Source: a virus (lineage: Duplodnaviria > Caudoviricetes). From it: DNA of 64,000 bases. The DNA is taken from IMG/VR virus record IMGVR_UViG_3300021400_003144; one strand, 5' to 3'. The notes below the pieces were generated by a model. It was not told the origin of the DNA. It did no database searches and was given only the letters and a program-made list of their open reading frames with translations. Each line of letters opens with the position of its first letter. Within the stretch, counting starts at the first letter, position 1. The position numbers and the translations under genes were made by a program. Below, piece after piece: positions 1 through 64,000 of the stretch.

Positions 1-20
1 TGTAAGATAATTAGTTAAGA

Positions 21-87
21 AATAATCTGTTATATTAGCATGATACAGTAAAATAGTATCTGTTAATATAACAGATTATTTTTATTT
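21..87 (+). terminator. Long inverted repeat / intrinsic terminator
   Basis: aataatctgttatatta...taatataacagattatt followed by T-rich tail. Confidence 0.6.
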
Positions 88-390
88 ATATGAGAAAAAT
101 AAAACAATTGTTCGTAAAAATAAAAATTGAGTATTTGAAAAGGTTAAAAATTAAAATTTAATCTTTCATAAAAATTAAGAACAGTAAGGAGATTTTTGGG
201 AGATTTTTTGATATGCTGTAGGTATAAAATTTTGGGTATGGTAAAGACCTAGTAAAGTGAAATAATTTTAGTAGGCTTTCATAAAATATGTAGCAGTTGA
301 AGTATTTTTGAGTTGGCTTAATTATTAAAATTGAGTAGACTAGTGATAATATGAAAATGAGCATAATAGAGTGAGGTTTGTTTAAAGGGA

Positions 391-1311
391 ATGTCTGGTG
401 GATTTATAGTTACAAAGATAGGCTATTTTGATGATAAGATTATGCTATGGGCAATAGATAAATCATACAATGGTAAAATAAGTGTGTTTAAGAATAACAA
501 TAGAGGACTTATAAAAGCATTGCGTAACAGTGGAGCTGGGAAGATAGCTAATGGTGAGTTAGATATACTAGTAGAAAGATTAAAGAATAATGAGTTATAC
601 AGAAGGTATGATGAGAATTTACAGTTCATAGACTTTACAGGTTATAATAAAGCACATTTATCATTTGAATGGACAACTATAAATGGAGTAGATGAATACA
701 ATATTACAGCTAATGTTGGTGGTGATTCATACTATGAATACTTAGATATACTAGGAGATTGTAGTATAGTAGCAGTTAGAAATATATGTGAGTGCAAGGT
801 TTTGGATCTATCTCACTGTAAATATTTAAAGAGGATTGAGGGAATTTCAAAAGGTGCTAGTTGTATATACACTAATAAAATAATATTTCCATATGATTTA
901 GATATAGAAATGTCAAGGTTGACACTTGATGGTAAAGATAATACATCTAAGATTGAGCTTGTAGGCAATAATAAACTTACTATATCAGATTCGTTGATAG
1001 AGTATACTAATATAAGTAAAGGTTTTAAAGGTTTGTTGCTTTTATCAAATTCATGGTTAGAAGAATGTAACATAAATGATACAGTTACTGTTACTGTTAA
1101 TTTAGATGAAATGATTAAGAGCAAAGAAAATGAAGCTACAACATTATATGTTAATAAAATTAGTCATTGTAATATAAGGGAGTTGCAGTTAAAAGTTAAT
1201 AATAAATTTGTTAAATACAATAATGTTTCTGAACTCAAGATGATGTATGAATCATATGCAGTTAGATTTTTAGATGGAAAGGAAATTGAAGAGCAGTTAA
1301 ATTATGAATAA
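391..1311 (+). CDS. Hypothetical protein, possible LRR/beta-solenoid C-terminus (distant member of 14-18 kb paralog family)
   Basis: 306-aa ORF; LDLSHCKYLKRI segment resembles INCAKCKELEHV in 16714 ORF. Confidence 0.6.
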   Translation: MSGGFIVTKIGYFDDKIMLWAIDKSYNGKISVFKNNNRGLIKALRNSGAGKIANGELDILVERLKNNELYRRYDENLQFIDFTGYNKAHLSFEWTTINGVDEYNITANVGGDSYYEYLDILGDCSIVAVRNICECKVLDLSHCKYLKRIEGISKGASCIYTNKIIFPYDLDIEMSRLTLDGKDNTSKIELVGNNKLTISDSLIEYTNISKGFKGLLLLSNSWLEECNINDTVTVTVNLDEMIKSKENEATTLYVNKISHCNIRELQLKVNNKFVKYNNVSELKMMYESYAVRFLDGKEIEEQLNYE

Positions 1312-1816
1312 TACAATAGGATTAAATATTTTGAGCAATAATAAATATTATGTGTACATAGGAATGACACATAATAACTTGGATAAATTAATACAGAGAT
1401 TGAGAAAATTACAAGGATACGATGTAGAGTGTAATAAGACAATGGTAAATGGATATGTTTACACTGAATATGCTATAGGAGATGTTTGTAAGATATATAC
1501 AGATATGCTTGGGTCTGTATCTAAAATAGAGGGAGGCTCCTATGATGAAATAGTAATTAATAAAGATATATGTGGGCTTGATGCATTAGGATATTATGGG
1601 CTTAAAGAGCTATATAAGGACTCTGAGGATATTAAAAATAGCATATCATTAAATAGCTTAGACGAGTCACTTGATGATATTATACATATGAATGAGAACA
1701 CTGACTCAGATAAATTGCATAAGAAGCTACGTGATTGCGATTTAAGTATAAATATTAGCTTATTTAAGAATAATGATATAATAAATAAGATTGTTATAGA
1801 AAGAGTTTTTGAATAA
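1304..1816 (+). CDS. Hypothetical protein
   Basis: 170-aa ORF overlapping upstream stop. Confidence 0.6.
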   Translation: MNNTIGLNILSNNKYYVYIGMTHNNLDKLIQRLRKLQGYDVECNKTMVNGYVYTEYAIGDVCKIYTDMLGSVSKIEGGSYDEIVINKDICGLDALGYYGLKELYKDSEDIKNSISLNSLDESLDDIIHMNENTDSDKLHKKLRDCDLSINISLFKNNDIINKIVIERVFE

Positions 1817-1836
1817 GAAAGATTGGAGTATTTAAA

Positions 1837-3780
1837 ATGAGCAGTCAGGATTATAAGAGTAAGCTTAAGGCTCTTAAAGCTATAGCTGATGATAAATCAG
1901 ATAACAGATTAAATATAGCTGAGTTTAATGAGATTTATGAGGACATGAAGAATGGAAGTACTGAACTCATAGATTCTACATTAGAACTGATGAAAGAAAA
2001 AGAGGCTAAAGAAGCTAAAATAAGAGCTAAAAGTTCAGAGTTTTATAATGAAGTTATAGATAAGCTTATGAATAAAGGTGTTAATAACTTAAGAGTTGTA
2101 AGACCTACTGGTTTTGGTAAGAGTTATCTTTTATCTAAGCTTTCATATAGTGCAGAAGAACTTACTGGCATGAAAAGAAGCTCTGAATATAAGAATATGA
2201 GTTTATACATTTATCCTACTGATATCATTAAGGAACAGATGATAAGAGATTATGGTCCTGATGGAGAAAGAGCTGAGAACAGATTACGTGGAGTCATATT
2301 CGTTAGCTATAGCAGAATAGGCAAGATAATTAATACCTTTGAAGAGGGTAAATCATATAAGTTCTGTATAAATAGGATAGATAAATTCTATAGTAAAGCT
2401 GAGGACGGTATCTATGAAATGGATGGCGGTAAAGCTAAGAAGAGTACTCAGTGGGGACCAATAGAGCTTAAGAATGCATATGATTTGAGGCAATGGTTAT
2501 CTGAGTTTATAGGTATATTGCTTATAGATGAGTGTCACAAAGTAGGAGCTGAATCTTTTAGGAAATTCTGGTATGCTATAAACTATATGGATATAGCTAG
2601 TACAAAGAAGAATAAACTGATATTTGAAAAAGATGACTATAACTTTACAGAGGGTTACAATAGAATACCTAATGGAGTCTTTGTTAATAGGGCTGGTAAG
2701 ACAGGTAGAAAAGTTATAGGAGTTACAGCTACTGAGTTTAGGCAGGATGGACAAGACCCTAATACTATAATAGGTAATGCAATATCTAAGTATGATTTAG
2801 CAGATGCTATAAGAGATGGTCACTTACAGAAAGTTGATTACATATATACAGTAGGTGATACTGACATGTTTAGAGAGTCTATAATAGATGCTCTAAACGA
2901 ATCTAGACTAAACAATGGTAATTTTAATAAAGTAGCTTGGAGTGAGATAGTAGAACTTAATAAGATTATAGAGAATAACTCTAAGCCTTTAGGATTGACC
3001 ATAAGAGAGAGTATCACAGACAAGCATAGACCTAAAGATAACTTAGGGCGTAGAATGGACTATGTAAAGTTAATAGTGTTTTTTAATAATACTATTGATT
3101 TAAAGTCAAGGCATGACTGGATTATGAATGAGTTTAAGAGTGCCTTTTCTGATAAAAATGTGAATGAGTATATCATAGTAACAGACAAAAATGAAGCTGG
3201 TATTATGAGTGCTGGTAGCAATATAAATAGTAATGATACTTCAAATGGATTAAGAGCTACATCACCTAATATTATGAATAAGTATACAAAGCCAGTTAAT
3301 GGTGTTGTTGACATAATATTATGTGTAGACGTATTAAATATGGGTTATCATGTAGATGATATTACTGGCGTTGTTATTATAAGAAATACACAATCAGCAA
3401 TTATTTATAATCAGCAGATAGGTAGATGTTTCAGTGTAAAGAGTACAACTACACCTATTGTTGTTGATGTTATTGATGCTAATGCTGGGGATAGACTGTT
3501 ATCATCATCAAATGCAGCTAGTGGATATAAGATAGACTTACCTGAATTACTTGGAAATGGTAAAGAGGAAGATGGGTGTCAGATTATAGATACAAGTAAA
3601 ACAATTATTGACATGATATCTAGGTTTTCGTTCAATGATTATGAAATGGTAGATACAATATTATTTATGTACAAGCATAGAGGTGCTTCTGTTGAGGTTT
3701 TGAAAGATATGCTTGGTGTCAGTGAAGATAAGATAATAAGTGTATTAAAAACTTTTGGTGAGGTAATAGAAAATGGCTAA
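1837..3780 (+). CDS. Superfamily 2 (DEAD/DEAH-like) helicase
   Basis: Walker A PTGFGKS, DECH, TAT, motif VI QQIGR. Confidence 0.85.
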   Translation: MSSQDYKSKLKALKAIADDKSDNRLNIAEFNEIYEDMKNGSTELIDSTLELMKEKEAKEAKIRAKSSEFYNEVIDKLMNKGVNNLRVVRPTGFGKSYLLSKLSYSAEELTGMKRSSEYKNMSLYIYPTDIIKEQMIRDYGPDGERAENRLRGVIFVSYSRIGKIINTFEEGKSYKFCINRIDKFYSKAEDGIYEMDGGKAKKSTQWGPIELKNAYDLRQWLSEFIGILLIDECHKVGAESFRKFWYAINYMDIASTKKNKLIFEKDDYNFTEGYNRIPNGVFVNRAGKTGRKVIGVTATEFRQDGQDPNTIIGNAISKYDLADAIRDGHLQKVDYIYTVGDTDMFRESIIDALNESRLNNGNFNKVAWSEIVELNKIIENNSKPLGLTIRESITDKHRPKDNLGRRMDYVKLIVFFNNTIDLKSRHDWIMNEFKSAFSDKNVNEYIIVTDKNEAGIMSAGSNINSNDTSNGLRATSPNIMNKYTKPVNGVVDIILCVDVLNMGYHVDDITGVVIIRNTQSAIIYNQQIGRCFSVKSTTTPIVVDVIDANAGDRLLSSSNAASGYKIDLPELLGNGKEEDGCQIIDTSKTIIDMISRFSFNDYEMVDTILFMYKHRGASVEVLKDMLGVSEDKIISVLKTFGEVIENG

Positions 3781-5563
3781 GGCATGGTACGAGAAAAGTG
3801 AGTTTATAAAGCAGGGAAATGATGGTGGATGGTATTATAAGAACCATGGAGCATTTTTAAGAGTTATTACTGAGGATTCAGCTAAGAACTCTGTAAGTTG
3901 TGTATGTTCAGTATGTGGTAAAACTGCTAAATATAAGAAGTCTGAACTGGTAAATGGTGAAGTACAGCTGTGCAATGAGTGTAACACAAGGAATTTAAAG
4001 ATAGGCAGCATATGTGGTGGTTGTAGAATAGTTGGATTTGATAATAAAAAGCTGCCTAAGGGATATAGTGTTTTTGTAAAGTTTGAGTGTTTAGGTTGTA
4101 AGGCTACACATACTCATAATTTAGCAATGTTATCTACAGATAGAAAGTTAAATCATTGTGAGTGTGGTTATAAGCCAAATGATTCTGATTTAAACACAGT
4201 AGATAATTCAAATTCAGAGGAAAATATAATAACACCTAAGTCTAAGGCTGTAGCAAAGATTGTTCCTAAGGGTTATAACTATGTAAAATATGGAAAAGAC
4301 GTGGAAGATGTACAGCAGGACATAGGAGAGTTCACATACTTTGGAAATAGAAAAATATCTGATAGGGGAAAAGAACTCACAAAGGGTATATTCATATGCA
4401 AAGAATGTGGGCATGAGATGAATATAACTGTTAAGAATTGGACAGCTAAGGATGTAGGCTTATCTAAAATAGCTGATATGGAGAACTTCTATGATAAGAT
4501 ATTAGTCAATATGTTTAAGATTCCATCAGGGTTATTAAGAGCAATAGAAGATACAAAGAAGTTCTATAATGATCTATATGTTAGCTGTGCAGATTATACT
4601 GTAGATACTATAAAGTATATAAATGAGGCTAAAGGTAATAGTGAAAATACAGCTAAATATAAAAAGAGCTTAGATGTTTTAGAGAAGCAATTTGATAAAT
4701 ATGATGCATTTATATTTAAAAATACAAAGGTTGGTATTAAAGTAAACAGAGAGTTTTTTAAGAGTGTCATAACCGATAAAGGTCTATATACAAGATTTAC
4801 TGAAAATGGTGGTACAAAAGTATTCTTATGTGCAGAGCATAGAAAAAATACTAATATAGTAGGTAACAGATATAGATATGAAATGAACAGTAAAGATGAT
4901 TGGAAGGGAACTATAATAAATAACCTAAAAATCACAAATAAAGTTACTGCTAAGAATAAAGTTCCATATGCTAATGTTGAATGTATTTTATGCAAGCATA
5001 AAATAAATGGACACTATAGATTGGATATGCTATTGCAAAATCAAGAGGTATGCTGTCCTTATTGTGCAAATGGTTTAATAGAGATTGATTGTCCTGGAGA
5101 CATTAGAGTTATAAATGGTAGGTCAGTAAAGGCTGATAGATGTGCTAATTGTAATGAGAAAGTACGTGTAAGTGTAAGAAGTTTATACTCAAAGGATGGT
5201 GTTGATTCTATAGTATGTAAGAAGGATTATCAAACTAAAATAAATCCTAGACTTGATATGACAACTGAAAAATTAAAAATGGATATAGCCTTTGATGGTA
5301 TGTCAAAGCTCGTTGATAGTTTAGTATATAAAGATAATTTATATTGTAAGGATGGGTCAGTTCTTAAAAGATATGAACAAGGATATACAGCTAAGAGCAT
5401 CTTAGGGAAAGATGGTAAAGTAAGACATAATGTCAGATTAAATACTTATTTGTGTGTAAAGCATACAAAGCTTTTAACACTAACAGACGAAGAGGCTCAG
5501 GATTATGAGCATGAATTTTGTTATGACCCTAGAATGAAAGGCTGTAATATTAATCATAAATAA
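3773..5563 (+). CDS. Cys-rich multi zinc-ribbon protein
   Basis: Many CxxC pairs (CSVC, CNEC, CLGC, CKEC, CILC, CPYC, CANC); overlaps helicase stop. Confidence 0.65.
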   Translation: MAKAWYEKSEFIKQGNDGGWYYKNHGAFLRVITEDSAKNSVSCVCSVCGKTAKYKKSELVNGEVQLCNECNTRNLKIGSICGGCRIVGFDNKKLPKGYSVFVKFECLGCKATHTHNLAMLSTDRKLNHCECGYKPNDSDLNTVDNSNSEENIITPKSKAVAKIVPKGYNYVKYGKDVEDVQQDIGEFTYFGNRKISDRGKELTKGIFICKECGHEMNITVKNWTAKDVGLSKIADMENFYDKILVNMFKIPSGLLRAIEDTKKFYNDLYVSCADYTVDTIKYINEAKGNSENTAKYKKSLDVLEKQFDKYDAFIFKNTKVGIKVNREFFKSVITDKGLYTRFTENGGTKVFLCAEHRKNTNIVGNRYRYEMNSKDDWKGTIINNLKITNKVTAKNKVPYANVECILCKHKINGHYRLDMLLQNQEVCCPYCANGLIEIDCPGDIRVINGRSVKADRCANCNEKVRVSVRSLYSKDGVDSIVCKKDYQTKINPRLDMTTEKLKMDIAFDGMSKLVDSLVYKDNLYCKDGSVLKRYEQGYTAKSILGKDGKVRHNVRLNTYLCVKHTKLLTLTDEEAQDYEHEFCYDPRMKGCNINHK

Positions 5564-5580
5564 GGGTTTGGGGTATAAGT

Positions 5581-6273
5581 ATGACAGAAAGCAAGATTAG
5601 ATACAAGATAAAAGGACTAACAGACTTAGTAGCTATTGGTGAGACTACTAAGTCTGAAATTAAAGGCTTGATAAGTGATGAGAAAATAACAGATAGTGAG
5701 AATCTTATTACTATTGACACTGATAATGAATTTGTTATCAGTGAGGAAGATAAGTATAGAGTTTATTTATCTGATAGAGACTGGTATAAGGGAAAGATAT
5801 TTGAAGAGTATAGAACAGAATTTATATTTAATGATAATGGAGTGCTACGCTGTATAGACAGTAACAATACTAATGCACTTGAAGAGATAAGCATAGATGG
5901 AAACAAAGTGATATTTTATCTTAAACCAGAGTTGTGCATTAAGGATGATAGTGAGTCTGTAAAGGAATTTAATGAATTAGTGGAGTCATCTGGTATTAAA
6001 TATCTGGACCCTAAAGATGTAGAATATAAATATATTTGTAAGACAGATGCAGATACTAAAAACATATTTATAGATAGTGTCTATGATGCCTTCCGGTATC
6101 CATATAGATTTTCAGCTTACATATATAAGAAGAATGGAGACACTGTAATATGGACACCTGACAATAATAGGGAAATATTGATAGCAAAGTCAGATGATAA
6201 CATAACAGAATGGATTGGCAGAAATACTATACCTGGTAGCAATTTACCATGGTATAGGCAGGAGATAAAGTAA
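5581..6273 (+). CDS. Hypothetical protein
   Basis: 230-aa ORF. Confidence 0.6.
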   Translation: MTESKIRYKIKGLTDLVAIGETTKSEIKGLISDEKITDSENLITIDTDNEFVISEEDKYRVYLSDRDWYKGKIFEEYRTEFIFNDNGVLRCIDSNNTNALEEISIDGNKVIFYLKPELCIKDDSESVKEFNELVESSGIKYLDPKDVEYKYICKTDADTKNIFIDSVYDAFRYPYRFSAYIYKKNGDTVIWTPDNNREILIAKSDDNITEWIGRNTIPGSNLPWYRQEIK

Positions 6274-6280
6274 AATACTG

Positions 6281-6319
6281 AATGAGGATTTTGAGAGACT
6301 GTATCAAATCCTCATTTTT
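6281..6319 (+). terminator. Intrinsic terminator
   Basis: aatgaggattt...aaatcctcatt + T run. Confidence 0.6.
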
Positions 6320-6373
6320 GTTATGTAGAGCAGATGAGATTATGAAGGATAAGAGAGGAAAGGAGAAGCTAAG

Positions 6374-6994
6374 GTGCTGAATAAAACAGTGATAGGAAAG
6401 ATTAAGTTTATACTGTGTGGTATAATCTCATGTTTATTTATAATAGCTGTTACTAGGACAACTACTCTGTCTAATGTATCTGGTGGAAGTATGGAAAACA
6501 CTTATAAGAATAATGATTGGCTATTAGTAAATAGGATTGTACCTAGTATTAATAGGGGTGACATAATAGTTGCTAAGTTTAAAAATAAACTGATAGTTAA
6601 GAGAGTTATAGGTGTTGGTGGTGACATTGTTGAAATAAAAGATAATCAATTATATGTAAATAATTCTTTAAAGGATGAAGATTATATCAAGGAAGATATG
6701 AAAGAAGCTAATATGAGCATAAGAGTTCCTGTAAAGGAATTGTTCTTACTTGGAGATAACAGAAATAATAGTGTTGATAGTAGAAATATAGCTGTTGGTT
6801 GTGTAAGTGAATCTGATGTTATAGGCAAGGTAATGTTTGATTTAGGTAATGACATATCTGGATATATAAACTTCCTACTGATGTTACTTATATGCTGTAC
6901 TATTATTGTTGTTAGTGTTGAGAAAATAATAAATATAATGTTTATAAACATTGATAAAGCTGAAATGGCTGCATTGAAGATTGATAATCAATAA
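6374..6994 (+). CDS. lepB: Signal peptidase I (S26)
   Basis: N-terminal TM, SGGSMENT (catalytic Ser), LIVKRVIG (catalytic Lys), GDNRNNSVDSR. Confidence 0.9.
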   Translation: MLNKTVIGKIKFILCGIISCLFIIAVTRTTTLSNVSGGSMENTYKNNDWLLVNRIVPSINRGDIIVAKFKNKLIVKRVIGVGGDIVEIKDNQLYVNNSLKDEDYIKEDMKEANMSIRVPVKELFLLGDNRNNSVDSRNIAVGCVSESDVIGKVMFDLGNDISGYINFLLMLLICCTIIVVSVEKIINIMFINIDKAEMAALKIDNQ

Positions 6995-7094
6995 AATTAT
7001 GTGCAATATACAATGTGTATTAAAAATCTAATATTTTTGTAGCCTGTCTAATTGTAAAATAGTAAATTAAATTAATTTTTGTGCGAGGAATATT

Positions 7095-7877
7095 ATGAGG
7101 AAATACACATTGAATTTATTAAAGGATGATATAAGGAATGGAAACTTCTATGCAGTATATCAGCCTATAGTAAGCAAAGACAATTTGCAGATTGTCTATA
7201 GTGAAGTCTTAACAAGACTTAAAGGAAACTATAAGGTTTGCATTCAGGATGTTATTGAGTTAGCAGAGAGAAATGGGTTGATACAAGAGATTTATAACTT
7301 GATAACTAATAAAGTAGGTCAGTTTCTATATTTTTATGAAAATCAGCTCTATGATGTTGAGAGGTTGACAATAAATGTTTCGCCTTATCAATTAACTGGA
7401 AGTGCATTTCAGATGTATAGAAAGCTAACATATTACTTATTTAAGTGGCATGTAAAACCAAGTAGGATAGCATTTGAAATTACAGAGAGTAAAGAAATAA
7501 GGAACGTAGATGAAGTGAATAAGCTAATTTATATGCTTAGACAATCTGGTTTCTTGATTATGTTGGATGATTATGGTTCAGCTTATTCTAATTTAAACTC
7601 ATTAATAGATTTTGAATTTGATTTAGTAAAAATAGATAAGCATTTGATTGACAGATTGAGCGTGGGTAATAACTTTAATAAGGTTATGTTTAATATAAAT
7701 GCTCTTAAGAACTCAGGATATAAAATTTTGATTGAGGGCATTGATAAAGATAATTTCACATTGGCTAGTAAGATACCCTGTGACTACTATCAAGGATTTA
7801 TTTATTCAAAACCATTAATGACAACTGATTATCTTAGAACAATAAGAACAAGATGCAGATATAATTCCGTATCTTAG
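7095..7877 (+). CDS. EAL-domain c-di-GMP phosphodiesterase (stand-alone)
   Basis: YQPIV, EVLTR, INVSP, FEITE, DDYGSAYS, VKID, EGI, QGFIYSKP. Confidence 0.9.
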   Translation: MRKYTLNLLKDDIRNGNFYAVYQPIVSKDNLQIVYSEVLTRLKGNYKVCIQDVIELAERNGLIQEIYNLITNKVGQFLYFYENQLYDVERLTINVSPYQLTGSAFQMYRKLTYYLFKWHVKPSRIAFEITESKEIRNVDEVNKLIYMLRQSGFLIMLDDYGSAYSNLNSLIDFEFDLVKIDKHLIDRLSVGNNFNKVMFNINALKNSGYKILIEGIDKDNFTLASKIPCDYYQGFIYSKPLMTTDYLRTIRTRCRYNSVS

Positions 7878-8205
7878 GGTAGAAATAGGGTAATAACGTA
7901 GCAGTTATTACCCTATTTTTATGTTATAATTTAATAGACATATTAGAAAAATTAAATGAACTATGTAAAGTAAAAGTGAATGAGCAGATGACGGAAAATT
8001 GGTAGCAATATAGTGATATTCTAGCTAAAATAGAAATAAAAATTATTTATTAGGTGTTTTATGTAAAATAAGAAAAGAGATGAGCTTATAATGAAAATTA
8101 TACAGACAGGTGAGTTAAAAATAGTGTAACAGTAGATGGTGAGGGAGATTTTTAGGTTTAATTGATAAAATATAGTTAAAGATTTTTAAGTATATTAAAT
8201 AGTTA

Positions 8206-8317
8206 AAGTATTTTAGTTAAATTATTTTAAGTAAATTATCTTAATTAAATTATTTTAGTTAAATTATCTTAATTAAATTATTTTAAGTAAAAGTATTTAA
8301 GTAAAATATTTGAAGTA
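8206..8317. repeat. AT-rich tandem repeat, 8 x 14 bp
   Basis: Units such as aattattttaagta / aattatcttaatta / aattattttagtta in 14-bp register. Confidence 0.75.
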
Positions 8318-8417
8318 TTAGATGATATACAGTATTGATACTAGAATAGCTGTATAATAATAGTAGTGAGTATTTATTATTAATTTTAGTTTAACTAAAT
8401 GAATGGGGAGGTAGACA

Positions 8418-11400
8418 ATGAAAAGATGTAGTATACTAAAGTTAATTTTGTATCAAGTAATACTTATATTGGCGTTGCATAGTAATGCTTATGCTGGGTA
8501 TATAGACGAAATACCTAGTTATTATAGTCAGGTAAGTAGAGAACAATACACAGCTAAATCTTATATAACACATGAGGAATTTATTAAGTATGCTTATTTG
8601 GCTGTTGAAGTTGCGACGAATACAGAGTTAAGTGATGAAGATGCTTATAAGTATAAGAACAATGCTTTTGAGATGATACATAGGCTAAATGGGTTTAAGT
8701 ATCCAGAAAACTTAGAGTCCAATGAGAATGTTATAAAGCATATAGAGATACTTAGAAGCGATAATAATACTAATGAAAATTCTATTAAGTGTGTTGGTTA
8801 CGGTGGTGGTAATGTCGATAATGAATCTTGTAACATGTGGTTCGATAATGACACTTTATACATAGAATTTGATACACAATACATAAGTATCAAAAATGAC
8901 AATTATTGTAATGAGTTGTATATACTTGAAACATTAAAAAATGTAGATAGTGTTAAATTGGATAGCTATTGTAGCAAAAATATACCTGACTTCTTTTGGA
9001 CTAAAGAGCATGTAGATTATTATTGGGAATATGAATATGGAACTGTAGTTCCTGAGATGAAGGAATGGGGTCCAGCCTCATCTAATAAAGGTTACAATTA
9101 CGGATGCACATTTAACAAGAATAATGAAAAGTATTGCATCGGAATAGAAAATAAGATACATATTGATTTAGATGAAAGCTATTTAGAGTGGCTTGATGTA
9201 AGCGGTTACTTAGGAGAAGAGTTCATTACTGAGAGTATACAGGATGGATATATAGATTTAGACAGGGTGATGATTAAAGATGACCTGTTTGAAAATGGTG
9301 AAAACAGTAAGGTCATAAGCTATGAATTTGAGATAGGTTCAAAATACTCAGATTATAGTAATATTATAAATAAAAAGTATTTTACATTGAATATTGAGGT
9401 ATACTTAGACTCTGATGATAGATTACACGCAAAAGCTTTAAATACATCTGACATAGATTTTAGCGATATAGTAAAAGAAGATAGTCCAGCAATTATAGAT
9501 GGTTACAGAACATCAAGAAAGCTATTGCAATTAGCTTATAGAAGTGGAGATAAAGATTCTGATAAAGATGGGCTTATAACAAATATAGAGTGGGCTGATA
9601 AGATGCCAGAAGAATGGACAGCTGAGCCAACTTTTGACGGACATTTATTACTACTAAGCAAAGCAGACAAATTTGATATATTAGACTCAAATAGTGGTAA
9701 TCCTTTGAGCGAAAATAGTATATATTGTGCAAATATAGGTGATGGGCCATTCCCTATATGGGCTTGGTATGACCCTTATAAGAAAGTTATTAAGCTGTAT
9801 ACAAAACAGAAAGATGTACAGCTAGATTCTTATTGTGAAGATACTTTTAGTGGTTTAAAAGCTATTACAAATTTGAATTTTTTGGAGAGAGTTGATATTC
9901 AGGAAGGCACTAGAACTGAAAAAATGTTTTATGACTGCACCAGTCTGACAGATATAAAAGGTATAAGACACTGGTTTAACATTGAGAATGTAGGTAAGAT
10001 AAGCGAACTTGCAGAATTGTTTAAGCATGTACCTATTACTAATATAGATGATTTGCAAGGAGTACCATATCCGGCAGACATATTTATAGGAGCTTTTTAT
10101 GATACTAAAATAACATCATTAGACTTAAGTAAACTTGTAATATTAAACTATGAAAATAATACTGGTGAGACTGGACATCAGCCTTTGAAAGAAGATAGAC
10201 TAGATACTAAAGATGGCAGAGTATCCCATTATATTAAATGTATGTTTTCTGATACTGGTTTGATTAGTGATATTTACATTGAAGCAAGTGATAAGACTGT
10301 TTCAAATAATAGAGAGGCTCCATATAATGTAACTAAATTTTCGCCACCTTTACAGACTAAGATAACTAAATCTGACTTTAAGTATTTAGTATCAAATGCA
10401 GGTTGGGAAATTGGATATTCTAATTTCAATTCTAAGGTAAGAACTGTAGATGAGCTATATGATGAATATAGCAAATATGTGGATAAGTTAGATGCTATTT
10501 ATAATGCATGGAAATTAGAGAAAAATATTCCAGATAAGCCTGATGGTATGTCAGATGAAGAGTATCTTAGCATTTATGGTGATACACTAGAAAAAGAATA
10601 TAGTAAACTGCTGTACAGTGATGTATATAAGCCTATAACATTTTATAAGGAAAGTAGTTTACAGTTAAAGGCTAATATACCTGTAGAATTGGTAAATAAA
10701 GAGGCTCCAGTAGGGAAATTTAAACTTCATGATGTAAGTAAGAATACTGATAAGATTATTGAAGTTAGTAACGGTGCAAATGCAGACTATGTATGGAAAG
10801 CAAGTCTTGCACCTAATAATACGATTTATTTATATAAGGACTACATTAGTGAGGAGTATTTACAGGGTGTGTTAGATAGTGGAGGCACTGGAAATAGGGC
10901 TTTTCCTGATTATGTAATAACATCTGAAGATGAAAGCATAAGGTACTATAAAATAAATAAACCAGATAGTAGTAGCAGTGGATTACCTATGTCTCCAGTT
11001 AAAGTGTATGAAGTATCTCTTCAAGAAATGGGTATAACTAATGATACTATAAATAGCCTATTTGAGTATTTTCAGATTAATAATAGTACAGATGAGTCTA
11101 AGGGTGAAGTTCCTAGTGCAAATCCAGAGGTATTATGCATGGACTCAGAGTTTAATATAGTGAATTTAGATACTAAGATTGATAACAATGATGCATTTGC
11201 AAAAGCATTTAGTGAGTATATGGGTGTACTAGGTAAGATAGATGATGTAGGAGAACCAGACCTAGAAGCATTTATATCAGCTTTTAATTCAGAAACTGGA
11301 TACAAAATAAAGGTTAATCCAGCGATTCAATACAATGAAGCTTCAACTAGTACTCTAAGATCCATTGCATCTAATTTTGTGGAGTCTTATTTAATATTAA

Positions 11401-13040
11401 AGTCTCTAGATGGAAAAGCACTTAGTATAGAAGAAGTATTCAAAGCTAAAGATACTGGAACACATGAGTATACAATTACTCAGATACCTGGAGATGATGA
11501 TTCAGTAATTTGGGATAATACAGCATTTCATATGACTGTAAATGTTGATAAGGATGAAGAAACAAATGCTTTAAGTCTTGGGGCTTATATTGATAACATT
11601 AAAATAAATAATGTAAGACGTCTTAAAGTTGATGAGTTTATAAATGTAACTTCTGAGAATGAAGGTTTACCATTAGGTAAATTTGAAGTACTTGATGAAG
11701 ATGGTAAAGTTATTGATACATTAGAAGTTAAGGATGGTGAAATTGAGTTTAAGCAATACTATACAAAGGATGACATTGGAGAGCATAAGTATACCATAAG
11801 ACAAGTACCTGGAAACAATAAGAGTATAATTTATGACAATACTGAATGGGAAGTTGTTGTAAATGTGTATGAAGATGCAACTGATGAAAGTACAGGACTT
11901 GGATATGATGGAAGTTTTCCTGATATTAATGTAAATAACTTATCTAAAGCTACAAGCTCTGAATTAATCAGAGTAAATGTAACAGATAAGCTTACAGAAA
12001 GTGCTGATGAGTCATTTAATGATAGCAAGGTTTATACAATATTTAATGTACTAGAGGGAGTATACAACTTATTTGATGAGAAGTTCTTTACAAGGTCACT
12101 AAAGACTAATGAGAATGTAGATAAGTACAGATATGGTATAAACAAGAGCAATTTGTTTATTGATGTAGAGGAAAAAGAAGATAGCACTGATTATTCTATG
12201 TATACAGACAATAATACTAAGAATATAGACTTCTTTATTCCTAATGAAGCTCAAGAAGAATTATCAGATAATGGTTTAATTGACAGTAAGATTAAAGGTT
12301 TCAGTATTGACTTTACACATACACGTGGTGATGATACCAAGGGCAAAGGTGGAAAAGATGGAAAAGCAACTTCATCTGAGATAGGTAGGTCAACACCTTC
12401 AACAATACCTAAGGACAAGCCAAGTAAGAAACCATCAGATAAACCAAGTCACAAGCATGATAAAGATGGTGCTGCTACAGGTTCAGAAATTCCTAAGGAC
12501 AAGCCTAGTGAGAAGCCATCAGAGAAACCAAGTGAGAAGCCATCAGAGAAGCCTTCATATAAGCCTAGTGAAAAGCCTGAGTATTCAGAAGAGTTTAATG
12601 AAAACAATAGACATAGAAAAGGTGAAAGTAAGAAGTCAGGTGATGATAATGACAAGGGCTATGATGGAGATTGGATTGACTATGATAACCATATAATGGC
12701 TATAGAGAAAGGTCAACCAGCTTTTAGAAGAGTAGATGGAACATATTTACGTGATTGTACAGCTGTATTACCAGAAAGAGGTCGCAGAGGTGGTCATTAT
12801 GATACTTATGTGTTTGACCATGAAGGACATGTAAGAGTTGGTTGGATTAAAGACCATGAGACAAAGCAGTGGTATTATCATGATGAAGATGGTCGTAGAC
12901 TGTATGGTTGGCAGACAATCAATGGTAAGAACTATTTCTTCTTTAATGATATGACTGATACATCTAGAGGTATTATGTTACATAATACAGTTATAGATGG
13001 ACGTAGGCTTGGAAGTGATGGAGCTGAAATAGTAAAATAA
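8418..13040 (+). CDS. Large secreted surface protein (BspA/DUF285-like repeats, Spy0128-like pilin domains, KPSE linker, C-terminal cell-wall-binding repeats)
   Basis: Signal peptide; MFYDCTSLTDI; two HxYTIxQxPGxxxSxxxDNT segments; KPSE repeats; GWIKD..WYY, GWQTINGKNYFF. Confidence 0.75.
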   Translation: MKRCSILKLILYQVILILALHSNAYAGYIDEIPSYYSQVSREQYTAKSYITHEEFIKYAYLAVEVATNTELSDEDAYKYKNNAFEMIHRLNGFKYPENLESNENVIKHIEILRSDNNTNENSIKCVGYGGGNVDNESCNMWFDNDTLYIEFDTQYISIKNDNYCNELYILETLKNVDSVKLDSYCSKNIPDFFWTKEHVDYYWEYEYGTVVPEMKEWGPASSNKGYNYGCTFNKNNEKYCIGIENKIHIDLDESYLEWLDVSGYLGEEFITESIQDGYIDLDRVMIKDDLFENGENSKVISYEFEIGSKYSDYSNIINKKYFTLNIEVYLDSDDRLHAKALNTSDIDFSDIVKEDSPAIIDGYRTSRKLLQLAYRSGDKDSDKDGLITNIEWADKMPEEWTAEPTFDGHLLLLSKADKFDILDSNSGNPLSENSIYCANIGDGPFPIWAWYDPYKKVIKLYTKQKDVQLDSYCEDTFSGLKAITNLNFLERVDIQEGTRTEKMFYDCTSLTDIKGIRHWFNIENVGKISELAELFKHVPITNIDDLQGVPYPADIFIGAFYDTKITSLDLSKLVILNYENNTGETGHQPLKEDRLDTKDGRVSHYIKCMFSDTGLISDIYIEASDKTVSNNREAPYNVTKFSPPLQTKITKSDFKYLVSNAGWEIGYSNFNSKVRTVDELYDEYSKYVDKLDAIYNAWKLEKNIPDKPDGMSDEEYLSIYGDTLEKEYSKLLYSDVYKPITFYKESSLQLKANIPVELVNKEAPVGKFKLHDVSKNTDKIIEVSNGANADYVWKASLAPNNTIYLYKDYISEEYLQGVLDSGGTGNRAFPDYVITSEDESIRYYKINKPDSSSSGLPMSPVKVYEVSLQEMGITNDTINSLFEYFQINNSTDESKGEVPSANPEVLCMDSEFNIVNLDTKIDNNDAFAKAFSEYMGVLGKIDDVGEPDLEAFISAFNSETGYKIKVNPAIQYNEASTSTLRSIASNFVESYLILKSLDGKALSIEEVFKAKDTGTHEYTITQIPGDDDSVIWDNTAFHMTVNVDKDEETNALSLGAYIDNIKINNVRRLKVDEFINVTSENEGLPLGKFEVLDEDGKVIDTLEVKDGEIEFKQYYTKDDIGEHKYTIRQVPGNNKSIIYDNTEWEVVVNVYEDATDESTGLGYDGSFPDINVNNLSKATSSELIRVNVTDKLTESADESFNDSKVYTIFNVLEGVYNLFDEKFFTRSLKTNENVDKYRYGINKSNLFIDVEEKEDSTDYSMYTDNNTKNIDFFIPNEAQEELSDNGLIDSKIKGFSIDFTHTRGDDTKGKGGKDGKATSSEIGRSTPSTIPKDKPSKKPSDKPSHKHDKDGAATGSEIPKDKPSEKPSEKPSEKPSEKPSYKPSEKPEYSEEFNENNRHRKGESKKSGDDNDKGYDGDWIDYDNHIMAIEKGQPAFRRVDGTYLRDCTAVLPERGRRGGHYDTYVFDHEGHVRVGWIKDHETKQWYYHDEDGRRLYGWQTINGKNYFFFNDMTDTSRGIMLHNTVIDGRRLGSDGAEIVK
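12408..12580 (+). repeat. Coding 12-bp repeats (KPSE/KPSD)
   Basis: aagccatcagag / aagcctagtgag units. Confidence 0.7.
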
Positions 13041-13072
13041 GGAATAAGAAAAGATATAAATAGAAGATAGGG

Positions 13073-13114
13073 AATTGCACTACAGATAATATTGGACTCT
13101 GTAGTGCAATTTTT
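13073..13114 (+). terminator. Intrinsic terminator
   Basis: aattgcactacaga...tctgtagtgcaatt + T run. Confidence 0.75.
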
Positions 13115-13191
13115 GTATTATTAAATAAAGGCACTAGTATGTTGATGTTGTGTAAAATTAAAATAAATTAAATTTTGATTTGTGAGGTAGC

Positions 13192-13965
13192 ATGAATAAA
13201 AAAGTAATAGTCTTAGCATTTATGATGTGTTTAAGTTTAACAGCTTGTGGAAACAAGATAAAGGAAGAGCAAGCTAATGAAATAAAAAGTAAAGCATTAG
13301 AAAGTCTGAAAGCTACACCTAGTACTATAGTTAAGACAAATTCATTGGAATTGAACTATAAAATTGGTGAAGATAAGCATAACATAGTAGAATATAGCAG
13401 ATATAAAGAGCATGAGGGAAAAGTATATATTCAGAAAGATATAACTGTTAATCTTAATGAAGATGAGACAGAAGCTCATAGTATTGATTATATAATTGAT
13501 GGTAAAAGATATAAAAAATTTGTAAAGGGTGCAGACTCTGAGTTGACAGATATGGACTATACTATATATAAGGATGAATCAAAGCCTTCAGAGTTATTAG
13601 ACAATGGATTTAGTTTAATTGCAAATAAAATAGAGTTGAAAAAGGTAGATGAGAAGAGCATAGCTGGTGAGGAGCTATATCATGTAAAAGGAGAAGTACC
13701 ATTAGAGGTTTGTGGTGCTGTAGCTGGTGTAAATATGAATACACTTGGAGCTATTGATGAGGATATGAAAAATGTTCTATGTGATATAGATATATACCTT
13801 GATGAAGAAGATTATAGCTTAGCTGAGGTTGATATGGACTTAACTAAAGTAATTAGTAAATCAGTGATAAATAAGAATAAGTCAGATGTGAAATTAGATA
13901 GTTTAAAGTTTACTAGTGTTATGGATTATTCTGACACGTTCAGTATAATACCATTGGGCTTGTAA
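13192..13965 (+). CDS. Lipoprotein (LolA/DUF6612-like fold possible)
   Basis: Lipobox LTAC after hydrophobic signal. Confidence 0.7.
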   Translation: MNKKVIVLAFMMCLSLTACGNKIKEEQANEIKSKALESLKATPSTIVKTNSLELNYKIGEDKHNIVEYSRYKEHEGKVYIQKDITVNLNEDETEAHSIDYIIDGKRYKKFVKGADSELTDMDYTIYKDESKPSELLDNGFSLIANKIELKKVDEKSIAGEELYHVKGEVPLEVCGAVAGVNMNTLGAIDEDMKNVLCDIDIYLDEEDYSLAEVDMDLTKVISKSVINKNKSDVKLDSLKFTSVMDYSDTFSIIPLGL

Positions 13966-14061
13966 ATAGTAGTTTGTATATTTAAAGATTTATTGTATTT
14001 ATGCAGACTAAAATAAGGGGATGCTGAAAGATGAGTGAAATAATAGATGGAGGTATCTAGC

Positions 14062-15069
14062 ATGATTCCAAATGGAATTTATTATGACGTAAATGACAAT
14101 GTGATATGGACATTAGACAATAATAATATAATGGCATATCACAGAAGTGATTTTGAGGCATTTAATCTTTATGAAAGAGTACCTCAAAATTGTTTTGCAA
14201 ATAAATACAAGCTGGATAAATATAATCCATTTGATAAGTACAAAGATACTACACGGTATAAGAAGTTTAAGTGTATTACAGAACTTGATAGTTTATTTGT
14301 ATCATCTATTGATAAGGAAGTATTTTATATCTTTTATCATCATGACAGTGAAGATAATAAGGTATCTAATGATGGTATAATAGCAGTAGTATCACCAGAG
14401 GGCAAAGATAGATATGTATTTGATGCACTAGTGACAAAAGCTGAAATAAACAAATGTGAACTACCAATAGATGTAGACTTTGTATTCAGTAAATGCGAAG
14501 GCTTAAATATGATATCCTTTGATGATAAAATGAGGATAAATCAACTAAAGTCATTTACATTAAGATTGCCAAATAAACCTGGAATGAGGATATATAATAT
14601 ATATGCTGAAAATAGCAAATACAGTGATGCTAATTTTAATATAATTGGATGCAATAATGAAATATACATTGGTAATAATGAAGCGGATCCTTATTCACGT
14701 GTTGAGCATATTTCACGTATTGAAGGGTTTACAATTAATGGTGGGTTAGTTATACATCCAGATAGGCTTATATTAGCTAAGGTAAAGATAACTGGAGGAA
14801 TCACTGTTAATTTAGATAGAGATCAATTTCATTTAGCTAATGCTATTGATTCATCCACTCTTAGTCAATTTGTGAGATATAAATGTTTTGGTATATTTGA
14901 ATCTAATATAGATAGACTTGTACTAAACCTAGATGGAAAGTTATTTAAAGAATACAAAGGTGTAACAGAGTTGCTAATAACAAGAGTTCATATACTTACA
15001 CATCAAGTATATAAAACACGAATAAAAGTTAAATGTGCTAATGGGAATGTAGTTTCTCAGATTGATTAA
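14062..15069 (+). CDS. Hypothetical protein, paralog family A
   Basis: YKKFK, LTLRLP-type and NIIGC segments shared with neighbours; start chosen after GGAGG. Confidence 0.65.
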   Translation: MIPNGIYYDVNDNVIWTLDNNNIMAYHRSDFEAFNLYERVPQNCFANKYKLDKYNPFDKYKDTTRYKKFKCITELDSLFVSSIDKEVFYIFYHHDSEDNKVSNDGIIAVVSPEGKDRYVFDALVTKAEINKCELPIDVDFVFSKCEGLNMISFDDKMRINQLKSFTLRLPNKPGMRIYNIYAENSKYSDANFNIIGCNNEIYIGNNEADPYSRVEHISRIEGFTINGGLVIHPDRLILAKVKITGGITVNLDRDQFHLANAIDSSTLSQFVRYKCFGIFESNIDRLVLNLDGKLFKEYKGVTELLITRVHILTHQVYKTRIKVKCANGNVVSQID

Positions 15070-15097
15070 GCCTTGAAGATATGAGGGATACTAAGAA

Positions 15098-16102
15098 GTG
15101 AGTAAAGAATCAAATAAAAATAAAGATTTTTCATGCAATGTATATAAAGATACTGAAAATAATTTGATATTTGATGTAATAAATTATAAAGATGGTAAAA
15201 AGAATATTGCAGTATATAGTGATGAGGATTATGCATTAAAATTTGGTAGGCAATGCATAGTAGATGAATTACCTGAAGATGGTGAATACTATGTAGTAGA
15301 TAGATTGCCTGATGATGAATATTATAAGAACATTAAGAATACAGAAGTATTTAAGAAGTTTATTTATGCATTAGATATGAAAAGAGTATTCAGTAAGAGC
15401 GATTATAAAAGGCTGATATATTATTGTAATGCTAATGATGAAGAAGGAGTACAGGCATATGTATGTTGTGATAAAAGCAGAACTGTTGGGAACTTCATAA
15501 CATCAGTAGTGCTAAATGGAGATAACTTAGCAGGTGAGTGTGAAATTGCACTAGATAAGGCATCAAAACTAGTAGGCATATTTATTGAGGGTAGCAATAT
15601 AGACTTACTTGCATATGAGAAACTTACATTAAGATTACCAGATAAGACTGGTATCAAACTTAGGAAATTTAATATTAGGAGTATAGTCAGTAGCAATAAT
15701 GTAGCAACTTTTAATTTATTGGGGTGTAGTAAAGTTATAAATATTGCAGACAGTGTTATTGCTGGTATTAGATTAAATAGTGGATTACATATAGCTCCTG
15801 CTAAACTAGATATGAATGAGGTTACTGTTGATGATACACTGTATATAAGTCTAAACAGACAGAATTTGACAGCTAATACATTATTTATTGCAAACTCAAG
15901 AATAAAGAAACTTATACTAAGTTTAGATAATAAATTGTTCAATGAATATGATAATTTAACAGTGTTAACATTAGAAAAGGCTGGAAAAGGAAGTCCTAAT
16001 TTAGTTGTAATAGCTACGTGTGATAGTGGAACTGACTATAAGGTAATTGGAATGGACAGCAAAGGTAAGAAAATAAAAGATGATTCTGAGTCTATGGGTT
16101 AA
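15098..16102 (+). CDS. Hypothetical protein, paralog family A
   Basis: YKDTENNLIF, LTLRLPDK, NLLGC. Confidence 0.65.
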   Translation: MSKESNKNKDFSCNVYKDTENNLIFDVINYKDGKKNIAVYSDEDYALKFGRQCIVDELPEDGEYYVVDRLPDDEYYKNIKNTEVFKKFIYALDMKRVFSKSDYKRLIYYCNANDEEGVQAYVCCDKSRTVGNFITSVVLNGDNLAGECEIALDKASKLVGIFIEGSNIDLLAYEKLTLRLPDKTGIKLRKFNIRSIVSSNNVATFNLLGCSKVINIADSVIAGIRLNSGLHIAPAKLDMNEVTVDDTLYISLNRQNLTANTLFIANSRIKKLILSLDNKLFNEYDNLTVLTLEKAGKGSPNLVVIATCDSGTDYKVIGMDSKGKKIKDDSESMG

Positions 16103-16112
16103 GGAGGATATT

Positions 16113-16664
16113 ATGGGTTTAATTGAACAAGGAGTAGGATGTGCTATTGGAGCAAAAATGGCTGCAAATGACATTCAAAAAGTACTAATAGACAATATCT
16201 ATAAATATCGTACTGAGAAAATAGATGTAAAACATGCTAAAAGAATGGTATCAATCTCAGCCTTTACATTTGCATGTCCAGTTTTTGCTATTTTAGTTAC
16301 AAGTGTAATTATACCTGATGTCACCAAACTGAATGACACACAATCTACATTATTTATAGCATGGATTTTATTTTGTGCAGTATGTATTATTATAGGAGTT
16401 ATGTTTGCAAACTATGTAAATAAAAAATATGCTTTTCATATGGCTATACAAGACCCTAAAAAAGAAAAACGTTACAGGTGGTCTAATTTAGTTCTATACA
16501 ATGATGAAATAGATGAGTGGGCTGACTATGTAGCTAAGCATCCTCTTAGTAGACCATCAGGTGTTATAGAACCTGTTATTTTGGATAGAACTAGCTGTAA
16601 AATTGTAGGTAATTTGAATATGAAACAAGTGAAAGAATTATTACATAATAAAATAAGGCATTAA
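16113..16664 (+). CDS. Membrane protein (2 TM)
   Basis: AGGAGG RBS before ATG 16113; two hydrophobic helices. Confidence 0.65.
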   Translation: MGLIEQGVGCAIGAKMAANDIQKVLIDNIYKYRTEKIDVKHAKRMVSISAFTFACPVFAILVTSVIIPDVTKLNDTQSTLFIAWILFCAVCIIIGVMFANYVNKKYAFHMAIQDPKKEKRYRWSNLVLYNDEIDEWADYVAKHPLSRPSGVIEPVILDRTSCKIVGNLNMKQVKELLHNKIRH

Positions 16665-16713
16665 GTTAAATTAATAGACATTAAGCTAAATTAATAAACT
16701 TAGGAAGTAATTT

Positions 16714-17631
16714 ATGGGTATAAAATCTAGAGAGGCATACTTAGATAAAGAAAACAACTTAATATATGATTCAACAATACTTAACTATTTGTATTCAGAT
16801 GAGCTAATTGATTGTATAAGAGTTAGATTAGCTGAAAGGTTTATAGGTAATATAGATGGTTTATCTGAGTTACCTGAAGGTGAGACTATATCTAAAATTA
16901 GGAACAGTGCAGAGTATAAGAAGTTTAGGTATGTTACAGACATTAATAAAGCTCTTGGAGATCCATATGGTAGCTCATTATCTTTGGCATATGAAATTAA
17001 AGCACATAAGTTTCATATAATAGAAGAGATAAAAAGAGGTGAAGTAGTAGCTAACACTGTATCAACTGATGTAGTCTGTATTGGTGAAGCTGATATTCCT
17101 GAAGTTAAAAGTATTAACTGTGCTAAATGTAAAGAGCTTGAGCATGTAGTTATTTACTATAACTATAATTACTTTGATAAGGAAATAATACTTCCTGATA
17201 AAGAAGATATTACACTTAATATTGTAATTAGGGGCAATGGTGCTACACGTAACTATACAAATCTTGATATAAAAGGTTGCAGTAAGTATATTAAGTTAAG
17301 TCAGTCTATATTATATGAATGTTGTATAGAAAAACCTATTTATATAATACCCTGGAGGTGTTCATTTTCAAGTATTAGGGCTGATGAAATGAGCATATTA
17401 TTAGAAACTGATAAGCTTACTGGATTTAAAGATGAGGAAACAGCTATAGCAAGGATGACTAGCTGTAGTGTTAAAAGACTTAATGTAAATATTGATGGTA
17501 CAAATTATAATGTTGATAATGCTAGGACTTTAGATATAACATTTTTAAAAAGTGAATCTAAAGTAAAATTAGGTATCTGGGATGAAGATGGTAAAAACTA
17601 TATGCAAAAGGTAATTAAGGTTAAGAAGTAG
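16714..17631 (+). CDS. Hypothetical protein, paralog family A
   Basis: AYLDKENNLIY, IILPDKEDI, GCSKYIKL; close to 17641 ORF. Confidence 0.65.
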   Translation: MGIKSREAYLDKENNLIYDSTILNYLYSDELIDCIRVRLAERFIGNIDGLSELPEGETISKIRNSAEYKKFRYVTDINKALGDPYGSSLSLAYEIKAHKFHIIEEIKRGEVVANTVSTDVVCIGEADIPEVKSINCAKCKELEHVVIYYNYNYFDKEIILPDKEDITLNIVIRGNGATRNYTNLDIKGCSKYIKLSQSILYECCIEKPIYIIPWRCSFSSIRADEMSILLETDKLTGFKDEETAIARMTSCSVKRLNVNIDGTNYNVDNARTLDITFLKSESKVKLGIWDEDGKNYMQKVIKVKK

Positions 17632-17640
17632 TATAGACAT

Positions 17641-18588
17641 ATGAGTAGAAGTACAAATTTAGAAAAAGATGCTTATTTAGATAAAGAAGATAATCTGGTT
17701 TATGAAAGTAGCAGGCTGGTTGATGATTCTGAAGAAGTATTAAATCACTTTATATCAGTAGAAAGATTAGATGATTACTGTGGAGATAGAAATAAGCTAA
17801 AAGAACTTGTTGAAAATAAATATGTAGCTAGGATAAAATCTAGTGAAGAATTAAGGGATTTTAAGTATACTACTGATATTAATAAAACATTTGGATATAA
17901 AGCTGATGGAAGATTACGTGTTATATATACTGCTAAGTTTGATGAGTTATATCTAAGAGAGAATATGTATGAGAAAAGTGAAGTAGTGGCAAGTAGTATA
18001 ACAAATGATGTATTTTATGATAGTTTAATAAAAAGAGAGGCTCCAAGGTTAATTAACTGTGGCAGATGTAAGAAGCTTGATTCATTATATGTCAAATGTT
18101 CAGATAAGAGAGTGAATAGTACAATTATTCTTCCTGATAAGGATGATATAGAAGCTACACTATTACTTAGGCATTTGGATAGAAAAAATAAGTCTAAAGG
18201 TAAGTTATCTATAGTTGGATGCAATAAATACATTAAACTGAATAAGTCATTATTAGGAAATATTGATATAGACACTCCTATTTATATAAAACCTAATAGA
18301 TGTGATTTTTCATGCATTAATGCAGATGAAATAAACATACTAATAGACAAAGATATGCTTATGAAATATGCTGACAGCAGATTATATAAAGATGAAGGCA
18401 TAAGTATAAGCATGCATTGCAGTTTGGTAAAGAGTCTTAATATAAATATAGATGGTACTGAGTATCATATGAATAATGCTAAGTATATGAGTATAAGAAC
18501 ATTAAGAATCACAAATGAGCTAATTATAAGTATCTATGGTGTAGAGACTGGAAATTGTATAGAAAAAGTAATAGACATTGAAAAATAA
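17641..18588 (+). CDS. Hypothetical protein, paralog family A
   Basis: AYLDKEDNLVY, IILPDKDDI, GCNKYIKL. Confidence 0.65.
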   Translation: MSRSTNLEKDAYLDKEDNLVYESSRLVDDSEEVLNHFISVERLDDYCGDRNKLKELVENKYVARIKSSEELRDFKYTTDINKTFGYKADGRLRVIYTAKFDELYLRENMYEKSEVVASSITNDVFYDSLIKREAPRLINCGRCKKLDSLYVKCSDKRVNSTIILPDKDDIEATLLLRHLDRKNKSKGKLSIVGCNKYIKLNKSLLGNIDIDTPIYIKPNRCDFSCINADEINILIDKDMLMKYADSRLYKDEGISISMHCSLVKSLNINIDGTEYHMNNAKYMSIRTLRITNELIISIYGVETGNCIEKVIDIEK

Positions 18589-18688
18589 AAGTGACATGAT
18601 AATTTAAATAGGGTTGTTATAAAGTATCTTATGAAAGTAAAGTGGTATGTTGATTAAAAAAATATTTTAAAAATATTTGAAAATTTAG

Positions 18689-18717
18689 TTGACAAAGTTT
18701 TGAAAGTTTGTTATAAT
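18689..18717 (+). promoter_or_regulatory. Consensus sigma70/sigmaA promoter for tRNA cluster
   Basis: TTGACA-17 nt-TATAAT with TG extension. Confidence 0.85.
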
Positions 18718-18787
18718 AATGTATGTAAGGTTGAGTGAGAGATACTCAATGATAAATTAAAATCTTAATATTCATAGTGCCTAGAGG

Positions 18788-18827
18788 CTAAGGTTTATGT
18801 GTGCCGAAAGAAAAACACATACTTTAG
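18788..18827 (+). repeat. Conserved hairpin copy 1 (copy 2 at 18967-19006)
   Basis: aaggtttatgtgt-gccgaaagaaaa-acacata. Confidence 0.7.
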
Positions 18828-18831
18828 ACAT

Positions 18832-18904
18832 CGCGGGATGGTAGCAGTGGTAGCTCGTCAGTCTCATAAGCTGAAGGTCGATGGTTCAAGTCCATCTCCC
18901 GCAA
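18832..18904 (+). tRNA. tRNA-Met(CAT), initiator-like
   Basis: cgcggga/tcccgca with C1:A72 mismatch; loop ctcataa; T arm gatgg-ttcaagt-ccatc. Confidence 0.85.
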
Positions 18905-18966
18905 TTATCTAATGTTAATTAGATAATTATTATTCATGTTAAAGTTTCACTTTAATGCGTTTAATG

Positions 18967-19006
18967 TTAAGGTTTATGTGTACCGAAAGAAAAACACATA
19001 ACTTAA
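18967..19006 (+). repeat. Conserved hairpin copy 2
   Basis: aaggtttatgtgt-accgaaagaaaa-acacata. Confidence 0.7.
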
Positions 19007-19089
19007 ACATGTATTTGGAAAAACCCTTCTGATAGGGATTACATTCGGATACTCTGACCATTGAGCTAAATGTCCATAATACATGTTTA
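19004..19089 (+). ncRNA. Putative small RNA antisense to tRNA 5' half (copy 1)
   Basis: 12-bp closing stem; AACCCTT..ATAGGGATTA hairpin; 19046-19075 complementary to the 5' part of the downstream tRNA. Confidence 0.55.
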
Positions 19090-19092
19090 TAA

Positions 19093-19166
19093 AGACTCTT
19101 AGCTCAGCTGGTAAGAGCATCCGGCTCATAACCGGACGGTCCTGGGTTCAAGTCCCAGAGAGTCTA
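19093..19166 (+). tRNA. tRNA-Ile2/Met(CAT)
   Basis: agactct/agagtct; tccgg-ctcataa-ccgga; ctggg-ttcaagt-cccag. Confidence 0.9.
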
Positions 19167-19201
19167 CTAAAATAAATTAAATATACAAAGGAGTATGGAA
19201 A

Positions 19202-19648
19202 ATGAACTTTATAGACGAAGTAAAGCAGTGGGGGTTGTACACCAATTCTATTGGGTGGAACTTTAATGGAAGAGCGTCAAGACGTGAGTATTGGATGAGC
19301 GTGCTATTCTATTTTGTGCTTAGTTTTGTAGCAAACATAGCACTAGGACTTGTGTTTGGTATACTTGGTGGTGTGCTTGGAGCATTAAAGCTAAAGGCAG
19401 CACTTGGTCTTCTAGGTATGGCTAACACAGTAATATCAATGATAATATTTATTTACATAACAAGTAGAACACTTCCATTGGCAGTAAGAAGATTGCATGA
19501 CATTGGAAAGTCAGGTTGGACATATCTTTGGTGTACTTTAGGATCTTTTATTTGTGGTATAGGAGCAATAGTATTTTTAATATTTGCACTTAAAGAAGGT
19601 GATGCTGGTGATAATCAGTATGGACCTAATCCTTTAAATGCAAATTAA
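19202..19648 (+). CDS. DUF805 family membrane protein
   Basis: FNGRASRREYW, AVRRLHDIGKSGW, GDNQYGPNP. Confidence 0.9.
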   Translation: MNFIDEVKQWGLYTNSIGWNFNGRASRREYWMSVLFYFVLSFVANIALGLVFGILGGVLGALKLKAALGLLGMANTVISMIIFIYITSRTLPLAVRRLHDIGKSGWTYLWCTLGSFICGIGAIVFLIFALKEGDAGDNQYGPNPLNAN

Positions 19649-19882
19649 AAATTATAAATCTTTATAAACTTGTGAAAAGACATCTATTTTAATAGGTGTC
19701 TTTTTTTTTGTTGAAAGAAAAGATTATAGTTTAATTATAACATTATAGAAATAGAATTGCATAGAATATATTTTAATCTTAGCGGATACAGGTTTAAGGC
19801 AGGGTAGATTAAAAAAAGAAAATTATTAATCATTTCAATGTAATTGTGATATAAATAATAAAATAAGTGAGGTAATTATATT

Positions 19883-20626
19883 ATGATTATAGTAACAAAG
19901 GTTAATAAGTCTGGAAATAGAATAGATAGCTATGATTGCAGAACTGCTGATGGAAGAGTTATAAATGGAGTAAAGAAAGAGGAACTTATTCCATACATAG
20001 TTAAAGGATTAGTAGATAATGCTAAAATACAGATACTTGTAGATGATGCACCTAGAGAAGTTGATAAGCAAATACTTGATAAGAGTCAACTTACATTAAC
20101 TAATGTAGCAGCTTGGGTATATAATAATGTGTGTCCAATAGCATATAGGATAAGATGTGGTGCTTATACAACTAAGGAAATAGAGAAAAAATATGATGGT
20201 CGCTATAGTTGCTATATAAGATTAAGTGCATCTTATAATAAAGACATAAAATTGGAATTTAGCATATTAGATGATCACGGTAAAGTGTGTGATAGAGAAT
20301 ATAAATGGGATATGCAGCATAGGGTTTTCGTAGGGAAAACGCTTATACCTGACTCATGCTGTACATATAGTAGAACTGAAGTACTTAGTCCAAATGGTAT
20401 TGGAAAAGCAGTTTCAGCTTATGACCAAAAGCAGTTTGTAGATGATAATGGAACTACAAAAGATTTCTTAGACTACCACTTAAAGGCTGTTCCTACAGAG
20501 GTACTTGTTGGCAGCTTCTTGGATAATGCTAATGAAATGATGAAAAAGTTATATAGTAACATTCAGAGAGATGAGAAATCTTATGATGAAGAGCAGAGAA
20601 TAAAAAGAATGGGCAGCAGAGCATAA
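19883..20626 (+). CDS. Hypothetical protein (N-terminus resembles that of 30446/52459 ORFs)
   Basis: 247-aa ORF; LVDNAKI segment. Confidence 0.6.
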   Translation: MIIVTKVNKSGNRIDSYDCRTADGRVINGVKKEELIPYIVKGLVDNAKIQILVDDAPREVDKQILDKSQLTLTNVAAWVYNNVCPIAYRIRCGAYTTKEIEKKYDGRYSCYIRLSASYNKDIKLEFSILDDHGKVCDREYKWDMQHRVFVGKTLIPDSCCTYSRTEVLSPNGIGKAVSAYDQKQFVDDNGTTKDFLDYHLKAVPTEVLVGSFLDNANEMMKKLYSNIQRDEKSYDEEQRIKRMGSRA

Positions 20627-20831
20627 AGAGTAAGAGCATAACATAGAAGCATAACATAGCAATTTTAATTAACAGTTTATGATTTAATGTCATAAACTGT
20701 TAATTTTTATTTTTAATGCATGATTGGCATAAAATATAACATATAAGTATTATAGTGTATATTTAAAATAGTTTATTTAATGAAGTTTAGAGAAAAATAA
20801 AGAAAAATGTTGAAAATTGTTGTAAATAGTA

Positions 20832-20860
20832 TTGACAAGAATATATAAATATAGTAATAT
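20832..20860 (+). promoter_or_regulatory. sigmaA-type promoter
   Basis: TTGACA-17-TAATAT. Confidence 0.6.
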
Positions 20861-20927
20861 ATGTATTGTAAGGTTTTGAAAGGGAACCAAGTTAAATAAA
20901 AAGATTTGAAAAAAGTTGAAAAAAGTG

Positions 20928-20981
20928 TTGACAGAATAGAATTAATATGATATTATATATTTGTGAGTGAGAGATAAGAAA
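20928..20981 (+). promoter_or_regulatory. Conserved promoter/leader block copy 1
   Basis: TTGACA-17-TATTAT, with the 37-nt block atatgatattatatatttgtgagtgagagataagaaa shared with 27309 and 44475. Confidence 0.8.
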
Positions 20982-21217
20982 TTATCAAGTATCATTCATG
21001 ACTAGGTAATGAGTCTTATGAAGTGCATTACTAGTTACCTAATGGACTTTACATACATTAGGGCTAAACACGTTGAGTCGTAAGCGTGGTGAGGTTCTAT
21101 CATAGATAGATGAAAGTGACGACCAATAGGAGCAACAGTCACATGAACATCACTTTTCCTCGATATAAGAACACATATTTAAGTACTTCTATACTTAATA
21201 TGTGTTCTTTTTCTTTT
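20962..21217 (+). ncRNA. Putative stand-alone structured RNA or leader ending in a terminator
   Basis: No listed ORF, GC-richer, hairpins (taggtaat/gttaccta, cacg/cgtg, gtgac/gtcac) between promoter and terminator. Confidence 0.45.
21167..21217 (+). terminator. Intrinsic terminator
   Basis: aagaacacatatt-taagta...tacttaatatgtgttctt + T run. Confidence 0.75.
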
Positions 21218-21395
21218 ATAAAAAATATATAAGCAGATATTATTTTTAAATAACTGTAAATTTAAGTATTAGGCAATTAGATAATTTATGTGTAGCATTG
21301 AACTAAGGCATGTAGTATAAATTTAAGGCTATCATGAGTAATAATGTGAAATTTTTAATAATTATTAACTGTAATTATTTTGCACACAAGGATTA

Positions 21396-22226
21396 GTGAC
21401 ATTATATGAAGGGAACAGACATTGCATGACAAATTTACAGGCATTAGACTTAAAAAGTAGGGTACTACATGGAGATTATGATGTAGTTTATCAGCCTATT
21501 GTAGGCAGGGAAGAGTACAAATATACTTTTTATTGTGAGACACTATTCAGGGATCAGAAGAGTGATATAAATGTATTTGATGAGATACAAGTAATAGATA
21601 GACTTGGTCTTAGTAATAAGCTTATAGAGACAGAACTTTATAAAATATGTACTAACTTAGATAGTTATAACATAAAGAATTGTGGATTAAACAGATTTAC
21701 AATAAATATATCTCCAGCTATAATAGATTGCTGTAGAGATGTTCCAGAGATATGTGATATAATGCTTGGGTACATATATAAATATACGAAGCCAGATAGT
21801 ATAGCTTTTGAGTTTACTGAGATGCATAACATATATGACTTTGCAAAGTTAAGAGACTTTGTAAGAATAATGAGAAAGTATGGATTTGAGTTTATGTTTG
21901 ATGATTTTGGTGAAGGAAGCTCAAATTATAGCATGCTATTTCACTTAGAAGATGTTAGAACACTTAAGATAAGTAGAGAGTCTGTCTTGGCATATCTTAA
22001 TAGAGCACCTGGAACAAGGAGTTTTATTGATAGTGTAAATCATCTTAGAGATGAGGGCTATAGTGTAATATGCGAAGGCATTGATACTGATACTAAAAAA
22101 TTCTTAGACTTTATAGATTGTAATTATGTGCAAGGATTTATGTATCATAAACCAATGGATTGGGTAAGTTTAAGAGATAATGTGTTAGAGCCTCAGCGAG
22201 TTCTTTTAGGTGGCTGTTCATATTAA
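21396..22226 (+). CDS. EAL-domain c-di-GMP phosphodiesterase (stand-alone), second copy
   Basis: YQPIV, ETLFR, INISP, FEFTE, DDFGEGSS, EGI, QGFMYHKP. Confidence 0.85.
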   Translation: MTLYEGNRHCMTNLQALDLKSRVLHGDYDVVYQPIVGREEYKYTFYCETLFRDQKSDINVFDEIQVIDRLGLSNKLIETELYKICTNLDSYNIKNCGLNRFTINISPAIIDCCRDVPEICDIMLGYIYKYTKPDSIAFEFTEMHNIYDFAKLRDFVRIMRKYGFEFMFDDFGEGSSNYSMLFHLEDVRTLKISRESVLAYLNRAPGTRSFIDSVNHLRDEGYSVICEGIDTDTKKFLDFIDCNYVQGFMYHKPMDWVSLRDNVLEPQRVLLGGCSY

Positions 22227-22328
22227 CCTTTAAATATAAACATTTTTATTAAGTAATATAGCATTGATACATACATATATTTGAATATATGTATGTATTT
22301 TATTTTATAGCTATTGGAGGGTAGTAGT

Positions 22329-22817
22329 ATGAATGAAGAGTTTGATACTCAGAACAGTGGGCATGTTAATTTAAACAAGAATAGTCCTGAATATACTAAT
22401 AATCAGAATTATGGTAATAATCAGAACTATGCTAATAATCAGAACTATGCTAATAATCAGAACTATGGGGCATCTGATTTCTTTAATCAGCCATTTGTAG
22501 GAAATCAGAATGTTAATAGACCTAATGAAAATGTTGATATGTACAATGTGTCTAATCCTCATATGCAGAACTACCAGGGAACAAATTATGCATCTGAATA
22601 TGGTGAAGTAGGCATTGGAGTGTGGTTTCTGTTGATATTAGGAAGTCTGTTTCCTTTTATAAACTTAGCAATGTTTGTTATAGTTGCAATATGTGCTAGA
22701 AATAGAAGTCTCAAGAATTATTGTAAGGCTATGTTAATATATGCTGCAATTTGTGTAGTGTTAATGATAATTTGGTTCTTAATAACATTTGGAATATACA
22801 TTTCTACAAATACCTAA
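22329..22817 (+). CDS. Membrane protein with N/Q-rich repeat N-terminus
   Basis: GGAGG RBS; NNQNY repeats; C-terminal TM helices. Confidence 0.7.
   Translation: MNEEFDTQNSGHVNLNKNSPEYTNNQNYGNNQNYANNQNYANNQNYGASDFFNQPFVGNQNVNRPNENVDMYNVSNPHMQNYQGTNYASEYGEVGIGVWFLLILGSLFPFINLAMFVIVAICARNRSLKNYCKAMLIYAAICVVLMIIWFLITFGIYISTNT
22398..22469 (+). repeat. 4 x 18-bp coding repeat (NNQNYA/G)
   Basis: aataatcagaactatgct units. Confidence 0.85.
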
Positions 22818-22879
22818 TGTAGAAATGAAAGTGTTTAATTAATTTGAATAAAAGTAATATATAATAAAGGAGTGTTTAA

Positions 22880-24097
22880 ATGATTAAGAAAGCAGCAGTT
22901 GTTGGAGTATTGTTAGCTACTGGAATTGCAAGTGTAACAGCTTGTGGTAAGAAAGAAGCTAGTAGACAGGCAGTAGAAACTAGTGTTTCAACAGAAGATA
23001 CTAATAAGGCTGAAAGTTCAGCAGAGAGTGACTCTTCTGAAAGCAGTAATTATACTGATAGAGAGCAGTTTCTGATAGATAGGTCATCAGCTTTTATCAA
23101 CTATATTATGGATGCTAATTATGAAGAAGCTTATAAAATGACCTATGAGTATGCTACTAATAGTCCATTTGTAAGTTTAGATGGATTTAAGCATGGCATA
23201 GAAGATGGACTAGGAACACCTAGCAATTCAGCTATGACATCTGAGTTTAGAAAAATTGCAGGAAGTAAGGCAGACTTAGGTGAGCCTGAGATACTAGGTG
23301 ATAATGTGTATTATACTATAGGTGATGAAACTTATAGAATAAAAATGATTGACTTAGCTACTGATGAAAATTATGGTTGCATACTTTTAACTAGCACTGA
23401 CATTATATGGAGTAATGTACCATTTAGGATAAACAAAGCATTTAAGTTTACAGTTGATGGAATAGAGCAAGAGGCATCTAAGGAAGATGGTGATTTCAAT
23501 ATCTATAATATTGATGCTCTTGATGCTAACAGTCATACATATGAAGTATCCTATGGTGACCATACAAATAAATATGAAGGAACATATGGAGAAATAGTTG
23601 ATGCAAATCCTTCAAAAGATTCAGCAATAATATTAAGCGTAACTCCTACAGAAGAAGAGGAAGCTGAGATAACCACGGCATTGAAAGATATAGTTCAGGG
23701 TATGTTTAATGATTATGTTGACAGTGGTATGGACATTGAGTCTTTGAAGAAGTACACTACAGATGATGTGGAAGGTTTAGATGAAACAGAGGCTAAGCTA
23801 ACTGGTACTTTTGGTATAAATAAAGATAAGCATGATATAAAGATATTAGATTTAGAAAAGAGAAGTATTGACCTTGGTGGGTACCCTGCATACTGGATAA
23901 TTGGTAATGGTGACATTAAGTGCTACTTCCAATTAACTAAGAACTATGGTGATTATGCATGGGATGTTACTAAGAAAAACTTTGGTGCACTTACTCTTAG
24001 AAAGATGGATGACGGTACATATAAGATATCAGATTTCAACAGTGACTTTGGCGGTGGGCTTTATGACTTTAATCAGTATGCAGACAATGATTTTTAA
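22880..24097 (+). CDS. Lipoprotein
   Basis: Lipobox VTAC, S/E-rich linker. Confidence 0.75.
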   Translation: MIKKAAVVGVLLATGIASVTACGKKEASRQAVETSVSTEDTNKAESSAESDSSESSNYTDREQFLIDRSSAFINYIMDANYEEAYKMTYEYATNSPFVSLDGFKHGIEDGLGTPSNSAMTSEFRKIAGSKADLGEPEILGDNVYYTIGDETYRIKMIDLATDENYGCILLTSTDIIWSNVPFRINKAFKFTVDGIEQEASKEDGDFNIYNIDALDANSHTYEVSYGDHTNKYEGTYGEIVDANPSKDSAIILSVTPTEEEEAEITTALKDIVQGMFNDYVDSGMDIESLKKYTTDDVEGLDETEAKLTGTFGINKDKHDIKILDLEKRSIDLGGYPAYWIIGNGDIKCYFQLTKNYGDYAWDVTKKNFGALTLRKMDDGTYKISDFNSDFGGGLYDFNQYADNDF

Positions 24098-24280
24098 AGA
24101 TAAAGTATAATATAGGCAGTAAAACTAAATTGGAGCTTATTAATATTATAAGATATATTAATAAGTATTTGGTTTAGCATAAGATAAGGGAGCATACAAA
24201 AAGCCCGAGCAGATTCTGTACCTGCCCGAGCCATTGTTAAGGGAATTTATTATATAGGTTGTTCACCTATTTGATATATT

Positions 24281-24595
24281 TCACCTCGCTGTTATACCTT
24301 CTGTTAAGCTGTTGCCATTAATATCTAGGTACTGACCATTTACTTCTGTGTAAGGTACTAAATATCCATCTTCTCCGAAGTAAACCTTTTCCTTTTTACC
24401 ATCTCCGTCAGTATCCATCCAGGACCATACATCTCTAAGTTTTTCCTTAGGCATGTTGTATTCCCAGTATTTTCCAAAAGGGTCCTGTTTTAATGTTCCT
24501 GCATCAGATGGTTCTCTAACACAAGCTGCAAAACTTGTAATTCCTATTGATGTGACTGCAATGGTAGTTGCAATCAGTAAACCTAACTTCTTCAT
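24281..24595 (-). CDS. Small secreted protein with cell-wall-binding-like motif
   Basis: Signal peptide (ITSFA), WSWMDTDGDG..VYFGEDGYL; GGAGG RBS on minus strand. Confidence 0.7.
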   Translation of the reverse strand: MKKLGLLIATTIAVTSIGITSFAACVREPSDAGTLKQDPFGKYWEYNMPKEKLRDVWSWMDTDGDGKKEKVYFGEDGYLVPYTEVNGQYLDINGNSLTEGITAR

Positions 24596-24749
24596 ACTAT
24601 CCTCCTTAACAATTAAAATATTTTATAATGCTTATTAATTTTGTCAATATAATTATAGCACAAGTTGAAGTAGAAATATATAGTTTCAATAAATTTTTTA
24701 TTTTTAAGAGTATTTTTAAGAATTTGAGAATAAAAAGTTGAAAAAAGTG

Positions 24750-24953
24750 TTGACAAGATAAAATAAAAGTGATAATATTTATATATGAGGTTGAGAGAAA
24801 CGAACTTCATAAATAAAAAGTTGAAAAAAGTGTTGACAAGATATCTAAAATATGATAAGATATGGGAGTGAAAAAGTTAAGAAGTAGGCTTTTAGGTCTT
24901 AGTGAGAATTTTTTAAAAAAGTTCTTGACAGATGGAGTTAAATCTGATAAGAT
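24750..24953 (+). promoter_or_regulatory. Three tandem sigmaA promoters driving the RNA island
   Basis: TTGACA at 24750, 24833, 24925, each 17 nt from TAATAT/TAAGAT with TG extension and A-tract UP-like elements. Confidence 0.85.
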
Positions 24954-25030
24954 GTAGGAGTTGAAAGAGTTTAAGAGCTTTTTCAATAAAAATTAAATCT
25001 GGTGTTCACTTGCCAGAGCATCAGATATTT

Positions 25031-25121
25031 GGAGATGTACTCAAGTTGGCTGAAGAGGAGCCCCTGCTAAGGGTTTAGGTCGTTTGAAAGCGACGCGCTG
25101 GTTCGAATCCAGTCATCTCCG
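25031..25121 (+). tRNA. tRNA-Ser(GCT)
   Basis: ggagatg/catctcc; loop ctgctaa; long variable arm. Confidence 0.9.
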
Positions 25122-25230
25122 TTAGTTTAAGTGAAAGGAGACAAGCGGATTTATTATATGGAGCTAAGGAAATGGATAGATAGCCTTAGCGAAGTATGGT
25201 AAGGCTGATACCAATGGGTAATTAAACTAA
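25122..25230 (+). ncRNA. Unclassified RNA motif A, copy 1
   Basis: ttagtttaa/ttaaactaa closing stem; GAAAGGAG and ACCAATGGGTAA shared with 25447-25552. Confidence 0.5.
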
Positions 25231-25265
25231 TACATATTAAAATTTAAAATATTTATAGAAAATAA

Positions 25266-25338
25266 TGCCTTGATGATGAGCTACTGAGGTAGACTCATAG
25301 AGAATCTGGTGATAGTATTCTAGGCTCTTGACTATCAC
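25266..25338 (+). ncRNA. Unclassified pseudoknotted RNA motif B, copy 1
   Basis: gtgatagt/actatcac hairpin whose loop pairs with upstream gcct and agaat. Confidence 0.5.
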
Positions 25339-25351
25339 ACATAAGATAAAT

Positions 25352-25427
25352 TGAGATGTAGCTCAGAGGGCAAGAGCAGATGATGCTTAAGAATCATGTG
25401 TCGTGAGTTCGAGTCTCACCATCTCAG
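25352..25427 (+). tRNA. tRNA-like RNA with atypical 8-nt anticodon loop
   Basis: tgagatg/catctca, normal D and T arms; atgat-gcttaaga-atcat. Confidence 0.65.
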
Positions 25428-25446
25428 CTAGGCGCTAAGCCTTATA

Positions 25447-25552
25447 ATTGTATAGAAGATTATATTCTGGAAAGGAGTAAGGCAGGTTATCACAGCTTAG
25501 ATGCTGGTGGGAGCAGACCGAGACCAATGGGTAAATAAATTAAGTATACAAT
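25447..25552 (+). ncRNA. Unclassified RNA motif A, copy 2
   Basis: attgtata/tatacaat closing stem; GAAAGGAG...ACCAATGGGTAA. Confidence 0.5.
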
Positions 25553-25572
25553 AAAATTAATATATAATTGAC

Positions 25573-25662
25573 AGACTTGAATGATGGATGCTATCAGAAA
25601 ATTGCAGATTGCAGGGGCTTTCATAAAGAATCAGTGATACTATTCTTGAGTCTTGAGTATCA
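25573..25662 (+). ncRNA. Unclassified pseudoknotted RNA motif B, copy 2
   Basis: tgatact/agtatca hairpin; loop pairs with gactt and aagaat. Confidence 0.5.
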
Positions 25663-25675
25663 ATTACAATTAAAT

Positions 25676-26284
25676 ATAGAAGTCATTAATATGGTAGTGA
25701 GTTTAACTCAGTGAAGTCATCTTAATCAAATGGCTGAGACACGATTCGTAAGAAGCTAACTTTTAGTTAATGGGGGTACTCTTAACTGATGGTCTTGGAA
25801 TACAGTGATGTGTTTTGAGGTAACAGCAAAATGGTTGTGCGGCTCAGGATTGTGGTACTATATTAATCGCCAGTTAAAGCAGCATTCTCATGGTTCCCGC
25901 AATAGACGCTCCAGTGGAGAATAACCCTGATGCCTATAGATTGGTAGTCTATAGGAGATGCAAGTAAGGGAAATACCAAAACAAGGGAATTTGTCGTGAT
26001 ACTATTGAAAGATAGCTATAACATGAGTTTGGTGTACAAGTAGCTCAAGACAGTAATTCTAATGATCAATTGGAATTTTCCAATACAAGGAAAAATAATC
26101 TGAATGATGGGTGAAAGTTGTTGGTAGTCAGTCCAGCGGCAGAGTTGGTACTTAGTACTGGGGCAAAAAGCTATAGGGTCGCTCTCTATGGTTCAGGTTT
26201 GTCTCCTGTGTAGCTTAATAAACTGGAAGTTTAAATGTAGCAGGCGGAAACGGCAGACTCATTACCATATTAATGACTTTTATA
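25676..26284 (+). ncRNA. Large ornate ncRNA, probably ROOL
   Basis: ~610 nt closed by ~25-bp terminal helix (aagtcattaatatggtagtgagttt / agactcattaccatattaatgactt); tRNA-cluster context; 3' part tctgaatgatgggtgaaagttg...gcaaaaag..agggtcgctc resembles ROOL as recalled from memory. Confidence 0.65.
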
Positions 26285-26648
26285 TATTAAATACACGTTA
26301 AGTTTATTAATCTCAAGGGCAGTAGAGTTAATTTAGTTAACTATTTGGTGTCATAACCATACTGTCTATCAAGTAATAATACATTAAGTGCTATTACTAG
26401 ACATTAGAAATTCATGTAGAACTCCTCAAATGGGCTTCAGAGGATAGGGTAAGTGAGTAAAAGGCAGCCCTATAGGCAAGCTAAGTTGGCTTGATGACAT
26501 TGTGGAATAGACACATTAAGGTGCTGGGATGTATCTATACTTACTTTCGGTTGCAGTTAGTAAGTGAACCGGATTTACCGGATTAATAAGAGCAACATGA
26601 GTGATATACATTTTCGGATTGGTCAAATGGTTTATATCACCCATTACA

Positions 26649-26894
26649 TAATTAAGGTCTATCCTGCTCGTCTTAACTGGGTTGAGTAGGGGAGAGAAAG
26701 AAAGCTCTAGTATAGGCTGTGGTTCTATTAAAATGAACTACTACGAAAAGAGTCAGGAAATCTGAATGATACGTAGTGCTGTAAGGTTAGAAACTACAGT
26801 GTGGGAGGGACTTATAGGGCAGAGTTAACGACTCTGAGACGCTTCCTAATAAATGCACCGTGCAACTCGGTAAAGCCTATGTAGACCTTAATTA
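26649..26894 (+). ncRNA. Unclassified ~245-nt structured RNA
   Basis: Perfect 13-bp closing stem taattaaggtcta/tagaccttaatta; inner ataggct/agcctat; T-loop-like accg-tgcaact-cggt. Confidence 0.55.
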
Positions 26895-26897
26895 ATA

Positions 26898-27000
26898 TGG
26901 AATGTAGCTCAAACAGGTAGAGAGCTTAGCAAGATTTTTCTTGTAAAATGCTAATGCTTATGCAGATACATTGATGGTAGTTCGATTCTACCCATTCCAT
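26898..27000 (+). ncRNA. tRNA-like RNA with rebuilt anticodon domain
   Basis: tggaatg/cattcca, D arm gctc..gagc, T arm ggtag-ttcgatt-ctacc; non-canonical middle. Confidence 0.65.
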
Positions 27001-27084
27001 TTGCTAACTGTAGTTGGCAAAGTTGTTCATTTTTTATAAACCTCATTAGGTGGGAACTGGTAAATACAGTTCCCATTTATTATC

Positions 27085-27156
27085 AGCGCTATCGCCAAGA
27101 GGTAAGGCAGAGGACTTTGATTCCTCAATTCATGGGTTCGAATCCCATTGGCGTTG
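27085..27156 (+). tRNA. tRNA-Gln(TTG)
   Basis: gagga-ctttgat-tcctc; atggg-ttcgaat-cccat. Confidence 0.9.
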
Positions 27157-27257
27157 GTCAGGGAAAGATTCAGGTTAGAGTCCTGGCTAGCTTAGTTCGG
27201 ACCATCTGTGAGGGTGTGTTAGTAGTTTAATGGTATAGAACATTCCCTAATATGATT
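27157..27257 (+). ncRNA. Circularly permuted tRNA-like RNA (YrlA/Y RNA-like)
   Basis: T arm precedes D arm; ctagc/gttag acceptor closed by loop; gggaa/ttccc as terminal stem. Confidence 0.5.
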
Positions 27258-27291
27258 GAGAAAAAAAATAAAAAAGTTTTTGAAAAAAGTA

Positions 27292-27347
27292 TTGACGAAA
27301 TATATGGTATATGATATTATATATTTGTGAGTGAGAGAGATAAGAAA
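27292..27347 (+). promoter_or_regulatory. Conserved promoter/leader block copy 2
   Basis: TTGACG-17-TATTAT plus shared block (2-nt GA insertion). Confidence 0.8.
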
Positions 27348-27498
27348 TAGAAATATGAATTGAAGATACTGTCTCTTGTAAGCGTAGACATTAAATAAAA
27401 CTTTCTGACAATCTAATGATTAGGGCTGATGCAATAGAGTATACACTATTGGGAAAAGAGATTCATCAGTGGAGCGGTGGTAACGTCTCATTAAATAA

Positions 27499-27582
27499 GC
27501 TGGAGTGGCGAAATAGGCAGACGCACGGGACTTAAAATCCCGAGAAGGAAACTTCGTGAGGGTTCAACTCCCTTCTCCAGCA
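27499..27582 (+). tRNA. tRNA-Leu(TAA)
   Basis: gctggag/ctccagc; cggga-cttaaaa-tcccg; variable arm. Confidence 0.9.
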
Positions 27583-27639
27583 TGTGTTACAGAGTATCTG
27601 TAACCATAAACTGTACAGTTTGAATGAATTTTTATGAAT

Positions 27640-27942
27640 TTTGGTGTAAGACCAATATGTCTGATAAGATGCCTAGAGGAATAGCAGACCCCATAAGAAC
27701 CTGTTCTTGTCAGATGAACCGCAAGAGAGCGGGCAACTAAGGACTAGCGTTTCAGGCTACGAAAAGCCGTAGGATGATTAACTTGACAGTGGGAATAGGG
27801 TGCATGTGCTGAGATGTGGAGCATTAGGGCTGAGAAGCATCAAGATATGACTAGGTTGGTTGAGAACCTAGCTGAAATGTCAACCCTCATCAGTGGTGAA
27901 GATACTCGAAAAGAGTATATAGTCATAAAGGTTAAACTGTCA
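27640..27942 (+). ncRNA. Unclassified structured RNA(s) upstream of tmRNA
   Basis: GC-rich, no listed ORF; tctgataaga/tcttgtcaga, tgacagt/actgtca, tatgact/agtcata stems. Confidence 0.4.
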
Positions 27943-27952
27943 TTTTGATTTT

Positions 27953-28340
27953 GGGGTAGTACTGGTTTCGACGGGGTACTACAAGTTAAATAAGCATGCA
28001 GATGGTGTCAGTGAACATCTTAAAAAACATTGGCAAGAAATAAAGTTCAATCAGAACAGACCAGTAGCGATGGCTGCTTAATCCCTTTGTAAGGGATACC
28101 ATCTAGGATTTAATCCTATAAAGCATTTAGTAGCGGTGTGTACCCTAACGCTAGATGCCTAAAAGTAAAGTACTCAAGATTGGTTTAATGAGTGTGATAA
28201 CTAGTCTCTGAAAACACTCTGAGGTAGTCATATGGAGGCGCTGTCCACCAAGTGACGCTTTATAAATAGTAAAACCAGACAAGCATGTAGAAAGTTTAAT
28301 GGAAGTGTTTCGGACAGGGGTTCGATTCCCCTCTACTCCA
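27953..28340 (+). ncRNA. ssrA: tmRNA
   Basis: 5' ggggtagtactggtttcgacgggg; 3' gacaggggttcgattcccctctactcca; tag frame 28046-28081 FNQNRPVAMAA*. Confidence 0.92.
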
Positions 28341-28440
28341 TGAGCGGTTTAAATGAACTGCTAACCGGTAAGGGTTCCATGTATACATCCGGTCAGAAAA
28401 TGGAACATGGTGGTGGACATAGACGGTTGAGTCTATAAAA

Positions 28441-28570
28441 AATGCAGTGATTGGAAAAGACAGACATTACAAATTGTACAGTGATGAGAACCCTGGCTGT
28501 GCAATGTATCATGTAGGAGTAAGGGTCTCCACTGTAGGGTGACAAGGTGTTACAAATCCCTACCTGCATA
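28441..28570 (+). ncRNA. tRNA-like RNA with extended anticodon arm and T-loop insertion
   Basis: atgcag/ctgcat; gtaggg...caaat-ccctac; long attgtacagt/gctgtgcaat arm. Confidence 0.5.
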
Positions 28571-28591
28571 AAAAGGTTGAAAACTAATACT

Positions 28592-28780
28592 AATGTGGTG
28601 GCGGAATAGACACTATACTGGGTACAGATAGTGGTAAAGCATATAGAGAGGCATTAAGACTTCGGTGACATATGCAATAGTAGACGCTATGATTGTCATT
28701 TCAAGATGATGCAGTAACTAAGAATTGATACTGTCAGTTAAAAAGCAATTCATGTAAGGTGCAAATCCTTATCCACGTTA
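28592..28780 (+). ncRNA. tRNA-Leu-like scaffold with large D-loop insertion
   Basis: aatgtgg/ccacgtt; tggcggaatag...gtagacgc split by ~70 nt; gtaagg-tgcaaat-ccttat. Confidence 0.55.
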
Positions 28781-28805
28781 TAAGTATTAAGATAGTGAGG
28801 TTTAA

Positions 28806-29153
28806 ATGTTAGTAGCAGTTAGAGCTTATGAGGGTATGTATCAAGGACTTCATGGAATTGAGGAAATTGATATTTTGGATGTAAATGATGTATCTGAGGT
28901 AAATGACTGGGGTGATGCATGTTCTAATCAGCTTATAGAAAGTTATGGGTTAGAAGATGAATACCTTGAGGACTCAGAAGATGGTACTATAGAGGGTTCC
29001 AGTTGCTATTGTGATAGAGGTTGGGAAGCTCATAAGGTTAAGGAAGATACTGGATTAAATATTGAAGATTTACTCAGTATTCTTAATGATGAACTTGGAT
29101 ATGATGAGTTTGTTAAGAAATACTGTGAGAAAGAATATTTAGACCTTGGATAA
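28806..29153 (+). CDS. Small acidic hypothetical protein within RNA island
   Basis: 115-aa ORF with GAGG RBS. Confidence 0.7.
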   Translation: MLVAVRAYEGMYQGLHGIEEIDILDVNDVSEVNDWGDACSNQLIESYGLEDEYLEDSEDGTIEGSSCYCDRGWEAHKVKEDTGLNIEDLLSILNDELGYDEFVKKYCEKEYLDLG

Positions 29154-29162
29154 GGTCTTTTT

Positions 29163-29235
29163 GAGGGTGTAGCTCAGTTGGTAGAGCAGCAGGCTTTTAA
29201 CCTGTTTGTCATGGGTTCAAAACCCGTCACCCTCA
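29163..29235 (+). tRNA. tRNA-Lys(TTT)
   Basis: gagggtg/caccctc; gcagg-cttttaa-cctgt. Confidence 0.9.
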
Positions 29236-29237
29236 TT

Positions 29238-29379
29238 TGGAAGTAGATTTTAATAATGGTCATGAACATTATTAAAATCCAGAGTAACACTTTGATTTAG
29301 CTGATTAAAGAAAGTGCTCATGTGGGTTAGAATCCTTAAGGCTTAGACATTAGCCGAAGTCCCAGTCTTGATGCTTCCA
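29238..29379 (+). ncRNA. Cloverleaf-like structured RNA
   Basis: tggaagta/tgcttcca; gattttaataatg/cattattaaaatc; T-loop-like gggttagaatcct. Confidence 0.45.
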
Positions 29380-29390
29380 TATTTAATTTT

Positions 29391-29493
29391 GGGAATATAG
29401 CTTAAAGGAGTAGAGCTTAGCAGGGGATGCCCGTCGTAAAACTTGGAGGAGACATCCAAAGAGTTGATGATAGTTCAAATCTATCTATTCCCG
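29391..29493 (+). ncRNA. tRNA-like RNA with rebuilt anticodon domain (paralog of 26898-27000)
   Basis: gggaata/tattccc; gagcttagca...gtaaaa...ttgat shared; gatag-ttcaaat-ctatc. Confidence 0.65.
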
Positions 29494-29528
29494 ATTGATA
29501 CTTGACTTCACGGGTTAAGTATCATACA

Positions 29529-29925
29529 TGTGTACATGCTTCAAAATCAAATTAATATGCGTACACAATTTTTCAGGGGGTGGACGGATACAATTTGATT
29601 AGTATGTACACATTGTAGTTGAGTGTATATAGACCATGTATGGTGGACTAGACACCTAAGATACTCTTTGGATCAAGCTATCACACAACATTGTGGTTAC
29701 TATTGCTTTCGCCACTCTAAATAAAAGTGAGCAATGACTATGTATCAACATGATACGGTGAGCTGATAGTCAATAGGACTATCCCTTCCGACTTAGGTGA
29801 TATCGGTATCCGGGCTTTCAGAGAATAGAGAAGAGGATTGAAAAGCGAGAAAGCTACGTGACTTCTCAAGCGTGGGTGGAAATCCCATTACTGGTTGTAA
29901 ATAATCCAATGTGCAGACCAGATCA
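29529..29925 (+). ncRNA. Unclassified structured RNA region
   Basis: tgtgtacatgct/agtatgtacaca hairpin, then many local stems (gatagtc/gactatc, attgct/agcaat, gagaag/cttctc); no listed ORF. Confidence 0.4.
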
Positions 29926-29965
29926 ATTAATAAAATGAGGGTTAAAATGTATGATTACAAAGACC

Positions 29966-30006
29966 TATCTACCATGGTAATGTACAGACTATGGTAGATA
30001 TTTTTT
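29966..30006 (+). terminator. Intrinsic terminator
   Basis: tatctaccatggt...actatggtagata + T run. Confidence 0.65.
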
Positions 30007-30068
30007 ATTACAAGAAGAATGGGTAAAGTGAATCAAGATTGTTAGCTTGACTATTCTACTGAATTTAT

Positions 30069-30145
30069 TTCTCAATAGCTCAGATGGGAGAGCAGTTGAC
30101 TAGCTATAAGTCAAAAGGTCGTAGGTTCGAGTCCTACTTGAGGAA
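30069..30145 (+). tRNA. tRNA-Asn-like scaffold with altered anticodon arm (central CTA)
   Basis: ttctcaa/ttgagga; ttgact-agctata-agtcaa; gtagg-ttcgagt-cctac. Confidence 0.65.
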
Positions 30146-30188
30146 TGTAGAATAGAGCTATTAAAATTTGACTATTCTAATAATATTT

Positions 30189-30259
30189 TATTGGGAACAT
30201 AGATTAAGTAAGAACCCTTATATAGGGATTAACTAACCAATTGAGCTATGCTTCCAATA
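30189..30259 (+). ncRNA. Putative small RNA antisense to tRNA 5' half (copy 2)
   Basis: tattgg/ccaata closing stem; AACCCTT..ATAGGGATTA; 30233-30255 complementary to the downstream tRNA-Asn 5' end. Confidence 0.55.
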
Positions 30260-30262
30260 TAA

Positions 30263-30336
30263 GGGAATATAGCTCAGCAGGTTAGAGCATCTGACTGTTA
30301 ATCAGAGGGTCATATGTTCAAGTCCTACTGTTCCCG
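30263..30336 (+). tRNA. tRNA-Asn(GTT), weak T stem
   Basis: tctga-ctgttaa-tcaga; T stem atatg/cctac has 2 mismatches. Confidence 0.75.
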
Positions 30337-30350
30337 TTATATACTTTAGA

Positions 30351-30380
30351 GTACTACTTATTACATAAGTAGTATTTTTT
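30351..30380 (+). terminator. Intrinsic terminator ending RNA island
   Basis: gtactacttat/ataagtagtat + T run. Confidence 0.7.
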
Positions 30381-30445
30381 ATTTTTATAGATATTCTTTT
30401 GGTAGTTAAAATAAAAAGAATATTTATTAATAGGAGGAATATACA

Positions 30446-32257
30446 ATGATTAATGAGAAAGCAGTTCAATATAATCCTTTTGAACGTAGCTTTAGAATTG
30501 TAGGCACTATATGGGATACTAATAGTCCTAAGTATGTAGATGAACCATTGGGTTATTTCTTACTAGATGAAACTAGTGTAAATATAAAGCCTTTTTCATC
30601 TACACAGGTAAAGACATTATTGAATGGGTTTAAGTTCTCTAATGCAAAACTTGAGAGTGATAAGATAGTCAATACTGAGTGCTCAATGTTCAATTTACCT
30701 AAGTTCAACAAGCAGCTTAAACCTATTGAGGACATTAGAAATATTTATCAAGTACTGTCTGAAGTAAATGTAGATGGCTCAAGCGCTGTTGGTTACAGAG
30801 TAATGGGTCCTATTTCATCTAATACAAGTGTAGCTATACTTAGTGAGGGTGAGGTTGTAAAGCTTAAAGAGACAGGTAAGGCTATACCTAATGTAAAGAT
30901 AGTAGAGTCTGGAGATAAGAAGATTGTATCAGGTATAAAAAGTTCGTTTAATACACTAACTGTAAAGAATACTAAGAGCACTGAGAAAGCTAAAGTTGAT
31001 ACATCTAATAAAGAAAAGATGCTTGCTGGGGAGAATTACAGAAAACAGCAAGCTGTAGAACATATTGAAAGGTCTGCATTAAATGTTGTTAGGTACATGG
31101 TTAGATGTAAACCTAGAGGGTCTTATGTATTATATATTCCAAAAGGTTTAAAGAAATCCTATGCAGATATACTTATGAATGAGGTATTTATACCTAGTAG
31201 AGGTTATAACTTATCTGATAATGATAAGATGATACTTAGGGATTCTTGCGAACACTTTGATAAAGTGAGTGATAGGAGCAATTGTTCATATATAAAGAAA
31301 TGTCTTGCAGCTTCAATAGCGCAGTTTGCACTTTGTAATAGTGAATACAGAGATATGATTTTTAATGAAGCTAAGAGCGTATCAAAGCTTAATGCTCACG
31401 ATAAAAATACTATTAAAATGTATTTTAAAGACTTAGCTGGCAACAAGAGATTAAGCAAAGGTCTGTTAAATATACTTGATAAGCTTGGTAGACTTGGTGT
31501 TGAAGTATTATCAGAGCGTGCATATACTGTTAGTGATAAAGATAAAGAATTTAATACAGAGGAATCTATAAATAAGCTTGGGTTTACATTTGATAAGTCT
31601 AAGAATAATACATATCTTAATACTAAGGCTAAGAGATTTAAGATTAAGTACATAGGAAATTACTTTGGGCTTATAAAGCATATAGATGCAGATGATATAA
31701 AGAGTGAAGTTCTCAATGGATATAAAGGAAAGCATTTTGGTGATGTTGCAGCAGCTATTGATATGTTGGTTCTTATAGATAAAGCTGTTGGTGTAGTTGG
31801 CGTAGGTCCAGAAGTAAGCAGGCTTAGCCTTGGTGATATAAAGAAGAGACTTGAGTTTTTAATTGTAGCAGCTAAATGCAATAAATCAGAACTTATTACA
31901 ACTAAGATAGTACCTAAGTTTAAGAAGCAGCTCATTAGAATAGGTGTTAGTGACAAGTTACTTGACAGTAATGACTTTGGTTTCTTTGGTGGTGACATTG
32001 ATTGTATGCAATACTACTTTAACTCAGGATTTAGAGCTCTGATGTATAATGAAGGAGACAGAGTTAAGCATATAAATTCTGGTAGGAAGAGTTTAAATAC
32101 ACCTATGATAGCTGACTTATTTGTTTCTTATAGGGCAGCTACTCTTGATATGGTAGTATCATCATTAAGCGGATACTTTAAAACACTTACCAAGTTATGT
32201 GGTGGTTCTGAAGAAGATTATTATGAAGCAGCATTAAAGATTAGGACATTCAGTTAA
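30446..32257 (+). CDS. Hypothetical protein; N-terminal module shared with 52459 ORF
   Basis: AGGAGG RBS; VGYRV..NVKIVESGDKKIVSGI vs VGYRL..NAKIVDKGGHKIVSSI. Confidence 0.7.
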   Translation: MINEKAVQYNPFERSFRIVGTIWDTNSPKYVDEPLGYFLLDETSVNIKPFSSTQVKTLLNGFKFSNAKLESDKIVNTECSMFNLPKFNKQLKPIEDIRNIYQVLSEVNVDGSSAVGYRVMGPISSNTSVAILSEGEVVKLKETGKAIPNVKIVESGDKKIVSGIKSSFNTLTVKNTKSTEKAKVDTSNKEKMLAGENYRKQQAVEHIERSALNVVRYMVRCKPRGSYVLYIPKGLKKSYADILMNEVFIPSRGYNLSDNDKMILRDSCEHFDKVSDRSNCSYIKKCLAASIAQFALCNSEYRDMIFNEAKSVSKLNAHDKNTIKMYFKDLAGNKRLSKGLLNILDKLGRLGVEVLSERAYTVSDKDKEFNTEESINKLGFTFDKSKNNTYLNTKAKRFKIKYIGNYFGLIKHIDADDIKSEVLNGYKGKHFGDVAAAIDMLVLIDKAVGVVGVGPEVSRLSLGDIKKRLEFLIVAAKCNKSELITTKIVPKFKKQLIRIGVSDKLLDSNDFGFFGGDIDCMQYYFNSGFRALMYNEGDRVKHINSGRKSLNTPMIADLFVSYRAATLDMVVSSLSGYFKTLTKLCGGSEEDYYEAALKIRTFS

Positions 32258-32296
32258 AGGCAATGAAATAGGGTTTTAAATAGGTTTATGTACCTA

Positions 32297-32415
32297 AGTG
32301 TATATAGAAATCAGTACATATGGAAGCTCTATGACTGGACCGACTGTTCCAGTCCAATAGCTTCCATATCTCAATAAAAGAAGATTATATACATACAAGG
32401 ATTTTAGTATACACT
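32297..32415 (+). ncRNA. RT-associated ncRNA unit 1
   Basis: Closing IR agtgtatatagaaatc/gattttagtatacact; AATCAGTACAT; 52-nt hairpin 32318-32369; conserved 37-nt 3' block. Confidence 0.75.
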
Positions 32416-32441
32416 AAATAAAAAATAGTACATGCACTATT

Positions 32442-32558
32442 TGCTAAGTAGGAATCAGTACATTAGATTCAGGTATACCTGCAACGATTGTCACAGGTCA
32501 ACCTGAATCTAATCTCAATAAAAGAAGATTATATGCATGCAAGGATTTATGCTTAGCA
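32442..32558 (+). ncRNA. RT-associated ncRNA unit 2
   Basis: Closing IR tgctaagtaggaatc/gatttatgcttagca; AATCAGTACAT; 52-nt hairpin 32462-32513; conserved 37-nt 3' block. Confidence 0.75.
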
Positions 32559-32576
32559 TTTATTAAGAGAGTAGAA

Positions 32577-33830
32577 ATGGATAAGAACAAATTTGAAGTT
32601 GAATTTAGGAATAATGAACATTGGGATGCATCTTATGAGCGTCTGATGTTGAAGAAATTAACACAAGAAGAAAAAGATGAACTGTGGAAGCTAAGTAATA
32701 TATACAAAGAAGATATAATTAGTCAGATAATGAATGGAACATATACATGGTCAATTCCTAGAAAGCTCAAGATTGCAAAGCATGAGAGCACTAAGAAGAG
32801 AATCGTTTATATGTATTCAGTTAAAGATAGATTTGTACAAGGAGTGTTATATAGAACACTTAGTGCATATTTTAAAGACAGTTTAAGTAATAACTGTTTC
32901 AGTTATAAGAGAGATGTTAGTACTTCTAGTGCTATTGATTATATAAAAGATAACAGAACAAAAGAATTGAGCTATGGTGTTAAAACTGATATACATGCTT
33001 ATTTCAATAGTGTATGCAGAGAAAAAGTAGAAAGTGCTATTGATGAAATAACAGAAGGCTGTGAAGGTCTTAATAAAACATTAAAGAATTTAATGTTAAA
33101 TGATACAGTTCTTTGGGAAGGCAAAGAAATACAAGAGTGGAAATCACTTATACCTGGAAGTCCTTTAGGAAGCTTTTTTGCTAACTGGTGTTTAAAAGAG
33201 TTGGATAGAGAGTTTGATAAGGCTGGAAAGGTATATGCAAGGTACAGTGATGATATAATTGTACTTGAAGATAGTGAAGATAAGTTAAAAGATGACATTA
33301 AGATAATACAGAGATACATAGCAGATTTAGGGTTGGAGCTTAATCCTGATAAATATAAATGGTTTAAATCTGGAGAGGACATAGATTTTCTAGGACTTAG
33401 GCTTAATGATAATGGTGTTATTGACATTTCTGACCATGCTAAGCAGAAGATGAAAAAGCAAATACACAGATGGTGTAGAAAAGGCAGAATGGAAATAGAA
33501 AGAGATGGAAAAGAGTTTAAAGATGTAGCTCGTAGAATAAATAGAAGGCTTAATAGAAAGAATTTCAAGTGCTATATTGATAATGAAGCAACATTTGGGT
33601 GGTGTGCATATGCTTTTCCTAGAATAACAACAGTAGAGTCATTAAGGGAATTGGACTTATACACTAAAGAAAGACTTAGAGCATTAAAAACTGGTAAGAA
33701 TAACAAAGCTAATTATAGGAAGATGCAGGAGGATGAGTTTAAAGACATTGGTTGGGTTAGCCTAGTTCAGCTATATTATCTATTTAAAAAAGATTTTGAT
33801 TACTATTGTGAAGTTATAGAGTTGCTATAG
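32577..33830 (+). CDS. Reverse transcriptase (group II-like / unknown-group class)
   Basis: KKRIVY..KDRFVQ, KTDIHAYFNSV, IPGSPLGSFFAN, YARYSDD, LNPDK, IDFLG, thumb GWCAYAF. Confidence 0.93.
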   Translation: MDKNKFEVEFRNNEHWDASYERLMLKKLTQEEKDELWKLSNIYKEDIISQIMNGTYTWSIPRKLKIAKHESTKKRIVYMYSVKDRFVQGVLYRTLSAYFKDSLSNNCFSYKRDVSTSSAIDYIKDNRTKELSYGVKTDIHAYFNSVCREKVESAIDEITEGCEGLNKTLKNLMLNDTVLWEGKEIQEWKSLIPGSPLGSFFANWCLKELDREFDKAGKVYARYSDDIIVLEDSEDKLKDDIKIIQRYIADLGLELNPDKYKWFKSGEDIDFLGLRLNDNGVIDISDHAKQKMKKQIHRWCRKGRMEIERDGKEFKDVARRINRRLNRKNFKCYIDNEATFGWCAYAFPRITTVESLRELDLYTKERLRALKTGKNNKANYRKMQEDEFKDIGWVSLVQLYYLFKKDFDYYCEVIELL

Positions 33831-33840
33831 AGGAAAGAAT

Positions 33841-34926
33841 ATGGACTTCTATATAATGAATAAAGACATTGAGGTAGCAATATTTAGATGTAGTTATACT
33901 TGTAATATAGAACAGATAAACATAACATATATAATAAGACAAGATTTATTACCTAAGGGATTAGTAAATGGAATGAGTCTAACTGAGTGGATTAATAGTA
34001 GATTGGCTATATCTAATAGACTAGATATAATGACTTTATTCAGAAGTATAGGGCTTAAGAATAAAGCAGATATTCTTATAGTAACTAAGGGAGTATCCTT
34101 AAATGATACTTATTGGATAAAAGAAGTTACAAATAAATCATTAAAATGGAAGAATGTATCACCTTATATAAATCCTTTAAACAGAAATATGTCTGATTAT
34201 TCTTTTGAAATCAGTAAAATAATAAAGAATATAGGCATGTCTCCTGACTTTGCTACTTCTGGTAATTTTCCTAAGTGCTGGAAGAGAATAAATGGACACA
34301 TGTATCTTATAAAGGGAGGCTCAAGATTATTTAGTAATGCTGGAAATGAAATTTATTCAGAGTTGTTATCTAGTGAGTTACTTACTAAATTAAGAATAAA
34401 TCATGTAAAATATGATTATATCAAATATAAAGGCTATGATGCCACTAAGTGTTTAAATATGTGTACTGAAGATATTGGAATATATCCATTACATCATGTA
34501 AATACTCGTGTAAATAACTTTGTTGATTTGCTTGAATACTATAAGTATGATAAAAATATCTTAGATATGTTACTGTTTGACTATTTAAGTTTAAATACAG
34601 ACAGACATTGGGGTAATATATCCGTATTTGTTAATAACAATAATCAACAGATATTAGGATTTACTCCTATATATGATAATAATTTGGCTTTTGTACCTTA
34701 TTATACAGGCAGTGAGAGATTAGAGGATTATATATGTAATAGTGAGGGAAGTCTTGTAGCTTCAGATGGAATGTCATTTGATGATTTATTTAAGCTTATA
34801 GATTGTAAGTATGTAAGAGAAAAGATAGAGTTAATCAAAGGAATTAAGCTTACATACAAGTGTAAGAGAACTGATATAGCTAATGAAGTTTTAGATATGC
34901 AGTTAAAGAAAATAAAGAGAACATGA
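33841..34926 (+). CDS. HipA/CtkA-like Ser/Thr kinase
   Basis: TSGNFPKCW, YLIKG, FDYLSLNTDRHWGN, PIYDNNLA. Confidence 0.8.
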   Translation: MDFYIMNKDIEVAIFRCSYTCNIEQINITYIIRQDLLPKGLVNGMSLTEWINSRLAISNRLDIMTLFRSIGLKNKADILIVTKGVSLNDTYWIKEVTNKSLKWKNVSPYINPLNRNMSDYSFEISKIIKNIGMSPDFATSGNFPKCWKRINGHMYLIKGGSRLFSNAGNEIYSELLSSELLTKLRINHVKYDYIKYKGYDATKCLNMCTEDIGIYPLHHVNTRVNNFVDLLEYYKYDKNILDMLLFDYLSLNTDRHWGNISVFVNNNNQQILGFTPIYDNNLAFVPYYTGSERLEDYICNSEGSLVASDGMSFDDLFKLIDCKYVREKIELIKGIKLTYKCKRTDIANEVLDMQLKKIKRT

Positions 34927-34945
34927 AAAGGAGAATAAGAACAAT

Positions 34946-35311
34946 ATGGCAGCTAAGATAAATTTATTTACATATGATATAAATAAAAGAACATTGAGTT
35001 TACGAGAGATTGAATGTATAGACCAAATTGGTTACGTACAAGTTTATGATAAGAGCTTTTATATGCCTGATATTGTAGCAGGTAGGATTATAGGTTTTGA
35101 TAATAGATTTGGAGTCAAGAGTGATAATAGCATTTATTTTTATACCTTTATAAGTGATCCAAATGAAGCTTTAAAGGTCATTGAGAAATGGATAGAAGAT
35201 GAGTATGTGTCAGCTAGAGATAATTATGAGAGGCTATCAGAAATTCATAATAACTTTGATAAAACAAAAGTAACTGTAGAAAATGATTTGGCATTTGGGT
35301 ACAATGGATGA
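34946..35311 (+). CDS. Hypothetical protein
   Basis: 121-aa ORF; ATGA overlap with methylase. Confidence 0.65.
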   Translation: MAAKINLFTYDINKRTLSLREIECIDQIGYVQVYDKSFYMPDIVAGRIIGFDNRFGVKSDNSIYFYTFISDPNEALKVIEKWIEDEYVSARDNYERLSEIHNNFDKTKVTVENDLAFGYNG

Positions 35312-36108
35312 GTCAAAGAGAGTATGAAGATAGCATGGTAAGTATTTTAAATTACATAGGGAGAATGTCTAAGATACATGTAATAGATTGTATAGGCAAG
35401 TGTGATACTTATGTTGAACCATTTGCAGGAAGTTTTAACTGTGGGATTAACTTAATAACTGATGGGTTTAAAGGTAAGACAATATTAAATGATAAAGATA
35501 CATATGTGACAAACTTCTGGAAATGTGTGAAGCAAGACCCTGAAAGGTTGTATGACTTAATAAAAGTTATTTATGACAATTATGTTGGTTTTAATGCATC
35601 TGATTTAAGTGAATTTATGAGTATAGATGACACAACAATCTATAAGATAAAAAACTATGATGATGAAGTGTTAAAATTTAGAGCAGCAGCTTATCAATAT
35701 TTATACTGTATATATTATTTGAAGAACAGAGTAAAATATGATATAAATTATAAAGAAGAGTTTATAGAGGCTTCAGATATATTTAAAAATACAGAAATAA
35801 TGAATGAGGATTATGAATATATACTTGAAAAGTATAATAAAGACAATGTATTTATTATGTTAGATCCTCCTTATGATTTAAAGTCAGTTAATAAGTTTTA
35901 TAGAAACAAGCCTAGTGAGTTCAATCATGAAAGATTGAGAGACATATTAAAACAAAGCAATAGCAGATGGGTTTGTAGATATAACTTTAGTGATTATATA
36001 AGTAGTTTATATAAAGATTGTAAGGAATTATATAAAAGAAATATATGTACTATGGCTGAAGTGTATTATACAAATATAGATGAGGATGTACATTTGATAT
36101 ACAGATAG
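35308..36108 (+). CDS. DNA adenine methyltransferase (Dam/D12 class)
   Basis: YVEPFAGS, ILND, MLDPPY, FNHERL. Confidence 0.85.
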   Translation: MSQREYEDSMVSILNYIGRMSKIHVIDCIGKCDTYVEPFAGSFNCGINLITDGFKGKTILNDKDTYVTNFWKCVKQDPERLYDLIKVIYDNYVGFNASDLSEFMSIDDTTIYKIKNYDDEVLKFRAAAYQYLYCIYYLKNRVKYDINYKEEFIEASDIFKNTEIMNEDYEYILEKYNKDNVFIMLDPPYDLKSVNKFYRNKPSEFNHERLRDILKQSNSRWVCRYNFSDYISSLYKDCKELYKRNICTMAEVYYTNIDEDVHLIYR

Positions 36109-36118
36109 GAAATAAGAA

Positions 36119-36997
36119 ATGATAGAAGGAATACCTTATTTTGGAGAAAACAATAATGAAATTATAGAAGCTATTTTAAATGCTGATTATACAAAAGTTA
36201 TTGACTATGAGTCTATCTATGATTTTATTACAGACAATATAAATAATAAAATCATAGTAGTTATAGGAGATAGGCTTACATGGTTGAATGATATTAAGTT
36301 TAATTACAGGGATAAGGAATGTTTTATACCCTATTATGATTTTAAAGTAGCTGAGTGTAATTATAGGACTTCAAATAAAGGTCATTTAATCAGAAATGAA
36401 AATAAATCTTATTTACGTTATGAATATAAACTTGAGAAATTCAGAATAGGCTTTGATGGAAATCCGGTGGGGCTGAGGTGTTATAATTTAGATACAGAGG
36501 ATAGTTTCCAAATTAGTTTGAAAAAATGGATAAAAAATGAAGAAGAGATAGACTTTGAGAAGTTATATAAGCTGTATGTAGAATCAAGTTACAATGAAGA
36601 TAATTTCTTGGTTAACAAGCATGCTGGTGGGTATCACTATATAATGAGAAGCCCTGATAATAAATTTAAGAACGTGGAAAGAAAGCTTAGGGAAGAATAT
36701 GAGCTTAATGATTATTCACCTGAGCATAAAATAGAAAAAGATTACAGAGATGTTCGTAAGTATAAGTACAGCGAGGTTTTAGTAAAGTACGGATTTCTTG
36801 ATAGTACAGAGCTGTATAGAGAAAGACGACTCAGATTTGAGAGTTATTTATATTGTTTAATACATGGTGGTAAGCTGAATAATTTAAAGTTTAAAAATGG
36901 TATACATAAGATAGGAAAAGGTGACATTAAGTTAATAATTAAAGACTATTGGATTTTAGATAAAGACAGACCTAATAAGACTTGGGTTAGAGGTTAG
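36119..36997 (+). CDS. Hypothetical protein
   Basis: 292-aa ORF, last gene before terminator. Confidence 0.65.
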   Translation: MIEGIPYFGENNNEIIEAILNADYTKVIDYESIYDFITDNINNKIIVVIGDRLTWLNDIKFNYRDKECFIPYYDFKVAECNYRTSNKGHLIRNENKSYLRYEYKLEKFRIGFDGNPVGLRCYNLDTEDSFQISLKKWIKNEEEIDFEKLYKLYVESSYNEDNFLVNKHAGGYHYIMRSPDNKFKNVERKLREEYELNDYSPEHKIEKDYRDVRKYKYSEVLVKYGFLDSTELYRERRLRFESYLYCLIHGGKLNNLKFKNGIHKIGKGDIKLIIKDYWILDKDRPNKTWVRG

Positions 36998-37006
36998 AGA
37001 GTGTAG

Positions 37007-37040
37007 AGGGAGGTAGATAATCTATCTTCCTTTATTTTAT
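37007..37040 (+). terminator. Intrinsic terminator ending RT gene cluster
   Basis: agggaggtaga/tctatcttcct + T-rich tail. Confidence 0.65.
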
Positions 37041-37149
37041 GCTATATAGCGTATATAAGTGTATAAAGATTTGGAAGTTTGAGAAGTTCAGGGTTTGACT
37101 TTTGAATTTAAAATGAGAAGCAGTTAGATTTATTAAGGAGAATAAAATA

Positions 37150-37413
37150 ATGAGAATGTATTCAGTTGAAGTTATAAGAACTAAAGATAGGATGTCTGTT
37201 GCTCAGTCAGGTATGATGGAGGCTAGAACTCCTAAAGAAGCTGTTATAGCAGTTATGAAAGATAAAGGACTTGTAGTAAAGTCAGATGATATTGACCTTT
37301 CAACTAAGGCAAGCATATATGCATGTAAGGTTTGTTTATTAGGTGGGGCTAGAGAGTCAGTTAGATATTTGAACATACATAGAGTAAAGGTAAGTTCTAA
37401 TTTAATTAGCTGA
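37150..37413 (+). CDS. Hypothetical protein
   Basis: 87 aa, AAGGAG RBS. Confidence 0.65.
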   Translation: MRMYSVEVIRTKDRMSVAQSGMMEARTPKEAVIAVMKDKGLVVKSDDIDLSTKASIYACKVCLLGGARESVRYLNIHRVKVSSNLIS

Positions 37414-37424
37414 GGGTAAATATT

Positions 37425-37664
37425 ATGAGTATAGATTATGAAGTACAAGCTGAAAAATGGGCTGAGCAGTATGGAATAGTAACATATAAAGTAAAAGGTA
37501 GATTCATGACATATCATCAAAACTACATTGAAGATGTACGTGTAGCTAATAGATATGAGAAGAGACCAGTAACTTATAAGAGGGTGATTGACTTAGATAA
37601 AATGGTTACTGTTGAAAATACAATGTTATCAAGATTACAAAAAGATGGCTGGGATAATGTCTAA
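37425..37664 (+). CDS. Hypothetical protein
   Basis: 79 aa, GAGG RBS. Confidence 0.6.
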   Translation: MSIDYEVQAEKWAEQYGIVTYKVKGRFMTYHQNYIEDVRVANRYEKRPVTYKRVIDLDKMVTVENTMLSRLQKDGWDNV

Positions 37665-37689
37665 GGTTTAGAGAGGTCAAGTAAGATTT

Positions 37690-38607
37690 ATGAATACTTT
37701 CAATGAAAATATATTCAAAGATGGTCATTATGAATCATGGAATAATGGGTTGGGTAACAACTTTGAACAGAATGATGGCATTCATAAAGACTTAATGATA
37801 CAAAAGAATATAGAAACAGGCGGTGGATACCAAGCTACTGTCTCAGGTATGTATGGAGAGTTTACTATAGCTTCTATATTTAAGTCTTTACCTGATGAAT
37901 ATGCAGTATTAAATGATATATTACTTCAGACAGGCATTCAGTACAGAAAGTACACCATAGAAGAGTTTAAGAAGTACGGTGAAAGTCCTTGGGAATTATG
38001 TTTAAGAGACAGGCAGAATAAAAGATACTTACCTTTAAATAAAGGAATAGCTCTTAATAGATTGATAAATTATCCTGGTACAGTCTTATATGAAGCAGTA
38101 AAAAAGAGTAGCCAAATTGACCATGTAATAGTTAGTCCATATGGAATATACTTAGTAGAAACTAAGAACCACAAGGGGTTCATTTTTGGAGGCATGCAAA
38201 GTAAAGTATGGACTCAAGTATTAAATGGACAGGCTGGTGCAAGAGCCTATGGTGGGCATTCACATTATACATTTTTAAATCCGGTTGAGCAGAATAGACT
38301 TCATGTAATACATCTTAGTCAACAGTTAAAGCTAAGTCCAAGATTTATACTAGGAATGATAGTATTTACAAGTCCTGATGCTAACTTAGATAATGTAATG
38401 TGTGACTGTTGTTATACAATAAGTACATTTACAAATACTCTTATGAATCATGGTTGTGCTATATGGGATAGGAAAAGAGTGGAAAGTTTAATTAAAAGGA
38501 TTGAGAGTATAAACTCTAGTAGTTACAGCTTATCAAAAGAACATGTGACTTATGTAAAAGATATACAACATAGGGCTGAAGTAAATAGAGCACTAAGGAG
38601 AATGTAA
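37690..38607 (+). CDS. NERD (nuclease-related domain) protein
   Basis: GMYGE, VLNDILL, SQIDHVIVSPYGIYLVETKN, NPVEQN..H. Confidence 0.85.
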   Translation: MNTFNENIFKDGHYESWNNGLGNNFEQNDGIHKDLMIQKNIETGGGYQATVSGMYGEFTIASIFKSLPDEYAVLNDILLQTGIQYRKYTIEEFKKYGESPWELCLRDRQNKRYLPLNKGIALNRLINYPGTVLYEAVKKSSQIDHVIVSPYGIYLVETKNHKGFIFGGMQSKVWTQVLNGQAGARAYGGHSHYTFLNPVEQNRLHVIHLSQQLKLSPRFILGMIVFTSPDANLDNVMCDCCYTISTFTNTLMNHGCAIWDRKRVESLIKRIESINSSSYSLSKEHVTYVKDIQHRAEVNRALRRM

Positions 38608-39290
38608 TGAATGGCAATACACTAATGACAATAGCTAATGTAATATGTAATAATACAGGAATAGAAAATAATGAGCTTGTTATAAAGAGAAGTTCATTCA
38701 AGATAGATGGGCATGGAACATATAAAGTAAATCTAGGTACATTGGAAGCAAAAAAGTTGAGTTTAAAAATAGACTTGTATGATAACCAATATAATACATT
38801 TGTAATTATAAAGTGTGCAGCTATTGGATTAGAGGTCATAAGTAAAGCTGGATATGATACAAATAGTGCTAAGCAGCATGTACTGACTATATTAGAATTA
38901 AAAGCTATACTGTTAAGCTTATATACAGCTGTTAGGGTAGTAGAAGTTAGTAAGCTATTATATGAACGTTTTGGAAATTGCTTAGACTATTCAAAATATG
39001 TATTAAAAGCAATGAGTTTATATAAAATCAGAAAGTTAGATATGAGGTCTGTATTTTATAATGATAGACGTTTCTTGATAGCTAAAAAAGCAAGTGATAT
39101 TAAATTATACAGTGGAATGCTATGTGAAGCATTTGGAAACAAAAATAACTTTATGTCAAAAGGAGTTACACCTGAAGATAAAGTAGTTTGTGCATATATG
39201 ACTTTAACAGGGTCTAATAATTTTAAAAATGAGTTAGACAGGTTGCAGGAAATGTATAACTCAAATAAGTTCATGGATATGCTAGGGTAA
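38607..39290 (+). CDS. Hypothetical protein
   Basis: 227 aa, TAATG coupling. Confidence 0.6.
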   Translation: MNGNTLMTIANVICNNTGIENNELVIKRSSFKIDGHGTYKVNLGTLEAKKLSLKIDLYDNQYNTFVIIKCAAIGLEVISKAGYDTNSAKQHVLTILELKAILLSLYTAVRVVEVSKLLYERFGNCLDYSKYVLKAMSLYKIRKLDMRSVFYNDRRFLIAKKASDIKLYSGMLCEAFGNKNNFMSKGVTPEDKVVCAYMTLTGSNNFKNELDRLQEMYNSNKFMDMLG

Positions 39291-39309
39291 ATAAATAGGA
39301 GATTTAAAA

Positions 39310-39660
39310 ATGAAATACAATCTTACAGTTAAAATTACAGATGGAAGAAATAGCAAGACATTATATCTGCTAGCTGAGTTTGGAAAGAGTAACTCAGGTT
39401 ATGGAAATGATATGTACTTAGCTATTACTGGTAGGGAATATAGAGGTATAAAAACTACCTTTGAAAACGTGTATGATATAAGATATGATACATCCTTTAA
39501 TAGAAAGAAGCCAGAGCTTTATTTAGCAGGGTGGGTTTATAAATACTGGACAGGAGAGAATGGTTCTTGGAAAGTTCAGAAGTTAGCAATAGAAAATCTT
39601 AATCCAGTATCAGTAAAACCACAGAAAGCTAAATTAAAAGCAGATGTAACATTAATTTAA
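39310..39660 (+). CDS. Hypothetical protein
   Basis: 116 aa, AGGAG RBS. Confidence 0.65.
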   Translation: MKYNLTVKITDGRNSKTLYLLAEFGKSNSGYGNDMYLAITGREYRGIKTTFENVYDIRYDTSFNRKKPELYLAGWVYKYWTGENGSWKVQKLAIENLNPVSVKPQKAKLKADVTLI

Positions 39661-39689
39661 TTAGAGTGAACTAGGATTGGGTGTGAATT

Positions 39690-41954
39690 ATGTTATATTA
39701 TAAGAACAATACAGCTCTTGTAAGAGCTATGAAAGAGAATGATTTAGACGGAACAACATCTTCATATAAGCTTTATGCAAGCGGAAGAGAATCCAAATTT
39801 ATTGATTCAGTCAATAGAGATCAAATGTTATTTATACTGAAAACTAAAAGTTTCAATAGGGATGATCTTTTAAATTTATATGTTTCTAGTGAAATAAATA
39901 GAAAATGCAAGGTTGACATTGTGGATTATACACTTACGTCTGATAATAAGATATTCCCATCAGGTGAAAGAAAGATGGATGAATATAGGGAAGATAAATT
40001 GCATTTGTTCGATAGATTATTTACACCAGAAGAATATGAAATGGCTGTAAATGAAAGACTTGATACAGCTAATGGTAAGGAGGTTGAAAAGAATACAGAA
40101 GATAATAAGAATACAGAAGTTTATATAAGGAATTTTTTTGTAAAGCATAAAGATGATATAGCTAAAGCATTAAGTAGAAGTGCTAACACTGATATAAAAA
40201 TTGGTGAGTCTCGTAATATAACATTTAAGTCAAAAGAACCTAATATTTTAGGTGGGCATGAATATCCATTATGTACAGCTATTGCATGTGAAGATATAGT
40301 TGGTGGCAGTGGATATTGTAGCTGTAAAATGTATTTAACTGATGCTACAACTAATGCATATGGAGCTACTACTGTTACTGTTGAACTTAGGCCTTTTGCT
40401 ATAGAAACAAATAATTTTTCTATGCTATACAAGATTGCATGTAGTTCTACAGTATATGTAAAGGGAGTAGAAATAAAACTTAGCATAGGCAATAACAACA
40501 GAATAATTAATGCTGAGGTTAAAGGTTTAAACATTATTAAAGATTTAAGACAAAACAAGGATATATTTAGAAATACAGCCTTGTTCTATACAGGTAATAA
40601 AGTTGCAGCTTATGAATATAAGAATATAGCATTCAATTATGATTCTTATTCACTTGTAGATGAGAAAGACAATCATATGCAGAGGTTTAATTGTGGATTG
40701 ATTGGATGGAATGAGACTAATCGTATGTACAATAACCTAATGGTTGTAAGAGAGCTTAACACAGAAGAAGTTAAGGAAGCACTAGAATATTTTGAAGAGT
40801 GTATTAAGAATAATTGGGAAGTTCCAGAGGGTATATATTCAGCTATAAAGTATGGTATAGAGAACAAGAGGGATTACATTAAAGAAGCTTGTACAGCTAG
40901 CTATAAAACACCAGACCAGCTAGTAAATATCATGAATACAGTTAAGGTAGGACCTATTAATAACTACACTAACAAATCATTCTTTGATATTGCTTTAGGT
41001 AATAATGTTAAAGACATTAATTTCTTATATAACACTCTAAAGGATGGTATAAGAGGTCTTTCAGAAAGATATGAGAAACAAGTAGCTAAGAACTTAGGCT
41101 ATGTATATAGAGAGAATAACTCAGGGTTTATAGTTACATGGGTTAATAAAGAAAATAGTTCTCTTGTACATGAAGTATCAAGTAAGATTGATATAAATTT
41201 TGGAAATACAGTTAATAATAAAGCAAAGATAACTATTAATCTTGGTGATACACAGTTAGAAGTGAATGGAGATACATATTTAGTTTTAAATAATGAATCA
41301 TGTGCATCTAATATTAAGATGAAGCTGATGCTAAAGGTAAAGAGTATTGATACACTTAATGTATCAAATGGGGTTATAGATGCAAGATGCAGAAAACATT
41401 ATGAGTATCCAGATATTGCAGGTGATGATTCATCAGTATTTGAAATAATGAACATAGGGTCTGATTATCCTACAACTAAAGATATTAAGCTGTATTTAAG
41501 TGCTAAGTCAGAAAATAATTTCAATCATATACTTGAAAGAGCAGGATTAAGATGGACATATGACAGTTTTAAGCTAGGATTAAGGAAGTTTAATAATTTA
41601 TCAGAGCTATATGATGAACTGTGTAAAGCTTTTACTGATGATAGATACTATTTTGTAAAGTGCATATATGTAGAAAGTGATTCATCTAATAGAGAATATG
41701 ATGGCATGAAATTTGATCCAAAAGACAGTAAGTTAAAGAATCTTTACACTAAGGTGAATGAATACATAGTATTTTGTAAGCAGCATAATAACAGTGTTCC
41801 AGATTTCTTTACTAAGAACCTTGAGACATTTAAAAAGATAAGTGATGCAGTAGCTAGAGAGGAGAGTAATCCAGGTAGTTTTAACAAGAGAGTAGAGAGC
41901 AGTGCAAATGAACATGTAGGTTTATTTGGTACACTCAGAAGTCTTTTGAGATAA
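39690..41954 (+). CDS. Large hypothetical protein, paralog pair B
   Basis: MLYYKN, KVDIVDxTLTSDxKIFPSGERKM, EVPEGxYSAIKYGI, VKVGPINxYTNKSFF shared with 42065. Confidence 0.7.
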   Translation: MLYYKNNTALVRAMKENDLDGTTSSYKLYASGRESKFIDSVNRDQMLFILKTKSFNRDDLLNLYVSSEINRKCKVDIVDYTLTSDNKIFPSGERKMDEYREDKLHLFDRLFTPEEYEMAVNERLDTANGKEVEKNTEDNKNTEVYIRNFFVKHKDDIAKALSRSANTDIKIGESRNITFKSKEPNILGGHEYPLCTAIACEDIVGGSGYCSCKMYLTDATTNAYGATTVTVELRPFAIETNNFSMLYKIACSSTVYVKGVEIKLSIGNNNRIINAEVKGLNIIKDLRQNKDIFRNTALFYTGNKVAAYEYKNIAFNYDSYSLVDEKDNHMQRFNCGLIGWNETNRMYNNLMVVRELNTEEVKEALEYFEECIKNNWEVPEGIYSAIKYGIENKRDYIKEACTASYKTPDQLVNIMNTVKVGPINNYTNKSFFDIALGNNVKDINFLYNTLKDGIRGLSERYEKQVAKNLGYVYRENNSGFIVTWVNKENSSLVHEVSSKIDINFGNTVNNKAKITINLGDTQLEVNGDTYLVLNNESCASNIKMKLMLKVKSIDTLNVSNGVIDARCRKHYEYPDIAGDDSSVFEIMNIGSDYPTTKDIKLYLSAKSENNFNHILERAGLRWTYDSFKLGLRKFNNLSELYDELCKAFTDDRYYFVKCIYVESDSSNREYDGMKFDPKDSKLKNLYTKVNEYIVFCKQHNNSVPDFFTKNLETFKKISDAVAREESNPGSFNKRVESSANEHVGLFGTLRSLLR

Positions 41955-42064
41955 AGAGTTAAGAGTAACAGTTAAGAATTAAGAGCAACTTATATGTATA
42001 TAGGTTGCTCTTAAAATTTAATTAAAAGATAGTGTTGCAACTATATAATTTGTGAGGATATATA

Positions 42065-44377
42065 ATGTTATATTATAAGAACAGCATAGCTCTTTTGAGG
42101 GCTATAAAAAATGAAGATGAAAATGGTGATGTAACATATAATGTGTTTACATCAGGTAAAGATAGTAAGTTTATATGCACATTAAGCAGAGATGAAATGA
42201 AAGTAGCTCTTGAAAGAATGTCTCTTAATCATGCTAGAGGTTATAATACTGCTAATTTTCCAGAGTTACCAGTAGCTATGAAGGTGGACATTGTAGATTT
42301 CACTTTAACATCTGATGGTAAGATATTTCCATCAGGTGAAAGAAAGATGAACGAGTATAGAGAAGATAAGAGCAATCTTGCTGACAGGATATACTCTAAA
42401 GAACAATGGGATAAGCTTCAAGAGTCTAAAAGGAATAATTTAACAGGCAATAATACAGAAGTTAAATCAGAGCAAGTAAGGAACTTAGATATACTTTATA
42501 ATACTGAAGAAGCTAGTGCATTTTTAATTAAATACAAGGGTAATATAAATAATAAACTTTCATATGGTGAAGGTATCACTAAGGTTGAAGTTAAATTACC
42601 AATATATAAAATTGGTGGAAAAGTAAGTGCTGGAATAGTGAGTCCTAAGAATCGTAATAGAGCATTAATGACATCTATTTATTATGATGATGCAGCTCAT
42701 GATAAATGTGTTATTACATGTGAAATGCATATAAAAGATACAAAAATCATTGGAAATGACAAAGTGCATTTTGATATAGGTTTTGTACCTTATTTGATTG
42801 AAACTGACAACTATAATATGATTTATAGGTTTAATAGTAAGGAGTATGTTAAGAAGTTTCCACAGAGTACAGTAATGTCATTAGATATGGATGCTAGTGG
42901 ACAGGTAATTAAGGCTGAGATAGTTAATTTTGATTATCTCAAGAATTTAAATGATACACATAAAGAATATTTTAGCAATGTATGTGTTTCTGTATTATTT
43001 AAGGATGACACAGCAGAAAATGGTAAAGGTGCTGGGTGTAACATAATATCAATAAACTATTCATATGATGGGTTCAGAGTAGAGTACTTGGGTGATACAT
43101 ATAAGATTAAGATGAACTCTCTTGGGGCTAAGAATAGTCAGGGATTAGGTGAATCATTAGAAAGCAGATATTTTAATAACATTATAGTGGAGAGGGAGCT
43201 TAATGCTGATGAAGTAAATTATGTGCTACAGTATTTTGAAGAGTGTATAGATAAGCAGAGAGAAGTACCTGAGGGTCTATATTCAGCTATAAAGTATGGA
43301 ATTAAAAATCGTAGAGATTATATCAGAGAAGCATGTGAATTAAGTTATAGAAGTCCAAAAGATGTAATAGACTTAATGAATAGAGTTAAGGTTGGACCTA
43401 TTAATGCATATACTAATAAATCCTTCTTTACTGCTGATGCTACTGAAAAGATGAATGAAATCAAATATGTGTATGATTGTTTTATAGCACCATATAGTGA
43501 TACATTACAGAATGATATATTAGACATTTATAGATATAAGTTCTTTTATAAGAAGAATGAAAGTAGAGGAACATATGCTATTTCAGATATATCAGGTAGA
43601 GATGGCTGGAATGACATAGAATTTTGGATTGAGCCTAGATTTAGAGATGGTTTAAAAAGTAAATGGGCTATTAAAATCAAGTTTGGTAAAGATGTATATA
43701 CTGTAAATGGAGATGTAAGCATTGAAGCAAATACTACTTATATGACAAAACCATCAGTTATAGTGTATATGAAGCCTTATGAAATAGTTGCATCAGATAA
43801 AGATAAGGTGGTTTTTAGTAATAATGAAATGGGCAATGGTTATGATATTTGTCATATATCAACTAATGTTTCAACACCTGGAAAATTTGATGTAACTAGT
43901 AATAAACAAGAGAATTACAGATTACTGTTAGATGTAGCTAAGATTCTAAATGCAGGATACACTGCATCTCCAGTATATAAGTTAAAGACAAGCTATGATG
44001 GTTTGGGTGACCTTTATCATACACTTTGTCAGGCTTTAACTGATGAAAATTACAGGTTTGAGGATAATATAGAGATAAGAACTGGTGGACCTTTTGAAGA
44101 TTGTAAGTACTATTACTTTAATCAAGGTGAAGATTACTTATCTGACTTATATAATAAAGCCAGTGAATATGTAAACTTCTGTAGAGCAAATAAGAAACAT
44201 GTACCTATATTCTTATTAGAAAATGCATCTGTATTTAAGAGAGTAAGTGAAATCATAGAGAAAGAGAATAAAGGCATGGCTGAGTCAGAAGAGTATCTTA
44301 AAGAAAAGAAAAAGAAAGAGAAGGAGAAGGAGTCTTTCTTTGGAATATTTAGTACCATTAAAAATATAATGAGATAG
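42065..44377 (+). CDS. Large hypothetical protein, paralog pair B
   Basis: Tandem paralog of 39690. Confidence 0.7.
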   Translation: MLYYKNSIALLRAIKNEDENGDVTYNVFTSGKDSKFICTLSRDEMKVALERMSLNHARGYNTANFPELPVAMKVDIVDFTLTSDGKIFPSGERKMNEYREDKSNLADRIYSKEQWDKLQESKRNNLTGNNTEVKSEQVRNLDILYNTEEASAFLIKYKGNINNKLSYGEGITKVEVKLPIYKIGGKVSAGIVSPKNRNRALMTSIYYDDAAHDKCVITCEMHIKDTKIIGNDKVHFDIGFVPYLIETDNYNMIYRFNSKEYVKKFPQSTVMSLDMDASGQVIKAEIVNFDYLKNLNDTHKEYFSNVCVSVLFKDDTAENGKGAGCNIISINYSYDGFRVEYLGDTYKIKMNSLGAKNSQGLGESLESRYFNNIIVERELNADEVNYVLQYFEECIDKQREVPEGLYSAIKYGIKNRRDYIREACELSYRSPKDVIDLMNRVKVGPINAYTNKSFFTADATEKMNEIKYVYDCFIAPYSDTLQNDILDIYRYKFFYKKNESRGTYAISDISGRDGWNDIEFWIEPRFRDGLKSKWAIKIKFGKDVYTVNGDVSIEANTTYMTKPSVIVYMKPYEIVASDKDKVVFSNNEMGNGYDICHISTNVSTPGKFDVTSNKQENYRLLLDVAKILNAGYTASPVYKLKTSYDGLGDLYHTLCQALTDENYRFEDNIEIRTGGPFEDCKYYYFNQGEDYLSDLYNKASEYVNFCRANKKHVPIFLLENASVFKRVSEIIEKENKGMAESEEYLKEKKKKEKEKESFFGIFSTIKNIMR

Positions 44378-44457
44378 CATTAAAAGGTATAAAAGCAACT
44401 CAAGGTTTATTGGGTTGTTTTTAATTTTGAAAAATAAAATATTTTTTAAAATATTTG

Positions 44458-44511
44458 TTGACGAAAGTAAAATTATATGATATTATATATTTGTGAGTGA
44501 GAGATAAGAAA
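44458..44511 (+). promoter_or_regulatory. Conserved promoter/leader block copy 3
   Basis: TTGACG-17-TATTAT plus identical 37-nt block. Confidence 0.8.
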
Positions 44512-44558
44512 GTTTAAATAAATATCTCTTAACAAAATTATTTTGGAGGATTATAACT

Positions 44559-44687
44559 ATGACAAAGACAGAAAAGGTTAACGTACTTAAGGCAAGACAG
44601 GCAAAGCTTATGCACTCAGAGAAGAACTTTAAGTGTCCTGGTGTGCTTAGAAAGGTAGCTCGTCAGATTAGAAATCTGGAGAAGTAA
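44559..44687 (+). CDS. Small basic protein (42 aa) not in ORF track
   Basis: GGAGGA RBS; MTKTEKVNVLKARQAKLMHSEKNFKCPGVLRKVARQIRNLEK*. Confidence 0.75.
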   Translation: MTKTEKVNVLKARQAKLMHSEKNFKCPGVLRKVARQIRNLEK

Positions 44688-44726
44688 TGGCATAAGAAAA
44701 TAAGCAATAGCATAAAGGAGATAAGT

Positions 44727-45158
44727 ATGACACATAGTGAATTTGTTACAAAGGCTGATGCTGTATGCAAGGAACTCAGTGCAGAAAGAATCAATGAGAT
44801 GCTTGAGTTGATGTTTAAGGATTCATTGTTTTGGAATCTTGTGAAAGATTTTGAAGGCGTTGAGTATTTCAATAAACCTTATGTAGGAGTCAGATTTGGT
44901 GCGAATCCAGAACCACTGGATTTTGATTTTGGTCTACTTGGTGTGTTTGAGATTAACTGTGAGGAACATACTGTACAGTTTAGTGTTGAGAGAGACAATA
45001 CTTGCTACATTATAACTGTAAAGGATATAACTGATGCAGCTATAAATGACCTGTATGACATCTATATGGCATACTTATCTGGTGCAAGAGAGGATCAACT
45101 CAAGGCAATGTGTGATGGAAAGTATGACCTTATAAAGGGTGATAAAAAAGTTGCATAA
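44727..45158 (+). CDS. Hypothetical protein
   Basis: 143 aa, AAGGAG RBS. Confidence 0.7.
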   Translation: MTHSEFVTKADAVCKELSAERINEMLELMFKDSLFWNLVKDFEGVEYFNKPYVGVRFGANPEPLDFDFGLLGVFEINCEEHTVQFSVERDNTCYIITVKDITDAAINDLYDIYMAYLSGAREDQLKAMCDGKYDLIKGDKKVA

Positions 45159-45195
45159 AGGTTAAGATATGGGATACATAGTATCCCATATATAA

Positions 45196-45279
45196 GCTCC
45201 TATGGTGGAATTGGCAGACACGTTGGATTTAGGTTCCAATGCCTTAAATGGCGTGCAAGTTCGAGTCTTGTTAGGAGCA
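45196..45279 (+). tRNA. tRNA-Leu(TAG)
   Basis: gctccta/taggagc; ttgga-tttaggt-tccaa; variable arm. Confidence 0.9.
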
Positions 45280-45441
45280 TATATAGAAGTAATATAGCAT
45301 AGTCATTTAGGTTTTATACTAAGTGGCTATTTTTAATGTAAAAATTTGAAAATAACTATTGAAATTTGTATTAAATTGTGATAATATAAATATGAAATAA
45401 AATATTTGAGATACAAAGGATAATAGCAGGAGTTTATAGAT

Positions 45442-46416
45442 ATGGGAGCAAGGAGTGTTTTAGATGCAGATTATGTATCAAGTAATGAGCTTTTTGAAAA
45501 ATATAAAGCTGAGTTAAAGAAAAATAAGATAGTTGAGAAAGTTAAAAAGCCTATTGATGTAGCTAAGGGTAGCTATATTAATTTAGGGGTGTATCTACAG
45601 ATATGTGAATCTAGCCTATGTAAATATAGATTACCATTAGTATGTAAAAGCAGTAGCTTTGGAAAGATTAACATAGACTGTGGAATTTTTATTGATGAAT
45701 ATAGAAAATATAATTATGATTGTATGATATATTCTACAATGCTTAAGATAATGGGAGATGACCTATATAAATTCCTTAGTCTTAGAAATGGAAAGAGTGA
45801 GGAATACTGGTCTGAATACGTTAAGATTAAGACAGATACAAATAATAAGAGAATGGTATCTCTTATGAAGATTATTGATGCTATTAAAAATACAGGTAAT
45901 TTTGATTTAACATCAATGTCAAATACAGTTAGAAATTCATTTACTCTTATTGATGGAGCAGCAGACAGTAAGTATAGATATGTACTGAAAAGAAGAAATG
46001 TTGGGTTTACACTGTCTGAATATGTTGTACTATTTATAAATCTTAAACGAGCAGTTATGCTAAGAAAGATTGATGGTATCAAGGATATAACTAAATATAC
46101 TATTGAATATCCTGAGTTGAATAATATGAATAGAATGTGCAAGAGAGCTTTAATTGATTACTATGGAGATTTAAGTAAGAGACTTAAAGGATATTTAGGT
46201 ATATCTCGTGCAAAGTTCATTACTACTTTAAATAATAATATTGCACTGGATGTTAGAGGTAAGAAAATAAATGTCAAATTTAAAACAGATGAGGATCTAA
46301 AGAATGAGACATTAGCTTTTTCAGAAAAGCCTAAACATGATATAGTTTTACCTTTACATTCAGATTATATAAGTTCATCTGTGATAAGCATTCAAAAAGG
46401 AGGATTCAGTTTATGA
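45442..46416 (+). CDS. Hypothetical basic protein
   Basis: 324 aa, AGGAG RBS. Confidence 0.65.
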   Translation: MGARSVLDADYVSSNELFEKYKAELKKNKIVEKVKKPIDVAKGSYINLGVYLQICESSLCKYRLPLVCKSSSFGKINIDCGIFIDEYRKYNYDCMIYSTMLKIMGDDLYKFLSLRNGKSEEYWSEYVKIKTDTNNKRMVSLMKIIDAIKNTGNFDLTSMSNTVRNSFTLIDGAADSKYRYVLKRRNVGFTLSEYVVLFINLKRAVMLRKIDGIKDITKYTIEYPELNNMNRMCKRALIDYYGDLSKRLKGYLGISRAKFITTLNNNIALDVRGKKINVKFKTDEDLKNETLAFSEKPKHDIVLPLHSDYISSSVISIQKGGFSL

Positions 46417-46497
46417 ATTAAATGAAGTTTAGATAAGCAAGTTTAAGTATAAATGTATATTTTTAATATTTTAATATCTTAATGGAGGAGATTAAAA

Positions 46498-47355
46498 ATG
46501 AAACTTAAGAAAGCAGCGATTATGTTCGCAACATCAGTAGCAATTTGTGCTAGTTCAGTTGTTAGTTTTGCAGCTACAGATACAGCTATAGGCAGCGGAG
46601 CTGTTAATGGAACTGTTAATGGGGATGTAACTAATGACAATGTAGCTTATAATCTTATTACTAACTTTAGCAATAAGATGAAGCAGAATGGAAGTTTTAA
46701 GGTACATGAGTATATAAATACTTCCATAACTGTTACAGATGGAAGTACATCTGAGACAGATAGTTCAGACATCACTAAAATCACTAGTGTTAATGGTGAC
46801 AAGATGATGGGAACAATTAATGCTGTTAAATATGAGAATGGCATTAAGGGAGCAGATGAAACTGCTAACCTATATGCTTATAGGGATGGTGATAAGGTTA
46901 AGACTTTTGAGGTTACACCTACTGGAGAAGTAACTAGACTTGAGCAGGCTTATGCACCTCTTGCAGACATGTATTTCCCTATTAAGTTCCATGGAAATGA
47001 AACAGTTACTCTTGAGGGTAACGAGTATGTTGTCACTGGATTTTTAACAAAGGAAGATTATGGAAACTCAATTACCAGTGAGGTTACAGATGATCTTAGT
47101 ATGAGTGGTTTAGATGCTACAGAACTCATTGGAAATATTCCTTATGTTTGTAGGTTTAATGCTACTACAGGTGATTTAACATTAATGAAGATTGATATGT
47201 CTGGTGTACTGAATGGAATGACAGAGTTAATTAAGAGTTTAGGTGCTGAGGGTATTCCTGAGTTAGCAGGTTTTGGAATGTCTGGCACAATGACATACAC
47301 AAGTACAATTAGTGTTGAAGCTACTGATGTTGTAATACCTGAGAATTTAAAGTAA
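46498..47355 (+). CDS. Secreted protein (possibly related to 13192 lipoprotein)
   Basis: Signal peptide ending VSFA; GGAGGAG RBS. Confidence 0.7.
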   Translation: MKLKKAAIMFATSVAICASSVVSFAATDTAIGSGAVNGTVNGDVTNDNVAYNLITNFSNKMKQNGSFKVHEYINTSITVTDGSTSETDSSDITKITSVNGDKMMGTINAVKYENGIKGADETANLYAYRDGDKVKTFEVTPTGEVTRLEQAYAPLADMYFPIKFHGNETVTLEGNEYVVTGFLTKEDYGNSITSEVTDDLSMSGLDATELIGNIPYVCRFNATTGDLTLMKIDMSGVLNGMTELIKSLGAEGIPELAGFGMSGTMTYTSTISVEATDVVIPENLK

Positions 47356-47518
47356 GAGGTTATTTAAAAAGTGAATGAGCAGTACTTGGATATTTAATAA
47401 ATATTTAAGATTTAGGTATTGAAATTTCAAGAAAAAAGATATATAATAATGTATGTTAAATCCGCATAGAGAAATCTAGCGGATTTTTATTTTGAAGCAT
47501 AAAAAGGAGAAATTAACA

Positions 47519-48154
47519 ATGATTTTAAAGAAATTTATCAATGGAGTTGTGTTCATACCTATGCTGTGCCTGATGCTTGGCAGTAACGTTTACGCAGGGC
47601 AATCAAAGACAGTTGCTAAGGGTGTAGATGTTACTGAGTATGAAGTGGTAGAGGACATTAGAGAGACTCCAGCACTTGCATTATTATCTGATGAGGACAG
47701 AAAAGAACTTGAGGATGCTAAGAAAGATGAAGATGATGAGTTAATTGAGGAGCTTCAGATTGGAGATGAAGCTGATAAAGAAGATGAGAATACAGATGAA
47801 AATCAGGCTGTATCAAATGTAGATAGTATAGAGTCTAAATTAGGTAAGAGTTTAGGCGTGTTCCAGTTAACTGGATACTGTCCCTGTAGAAAGTGTAACG
47901 GAAATAATCCTCCAGTGACTAGAATGGGAACTCCATTAATTCCTGGACAGACAATAGCGGTAGATAGAAGAGTTATTCCACTTGGAACTTGGGTTTATTT
48001 GAATCTTCCTGGCCAGGGTTGGACAAAGTTTAGAGCTGAAGATACAGGAAGTGGTGTTAAGGGTAATCATATTGATGTACTTAGACCTACTCATGGTGAG
48101 TGCTTTAGTGCATTATGGAACTCAAAGGTTGAGGTTAGATTGGCATTAGCTTAA
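47519..48154 (+). CDS. 3D-domain peptidoglycan lytic protein
   Basis: Signal peptide; LTGYC, TIAVDRRVIPLG, AEDTG, HIDV. Confidence 0.85.
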   Translation: MILKKFINGVVFIPMLCLMLGSNVYAGQSKTVAKGVDVTEYEVVEDIRETPALALLSDEDRKELEDAKKDEDDELIEELQIGDEADKEDENTDENQAVSNVDSIESKLGKSLGVFQLTGYCPCRKCNGNNPPVTRMGTPLIPGQTIAVDRRVIPLGTWVYLNLPGQGWTKFRAEDTGSGVKGNHIDVLRPTHGECFSALWNSKVEVRLALA

Positions 48155-48230
48155 AAATTTAATATAAAAATTTAGAAAAAATAATCTATTATGTATTTAA
48201 GGGTATATAATAGATTATTTTTATGTTTTT

Positions 48231-49862
48231 ATGGAGACTAAGATGATAAAGAGATTTTTGAGTGTATGTACAGCTATGATTTTTGGATTAACATTATCAG
48301 CCTATGCAAATACTGTAAATAATACAGTTAAGGTTGTAGATGGTCAGGATAGTATAAAATTTAAGATTACTTGGAGTAATGAGGCTGTTAGACCAGAGTT
48401 ATTTAACTCAGAAGGTGTTAATGTAACATCAGATGATGCTTTAAAGGTCACAGAATTTGGAAATGATTATACAGTGTATGAGTATAAGTCTCCATTTATG
48501 TCTAGTGGTGATTGGACAATATCTTATGACAATGGAAACAATAAATGGGTATCATTAGTTGATATTACTAATAATACAGTTATTAATGATGATAAAACAG
48601 AGGAAACTTCAAGTGTAGCTGAGACTGAGGAAGAAGAACTGCTAAGAGCAATAGATTCTGATGATTTAACATATAGAGCAGATATGAGTAAAGTCAGATT
48701 TAATTGGTGCTTCAATGGTAGAGATTATGGCAGTTCTATTGACCATTTCAATATAAAGGTCTATGAAGATGAAAATAAGTCTCCTAGATTTGAAACTGAT
48801 ACAAATGAAACTGAGTTTATTATTGATTATAATAAATATATAAGCAAGTATAGAGTAGAACTTAGCTATGTTGATGTAAATGGTAAGCATTCAGAAGTAT
48901 TAAAGAAGCAGATAATTCCTAAGATATCTGATATATACATTCATATTAACAGTGATTCTTTAGTTAGAGAAAAGGATGTTAAGATTACATATGGTAATAT
49001 TCCTGATGATAGCAAGGTTTATGTAATAATCAATGGTGTTGAACATATAAAAAATACATATGGCAATGGTGAGATTAATATAGAGCTTGAAAGAGGAAAT
49101 AATCATATACAAGTAGAAGTTAGAGCTCTTGATGAAAAGGGTGAAGCTTATAAATTATATGAAACTTCTAAAGATATAACATATACAGAGATGAGTGACA
49201 GTGTTATAAAATTAGATGAAGATTATGATAATTTACAGACAACTAAAGATGAGTTGGAAATATCAGGTGAGTGTAAAGGTGCTGTAGAAGTTACTATTAA
49301 TGGTAAGAGAGTAAGAATAAATGATGGAAGGTTTAAGTATAATTTACCTCTTGAGTATATAGGTGAGCAGACAATAATAATTAAAGCGGCTGATAAAGAT
49401 GGTAGAATATCTGAAAAGAGATTTAAAGTATTTAGGTCAAATGAACAACAGATTAATAAAGAGTCTGTAGTAGATATAGAGGAAAGCATGAGAGATGTTG
49501 ATGAGCAAGTAAGAGAACAACAGATTGCTGATAATGAGAAGTTACAGAAGTTTAAAATAACAGCTTGTGTGATAGGTTTGCTAGTATTTGGAATATCTTG
49601 TGTTGTAGGTTATATAGCAACTAATTTAAAAGATAGTGACATAAAGAATGAAAAAGAGAGCAATGGAAGTGAGGAAGAGCATAAAAATACAGAAGTTACT
49701 GTTAAGAATAGAAGTAAGAACAAGCAGGTTAAGAAAGTAAAAAAGAAAGAACAGAAAGAGGCTAAAGGAATTAGAAAGATTCTTAAAGCAAGAAAGCCAA
49801 TAGGCTATAAAGGAAATAAAGAACTTGGAGATATAGATAGTGTAGGTGAGAGTGATGATTAA
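48231..49862 (+). CDS. Membrane-anchored surface protein with Ig-like domains
   Basis: Signal peptide, beta-rich repeats (GNNHIQVEV, EVTINGK), C-terminal TM and basic tail. Confidence 0.65.
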   Translation: METKMIKRFLSVCTAMIFGLTLSAYANTVNNTVKVVDGQDSIKFKITWSNEAVRPELFNSEGVNVTSDDALKVTEFGNDYTVYEYKSPFMSSGDWTISYDNGNNKWVSLVDITNNTVINDDKTEETSSVAETEEEELLRAIDSDDLTYRADMSKVRFNWCFNGRDYGSSIDHFNIKVYEDENKSPRFETDTNETEFIIDYNKYISKYRVELSYVDVNGKHSEVLKKQIIPKISDIYIHINSDSLVREKDVKITYGNIPDDSKVYVIINGVEHIKNTYGNGEINIELERGNNHIQVEVRALDEKGEAYKLYETSKDITYTEMSDSVIKLDEDYDNLQTTKDELEISGECKGAVEVTINGKRVRINDGRFKYNLPLEYIGEQTIIIKAADKDGRISEKRFKVFRSNEQQINKESVVDIEESMRDVDEQVREQQIADNEKLQKFKITACVIGLLVFGISCVVGYIATNLKDSDIKNEKESNGSEEEHKNTEVTVKNRSKNKQVKKVKKKEQKEAKGIRKILKARKPIGYKGNKELGDIDSVGESDD

Positions 49863-50448
49863 GATGCATAAGAAAATAAGCAAGAGCATATATAAGAGTA
49901 TTCTGATGGCAGGGGTATTAATGATGATAAGCTCCTGTGGGTCAAAGAATACTGAAGAATCAGGGTTGAGCTTAAAGGATTTTAAGAGTGAGCTTACATT
50001 TGAAGGTTATTATGTAGAAGAACATAAGGGAACTGAAGATTATGTCTTAGAAATCACTGGAAGTAAGACTGAGGGTCTTAATGGTTCAGCTATAGACTAT
50101 ATAAGATATAATAATGAATCAGATGCTAGAGAAGCTTACAATGAACAAGTTGAAGAGATGCAAAAACATTTTAGAGTTGGAGCTACAGTAGAGACTAGAG
50201 GAGCTGATGAAACATTAGCGGCTGATGACCCTGATAGAAATAAGTTGAGATTAGTAGCTAAAGATGGCTATGAGTTATCAGAGATTGAGTTTGAAGATGC
50301 TTTTGGAACAATAGTTAGAACACCTATAGTTACATATTATGTTTATAGAAAAGGAACTGATGTTGTAGTTGTAACATACAATACAGATAATTCAGAGTCA
50401 GTTGAAAAGTTCTTAAGTAGTATTGATTTATATACTGAGAGTAAATAA
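49846..50448 (+). CDS. Lipoprotein
   Basis: Lipobox ISSC. Confidence 0.65.
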   Translation: MRVMIKMHKKISKSIYKSILMAGVLMMISSCGSKNTEESGLSLKDFKSELTFEGYYVEEHKGTEDYVLEITGSKTEGLNGSAIDYIRYNNESDAREAYNEQVEEMQKHFRVGATVETRGADETLAADDPDRNKLRLVAKDGYELSEIEFEDAFGTIVRTPIVTYYVYRKGTDVVVVTYNTDNSESVEKFLSSIDLYTESK

Positions 50449-50479
50449 AGGGAACTTAAGAGTTGGAGGGAATAAATAA

Positions 50480-52333
50480 ATGAATAAAGTGAAGGGAAGT
50501 ATGGGAAATAATAACAATAGTGGTAAGAATGATGCTAATAGTATAAATGCTTATGCAATGTATTTACTTAGCAGATACACTGAAAACATTTTAGCAGAAG
50601 ATAAAGATAATGAGATTGTCTTTAGGGATTTAGATAACTGTTTATGCAGAGATGTAGAACTTGAGAAATTATCAAGAGCATTACTTCTTAGAGATAAGAA
50701 CTATGTAGTACTTTCAGGACCTACTGGTGTAGGAAAAAGAAACTTATTTTACAAGTATGTTAGCAATTCATTTGTTGATTTGAATGTAAATTGTACAATG
50801 GCTTTCAGAGTAAAGCTTGTAGAGATGCTTGTAGATTTTGGTGATGTAACTACTATGATGAACTCCTTTGAGAATGCTGTAAGTTTTATAACTCAGATAG
50901 CAGACCAGCTAAGCAACGATGCAAGGGTTTTAATTTACATAGAGGATTTGGATAAGATACCTTCAAGATTATATGCTAACATATCAGTTAAGTTAAGACA
51001 GTTGTCTACAGACTCAAATATAAAATTTATACTTGCATATAATACTGATAATGCTGAAATATCAGAAGTTAAGGACATGGGTTATATTCTTGAGGATGCT
51101 GAGTTAATTAGTATGAACTTTCTTAGTAAAGAAGATACAAGAAAAGTTGTATTGACTAAGATTGATGATATAGGCAAGTTTCATAAGTGCAGATTCAGTA
51201 AGAAGATTGTAGATTACATATTAGATGTAATGTTTAAGGAGTTTGGAGAAAGCTCAGTTCAATGTATTCTTGACATATTAGATGCTTGTGGAGCATATAA
51301 AGAAGAGCATAAGAATGAAGTAAAACCTGGCGGATTAATAACTGAGGACATTGTTACTAAAGTAATCTATGATTATATTGGCAAGGACGTAACTAAAACA
51401 GAAAAGACTGGTGAGTTATCAGTTAAGAATCTTAATAAAAATCTTAAGAGTAACATATTTGGTCAGGATAGAGCTTGTGATATTGTTGATAAGTGCATTA
51501 AGGTTGCTAGTGTAGGATTAAATGATGATAATAAGACAGTATGTAATTTATTGTTTGTAGGTCCTACAGGAGTTGGTAAAACTGAGCTGGCTAAGGTTGT
51601 TGCAAAGTCATTAGATGTACCAATGTTAAGGTATAATATGACAGAGTTTCAAGATCAGATAAGCATTAATAAACTTATAGGAAGCGCTCCTGGTTATGTA
51701 GGATATGAAGAGGGAGGCAGACTTGTATCTGATGTGATTCATAATCCTAAATGTGTATTACTTCTTGATGAAATTGAGAAAGCACATCCAAGTGTATATA
51801 ACATGTTGTTACAGATTATGGATGATGCTAAGTTGACAGATTCATTGGGTAGAACTGCTAAGTTTAATGATGTAGTGCTTATTATGACAAGTAATGCTGG
51901 AGCGGCTGATATAGGTACCAGAAAGATTGGTTTTGAAGTTGATGAAAACAAGAAAGTAATCAAAGATGAGGCTATGGATGCAGCTATAGAAAGAACATTT
52001 CTTCCTGAGTTCATAAATAGACTTACTGAAGTAGTAAAGTTTAATTTCTTAGATGCTGAGGTAGGAAAGAAGATAATCAATAAGAAGTTAAATGAACTTC
52101 AGGAAAAACTTGATAAGCGTGAAATAAAGATTAAGTTAAGTAAGAGTGCAGAAGAGTACATTCTTGAAAGAGGTATAAACAATAAGTTTGGAGCTAGAGA
52201 AATAAGTAGAATCTTTACTAAAGAGATTAACAGTATACTAGCTAATATGATTATTGATAATGATATTAGTAGCAATACAAACTTAGAAGTTTATTGTAAG
52301 GATAATTCGTTATCAGTTAGAAAGAAAAAATAA
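50480..52333 (+). CDS. ClpA/ClpC-like AAA+ ATPase (Hsp100) lacking Clp N-domain
   Basis: Two GPTGVGK Walker A; LIGSAPGYVGYEEGG; LLDEIEKAH; IGF loop; FGAREI. Confidence 0.9.
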   Translation: MNKVKGSMGNNNNSGKNDANSINAYAMYLLSRYTENILAEDKDNEIVFRDLDNCLCRDVELEKLSRALLLRDKNYVVLSGPTGVGKRNLFYKYVSNSFVDLNVNCTMAFRVKLVEMLVDFGDVTTMMNSFENAVSFITQIADQLSNDARVLIYIEDLDKIPSRLYANISVKLRQLSTDSNIKFILAYNTDNAEISEVKDMGYILEDAELISMNFLSKEDTRKVVLTKIDDIGKFHKCRFSKKIVDYILDVMFKEFGESSVQCILDILDACGAYKEEHKNEVKPGGLITEDIVTKVIYDYIGKDVTKTEKTGELSVKNLNKNLKSNIFGQDRACDIVDKCIKVASVGLNDDNKTVCNLLFVGPTGVGKTELAKVVAKSLDVPMLRYNMTEFQDQISINKLIGSAPGYVGYEEGGRLVSDVIHNPKCVLLLDEIEKAHPSVYNMLLQIMDDAKLTDSLGRTAKFNDVVLIMTSNAGAADIGTRKIGFEVDENKKVIKDEAMDAAIERTFLPEFINRLTEVVKFNFLDAEVGKKIINKKLNELQEKLDKREIKIKLSKSAEEYILERGINNKFGAREISRIFTKEINSILANMIIDNDISSNTNLEVYCKDNSLSVRKKK

Positions 52334-52458
52334 TGAGTATGTATATCTGTGGTGGGGTAATTTTTATTTGAAATAAAGCTATGAAGTGTAATAAGGTAGT
52401 TAATTAAAATAAGAGTTAATTTAGAGTAATTTTATAGGTTTAAAGGAGAAATAGTATT

Positions 52459-53307
52459 ATGTTTTATGTAGTAGCTAGTATCATTGGAAATGATGGTAAG
52501 ACTGTTGGTTACAGACTCTTTGATACTGACAAGATGAATAAGGGCGTTACAGTTAAGGATGTATCAGAGAATGAACTTGCAAAGGCAATTTCATCTTCAC
52601 CAAAGGCTTTCGGAAATGTAGAGTTTGCAGGTGGTAAACTTAAGGGAACCAATGGTGCTCTTGATAGATATGCTAAGGTATCTATTTCAAATGAGGTTGT
52701 TGGCAAAGCTATTGTAGCTATCCTTTGCAGAGTAAAGCCTAAGAATGATTTTATTCTGGCTGATTGTATGGGTAACTTTACAAGAGTTTCTAATGATGAA
52801 ACACTTGCTCTTGCTAAGTCAGTAGGAATTGCAAATGCTAAGATTGTTGATAAGGGTGGACATAAGATTGTATCTTCTATCAGTGGTGAGTATCCAACTA
52901 TTGAAGAGAATGATACAAACAAAGTAAAGATTAAGTTTATTGCTGTCAATGATAATGATGATATTGACGTAACAATAAACAAGATTGCTGAGAATGTTAA
53001 GAATCCTGACATTAGAATAATCGGAAAGCTTAACAAGGCTAACTCAGATTCAGCTATTAAGGGATTAATCAATAAGTTTAAGATTATTGATGCAATTTCT
53101 AACAAGGATAATGAGAGAGCAGCAAGTATCATTAGAGAAGTAGCTACAAGATATATGCCTGTACTTAGTAAGGTTTGTGACAAGAAGGTTGTAGTTGAGA
53201 ATACAGTTGGTCTTAAGGCACTTTACACAAGTGTAACAAACGATGACTCTTCTCTGATTGATAGAGCAATTAAGGGAATGGAGAATGACAAAGTAAATAT
53301 TAAGTAA
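52459..53307 (+). CDS. Hypothetical protein sharing N-terminal module with 30446
   Basis: VGYRLFD, NAKIVDKGGHKIVSSISG. Confidence 0.7.
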   Translation: MFYVVASIIGNDGKTVGYRLFDTDKMNKGVTVKDVSENELAKAISSSPKAFGNVEFAGGKLKGTNGALDRYAKVSISNEVVGKAIVAILCRVKPKNDFILADCMGNFTRVSNDETLALAKSVGIANAKIVDKGGHKIVSSISGEYPTIEENDTNKVKIKFIAVNDNDDIDVTINKIAENVKNPDIRIIGKLNKANSDSAIKGLINKFKIIDAISNKDNERAASIIREVATRYMPVLSKVCDKKVVVENTVGLKALYTSVTNDDSSLIDRAIKGMENDKVNIK

Positions 53308-53466
53308 CATAGTTAGTATACAATACTTGTGAATAGCTATTACTTATATTAATATCCCATCAAAAAGGTGCAGGTACTACTGAAAAGTGGTATCTGCATT
53401 TTTTATGCTTTATAGTGATAATAGGAAGTATTAATTTTATTTATAATGTTATTTGAGGAGATACTT

Positions 53467-54750
53467 ATGAAAAGAAAAGTGGCACTTTTAGTATTAGGAA
53501 TGAGTTTAATGACTAGCATAGTATCAAATGCTGGTACATGGAATAATGAAGATGGTAAGTGGTATTACTTAAATGAGGCTAATGAAAAGGTATCTGGTTT
53601 CATTACAGATAATAATATGACATATTATTTAGACCCTTTCAGTTATGAACTTAAAACCGGTATTCAGGATATTGGAGGAAAGACCTATTATTTTTCTGAT
53701 GATGGACACATGAATAAAGGCTGGGTTAAGAGTGACCATGATTGGTACTATTATGGTGATGATGGTGCACTTATTAAAGGTTCTTGGGTGCATGATGGTG
53801 ATAGTTGGTACTACACTGATAATAGTGGTAAAATCATTGATGGTTTACAGGAGATAGGTGGAAAGAAGTATTATTTCTCACAGAGAAATGATAGTACATA
53901 TGGTAAGATGATTAAGGGCTGGGTTAAATCTCAGGATAAATCAAATAACACAGTATATTACTATTTCGGAGATGATGGAGCAGCTGTTACAACAAGTATA
54001 ACTGAGAATGACACAGTTTATAACTTTAATGCTTCAGGTAATCTTGTTAAAGATAAGAATGGTAACTTACCAAGTGTAAGTGGTAACGTTACAAATGTTA
54101 TATTATACACTATTGATTATAAGTCAGATAAAGCTGATGAAGCTAAGGCTAAGAGTGAGACCAGAGCTGAGATAAATAAGTACATTGATAAGATGCCTAA
54201 TATTTTATTAAATGACTTCTTTAATGGTGGTAAGATAGAGTATTATATAGATAAGGACTATATAGAGAAAAAGACAATCAGTCTTGGAAATAGTGACTAT
54301 ACTTATGATAATTTCTATGACGATGATGAAGATACTTATGAGACAGATAAGGAAGATGATAAGTACATATATGAGTTATATAGATACTCTACTAATAGAA
54401 TAGAAGCATGTCAGGAGCCTATAAATGTACTTAGAGGATTTGGAAGATACATAGATGAAAAATCACAGAGTATTATAGGAACTTATAAGGCAGCTGGACT
54501 TCCTTCTGGAACAAATGAGTTTGAGAAGATATTTGATGAAGAAAAGGATAATCTTTCAGGTTTTGAGAAAATCAGTTATGAGGATGATACTTTAACTGCA
54601 CATGCATATTTTGATATTTGTTATGCATTGTATAGAAGTGATAATAAAGAGTTTAAAGAGAGTTGTCCAAACAGTTATAACTATGTAAAGAACATAGAGG
54701 GATTACTTATGGACAGCATAGTTGAGTCAAATACTGAGAATAAAAATTAA
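53467..54750 (+). CDS. Cell-wall-binding repeat protein with degenerate ATLF/PPEP-like C-terminal domain
   Basis: Signal peptide, multiple GW..WYY repeats; VLRGFGRYID, FEKIFDEEK, CPNSYNYV. Confidence 0.75.
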   Translation: MKRKVALLVLGMSLMTSIVSNAGTWNNEDGKWYYLNEANEKVSGFITDNNMTYYLDPFSYELKTGIQDIGGKTYYFSDDGHMNKGWVKSDHDWYYYGDDGALIKGSWVHDGDSWYYTDNSGKIIDGLQEIGGKKYYFSQRNDSTYGKMIKGWVKSQDKSNNTVYYYFGDDGAAVTTSITENDTVYNFNASGNLVKDKNGNLPSVSGNVTNVILYTIDYKSDKADEAKAKSETRAEINKYIDKMPNILLNDFFNGGKIEYYIDKDYIEKKTISLGNSDYTYDNFYDDDEDTYETDKEDDKYIYELYRYSTNRIEACQEPINVLRGFGRYIDEKSQSIIGTYKAAGLPSGTNEFEKIFDEEKDNLSGFEKISYEDDTLTAHAYFDICYALYRSDNKEFKESCPNSYNYVKNIEGLLMDSIVESNTENKN

Positions 54751-55277
54751 GTTCTAAGCGAGTTGTGAGCATTGGTCTAAGGTTTGGGATATTGGGAATG
54801 TTGAGATATACATTCCCAATATTTTTAGCTGTTAATAGAAAATATTTTTCAAGATAAAATAAAAATTAAAGTTTTATTTTAATTAAAATATTGGAAATAA
54901 ATTTCTATAAAAATTTCTCGATTAAAAAAATAGTGGGATGTGCTTAAAAAATATGGGTATGCTGTAGGGAAAAATTTGGATGAGCAGAGGGCGAAAAATT
55001 TGGGAGCAGAAGGGGTATTTTTAACTAAATAAAAAATCAATTTTATTTATGATTAAGTTAAGGTAAGGAAAATAAAATAAAGAGGCTTGTTGAAAAACTG
55101 GGGCTTAAATATAGACAGTAAATTAAAAATTGGGGTTTTTGGATTATATGCTTTATGAGTAAATTTAGTGTGTCTAGATATAAACATAAATGACTAGTAA
55201 TGAGCTATAATGAGTTTAATTGTTGTTAATAAATTATTAGTATGTTTGTAGCTAGACTACAGAAGGGGATTAGTTGC

Positions 55278-56246
55278 ATGAATAACGGTATACTTGAGCA
55301 TCTTGAAGTAGAGCAGGGTCTTGATATTAAAATTGGTGGAATGGGTAGAATTGCTGGTGACATTGCTAGTGAAATGGAGTACCTTAGAAAATTAAGTAAT
55401 GAGCTAAGTGACAGAAAGAAGAACATTTATTATTCTTTTGGTGACAATAATATTGTATTATGCACCAATGATTTTGGTGATGTAGGAGCATTAACAATAT
55501 ATCTGGCTAGGCAGGCTGGCTGTAAAGTTATCTGTTGTGCTGAGGGTTCTTGCATAAGTGAATTGCATAATAGTACAGATAATTTCTATAGCGGATATGA
55601 TTATAGTGTTGACATTGGGGATATTATAAGTGAAGCTGAGCTGTTCATAACAGTTGCGTCTATATTATCTAAAGGGCACATGTTTTATTTAGATGAAGAT
55701 AGTTATAATAGCAATATGGGATTCATCAATAAATTTAAGATGTGTGCATCAAGACCATTTGGTAGCGATGCAATAGGTATATTGGACAGTGAGGATTATG
55801 ATGATGACATAGGTTTAGAATTTAAGTGTCAGCATATACATTTAGGTATAGCAGATGAAAACATAGTATATGCTGCTGGTCCTTTGTTCAGAACATATGT
55901 AATTGCATATACATTGTATCAGTGGTTACTTGATAACTATTTGAGTACAATACATAAGGGTGTTGTATATAGCAGAGTAGGTGAAGCAGCTATGCTTGAG
56001 CAGCTAGCTGAAGATGCTTCAAAGTTGTCAGAAGCAGCTATTAAGAAGGCAAGAAAGATTAGGCATGAGAATCCTATATTCCAGACAACTGATGAATTAG
56101 GAAAGGGGCTTATAGAGAAGTACTCAGAAGTTTATAGTTGTGCAGCTGAACTAGGATTGAGACCAGATAGAGATGTTATTAGAACATTAGATACCAGATT
56201 TTTGGAGAGATGGTATTGTGACAGAATAAATAGGAGTGATGATTAA
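55278..56246 (+). CDS. Hypothetical protein with C-terminal MazG-like helical segment
   Basis: MLEQLAEDASKLSEAAIKKARKIRHENP; acidic catalytic residues look degenerate. Confidence 0.5.
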   Translation: MNNGILEHLEVEQGLDIKIGGMGRIAGDIASEMEYLRKLSNELSDRKKNIYYSFGDNNIVLCTNDFGDVGALTIYLARQAGCKVICCAEGSCISELHNSTDNFYSGYDYSVDIGDIISEAELFITVASILSKGHMFYLDEDSYNSNMGFINKFKMCASRPFGSDAIGILDSEDYDDDIGLEFKCQHIHLGIADENIVYAAGPLFRTYVIAYTLYQWLLDNYLSTIHKGVVYSRVGEAAMLEQLAEDASKLSEAAIKKARKIRHENPIFQTTDELGKGLIEKYSEVYSCAAELGLRPDRDVIRTLDTRFLERWYCDRINRSDD

Positions 56247-56797
56247 TGAAAATAACTTTTGATCTTGATGGTGTTATAATAGAGCACCTAGAGTATAAGT
56301 TAAATCAGATGAAAATACCTATTGAGTTTATAAATAAATATAGTATAGGTAAGCTTGATTTGTTAAAAGGTTCAGAGAAGAAAGCTATATTACAGAGTTT
56401 TTCAGATGTGGAAAACTTTATGTATGCTGAGAAACACTCCGATGTTCTTAATAGACTGGCAAAGAGGTATGAGATAGCTATTAATAGTTTAAGCTGTACT
56501 AGAGAGATAGCTAGATACAAGGAATTTTGGCTAAAGAGTGAAATAAAAGGCATAAAAAATAAAGATATTGTACTTAGTATAATAGGAGATGGTTCTGGGA
56601 ATGGAAATAAAAAGATAGGAAAGACAGATATTTATGTTGAAGATAGTTTAGAGAATTTAATTAGCAACATAGATAATTTTCATGTTGGCATATTAATTGA
56701 TAAGCCCTACAATAGGGTTAATGTAAAAGCAGATAAAATTATAAGAGCTAAAGATATTTATGATGCTGAGAGAATAATAGAGAGGCGAATCAAATGA
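56246..56797 (+). CDS. HAD-family 5'(3')-nucleotidase-like protein
   Basis: FDLDGV, YVEDSLEN, LIDKPYN. Confidence 0.75.
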   Translation: MKITFDLDGVIIEHLEYKLNQMKIPIEFINKYSIGKLDLLKGSEKKAILQSFSDVENFMYAEKHSDVLNRLAKRYEIAINSLSCTREIARYKEFWLKSEIKGIKNKDIVLSIIGDGSGNGNKKIGKTDIYVEDSLENLISNIDNFHVGILIDKPYNRVNVKADKIIRAKDIYDAERIIERRIK

Positions 56798-57105
56798 TTA
56801 AACTGGACTTGAGTAAATGTAATGTAAAGGATTTGATATGCAGTAAAGAATATGAACATTCAAATGAGGAATTTGGCAATTCATACAAGCAAGTTATAAA
56901 GCATAGGTTTAAAGAGAACTATGTAGTATTTTGTGATACATCTATGCACACTGTGTTAGCAGCTAAGACAAAGAGGAATGGCTTAAAGTTTATAAAGTTT
57001 ATAGTGTTAGATGGTGATGTGTCTGACATTAAAGAGTCTGAGTATGATATTGCTATAGACAAGTATGATGATTTATATACAATGGAAAGTATAGAATTAA
57101 ATTAA
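56794..57105 (+). CDS. Hypothetical protein
   Basis: 103 aa, overlapping start/stop. Confidence 0.6.
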   Translation: MIKLDLSKCNVKDLICSKEYEHSNEEFGNSYKQVIKHRFKENYVVFCDTSMHTVLAAKTKRNGLKFIKFIVLDGDVSDIKESEYDIAIDKYDDLYTMESIELN

Positions 57106-57126
57106 ATATTTTGGAGGTAGCTTGTT

Positions 57127-57456
57127 TTGGCTAGAAATGCAGCAGCTAGTATTTATTTTAAACTCTGGGATAAATACCATGCTAAAGATTGTAATACTGA
57201 TGAAACAGAGGAAGAGATGCTTAATGATGGTATTGAAGTAGCAAGATTTGTAAAAACTGATGAGCTAGGTAATACAAAGAATACATTATATGATATAATA
57301 TATACTGGAAATGATGTAGTGTTATCAGAGCAAGTTAGATGCGGAGCAAGGACAGATATTAAAGCTATAGCTAGAGTCAGTAGATTAGGTTACATAGAAT
57401 TTTGTGATAAAGTTAATGTTCTTTATAGAAAGAGAGCAGCAATAAGAAAAAGATAG
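57127..57456 (+). CDS. Hypothetical protein
   Basis: TTG start after GGAGG. Confidence 0.6.
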   Translation: MARNAAASIYFKLWDKYHAKDCNTDETEEEMLNDGIEVARFVKTDELGNTKNTLYDIIYTGNDVVLSEQVRCGARTDIKAIARVSRLGYIEFCDKVNVLYRKRAAIRKR

Positions 57457-57558
57457 AAGTAAAAGAATAGGCAAATCAGCCTATTCTTTTTATTTTGAAT
57501 AAAGCATTAAAATAGTTAGTGATATATTATAGATTTTTTATGTGTGAGGTTATGAAAA

Positions 57559-58590
57559 ATGATAAGAGACTATATGACAATTATAAGGCAGTTATTTCTA
57601 ACTTGTCAGAAATTTGGATACAACTTTTATACAAATAATCATGGTGTATTTAAAGTTGAAGCTCCTAACTTAGTGATGCTAATTAGTAAAGATGCTGTTG
57701 AGATAGAGAGTAACAAATTTAATATGACATTGCACCCTTATGATATAGGGATACTTACTAATGAAAGAACAACTGATATACATGTAAATGAGTTTGAGCG
57801 TGAAAGGAAATTCAGTGCATTGAAGTTTAAACTGAATTTCTATATGGGAAGAACAGTTGGTGTAAATGTAGGAGTTGTATGTTCATTAGAAATAGATAAA
57901 AATACAGGTGAGGTTACAAGAGTATTTAATCCTTGTAAAACAAATGTATATAATAAGTACTGTGACATTGATGGAAGAGCTTATGAAGATGTATTAAAGC
58001 TTGGTAAAATGGCTTCCAATATAAGTATTACAGAATACAGAAATAAATTTAAGGTAAATTTAGGATATATAGATAAGAGCATAGATGATGTTGTGAGAGT
58101 AATTAAAAAGTTAATTCAATACATTCCTGATAATGCAGTACCTAATGTATGTATAAATGAGCTTAGGAACTTGAAATTCATTAAGAGATATGAGAGTGAC
58201 AATAGTGAATTATATATGTGCGGTGAGTATTATGTATTAAATCATGGAAATGGTAAAAGATACTTCTTTAAGGTTAATGAAGATTGTTACAAGACTCTTA
58301 AGATAAATAACATTATGTTAAATGAATATGCAAATGATAGAAATGGGATGCATAATGTAAGAGTAATTGGTGACAAGAAGAATAAATTAACTCAGTTTAT
58401 TGTATTGTTTGAATACAATGGGTATGAAATTATTTTTAATTTTTTAAATAATTTATTCTATATAAAGGTTAATAACTTTCTGATAGATTGTACAGATACA
58501 TTTATAAAAGCCTTTAATAGATTAGATAGGATTGTTCAGCATCAGGATGCAAATGATAAGTGCATAGAAATTAAAAATATGGTTTATTAA
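57559..58590 (+). CDS. Hypothetical protein
   Basis: 343 aa. Confidence 0.6.
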   Translation: MIRDYMTIIRQLFLTCQKFGYNFYTNNHGVFKVEAPNLVMLISKDAVEIESNKFNMTLHPYDIGILTNERTTDIHVNEFERERKFSALKFKLNFYMGRTVGVNVGVVCSLEIDKNTGEVTRVFNPCKTNVYNKYCDIDGRAYEDVLKLGKMASNISITEYRNKFKVNLGYIDKSIDDVVRVIKKLIQYIPDNAVPNVCINELRNLKFIKRYESDNSELYMCGEYYVLNHGNGKRYFFKVNEDCYKTLKINNIMLNEYANDRNGMHNVRVIGDKKNKLTQFIVLFEYNGYEIIFNFLNNLFYIKVNNFLIDCTDTFIKAFNRLDRIVQHQDANDKCIEIKNMVY

Positions 58591-58605
58591 ATAAGGGGTG
58601 ATACA

Positions 58606-59010
58606 ATGGATAGAAAAGATTTAATTTGGCATGATAGAAAAAGACATTTTGGATTACCTATAAGCTTTACAGCTTATAGTATGAGTAATGATAGAATTTT
58701 CATTAAGACAGGTTGTTTTAATATTGAGCAGAATGAGGTTAGATTGTACAGAGTTCTTGACCTTAAGCTCAAGAGGAACTTAATTCAGAGGCTATTTGGA
58801 GTAGGAACGGTTATAGTTAGTTCTTCTGATAAAAATATGGGAACATTTTCACTTGTGAATATAGCTAAGTCTGATAAGATTATGGAGCTTATATCAGATA
58901 AGGTTGAAGAGCAAAGAGATTCTAAGCATATAGTTGGAAGAGAATACATGAGTAATGATTCTGAATATGATATTGATGATAATGATACAGATGATAATTT
59001 AGAAGAGTAA
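58606..59010 (+). CDS. Bacterial PH-domain (bPH_2-like) protein
   Basis: GLPISFTAYS, EVRLYRVLD, QRLFGVGTV. Confidence 0.8.
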   Translation: MDRKDLIWHDRKRHFGLPISFTAYSMSNDRIFIKTGCFNIEQNEVRLYRVLDLKLKRNLIQRLFGVGTVIVSSSDKNMGTFSLVNIAKSDKIMELISDKVEEQRDSKHIVGREYMSNDSEYDIDDNDTDDNLEE

Positions 59011-59023
59011 ATAATGGGGAGGA

Positions 59024-59725
59024 ATGAGTATTATGTTTGATTATTCTAAATATCTTGTTGTAGCTATACCTAATCGTGAAGTAATCAGTAAGATGAGTCC
59101 TGATGATAAGTATATTGGTATAGTTCCAGTTGAAACTAAAGAGTGGACTTGGATAGATGCTAAGAAAGCTTGTGAGCTAGGTATTTTAAAAGAAGATAAT
59201 ACTAAGTACAGAGTGAAAGGTTATATATTTGCATACAATGAATCTGAGGGATTAAATATTGAGCCTAACGTTTATGATGTAAATGATGATTTTGATAAGG
59301 ATTATTACAGGGCTAAACTGATAGGCAGTAGAAAATCCTCATATATAATTCCATATAATAAGGTATGTGCATCTATGAATGATGATGATTCTGTTGATGA
59401 ATTTTATTCAGAGATAAATAATCTTTGTAAAAAGTATGGGCTTGAGAGTGAACAGGATAAAAGAATATGGTCTAAGATATTAGGATATAAAGTCATCAGT
59501 GAGGGTAAGATAAGAGTTACGTTTAAGAGGGGAGACTCTCTTGTTGATGATAAGGTAATAAAGACTAAAGAAAATGCTATAGGCTTAGATGCCTATAGAT
59601 ATCTAGTAAACACTGGAGTTATAGATAAGAGCATAGATAAAGGTACAAAGTACAGAAGATGGTATCCTTGTGACTTAGTTGTAAGTGATGATGCTATTTT
59701 TTGTACTATAAGAAGGTACTTATAA
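59024..59725 (+). CDS. Hypothetical protein
   Basis: 233 aa. Confidence 0.6.
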   Translation: MSIMFDYSKYLVVAIPNREVISKMSPDDKYIGIVPVETKEWTWIDAKKACELGILKEDNTKYRVKGYIFAYNESEGLNIEPNVYDVNDDFDKDYYRAKLIGSRKSSYIIPYNKVCASMNDDDSVDEFYSEINNLCKKYGLESEQDKRIWSKILGYKVISEGKIRVTFKRGDSLVDDKVIKTKENAIGLDAYRYLVNTGVIDKSIDKGTKYRRWYPCDLVVSDDAIFCTIRRYL

Positions 59726-59807
59726 AAATCTAAATGACTTTAAATATAACTTAAAATTATATAATAAGTGTTATTTTTAATTAATTTTTAAATTAATGAG
59801 GTTCAGT

Positions 59808-60920
59808 ATGAAAAAGAAGTTATTAACTATGATGATTGTAGGACTTGCAGCTATGCAAGTAACAGCCTGTGGAGGAAAGAAAACAATAGAGAAAGAATCT
59901 TCTCCAAAGGCAGAGTCAACTTCAAGAGAATCAGAAGAATCAGATAAAAAGTTAGAAGAAACAGATGAACACATATATGGACAGCTTCCAAAAGAAAAAT
60001 ATGAAGAGGTAGCTCTTCAGTTTGTAGAAGCTATCACAAAAGGCAATTATGAAACAGCTTGCAGTCTTATGGCTCCTGATGATGAAAACGGATTTGAAAT
60101 GACTGCTGAAAAACTTGAGGAACTAGCTATGTATGGCAACTTAGCATGGATCTTTCAGAATAGTATGAACCATTCAATAGGTGAATGGGAGGTTGAGCCT
60201 AATAATGAGCAGAATGTAAAAGTACTTACAGATGGTTGGACAGGAGACAATGATGTATTTGTTACAGAAGTGGGTGATGAAGCAAAGATAAGCGGATATA
60301 TGTATGGTCTTGCATATGATGATGCACATGAGCTAAAAAACAATATTGAAGAAGCATATGCTAATGAACTTTCGGGAAATAAGAAAGAGTTTAAGCTGAG
60401 TTTTTATGACACTAACGATTGTACTTTACATGTATATAAAGATTTAGATGATGAAACAGATGAACTGATCAGAGGATACAATAGTGATACGCACATATAT
60501 TTAGATGATAAACATGGTGAATACAAACGTACTGTAGAATATGAAACAGAGTTTGATGCATCTGACAAATATCTTCCAGATTTTGAATACTTTAATGACT
60601 ATTATGAAAATATATTGTTTTCAAATGAGGATGCAGAGCCATTTGAATATGGAAATGGGAAAAAGGGGTACATAACATATGAATTTGAGCCAACTGGCAA
60701 TAGTGCCACTGTACATATACCTTTGTTCTATAGAGTAGATACAAAACAAGATGCTGATGAAGTAATGCTACATGCATTAAAAATAACTATTACTGAAAGT
60801 GCAAAATCAGATACTGAGAAGTTTAAAGAGTTTGTTCAGAGCTGCATCCCGGAATATAACAAGGATCTGATATTGAATTATGATCTGAATGAATCTTTAG
60901 AACTAGTAATTAACAAATAA
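59808..60920 (+). CDS. Lipoprotein
   Basis: MKKKLLTMMIVGLAAMQVTAC lipobox. Confidence 0.75.
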   Translation: MKKKLLTMMIVGLAAMQVTACGGKKTIEKESSPKAESTSRESEESDKKLEETDEHIYGQLPKEKYEEVALQFVEAITKGNYETACSLMAPDDENGFEMTAEKLEELAMYGNLAWIFQNSMNHSIGEWEVEPNNEQNVKVLTDGWTGDNDVFVTEVGDEAKISGYMYGLAYDDAHELKNNIEEAYANELSGNKKEFKLSFYDTNDCTLHVYKDLDDETDELIRGYNSDTHIYLDDKHGEYKRTVEYETEFDASDKYLPDFEYFNDYYENILFSNEDAEPFEYGNGKKGYITYEFEPTGNSATVHIPLFYRVDTKQDADEVMLHALKITITESAKSDTEKFKEFVQSCIPEYNKDLILNYDLNESLELVINK

Positions 60921-60946
60921 GACAATACAAGTAACAGGAGAAAAAC

Positions 60947-62251
60947 ATGAGAAAAAAGATATTAACAATGCTATTTGCTGGACTTGCAGCTATGCAGTTG
61001 ATGGCTTGCGGAGCTGTTAAGTTTGAGGTTAAAGGACCTACAAGTAGAACTGGGGCTAGCATTACAAAAGATGGAAGTACAACTGGTTCATCAAATACTA
61101 AGACACTTGATAGGGGAAGTGCATCATTTAATATAGATGATAGCAAAGCAGAATTTACTAATGTATCATTTGATATTCCTGCTGGATATAAGGTTAGTGT
61201 TGAAACTGTTGATGATGCTTTTGTGTACAATCAGGGTGTAGTTACAGACAGCAATGGAAAGTTTGCAGCTAGTATAGTAGAGGGAAATTATACAGAAGAT
61301 ATTACAAAAGTAAATTATAACGAGGCTTTAAATGAATTACTTAAGCCATTTCAGGTAACAGAGAAACTTGATTTTGATACTTTAGGTAATGCAGGTAAGG
61401 TATCAAGTATTGAAGATGGTGTACTATATAGTTGTGTGCAGTTTAGCAATGGAGTAACAATTTTCATTAGAACTGAGGGCAGTAACTACTATATGGTAGC
61501 TGTTCAAGATTTAGATAGTACATATGATTTACTCGGAAAGATTGGATTTGATAAATATCTGAAGTATTCATTAGAAAACGCAAAGGCTGAAGCAAAGAGT
61601 GACAGAGAGACTGAGAGTAGTAAGGCTGATAGCAGTAGTAAGGCTGATGAAAGAGATTATGAAACAGTACAGTCTGAAAGTGAGTCTTATAAAGAAGTAG
61701 ATGACATTAGAGAAACTAATGGAAATGCAGATGAATATAAAGAAGGCTTAAAATCAAAGATTGAGTTTAAGGATGGTGAGGATACTTTTAATGAAACACA
61801 GAGTGAAGTTAAGGCATCTGGGGATACATCTGGGGATATAGCTAAATACTTAATAACACTTGATAATAAGCCTTATTCAGTTAATATTGATAGTTCACTT
61901 GTATCAGATTCAACTGACCACATCATTTTTCTGGATAATGGACTTGAGAGTGTAAGTGCTACTATAACAGATAGTTATGTTGATATTGGTGATACAGAAG
62001 AGTTACAGCTGGAACTTAAATCACTTGAGGATGTAACAGGTAAGAAGGGTCAGTTGGGTAATGTAACATTTGAAAATGGGCAAGAAGATGCTTATGTAAT
62101 AGCATTAGAGGATGATGATTGGAATAAATTGGAAGTTTATCAGCCAATTACAGGATATAATCATTATATTAAGGTAGAAATTACTGATTTTTCAAAGTCT
62201 TATGATATTGATACACTTATTAATACTTATGGTGTAAATACAACAGCATAA
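60947..62251 (+). CDS. Lipoprotein
   Basis: MRKKILTMLFAGLAAMQLMAC; signal similar to 59808. Confidence 0.75.
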   Translation: MRKKILTMLFAGLAAMQLMACGAVKFEVKGPTSRTGASITKDGSTTGSSNTKTLDRGSASFNIDDSKAEFTNVSFDIPAGYKVSVETVDDAFVYNQGVVTDSNGKFAASIVEGNYTEDITKVNYNEALNELLKPFQVTEKLDFDTLGNAGKVSSIEDGVLYSCVQFSNGVTIFIRTEGSNYYMVAVQDLDSTYDLLGKIGFDKYLKYSLENAKAEAKSDRETESSKADSSSKADERDYETVQSESESYKEVDDIRETNGNADEYKEGLKSKIEFKDGEDTFNETQSEVKASGDTSGDIAKYLITLDNKPYSVNIDSSLVSDSTDHIIFLDNGLESVSATITDSYVDIGDTEELQLELKSLEDVTGKKGQLGNVTFENGQEDAYVIALEDDDWNKLEVYQPITGYNHYIKVEITDFSKSYDIDTLINTYGVNTTA

Positions 62252-62335
62252 GTATTATGAAAAGGCTAACAATAATAAGGAGTATGCAGAGGATATTAGT
62301 TAAAGTACAAGGAGGTACAACATAAAGTGATAGGT

Positions 62336-64000
62336 ATGAGTAAGAAACTTATTCCAGTAGCATTAGCTACTGGATTTTTAACAATTATGCTTGGAGGAGG
62401 CAATGCATTTGCTAGTGATATACAAGCACATTCTGAACCTGAAGGTGAATATACAAATCCTATAGATATTACTTTTAAAGTAACAGATCCATATAATGTT
62501 GGAACCAACAAATTTACATTATATATGCCAGTGAATGCCCTGGATTACTGGACTCCAACAAAATATGTGAAGGCTGCTGAAGCTTATGCAGATGCTGATG
62601 GAAATGTTACATTTCCAACTTTTTATAGCAATGGTGAGCATCAAGTATATATGAATCCTATGGATGTTGGTTTTGACCCTGTGGTAATTCAGAGTGTGCC
62701 TGATGGGGCACCTGATTGGGCATATGTATTTGGTGGTGCAGGATATCTAAAACATTTATATGATAATATTTATGAGTATGAAGCTGGGATCAATCTGTCT
62801 GGTTATGAAGGTTATGAATCAGTAACAGCCAATTTAGACGTTTATCATTATGATACATCTGCAGGTACACCTTTCATAATTGATAGATTTAATCCTGATT
62901 TTCATAATAAACCATGGAAGAAGTCTATAGACATTAAAGCTAATATAAACAATTCAGGTGAAGGACCACTAGAACAATTTGAGTTATTTGATGAAGATGG
63001 GAATAGCTTAGGCTTATCATCTGTAAATAGTGATGGACAAGTTGTTTGGAATATAGAAGAAAAATGGGATGAGGTATGTGCAGATAATGTAGTAGAACTG
63101 TTTGTAAATAATGATAAGATTATATATTATAGCATTAACACAAGTGGAGATAATGTATCAAGAAATCTTAGTAATACTATATATAATAATGTAAGCAATA
63201 ATCATACAAAGAATTATAAGATTGTACAGAAGAAAGGTACAGATGCTGATTATGTATATGATAATACAGAATTTACAATTAGTACATCAATGCATATTGA
63301 CAAAAATGCAGGGTTAGTTGTTGATGAGCTTGCAGTTCCAACATTCACAGTAAATAATACAAAGATGCAAAAAGGTAGAATTAAATTAGAACTTGAAGTA
63401 GCACAGGATGTAGACATAGGTAACTTGGACTTACAAAATAATCTTATAATTAGCAATAATGATACTAATATAAATGGTGTGGTGACAAAGAATGGTGATA
63501 AATACATATATGTAAGTGATGATAATCTAGAAGGGAATAGTTTTAACCTAAAAGTAAAAGGGTTGCCAGAAGGTTTAATAGCATTACACATAAAGAAAGC
63601 TGATACTAGTGAAGATGGATTTATTACATATACAGGGTTAATACAGAATTTAGATGCTTGGCTAAGTGAAGTAGAGATAGCAAATAGGACAAATATACCT
63701 GTGTATTTTGAATATGATGTTAATGCTGAAATGAACAGCGGATATTCAAGTAGCAGATTTGATATATACTGTGATGGAGAACAGACAAGTTTCTATGATT
63801 ATATAAATAAAACAAGTAATAATAACTATACAGGAAGAATATCTATTGGTGATTTAAGTTTAGATGAATCTAGCATGAGTAAATATAAGATTGGAGATAC
63901 TGTTGAATCATCAGATATAAGAGAAGGCTTAATAAATAGTAGTTTTAACTCTCAAAGTTCACGTGCACTAAGCGATTTTCGTGACATATATTTTAAATAT
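62336..64000 (+). CDS. Large secreted surface protein (partial, runs off window), Spy0128-like domain
   Basis: MSKKLIPVALATGFLTIMLGGGNAFA signal; YKIVQKKGTDADYVYDNTEF resembles domains of 8418 ORF; same frame is open at the window end (middle not checked codon by codon). Confidence 0.65.
   Translation, partial: MSKKLIPVALATGFLTIMLGGGNAFASDIQAHSEPEGEYTNPIDITFKVTDPYNVGTNKFTLYMPVNALDYWTPTKYVKAAEAYADADGNVTFPTFYSNGEHQVYMNPMDVGFDPVVIQSVPDGAPDWAYVFGGAGYLKHLYDNIYEYEAGINLSGYEGYESVTANLDVYHYDTSAGTPFIIDRFNPDFHNKPWKKSIDIKANINNSGEGPLEQFELFDEDGNSLGLSSVNSDGQVVWNIEEKWDEVCADNVVELFVNNDKIIYYSINTSGDNVSRNLSNTIYNNVSNNHTKNYKIVQKKGTDADYVYDNTEFTISTSMHIDKNAGLVVDELAVPTFTVNNTKMQKGRIKLELEVAQDVDIGNLDLQNNLIISNNDTNINGVVTKNGDKYIYVSDDNLEGNSFNLKVKGLPEGLIALHIKKADTSEDGFITYTGLIQNLDAWLSEVEIANRTNIPVYFEYDVNAEMNSGYSSSRFDIYCDGEQTSFYDYINKTSNNNYTGRISIGDLSLDESSMSKYKIGDTVESSDIREGLINSSFNSQSSRALSDFRDIYFKY

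Follow-up and report, generated by a model that had tools for sequence, protein, structure and literature searches.

Why should a tRNA gene be preceded by a small RNA unit that reads antisense to the 5′ half of that same tRNA? This question is raised by a phage-like element, of which we analysed a 64,000-nt stretch (the window) lying at one end of a 282,865-bp contig with a sheep-rumen origin read from the study label. The window carries 11 tRNA-type genes including a tmRNA, as well as a ROOL RNA, cell-wall-binding repeat proteins and a UG26 reverse transcriptase (RT). The closest related RT (53%) sits in a Lachnospiraceae MAG, and we infer a Lachnospiraceae-type host. No cultured relative of the element was found; INPHARED and PLSDB contained no relatives, and scans of IMG/VR returned scattered single matches with neither relatives nor tandem units among them.

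The first-pass annotation had described an 86-nt element with a 12-bp closing stem, a hairpin and then an antisense segment, and folding confirmed this architecture at 19004-19089 (z −4.6 against shuffles). The outer stem, P1, has 12 perfect base pairs and four further pairs past a 1-nt bulge, and the stem of the inner hairpin is formed by 19024-19027 and 19034-19037. The reverse complement of 19046-19075 aligned with the adjacent tRNA-CAT (19093-19165) at 24 identities in 30 columns, in agreement with the match originally reported. The hairpin region with its flanks (the handle) occurs at exactly two sites in the window, 19022 and 30212, where shuffles gave an expected mean of 0.2 and reached two sites in one case out of 100; a position weight matrix (PWM) scored both copies at 33-35 bits against a null maximum of 17. 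The second site belongs to the unit that had been noticed at 30189, so the recurrence of the architecture holds. The anticodon arm of the adjacent tRNA-CAT matches that of Lachnospiraceae tRNA-Ile2, which makes it an Ile2 (lysidine) type, an assignment that we take to be established knowledge for this sequence type.

Table 1. Features of the two guide units and the surrounding tRNA operon (window coordinates).
Feature	Position	Strand	Remarks
Sigma-70-type promoter with extended -10	18689..18717	+	called from its 12/12 consensus match only; same hexamers in orthologue L047
tRNA-iMet(CAT), first gene of the operon	18833..18905	+	
P1 closing stem, 5′ arm, copy 1	19004..19019	+	12+4 bp
CRISPR-type repeat core	19020..19045	+	4-bp hairpin 19024-19037; putative 8-nt crRNA tag 19038-19045
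Guide (spacer), 30 nt	19046..19075	+	antisense to tRNA positions 1-30; host-type tRNA-Ile2(CAU) is the best predicted target
P1 closing stem, 3′ arm, copy 1	19073..19089	+	overlaps the last guide bases; ends 3 nt before the tRNA
The element's own tRNA-Ile2(CAU)	19093..19166	+	no encoded CCA; putative escape allele
DUF805 gene, end of the operon	19202..19648	+	
Terminator behind DUF805	19674-19705	+	
Copy 2, stem-closed unit	30189..30259	+	repeat hairpin 30215-30227; tag 30228-30235; 20-21-nt guide 30236-30256
The element's own tRNA-Asn(GTT)	30263..30336	+	changed at D-loop positions 16/17 and at position 3, which all lie within the footprint of copy 2

Because the operon is framed by a 12/12 sigma-70 promoter and a terminator, the plus strand is likely the transcribed one, and this promoter should drive the iMet tRNA, the guide unit, the Ile2 tRNA and DUF805. 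Hairpins with a purine-rich loop precede both tRNA-iMet (18790-18826) and the guide unit (18968-19001); they are kept with stem changes in the orthologous locus L047 (1690-1722 and 2160-2188) and are absent in L147. Could they be a boxB-like antitermination or protein-binding site? At tRNA positions 5/68 (19097 and 19161), the Ile2 of the window has a U5-A68 pair where the host and sister alleles have C5-G68, a pair that serves as a TilS determinant in E. coli, and the change may affect lysidine formation.

Four further units were reached through the neighbouring proteins, giving six copies in total, and three related lineages carry the unit, with neighbouring proteins about 44-77% identical. 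L147 has a single unit before Ile2, some 45 nt past a stop codon. L047/L148 has two near-identical handles (the 19-nt core is identical), repeated with a 57-nt period and enclosed by a single P1 ahead of Ile2, each followed by a different segment. In L049 one unit is found at the copy-2 position, with tRNA-Asn absent and a weak P1 (z +1.0), and in the sister lineage L050 a tRNA-Asn that keeps the consensus D-loop has no preceding unit. The sequence of P1 varies with its pairing kept through double-sided changes (15 bp in L147, 11+5 bp in L047). A covariance model together with the PWM revealed no further copies in the window or the related loci.

The first-pass annotation had itself named an origin that would refute its reading, namely a decayed inverted copy of a tRNA gene on the minus strand. 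A pattern built from the handle and the D-arm does match minus strands of ordinary tRNA-Lys and tRNA-Arg genes in metagenomes. However, the minus strand of copy 1 fits the tRNA model in its 5′ half only (18.8 bits, below the cut-off) with no tRNA homology beyond it, the handle is unlike the corresponding anticodon/T region of either neighbour, it is also seen as a tandem and in a place where no tRNA follows, and the vicinity has no strong promoter on the minus strand. We therefore give this origin almost no credence. A reading of the handle as a reversed T-arm was also rejected: the base that would pair with the T-loop is not conserved, and the likeness is a coincidence, since most of the 43 metagenome matches of the pattern fell on the minus strands of ordinary tRNAs, and the others were unrelated.

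A Class 1 CRISPR repeat, and not a new RNA class, is the best explanation of the handle. Direct repeats separated by unique spacers are present in L047/L148, and in the window the unit is solitary. All six copies share a short 4-bp hairpin followed by a constant ATT, as in a Cas6-type substrate, with a variable loop and a T-A pair that becomes a wobble; genuine Clostridia arrays share this ending of a short hairpin and an ATT tag. The tandem layout, the hairpin and the ATT ending together suggest a Cas6-type repeat. The repeat is not invariant over the full 8-nt tag: the loop and tag positions 4-8 vary, and conservation of the tag is confined to its first 3-4 bases, which sets it apart from ordinary repeats. 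Two of the three Rfam matches of L047 were CRISPR-DR36 and CRISPR-DR60, both sub-threshold (E 5-8). Arrays with the handle repeat were found in none of 201 Lachnospiraceae or 301 Clostridia genomes, and no near-perfect protospacer was present in phages or in 251 genomes of the phylum. The guides are antisense to a tRNA in all copies that have a target, and the target flanks differ between orthologues, as for a guide that is antisense to RNA and works without a PAM.

A protein-free antisense RNA or tRNA modification guide unrelated to CRISPR would account for the strong predicted duplex and the stable closing stem, and no cas gene was recognised among the window proteins scanned. It predicts neither the tandem repeat-spacer layout nor the 6-nt mismatch register described below; moreover, Rfam gave no significant box C/D or H/ACA match, the orthologue alignment A3 contains no conserved box, and the mismatches are not wobble-biased. 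This alternative appears highly improbable, and the CRISPR repeat remains the better description of the handle.

The targets of the guides were analysed against 270 tRNAs. The best tRNA match of the copy-1 guide beat 100 of 100 shuffles, with scores of 24-24.5 for Lachnospiraceae Ile2 and for the sister-lineage tRNA-Asn, 18.5 for the neighbour and a null maximum of 17.5. The L147 guide was also best on host Ile2 (reached by 2 of 100 shuffles), whereas three of the six guides (L047a, L047b and L049) had no significant tRNA match in this set. The original proposal, a guide-like RNA that joins a constant handle to a variable segment aimed at a tRNA, is thus supported in its outline, with the handle now best explained as a CRISPR repeat and half of the guides lacking a significant match; the link between the handle and tRNA complementarity, for which the first-pass annotation had asked, likewise holds for the other three copies only. 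When every sixth position was ignored, Ile2 was the clear top match in host tRNA sets (n=37 and n=29) for copy 1 (20 vs 15.5 and 13.5) and for L147 (21 vs 14.5 and 12.5). For L147 it was also the top ungapped match in 3.5 Mb of unrelated loci (21 against shuffled maxima of 14-16). The best-fitting host Ile2 allele occurs in only 5 of 301 Lachnospiraceae genomes.

The suggested comparison with host tRNAs proved informative, as copy 1 pairs better with Lachnospiraceae Ile2 (−41.8 kcal/mol) than with its own neighbour (−34.6 kcal/mol). On host Ile2 it leaves mismatches at guide positions 6 and 26, two wobbles and one 1-nt bulge, and on the neighbour tRNA mismatches at 6, 11, 25, 26 and 30; within the guide footprint, the element's own tRNA-Ile2 differs from the host allele at positions 1, 5, 6, 16 and 20a. 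The foreign allele likewise paired better than the own one for L147 (−23.8 vs −16.8), L047b (−16.8 vs −10.6) and copy 2 (−26.2 on the sister Asn vs −19.0), that is, in four of four testable cases. For L147, the own-tRNA alignment string is penalised by an aligner without guide-side bulges, and the duplex energies apply there. Since the guides favour foreign alleles, co-variation between the antisense part and the neighbouring tRNA is absent, and at diagnostic positions the guide follows the host or sister-lineage allele. For the same reason, it is unlikely that the unit mainly serves to protect or modify the neighbour tRNA or to control its maturation. The allele bias would also be explained by an ancestral tRNA gene of host-like sequence, and pairing of the guide with the own tRNA is still predicted.

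The guide could also act in cis: if the 5′ arm of P1 were cut or lost, the guide of the precursor would be free to pair with the tRNA that follows it, and would gate the maturation of that tRNA. In structure predictions, removal of the 5′ arm raises the number of guide-tRNA pairs in copy 1 from 7 to 25 and in L147 from 0 to 22. However, no such switch is predicted in L047 (0 vs 0.1) or in copy 2 (19 vs 19), and a cis function is at odds with guides that prefer foreign alleles and do not co-vary with the neighbour. We consider it very unlikely.

The main independent evidence for such a guide comes from the spacing of the mismatches. In Class 1 backbones, a Cas7 thumb inserts at every sixth nucleotide and leaves that guide base unpaired (PMC11127173). 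With the register counted from the canonical 8-nt tag and with best-scoring targets chosen for four guides, 6 of 14 mismatches fell at positions divisible by 6 (P=0.006). The enrichment persisted with the majority host allele as the target (6 of 16, P=0.013) and in the two long guides (5 of 9, P=0.003), and was lost with assumed tags of 5-7 and 9-11 nt (P>0.5) and with the own tRNAs as targets (P=0.17). L147 contributes mismatches at 6, 11, 12, 18 and 24 on host Ile2, and its guide is offset by 3 nt from that of copy 1 on the tRNA. The sample comprises only 14 mismatches and is largely driven by L147, a single guide supplying four of the six periodic ones. Within the limits of this small sample, the register would be the signature of a guide held on a Cas7/Csm3 backbone and selected on a host-type target. 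In a type III-B complex, the binding seed lies at the crRNA's 3′ end (PMC8376896). Against its own tRNA, copy 1 has additional mismatches at 11, 25 and 30; these include non-flipped positions, and position 25 lies within the 3′ segment that forms this seed.

The strongest competitor holds that the unit is an old footprint: the spacer behind the repeat would be an inverted copy, taken long ago from the neighbouring tRNA gene while that gene was still host-like. The spacer would since have drifted, with only the repeat and P1 under selection, as Cas6 punctuation of the operon or as a decoy RNA. This is consistent with the decay of three of the six guides, with L047b mismatches on invariant tRNA positions, and with the loss of tRNA-Asn and the weak P1 in L049. 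Neutral drift, however, predicts no every-sixth mismatches in two orthologues offset by 3 nt, and the common core of the guide persists across lineages with the protein divergence given above. We regard this history as rather unlikely, and continue to favour a functional guide.

Which tRNA such a guide would meet differs between the two copies. The best target of copy 2 is the tRNA-Asn of the sister lineage L050, and no Lachnospiraceae Asn fits, so that competition between elements is the best reading for this copy. It can be extended to all units as pure inter-element competition, in which the guides would attack the tRNA-operon transcripts of co-infecting related phages and not the host tRNA pool. 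Copy 1 fits the sister Asn almost as well as host Ile2 (ungapped, the Ile2 of L147 is best), Ile2 5′ halves identical to those of the host recur in other phage-like tRNA arrays, and mini-arrays typically target related viruses (PMC11656645). On the other hand, a guide matching a host-identical Ile2 would encounter the host tRNA first, and L147 scores higher on a host allele than on all phage tRNAs in the comparison (21 vs 19 and 17.5). As a complete explanation it is improbable, and host Ile2 remains the best predicted target of copy 1. The arrays in question belong to a Lachnospiraceae MAG (G001, L195-L204) with several low-GC contigs carrying large phage-like tRNA arrays, 94 tRNA matches altogether; two of these contigs have the host-identical 5′ halves.

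A single non-coding cluster of the window contains the ROOL RNA (25683-26273, 308 bits), a weak RAGATH-33 match (26666-26773) and the tmRNA (27953-28343). Two tRNA-like genes (30068-30146 and 25352-25428) have enlarged anticodon loops, and their counterparts in L050/L051 are normal (Ile-TAT in L051), possibly a second route to AUA decoding in the group. Atypical, enlarged anticodon regions are also seen in the tRNA-like RNAs at 29391-29493, 26898-27003 and 28596-28780, the first of which is conserved in L050 and L096. In the sister lineage, three tandem minihelix-like units, each with an acceptor-like stem and a T-loop-like hairpin, lie between tRNA-Ser and the tmRNA (L050 457-715, L051 2840-3095). 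The UG26-type RT at 32296-33830 (PADLOC 1e-83), followed by a HipA-like kinase gene, is preceded by two long hairpins, each with a near-identical repeat of about 36 nt behind it. A retron-like origin of the unit through this RT, 2 kb behind copy 2, was rejected, as the upstream repeats are unrelated to the handle. RAMP genes or arrays were present in none of the four MAGs holding related RTs.

Taken together, we favour, with moderate confidence, a model in which the small RNA is a solitary (delocalised) CRISPR repeat-spacer unit within a tRNA operon of a giant rumen phage-like element of Lachnospiraceae type, and its crRNA steers a Csm complex onto a rival tRNA allele, which leaves the adjacent variant to escape. 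The model draws on sequence, structure, conservation, allele preference and mismatch periodicity, from which we infer all processing and targeting steps. The unit would be co-transcribed from the strong promoter at 18689, with P1 keeping the guide from pairing with the neighbour tRNA in the precursor, as predicted for copy 1 and L147 but not for copy 2. A Cas6 would cut at the base of the repeat hairpin, in copy 1 putatively after 19037, and leave the 8-nt tag. RNase P cleavage before the tRNA and 3′ trimming would make the other end, so that a second repeat would be unnecessary. The resulting crRNA of about 38 nt may load into a putative type III (Csm) complex of the element itself, which would bind the 5′ half of the rival allele or its precursor: host tRNA-Ile2 for copy 1 and the tRNA-Asn of a sister element for copy 2. 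Csm3 would then cut or sequester the rival tRNA, presumably free of cyclic-oligoadenylate signalling if the cyclase is dead. AUA accounts for 651 of the 1100 Ile codons of the element (49 per 1000 codons) and is thus its main Ile codon, so a replacement would be needed if host Ile2 were removed; the adjacent tRNA, less well matched to the guide notably in the 3′ seed, would sustain AUA decoding. It counts against the model that a mature, modified tRNA is a hard target.

In its fullest form, a giant phage with its own signalling-dead type III complex and with solitary guides processed from a tRNA operon would destroy the only AUA-decoding tRNA of the host and supply a mismatched replacement, encoded 17 nt behind the guide; this stronger claim we put forward tentatively, at somewhat less than even chances. 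It suggests an undescribed module that cuts the host's copy and supplies its own. It has long been asked why tRNAs are carried by large phages, and the usual answers are codon supply and the replacement of tRNAs cut by host defences. If true, our model reverses this logic, with the phage side removing a host tRNA and substituting its own, a programmed takeover of decoding through RNA-level cut-and-replace. A mature structured RNA would then also be the natural target of a type III system, and the maturation of a single crRNA through tRNA processing would occur in nature. The literature covered, which was incomplete, contained no description of a phage crRNA directed at a host tRNA.

Among known systems, the unit resembles the virus-borne CRISPR mini-arrays and single repeat units in having one or two repeats and spacers away from a cas operon on a mobile element. 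Those carry the repeat of the host, and most of them are directed against related viruses or serve as decoys (PMC11656645), whereas the repeat of our unit was not found in arrays of the Lachnospiraceae and Clostridia genomes searched, its predicted target is a tRNA, and it probably serves the element's own effector. The target-and-replace logic is shared with CRISPR systems of huge phages, one of which targets host sigma-70 and encodes its own, and another glycyl-tRNA synthetase (Al-Shayeb 2020, PMC7162821). However, these systems use array spacers against protein genes, and here a solitary guide against a tRNA lies directly before the replacement gene and is proposed to have an RNA-targeting reader. 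The delocalised crRNAs of CAST I-F and V-K, which direct DNA transposition with a PAM (PMC11656645), also combine an atypical repeat and a mismatch-tolerant spacer outside an array, directed at or near tRNA genes; in our unit the would-be PAM differs between orthologues, whose registers are offset, and no transposase is implicated. The unit also resembles type III-A (Csm) crRNAs, with a hairpin repeat, an 8-nt tag, a 6-nt periodicity, a length of 28-38 nt and no conserved PAM, from which it differs by its partly conserved tag and by a 3′ end set by the tRNA and the closing stem instead of a second repeat. In CreTA, CreA works through type I Cascade to repress a promoter, and CreT uses codons to sequester tRNA. 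The unit shares with such CRISPR-like regulatory RNAs the degenerate repeat, the partly matched spacer beside the gene concerned and the link to tRNA availability, but its guide pairs with the tRNA body itself.

Follow-up and report, generated by a model that had tools for sequence, protein, structure and literature searches.

The stretch of DNA analysed in this work, hereafter called the window, comprises 64,000 nucleotides and corresponds, in reverse orientation, to the initial 64 kb of a metagenomic scaffold of 282,865 bp (ENA ERZ28612966, scaffold_29). All large ORFs of the window are carried by the plus strand, and for most of them no known family was found with Pfam and PHROG. The phage nature of the scaffold is assumed from its size, the arrangement of its genes and the presence of RNA genes, since no hallmark phage structural gene was present among the window ORFs scanned. 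The same Pfam and PHROG scans revealed no Cas family among the larger ORFs of the window and no transposase family among its large ORFs. RNA genes are concentrated between 18.8 and 30.4 kb, where ten tRNAs, a tmRNA (27953-28343, 119 bits) and a ROOL RNA (25683-26273, 308 bits) are found. This RNA island also holds a weak RAGATH-33-like match (26666-26773; 37.9 bits, far under the 120-bit threshold) and a tRNA (25352-25428) for which ARAGORN reported an 8-nt anticodon loop with the four-base anticodon 'ttaa' (48.5 bits with the Rfam tRNA model), and which could be a suppressor or frameshift tRNA. Among the protein-coding genes, two encode EAL-domain proteins (7095-7877 and 21396-22226), one a signal peptidase S26 homologue (6374-6994; another S26 gene was located on the scaffold near 83.6 kb), and a reverse transcriptase gene (RVT_1, E 6e-24) is directly followed by that of a HipA-like kinase (weak Pfam matches), both within 32577-34926.

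The element under study, i.e. copy 2 (30189-30259, plus strand), lies between two tRNA genes. An odd 79-nt tRNA with anticodon AGC (30068-30146, ARAGORN) is located directly upstream, and tRNA-Asn(GTT) follows at 30263-30336 (ARAGORN; 58.3 bits with the Rfam tRNA model). The sequence given for copy 2 in the preliminary description was retrieved at this place. Copy 2 starts with the 5' arm of a closing stem (30189-30207, delimited from fold and sequence), in which GGGAACATAG resembles the tRNA-Asn 5' end in the sense orientation (9/10). Then comes a CRISPR-like repeat (30211-30235), the core of which is common to a mini-array and to the relatives described below. Its hairpin motif core is at 30213-30230, and its stem pairs 30215-30218 with 30224-30227 around a 5-nt loop, after which an 8-nt tag-like ATTAACTA is found (30228-30235). 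The rest of the element, up to the tRNA, is a guide-like tail (30236-30262) antisense to the leader and the first 20-23 nt of a tRNA; within it lie a box, ACCAATTGAGCTA (30236-30248), and, at 30241-30259, the 3' strand of the closing stem. In the predicted fold, the outermost pair of this stem joins 30189 to 30259, so that 3 nt separate the stem from the tRNA. The z-score of the plus-strand fold against shuffles was -2.8 for copy 2. Downstream of tRNA-Asn, an AT-rich hairpin followed by a T run was read by eye (30352-30385, plus strand); it is the probable terminator closing the succession odd tRNA, copy 2 and tRNA-Asn, and received no call in the terminator scan because its stem has too few G-C pairs. 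The odd tRNA is itself bordered on both sides by a 12-nt direct repeat, TTGACTATTCTA (30047-30059 and 30167-30180).

A second element of the same construction, copy 1 (19004-19089, plus strand), is found at the other end of the RNA island. The 5' arm of its closing stem (19004-19019) was delimited from the fold, and its CRISPR-like repeat (19020-19045) from the sequence, the motif count and the comparison of repeats. The repeat stem pairs 19024-19027 with 19034-19037 around a 6-nt loop and is followed by the tag-like ATTACATT (19038-19045). The guide-like tail (19046-19092), recognised by its antisense relation to tRNAs, includes the box (19057-19068) as well as the 3' strand of its closing stem (19073-19089). 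Position 19004 pairs with 19089 and, after a 3-nt gap, tRNA-Met(CAT) begins directly (19093-19167; ARAGORN and Rfam). The equal 3-nt gap before the tRNA, already pointed out in the preliminary description, thus holds for the predicted folds of both copies (30259/30263 in copy 2 and 19089/19093 in copy 1). The plus-strand fold of copy 1 has a z-score of -4.5 against shuffles.

Upstream of copy 1, a consensus sigma-70-type promoter (12/12 with TG; 18689-18717, plus strand) precedes in order a tRNA-Met gene starting at 18831, copy 1 itself and the tRNA-Met at 19093. This promoter lies 300 nt upstream of copy 1, and the terminator scan detected no site between it and the tRNA-Met at 19093. A duplicated leader, composed of a hairpin of about 26 nt and then about 10 nt, is present both ahead of the tRNA-Met at 18831 (18782-18830) and ahead of copy 1 (18958-19010). 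Since the same leader precedes a tRNA in one case and copy 1 in the other, copy 1 occupies the position where a tRNA would be expected. The duplicated leader is also kept in one of the two relatives presented below (L146).

In both copies the parts succeed one another in the same order, i.e. the 5' arm, the hairpin AACCCTT-N(2-3)-ATAGGGATTA, the tail with ACCA(A)TTGAGCTA, the 3' arm, three unpaired nucleotides and the tRNA. Two exact occurrences of the motif AACCCTT-N(1-6)-ATAGGGATT were counted in the window, vs 0 in 100 shuffles. Two further motif matches, one at 57735 inside an ORF and one inside the tmRNA, were discarded as chance occurrences, as ATT does not follow in either. No ORF of at least 60 aa overlaps either copy, and the Rfam 15 curated covariance models gave no plus-strand match of note at either of them.

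The hairpin shared by the two elements, the handle of the preliminary description, is not a private small-RNA scaffold, as comparison with the rest of the genome showed. On the same scaffold, at about 95.4 kb in the window frame, a mini-array (L143:14845-14990) contains three repeats with a 62-63 nt period, and its repeat core, AACCCTT-N(2-3)-ATAGGGATT, is the same as that of both tRNA-linked copies, with a G coming next. In the approximately 101 kb of scaffold that were read, the repeat family has five members, three in the mini-array and two linked to tRNAs, all on the plus strand. The repeats have a 4-bp CCCT/AGGG stem and a loop of 5-6 nt and, once the relatives are included, an invariant ATT comes next in 8/8 of them, which is a layout of the Cas6-substrate type. 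The 3' ending separates two classes, ATTA being found in 5/5 tRNA-linked repeats vs ATTG in 3/3 array repeats; it is possible that the tRNA-linked repeats have a different protein partner. The 8-nt tag-like ATTAACTA is common to copy 2 and to repeat 1 of L146, i.e. to two different loci. Direct repeats with regular and unique spacers, as expected from an array, are present in the family at L143 and L146, and each window copy has a single repeat.

Outside this genome, arrays whose repeats have the form CCCT-loop-AGGGATTGAAAC were found in a Clostridia MAG and in a Dojkabacteria MAG, and no match to array-type motifs was obtained in IMG/VR. Heterogeneous repeats with an identical 16-nt core are also present in Anaerofustis butyriciformans beside cas10, csm2-5, cas6 and a csm6-like CARF gene. 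This type III-A locus (L127, G001:C1:384.7-385.2 kb) comprises two tiny arrays of heterogeneous repeats, two of which have as their 16-nt core that of repeat 1 of the L143 mini-array; no bacterial repeats closer to the family were encountered. This core identity may hint at the host clade or at the source of the repeat family. Judged from sequence, the common 'handle' of the two elements is thus the repeat, of CRISPR type, found in arrays of the same 283-kb phage-like genome, and each element is best read as a CRISPR unit with one repeat, inserted in a tRNA operon.

Two related contigs inform the evolutionary reading of these elements. The first one, L145 (3.5 kb), encodes a homologue of the protein located downstream of copy 2 (43% identical) and carries a 97%-identical version of the odd tRNA, after which an orthologous unit is found. 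In this unit, the repeat persists with a U-G change in its hairpin stem, the closing stem is made of different letters and the box is degenerate; no tRNA follows the unit in L145. The 12-nt repeat flanking the odd tRNA has a counterpart in this contig, exact upstream (about 829-841) and with 2/12 positions differing downstream (about 951-962). The second contig, L146 (7 kb), encodes a homologue of the protein located upstream of copy 1 (77% identical) and, at the site equivalent to that of copy 1, displays a pair of identical repeats 57 nt apart, with a 37-nt spacer that is not tRNA-like, a 43-nt tail and an orthologous tRNA-Met. The whole L146 unit is enclosed by a 16-bp closing stem of different sequence. 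In two alignments read by eye, the repeat core was far better conserved than the tails. Together, a change in repeat number at one locus and a core conserved above its flanks would be expected if the locus is functional and of the CRISPR type, but not if an inversion arose by chance. The preliminary description had likewise argued for selection over chance inversion, and its argument gains from the conserved motif, from the examples at the same positions in L145 and L146, and from the maintenance of the stems by different sequences. A lack of further examples, which it had named as grounds for refutation, is thereby contradicted.

These relatives also bear on a reading without any function, according to which each element is the relic of an inverted partial duplication of the 5' end of a tRNA gene around a stray repeat, generated e.g. 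by template switching or recombination at a mini-array beside tRNA genes, and is now decaying. The tails do diverge quickly, the tRNA likeness is strong in the window, eroded in L146 and weak in L145, and copy 1 aligns as an L146-type array that has lost part of spacer 1 and repeat 2; the target searches reported below, which came up empty, would fit as well. However, the core is almost unchanged in five units from three elements vs 43-77% identity for the neighbouring proteins, the closing stems persist with different sequences, and the position of the unit is kept in two separate operons. We therefore regard decay as an unlikely explanation.

The search for additional members in public collections was of little help. 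In IMG/VR, the motif retrieved at least 100 loci; the contexts of those listed were all unrelated, neither the box nor a tRNA was present in any of them, and they were read as chance. Among the matches listed, the phage collections in which the preliminary description proposed to look for further cases hence yielded none, and those known come from L145 and L146. A stricter motif covering the whole element gave one match in JGI metagenomes (L105), in a GC-rich context and with no tRNA, likewise read as chance. Neither relatives of the neighbour protein in IMG/VR or GenBank phages nor, in phage collections, similar DNA beyond tRNAs were found. It follows that the lineage is absent from IMG/VR and GenBank phages, and that finding no further examples there means little.

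The tails were compared with tRNAs in both window copies. The reverse complement of the copy 1 tail corresponds to a 13-nt leader plus tRNA positions 1-38, and the copy 2 tail is the antisense of a leader and tRNA positions 1-23. On the minus strand of copy 1, the tRNA model (RF00005) gave 16.3 bits, below the 29-bit threshold, with the 5' half alone well aligned. A minus-strand tRNA gene was rejected, as copy 1 is subthreshold, copy 2 has no match and ARAGORN calls nothing. In agreement with the preliminary description, the antisense likeness of both window tails to tRNA 5' halves exceeded that of all 300 shuffles, the result for copy 2 being inflated by the inclusion in the tRNA set of an exact-match tRNA-Asp that had been retrieved with the sequence of copy 2 itself. 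The ordinary spacers of L143 and L146 showed no tRNA-5'-half likeness above shuffles.

The tails are not tuned to the tRNA beside which they lie. A recount gave again the 17/23 identity reported earlier between the reverse complement of 30233-30255 and the first 23 nt of tRNA-Asn. In a longer comparison, the copy 2 tail is 20/28 identical to tRNA-Asn and, equally, to two tRNA-like RNAs, and its predicted duplex energy favours tRNA-Lys (-28.3 vs -22.0 kcal/mol for tRNA-Asn); the claim that this element had been retargeted to tRNA-Asn is consequently not upheld, other tRNAs matching equally well or pairing better. The copy 1 tail is closer to tRNA-Asn (30/38) than to its neighbour tRNA-Met (28/38). 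In L146, the tRNA-5'-half frame of the tail is kept with respect to the neighbouring tRNA, with 16/27 identity by our own count and weak pairing (-14.6 kcal/mol), and overall tRNA likeness is no better than shuffles; in L145 it is weak. What the tails match are features common to tRNA 5' parts in general, with no specificity for the tRNA next to them. Furthermore, the four tails from the window and the relatives share the box and align as fast-diverging orthologues, and for this reason they are not freely exchanged spacers.

The preliminary description had viewed the elements as a CRISPR-independent family of anti-tRNA small RNAs, in which a protein-binding handle is joined to an antisense module retargeted to the adjacent tRNA. 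Such a family would account for the complementarity to the neighbouring tRNAs (17/23 and about 24/31), for the equal 3-nt gap and for the differing closing stems. It is nevertheless hard to reconcile with a handle that is the array repeat of the genome and with a complementarity that is not neighbour-specific and is lost in relatives, and we hold it to be highly improbable.

Potential targets of the tails were searched in several collections. Within 20% mismatches, neither the 101 kb of scaffold read nor the fragments of the relatives contained a protospacer, and the two L143 mini-array spacers likewise had no match in these sequences. Among 401 Bacillota genomes, a 29-mer from copy 1 gave no match with at most 3 mismatches, and a 23-mer from copy 2 matched generic tRNAs only, the best with 1 mismatch (at most 2 mismatches in 6/401 genomes). 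A perfect 20-23 nt match to copy 2 was detected in the tRNA-Asp of two IMG/VR contigs belonging to one lineage; it was not retained as a target, since chance suffices to explain it given the strong conservation of tRNA positions 8-23. In the collections searched, the matches do not go beyond generic tRNA likeness, and a foreign protospacer is not among them.

We propose that both elements are solitary units, each made of a repeat and a guide, that belong to the CRISPR-like repeat family of this genome, are transcribed together with tRNAs and yield a crRNA-like product directed against tRNA-like transcripts; we assign to this reading a probability of about 0.5. The units lie on the gene strand in a tRNA context, copy 1 downstream of a consensus promoter and copy 2 between two tRNAs, and their precursor would be co-transcribed with these tRNAs. 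It is established that Cas6e and Cas6f cut their hairpin at its 3' base and that type III systems trim the 3' ends of crRNAs. Here, a Cas6-type endoribonuclease would cut at the 3' base of the CCCU/AGGG hairpin and leave an 8-nt tag beginning with AUUA. The other end would be set either by RNase P, cutting where the next tRNA begins, or by 3' trimming of the type III kind; for copy 2, the predicted boundary is the RNase P site of tRNA-Asn (30263-30336). The expected products have the layout of crRNAs, i.e. a 35-nt RNA from copy 2 (30228-30262) and a 55-nt RNA from copy 1 (19038-19092). Their guide part would be able to pair with a tRNA-like transcript, over its leader and 5' half; this transcript would resemble the tRNAs of the element itself without being identical to them, and the product would be loaded by a type III-like effector. 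The targets may be foreign tRNA precursors, from the host or a rival element, or the guides may pair only partially with their targets, in the manner of crRNA-like regulators. The stretch thus recognised, leader and 5' half, would be the portion of a tRNA that is still unfolded during its synthesis.

A more specific version of this proposal, in which Cas6 and RNase P excise type III guides against the nascent tRNA 5' leaders and halves of the host or of rivals, and in which the adjacent mismatched tRNA serves as an immune replacement, appears doubtful to us. The guide reading as a whole is weakened by the closing stem, by the orthologous tails and by the separate ATTA class. The stem engages the supposed guide over its 3' half, an unusual arrangement for a crRNA precursor. 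A regulatory crRNA-like role or a role in processing in cis fits each of these three observations about as well.

As regards the latter role, the elements could be cis-acting leaders, the hairpin being a site for Cas6 or another RNase that punctuates the polycistronic tRNA transcript, and the tail and 5' arm pairing in turn with one another or with the adjacent tRNA so as to control the folding or maturation of the tRNA. Both window copies stop 3 nt ahead of a tRNA, and the 5' arm of copy 2 mimics the tRNA-Asn 5' end in sense. Moreover, the joint fold of copy 2 and tRNA-Asn favours by about 10 kcal/mol a swap, in which the tail pairs with the 5' half of the tRNA and the 5' arm with its 3' acceptor strand, over the element plus the cloverleaf (-53.2 vs -43.3). 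No such swap is predicted for copy 1 or for L146, however, and the pairing of the L146 tail with its tRNA is weak, as given above; the unit is kept in L145 without a following tRNA, and the copy 2 tail favours tRNA-Lys over its neighbour. On balance, an action in cis seems rather unlikely.

Several known systems were compared with the proposed guide units. In huge phages, compact arrays occur without cas1 and cas2, and some of their spacers are directed against host transcription or translation genes that the phage encodes itself, e.g. host σ70 or a tRNA synthetase (PMC7162821). Our family resembles these and other virus mini-arrays (PMC7162821; review PMC11656645) in its short arrays, its presence in a very large mobile element and its gene orientation, and also in its repeat number, which varies among relatives (one vs two). 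It differs from them in that the unit has a single repeat, lies inside a tRNA operon, is enclosed by a stem and stops where a tRNA begins, and in that its 'spacer' is tRNA-derived, shares its box with a paralogue and had no protospacer in our searches.

Solitary repeat units can also act as RNA anti-CRISPRs, or Racr (PMC10651486), and the window copies resemble these in that a mobile element carries one CRISPR-type repeat behind a strong promoter, at a distance from cas genes. The elements might accordingly be decoys that titrate a Cas6 or Cas7-type protein of a host with a similar repeat, the tail being irrelevant; beyond the solitary repeats, which would be strongly transcribed as in Racr, the 16-nt core that the family shares with the repeats of a Firmicute type III-A locus is in line with this idea. 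Racr mimics the host repeat and needs no guide, whereas the repeat considered here is that of the own arrays of the element, so that self-mimicry is simpler, and its conserved parts reach into the tail and the closing stem. Neither the closing stem and the box, both conserved, nor the existence of a two-repeat form whose spacer has a normal length would be explained by a decoy, which strikes us as very unlikely.

Standalone or degenerate repeats are known to give cr-like RNAs (crlRNAs) implicated in regulation and not in cleavage (PMC10120712; bioRxiv 10.1101/2024.10.29.618823). Tails with imperfect targets and a separate ATTA repeat subclass could fit this group, but known crlRNAs target the promoters of cas, toxin or defence genes, none of which was recognised here, where the likeness is to tRNA 5' halves. 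In CRISPR-associated transposons, separate truncated repeat-spacer units match tRNA genes (bioRxiv 10.1101/2021.02.06.429022), and our units recall these attachment-site guides by forming a separate single repeat-spacer class with a spacer corresponding to a close tRNA gene. Those guides, however, have 17-bp spacers with mostly perfect matches and belong to Tn7-like elements with Cas12k, whereas the match here is 60-75%, the repeat is of the kind with a Cas6-type hairpin and the large ORFs of the window include no transposase family. With identities of just 17/23 and 28/38 and no transposase family, the units do not qualify as attachment-site guides.

In engineered polycistronic tRNA-guide RNA arrays, the tRNA processing enzymes free a guide that abuts a tRNA. 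Such arrays are man-made, and a natural counterpart is suggested here by the 3-nt junction. Each of the systems compared has one or two features in common with the units, and none of them is a full match. If the guides work, they would represent a natural coupling of CRISPR guide production to tRNA processing, so far an engineering trick, a class of ATTA repeat units kept separate from the ordinary arrays of the element, and the use of tRNA-like transcripts as CRISPR targets by a mobile element with its own tRNA set; these three features together would be previously undescribed. The more modest readings as well tie the dispersed repeats of the scaffold to its RNA island, and precise predicted cleavage sites are given for them.

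Two observations concern the neighbourhood of the mini-array and the annotation of the scaffold. The L143 mini-array is located directly after a gene encoding a protein of 1240 aa and approximately 3.7 kb downstream of a McrBC-like gene pair. When window positions 60947-67738 were compared with L141, the ENA gene calls were slightly shorter (427 vs 434 aa and 1800 vs 1803 aa).
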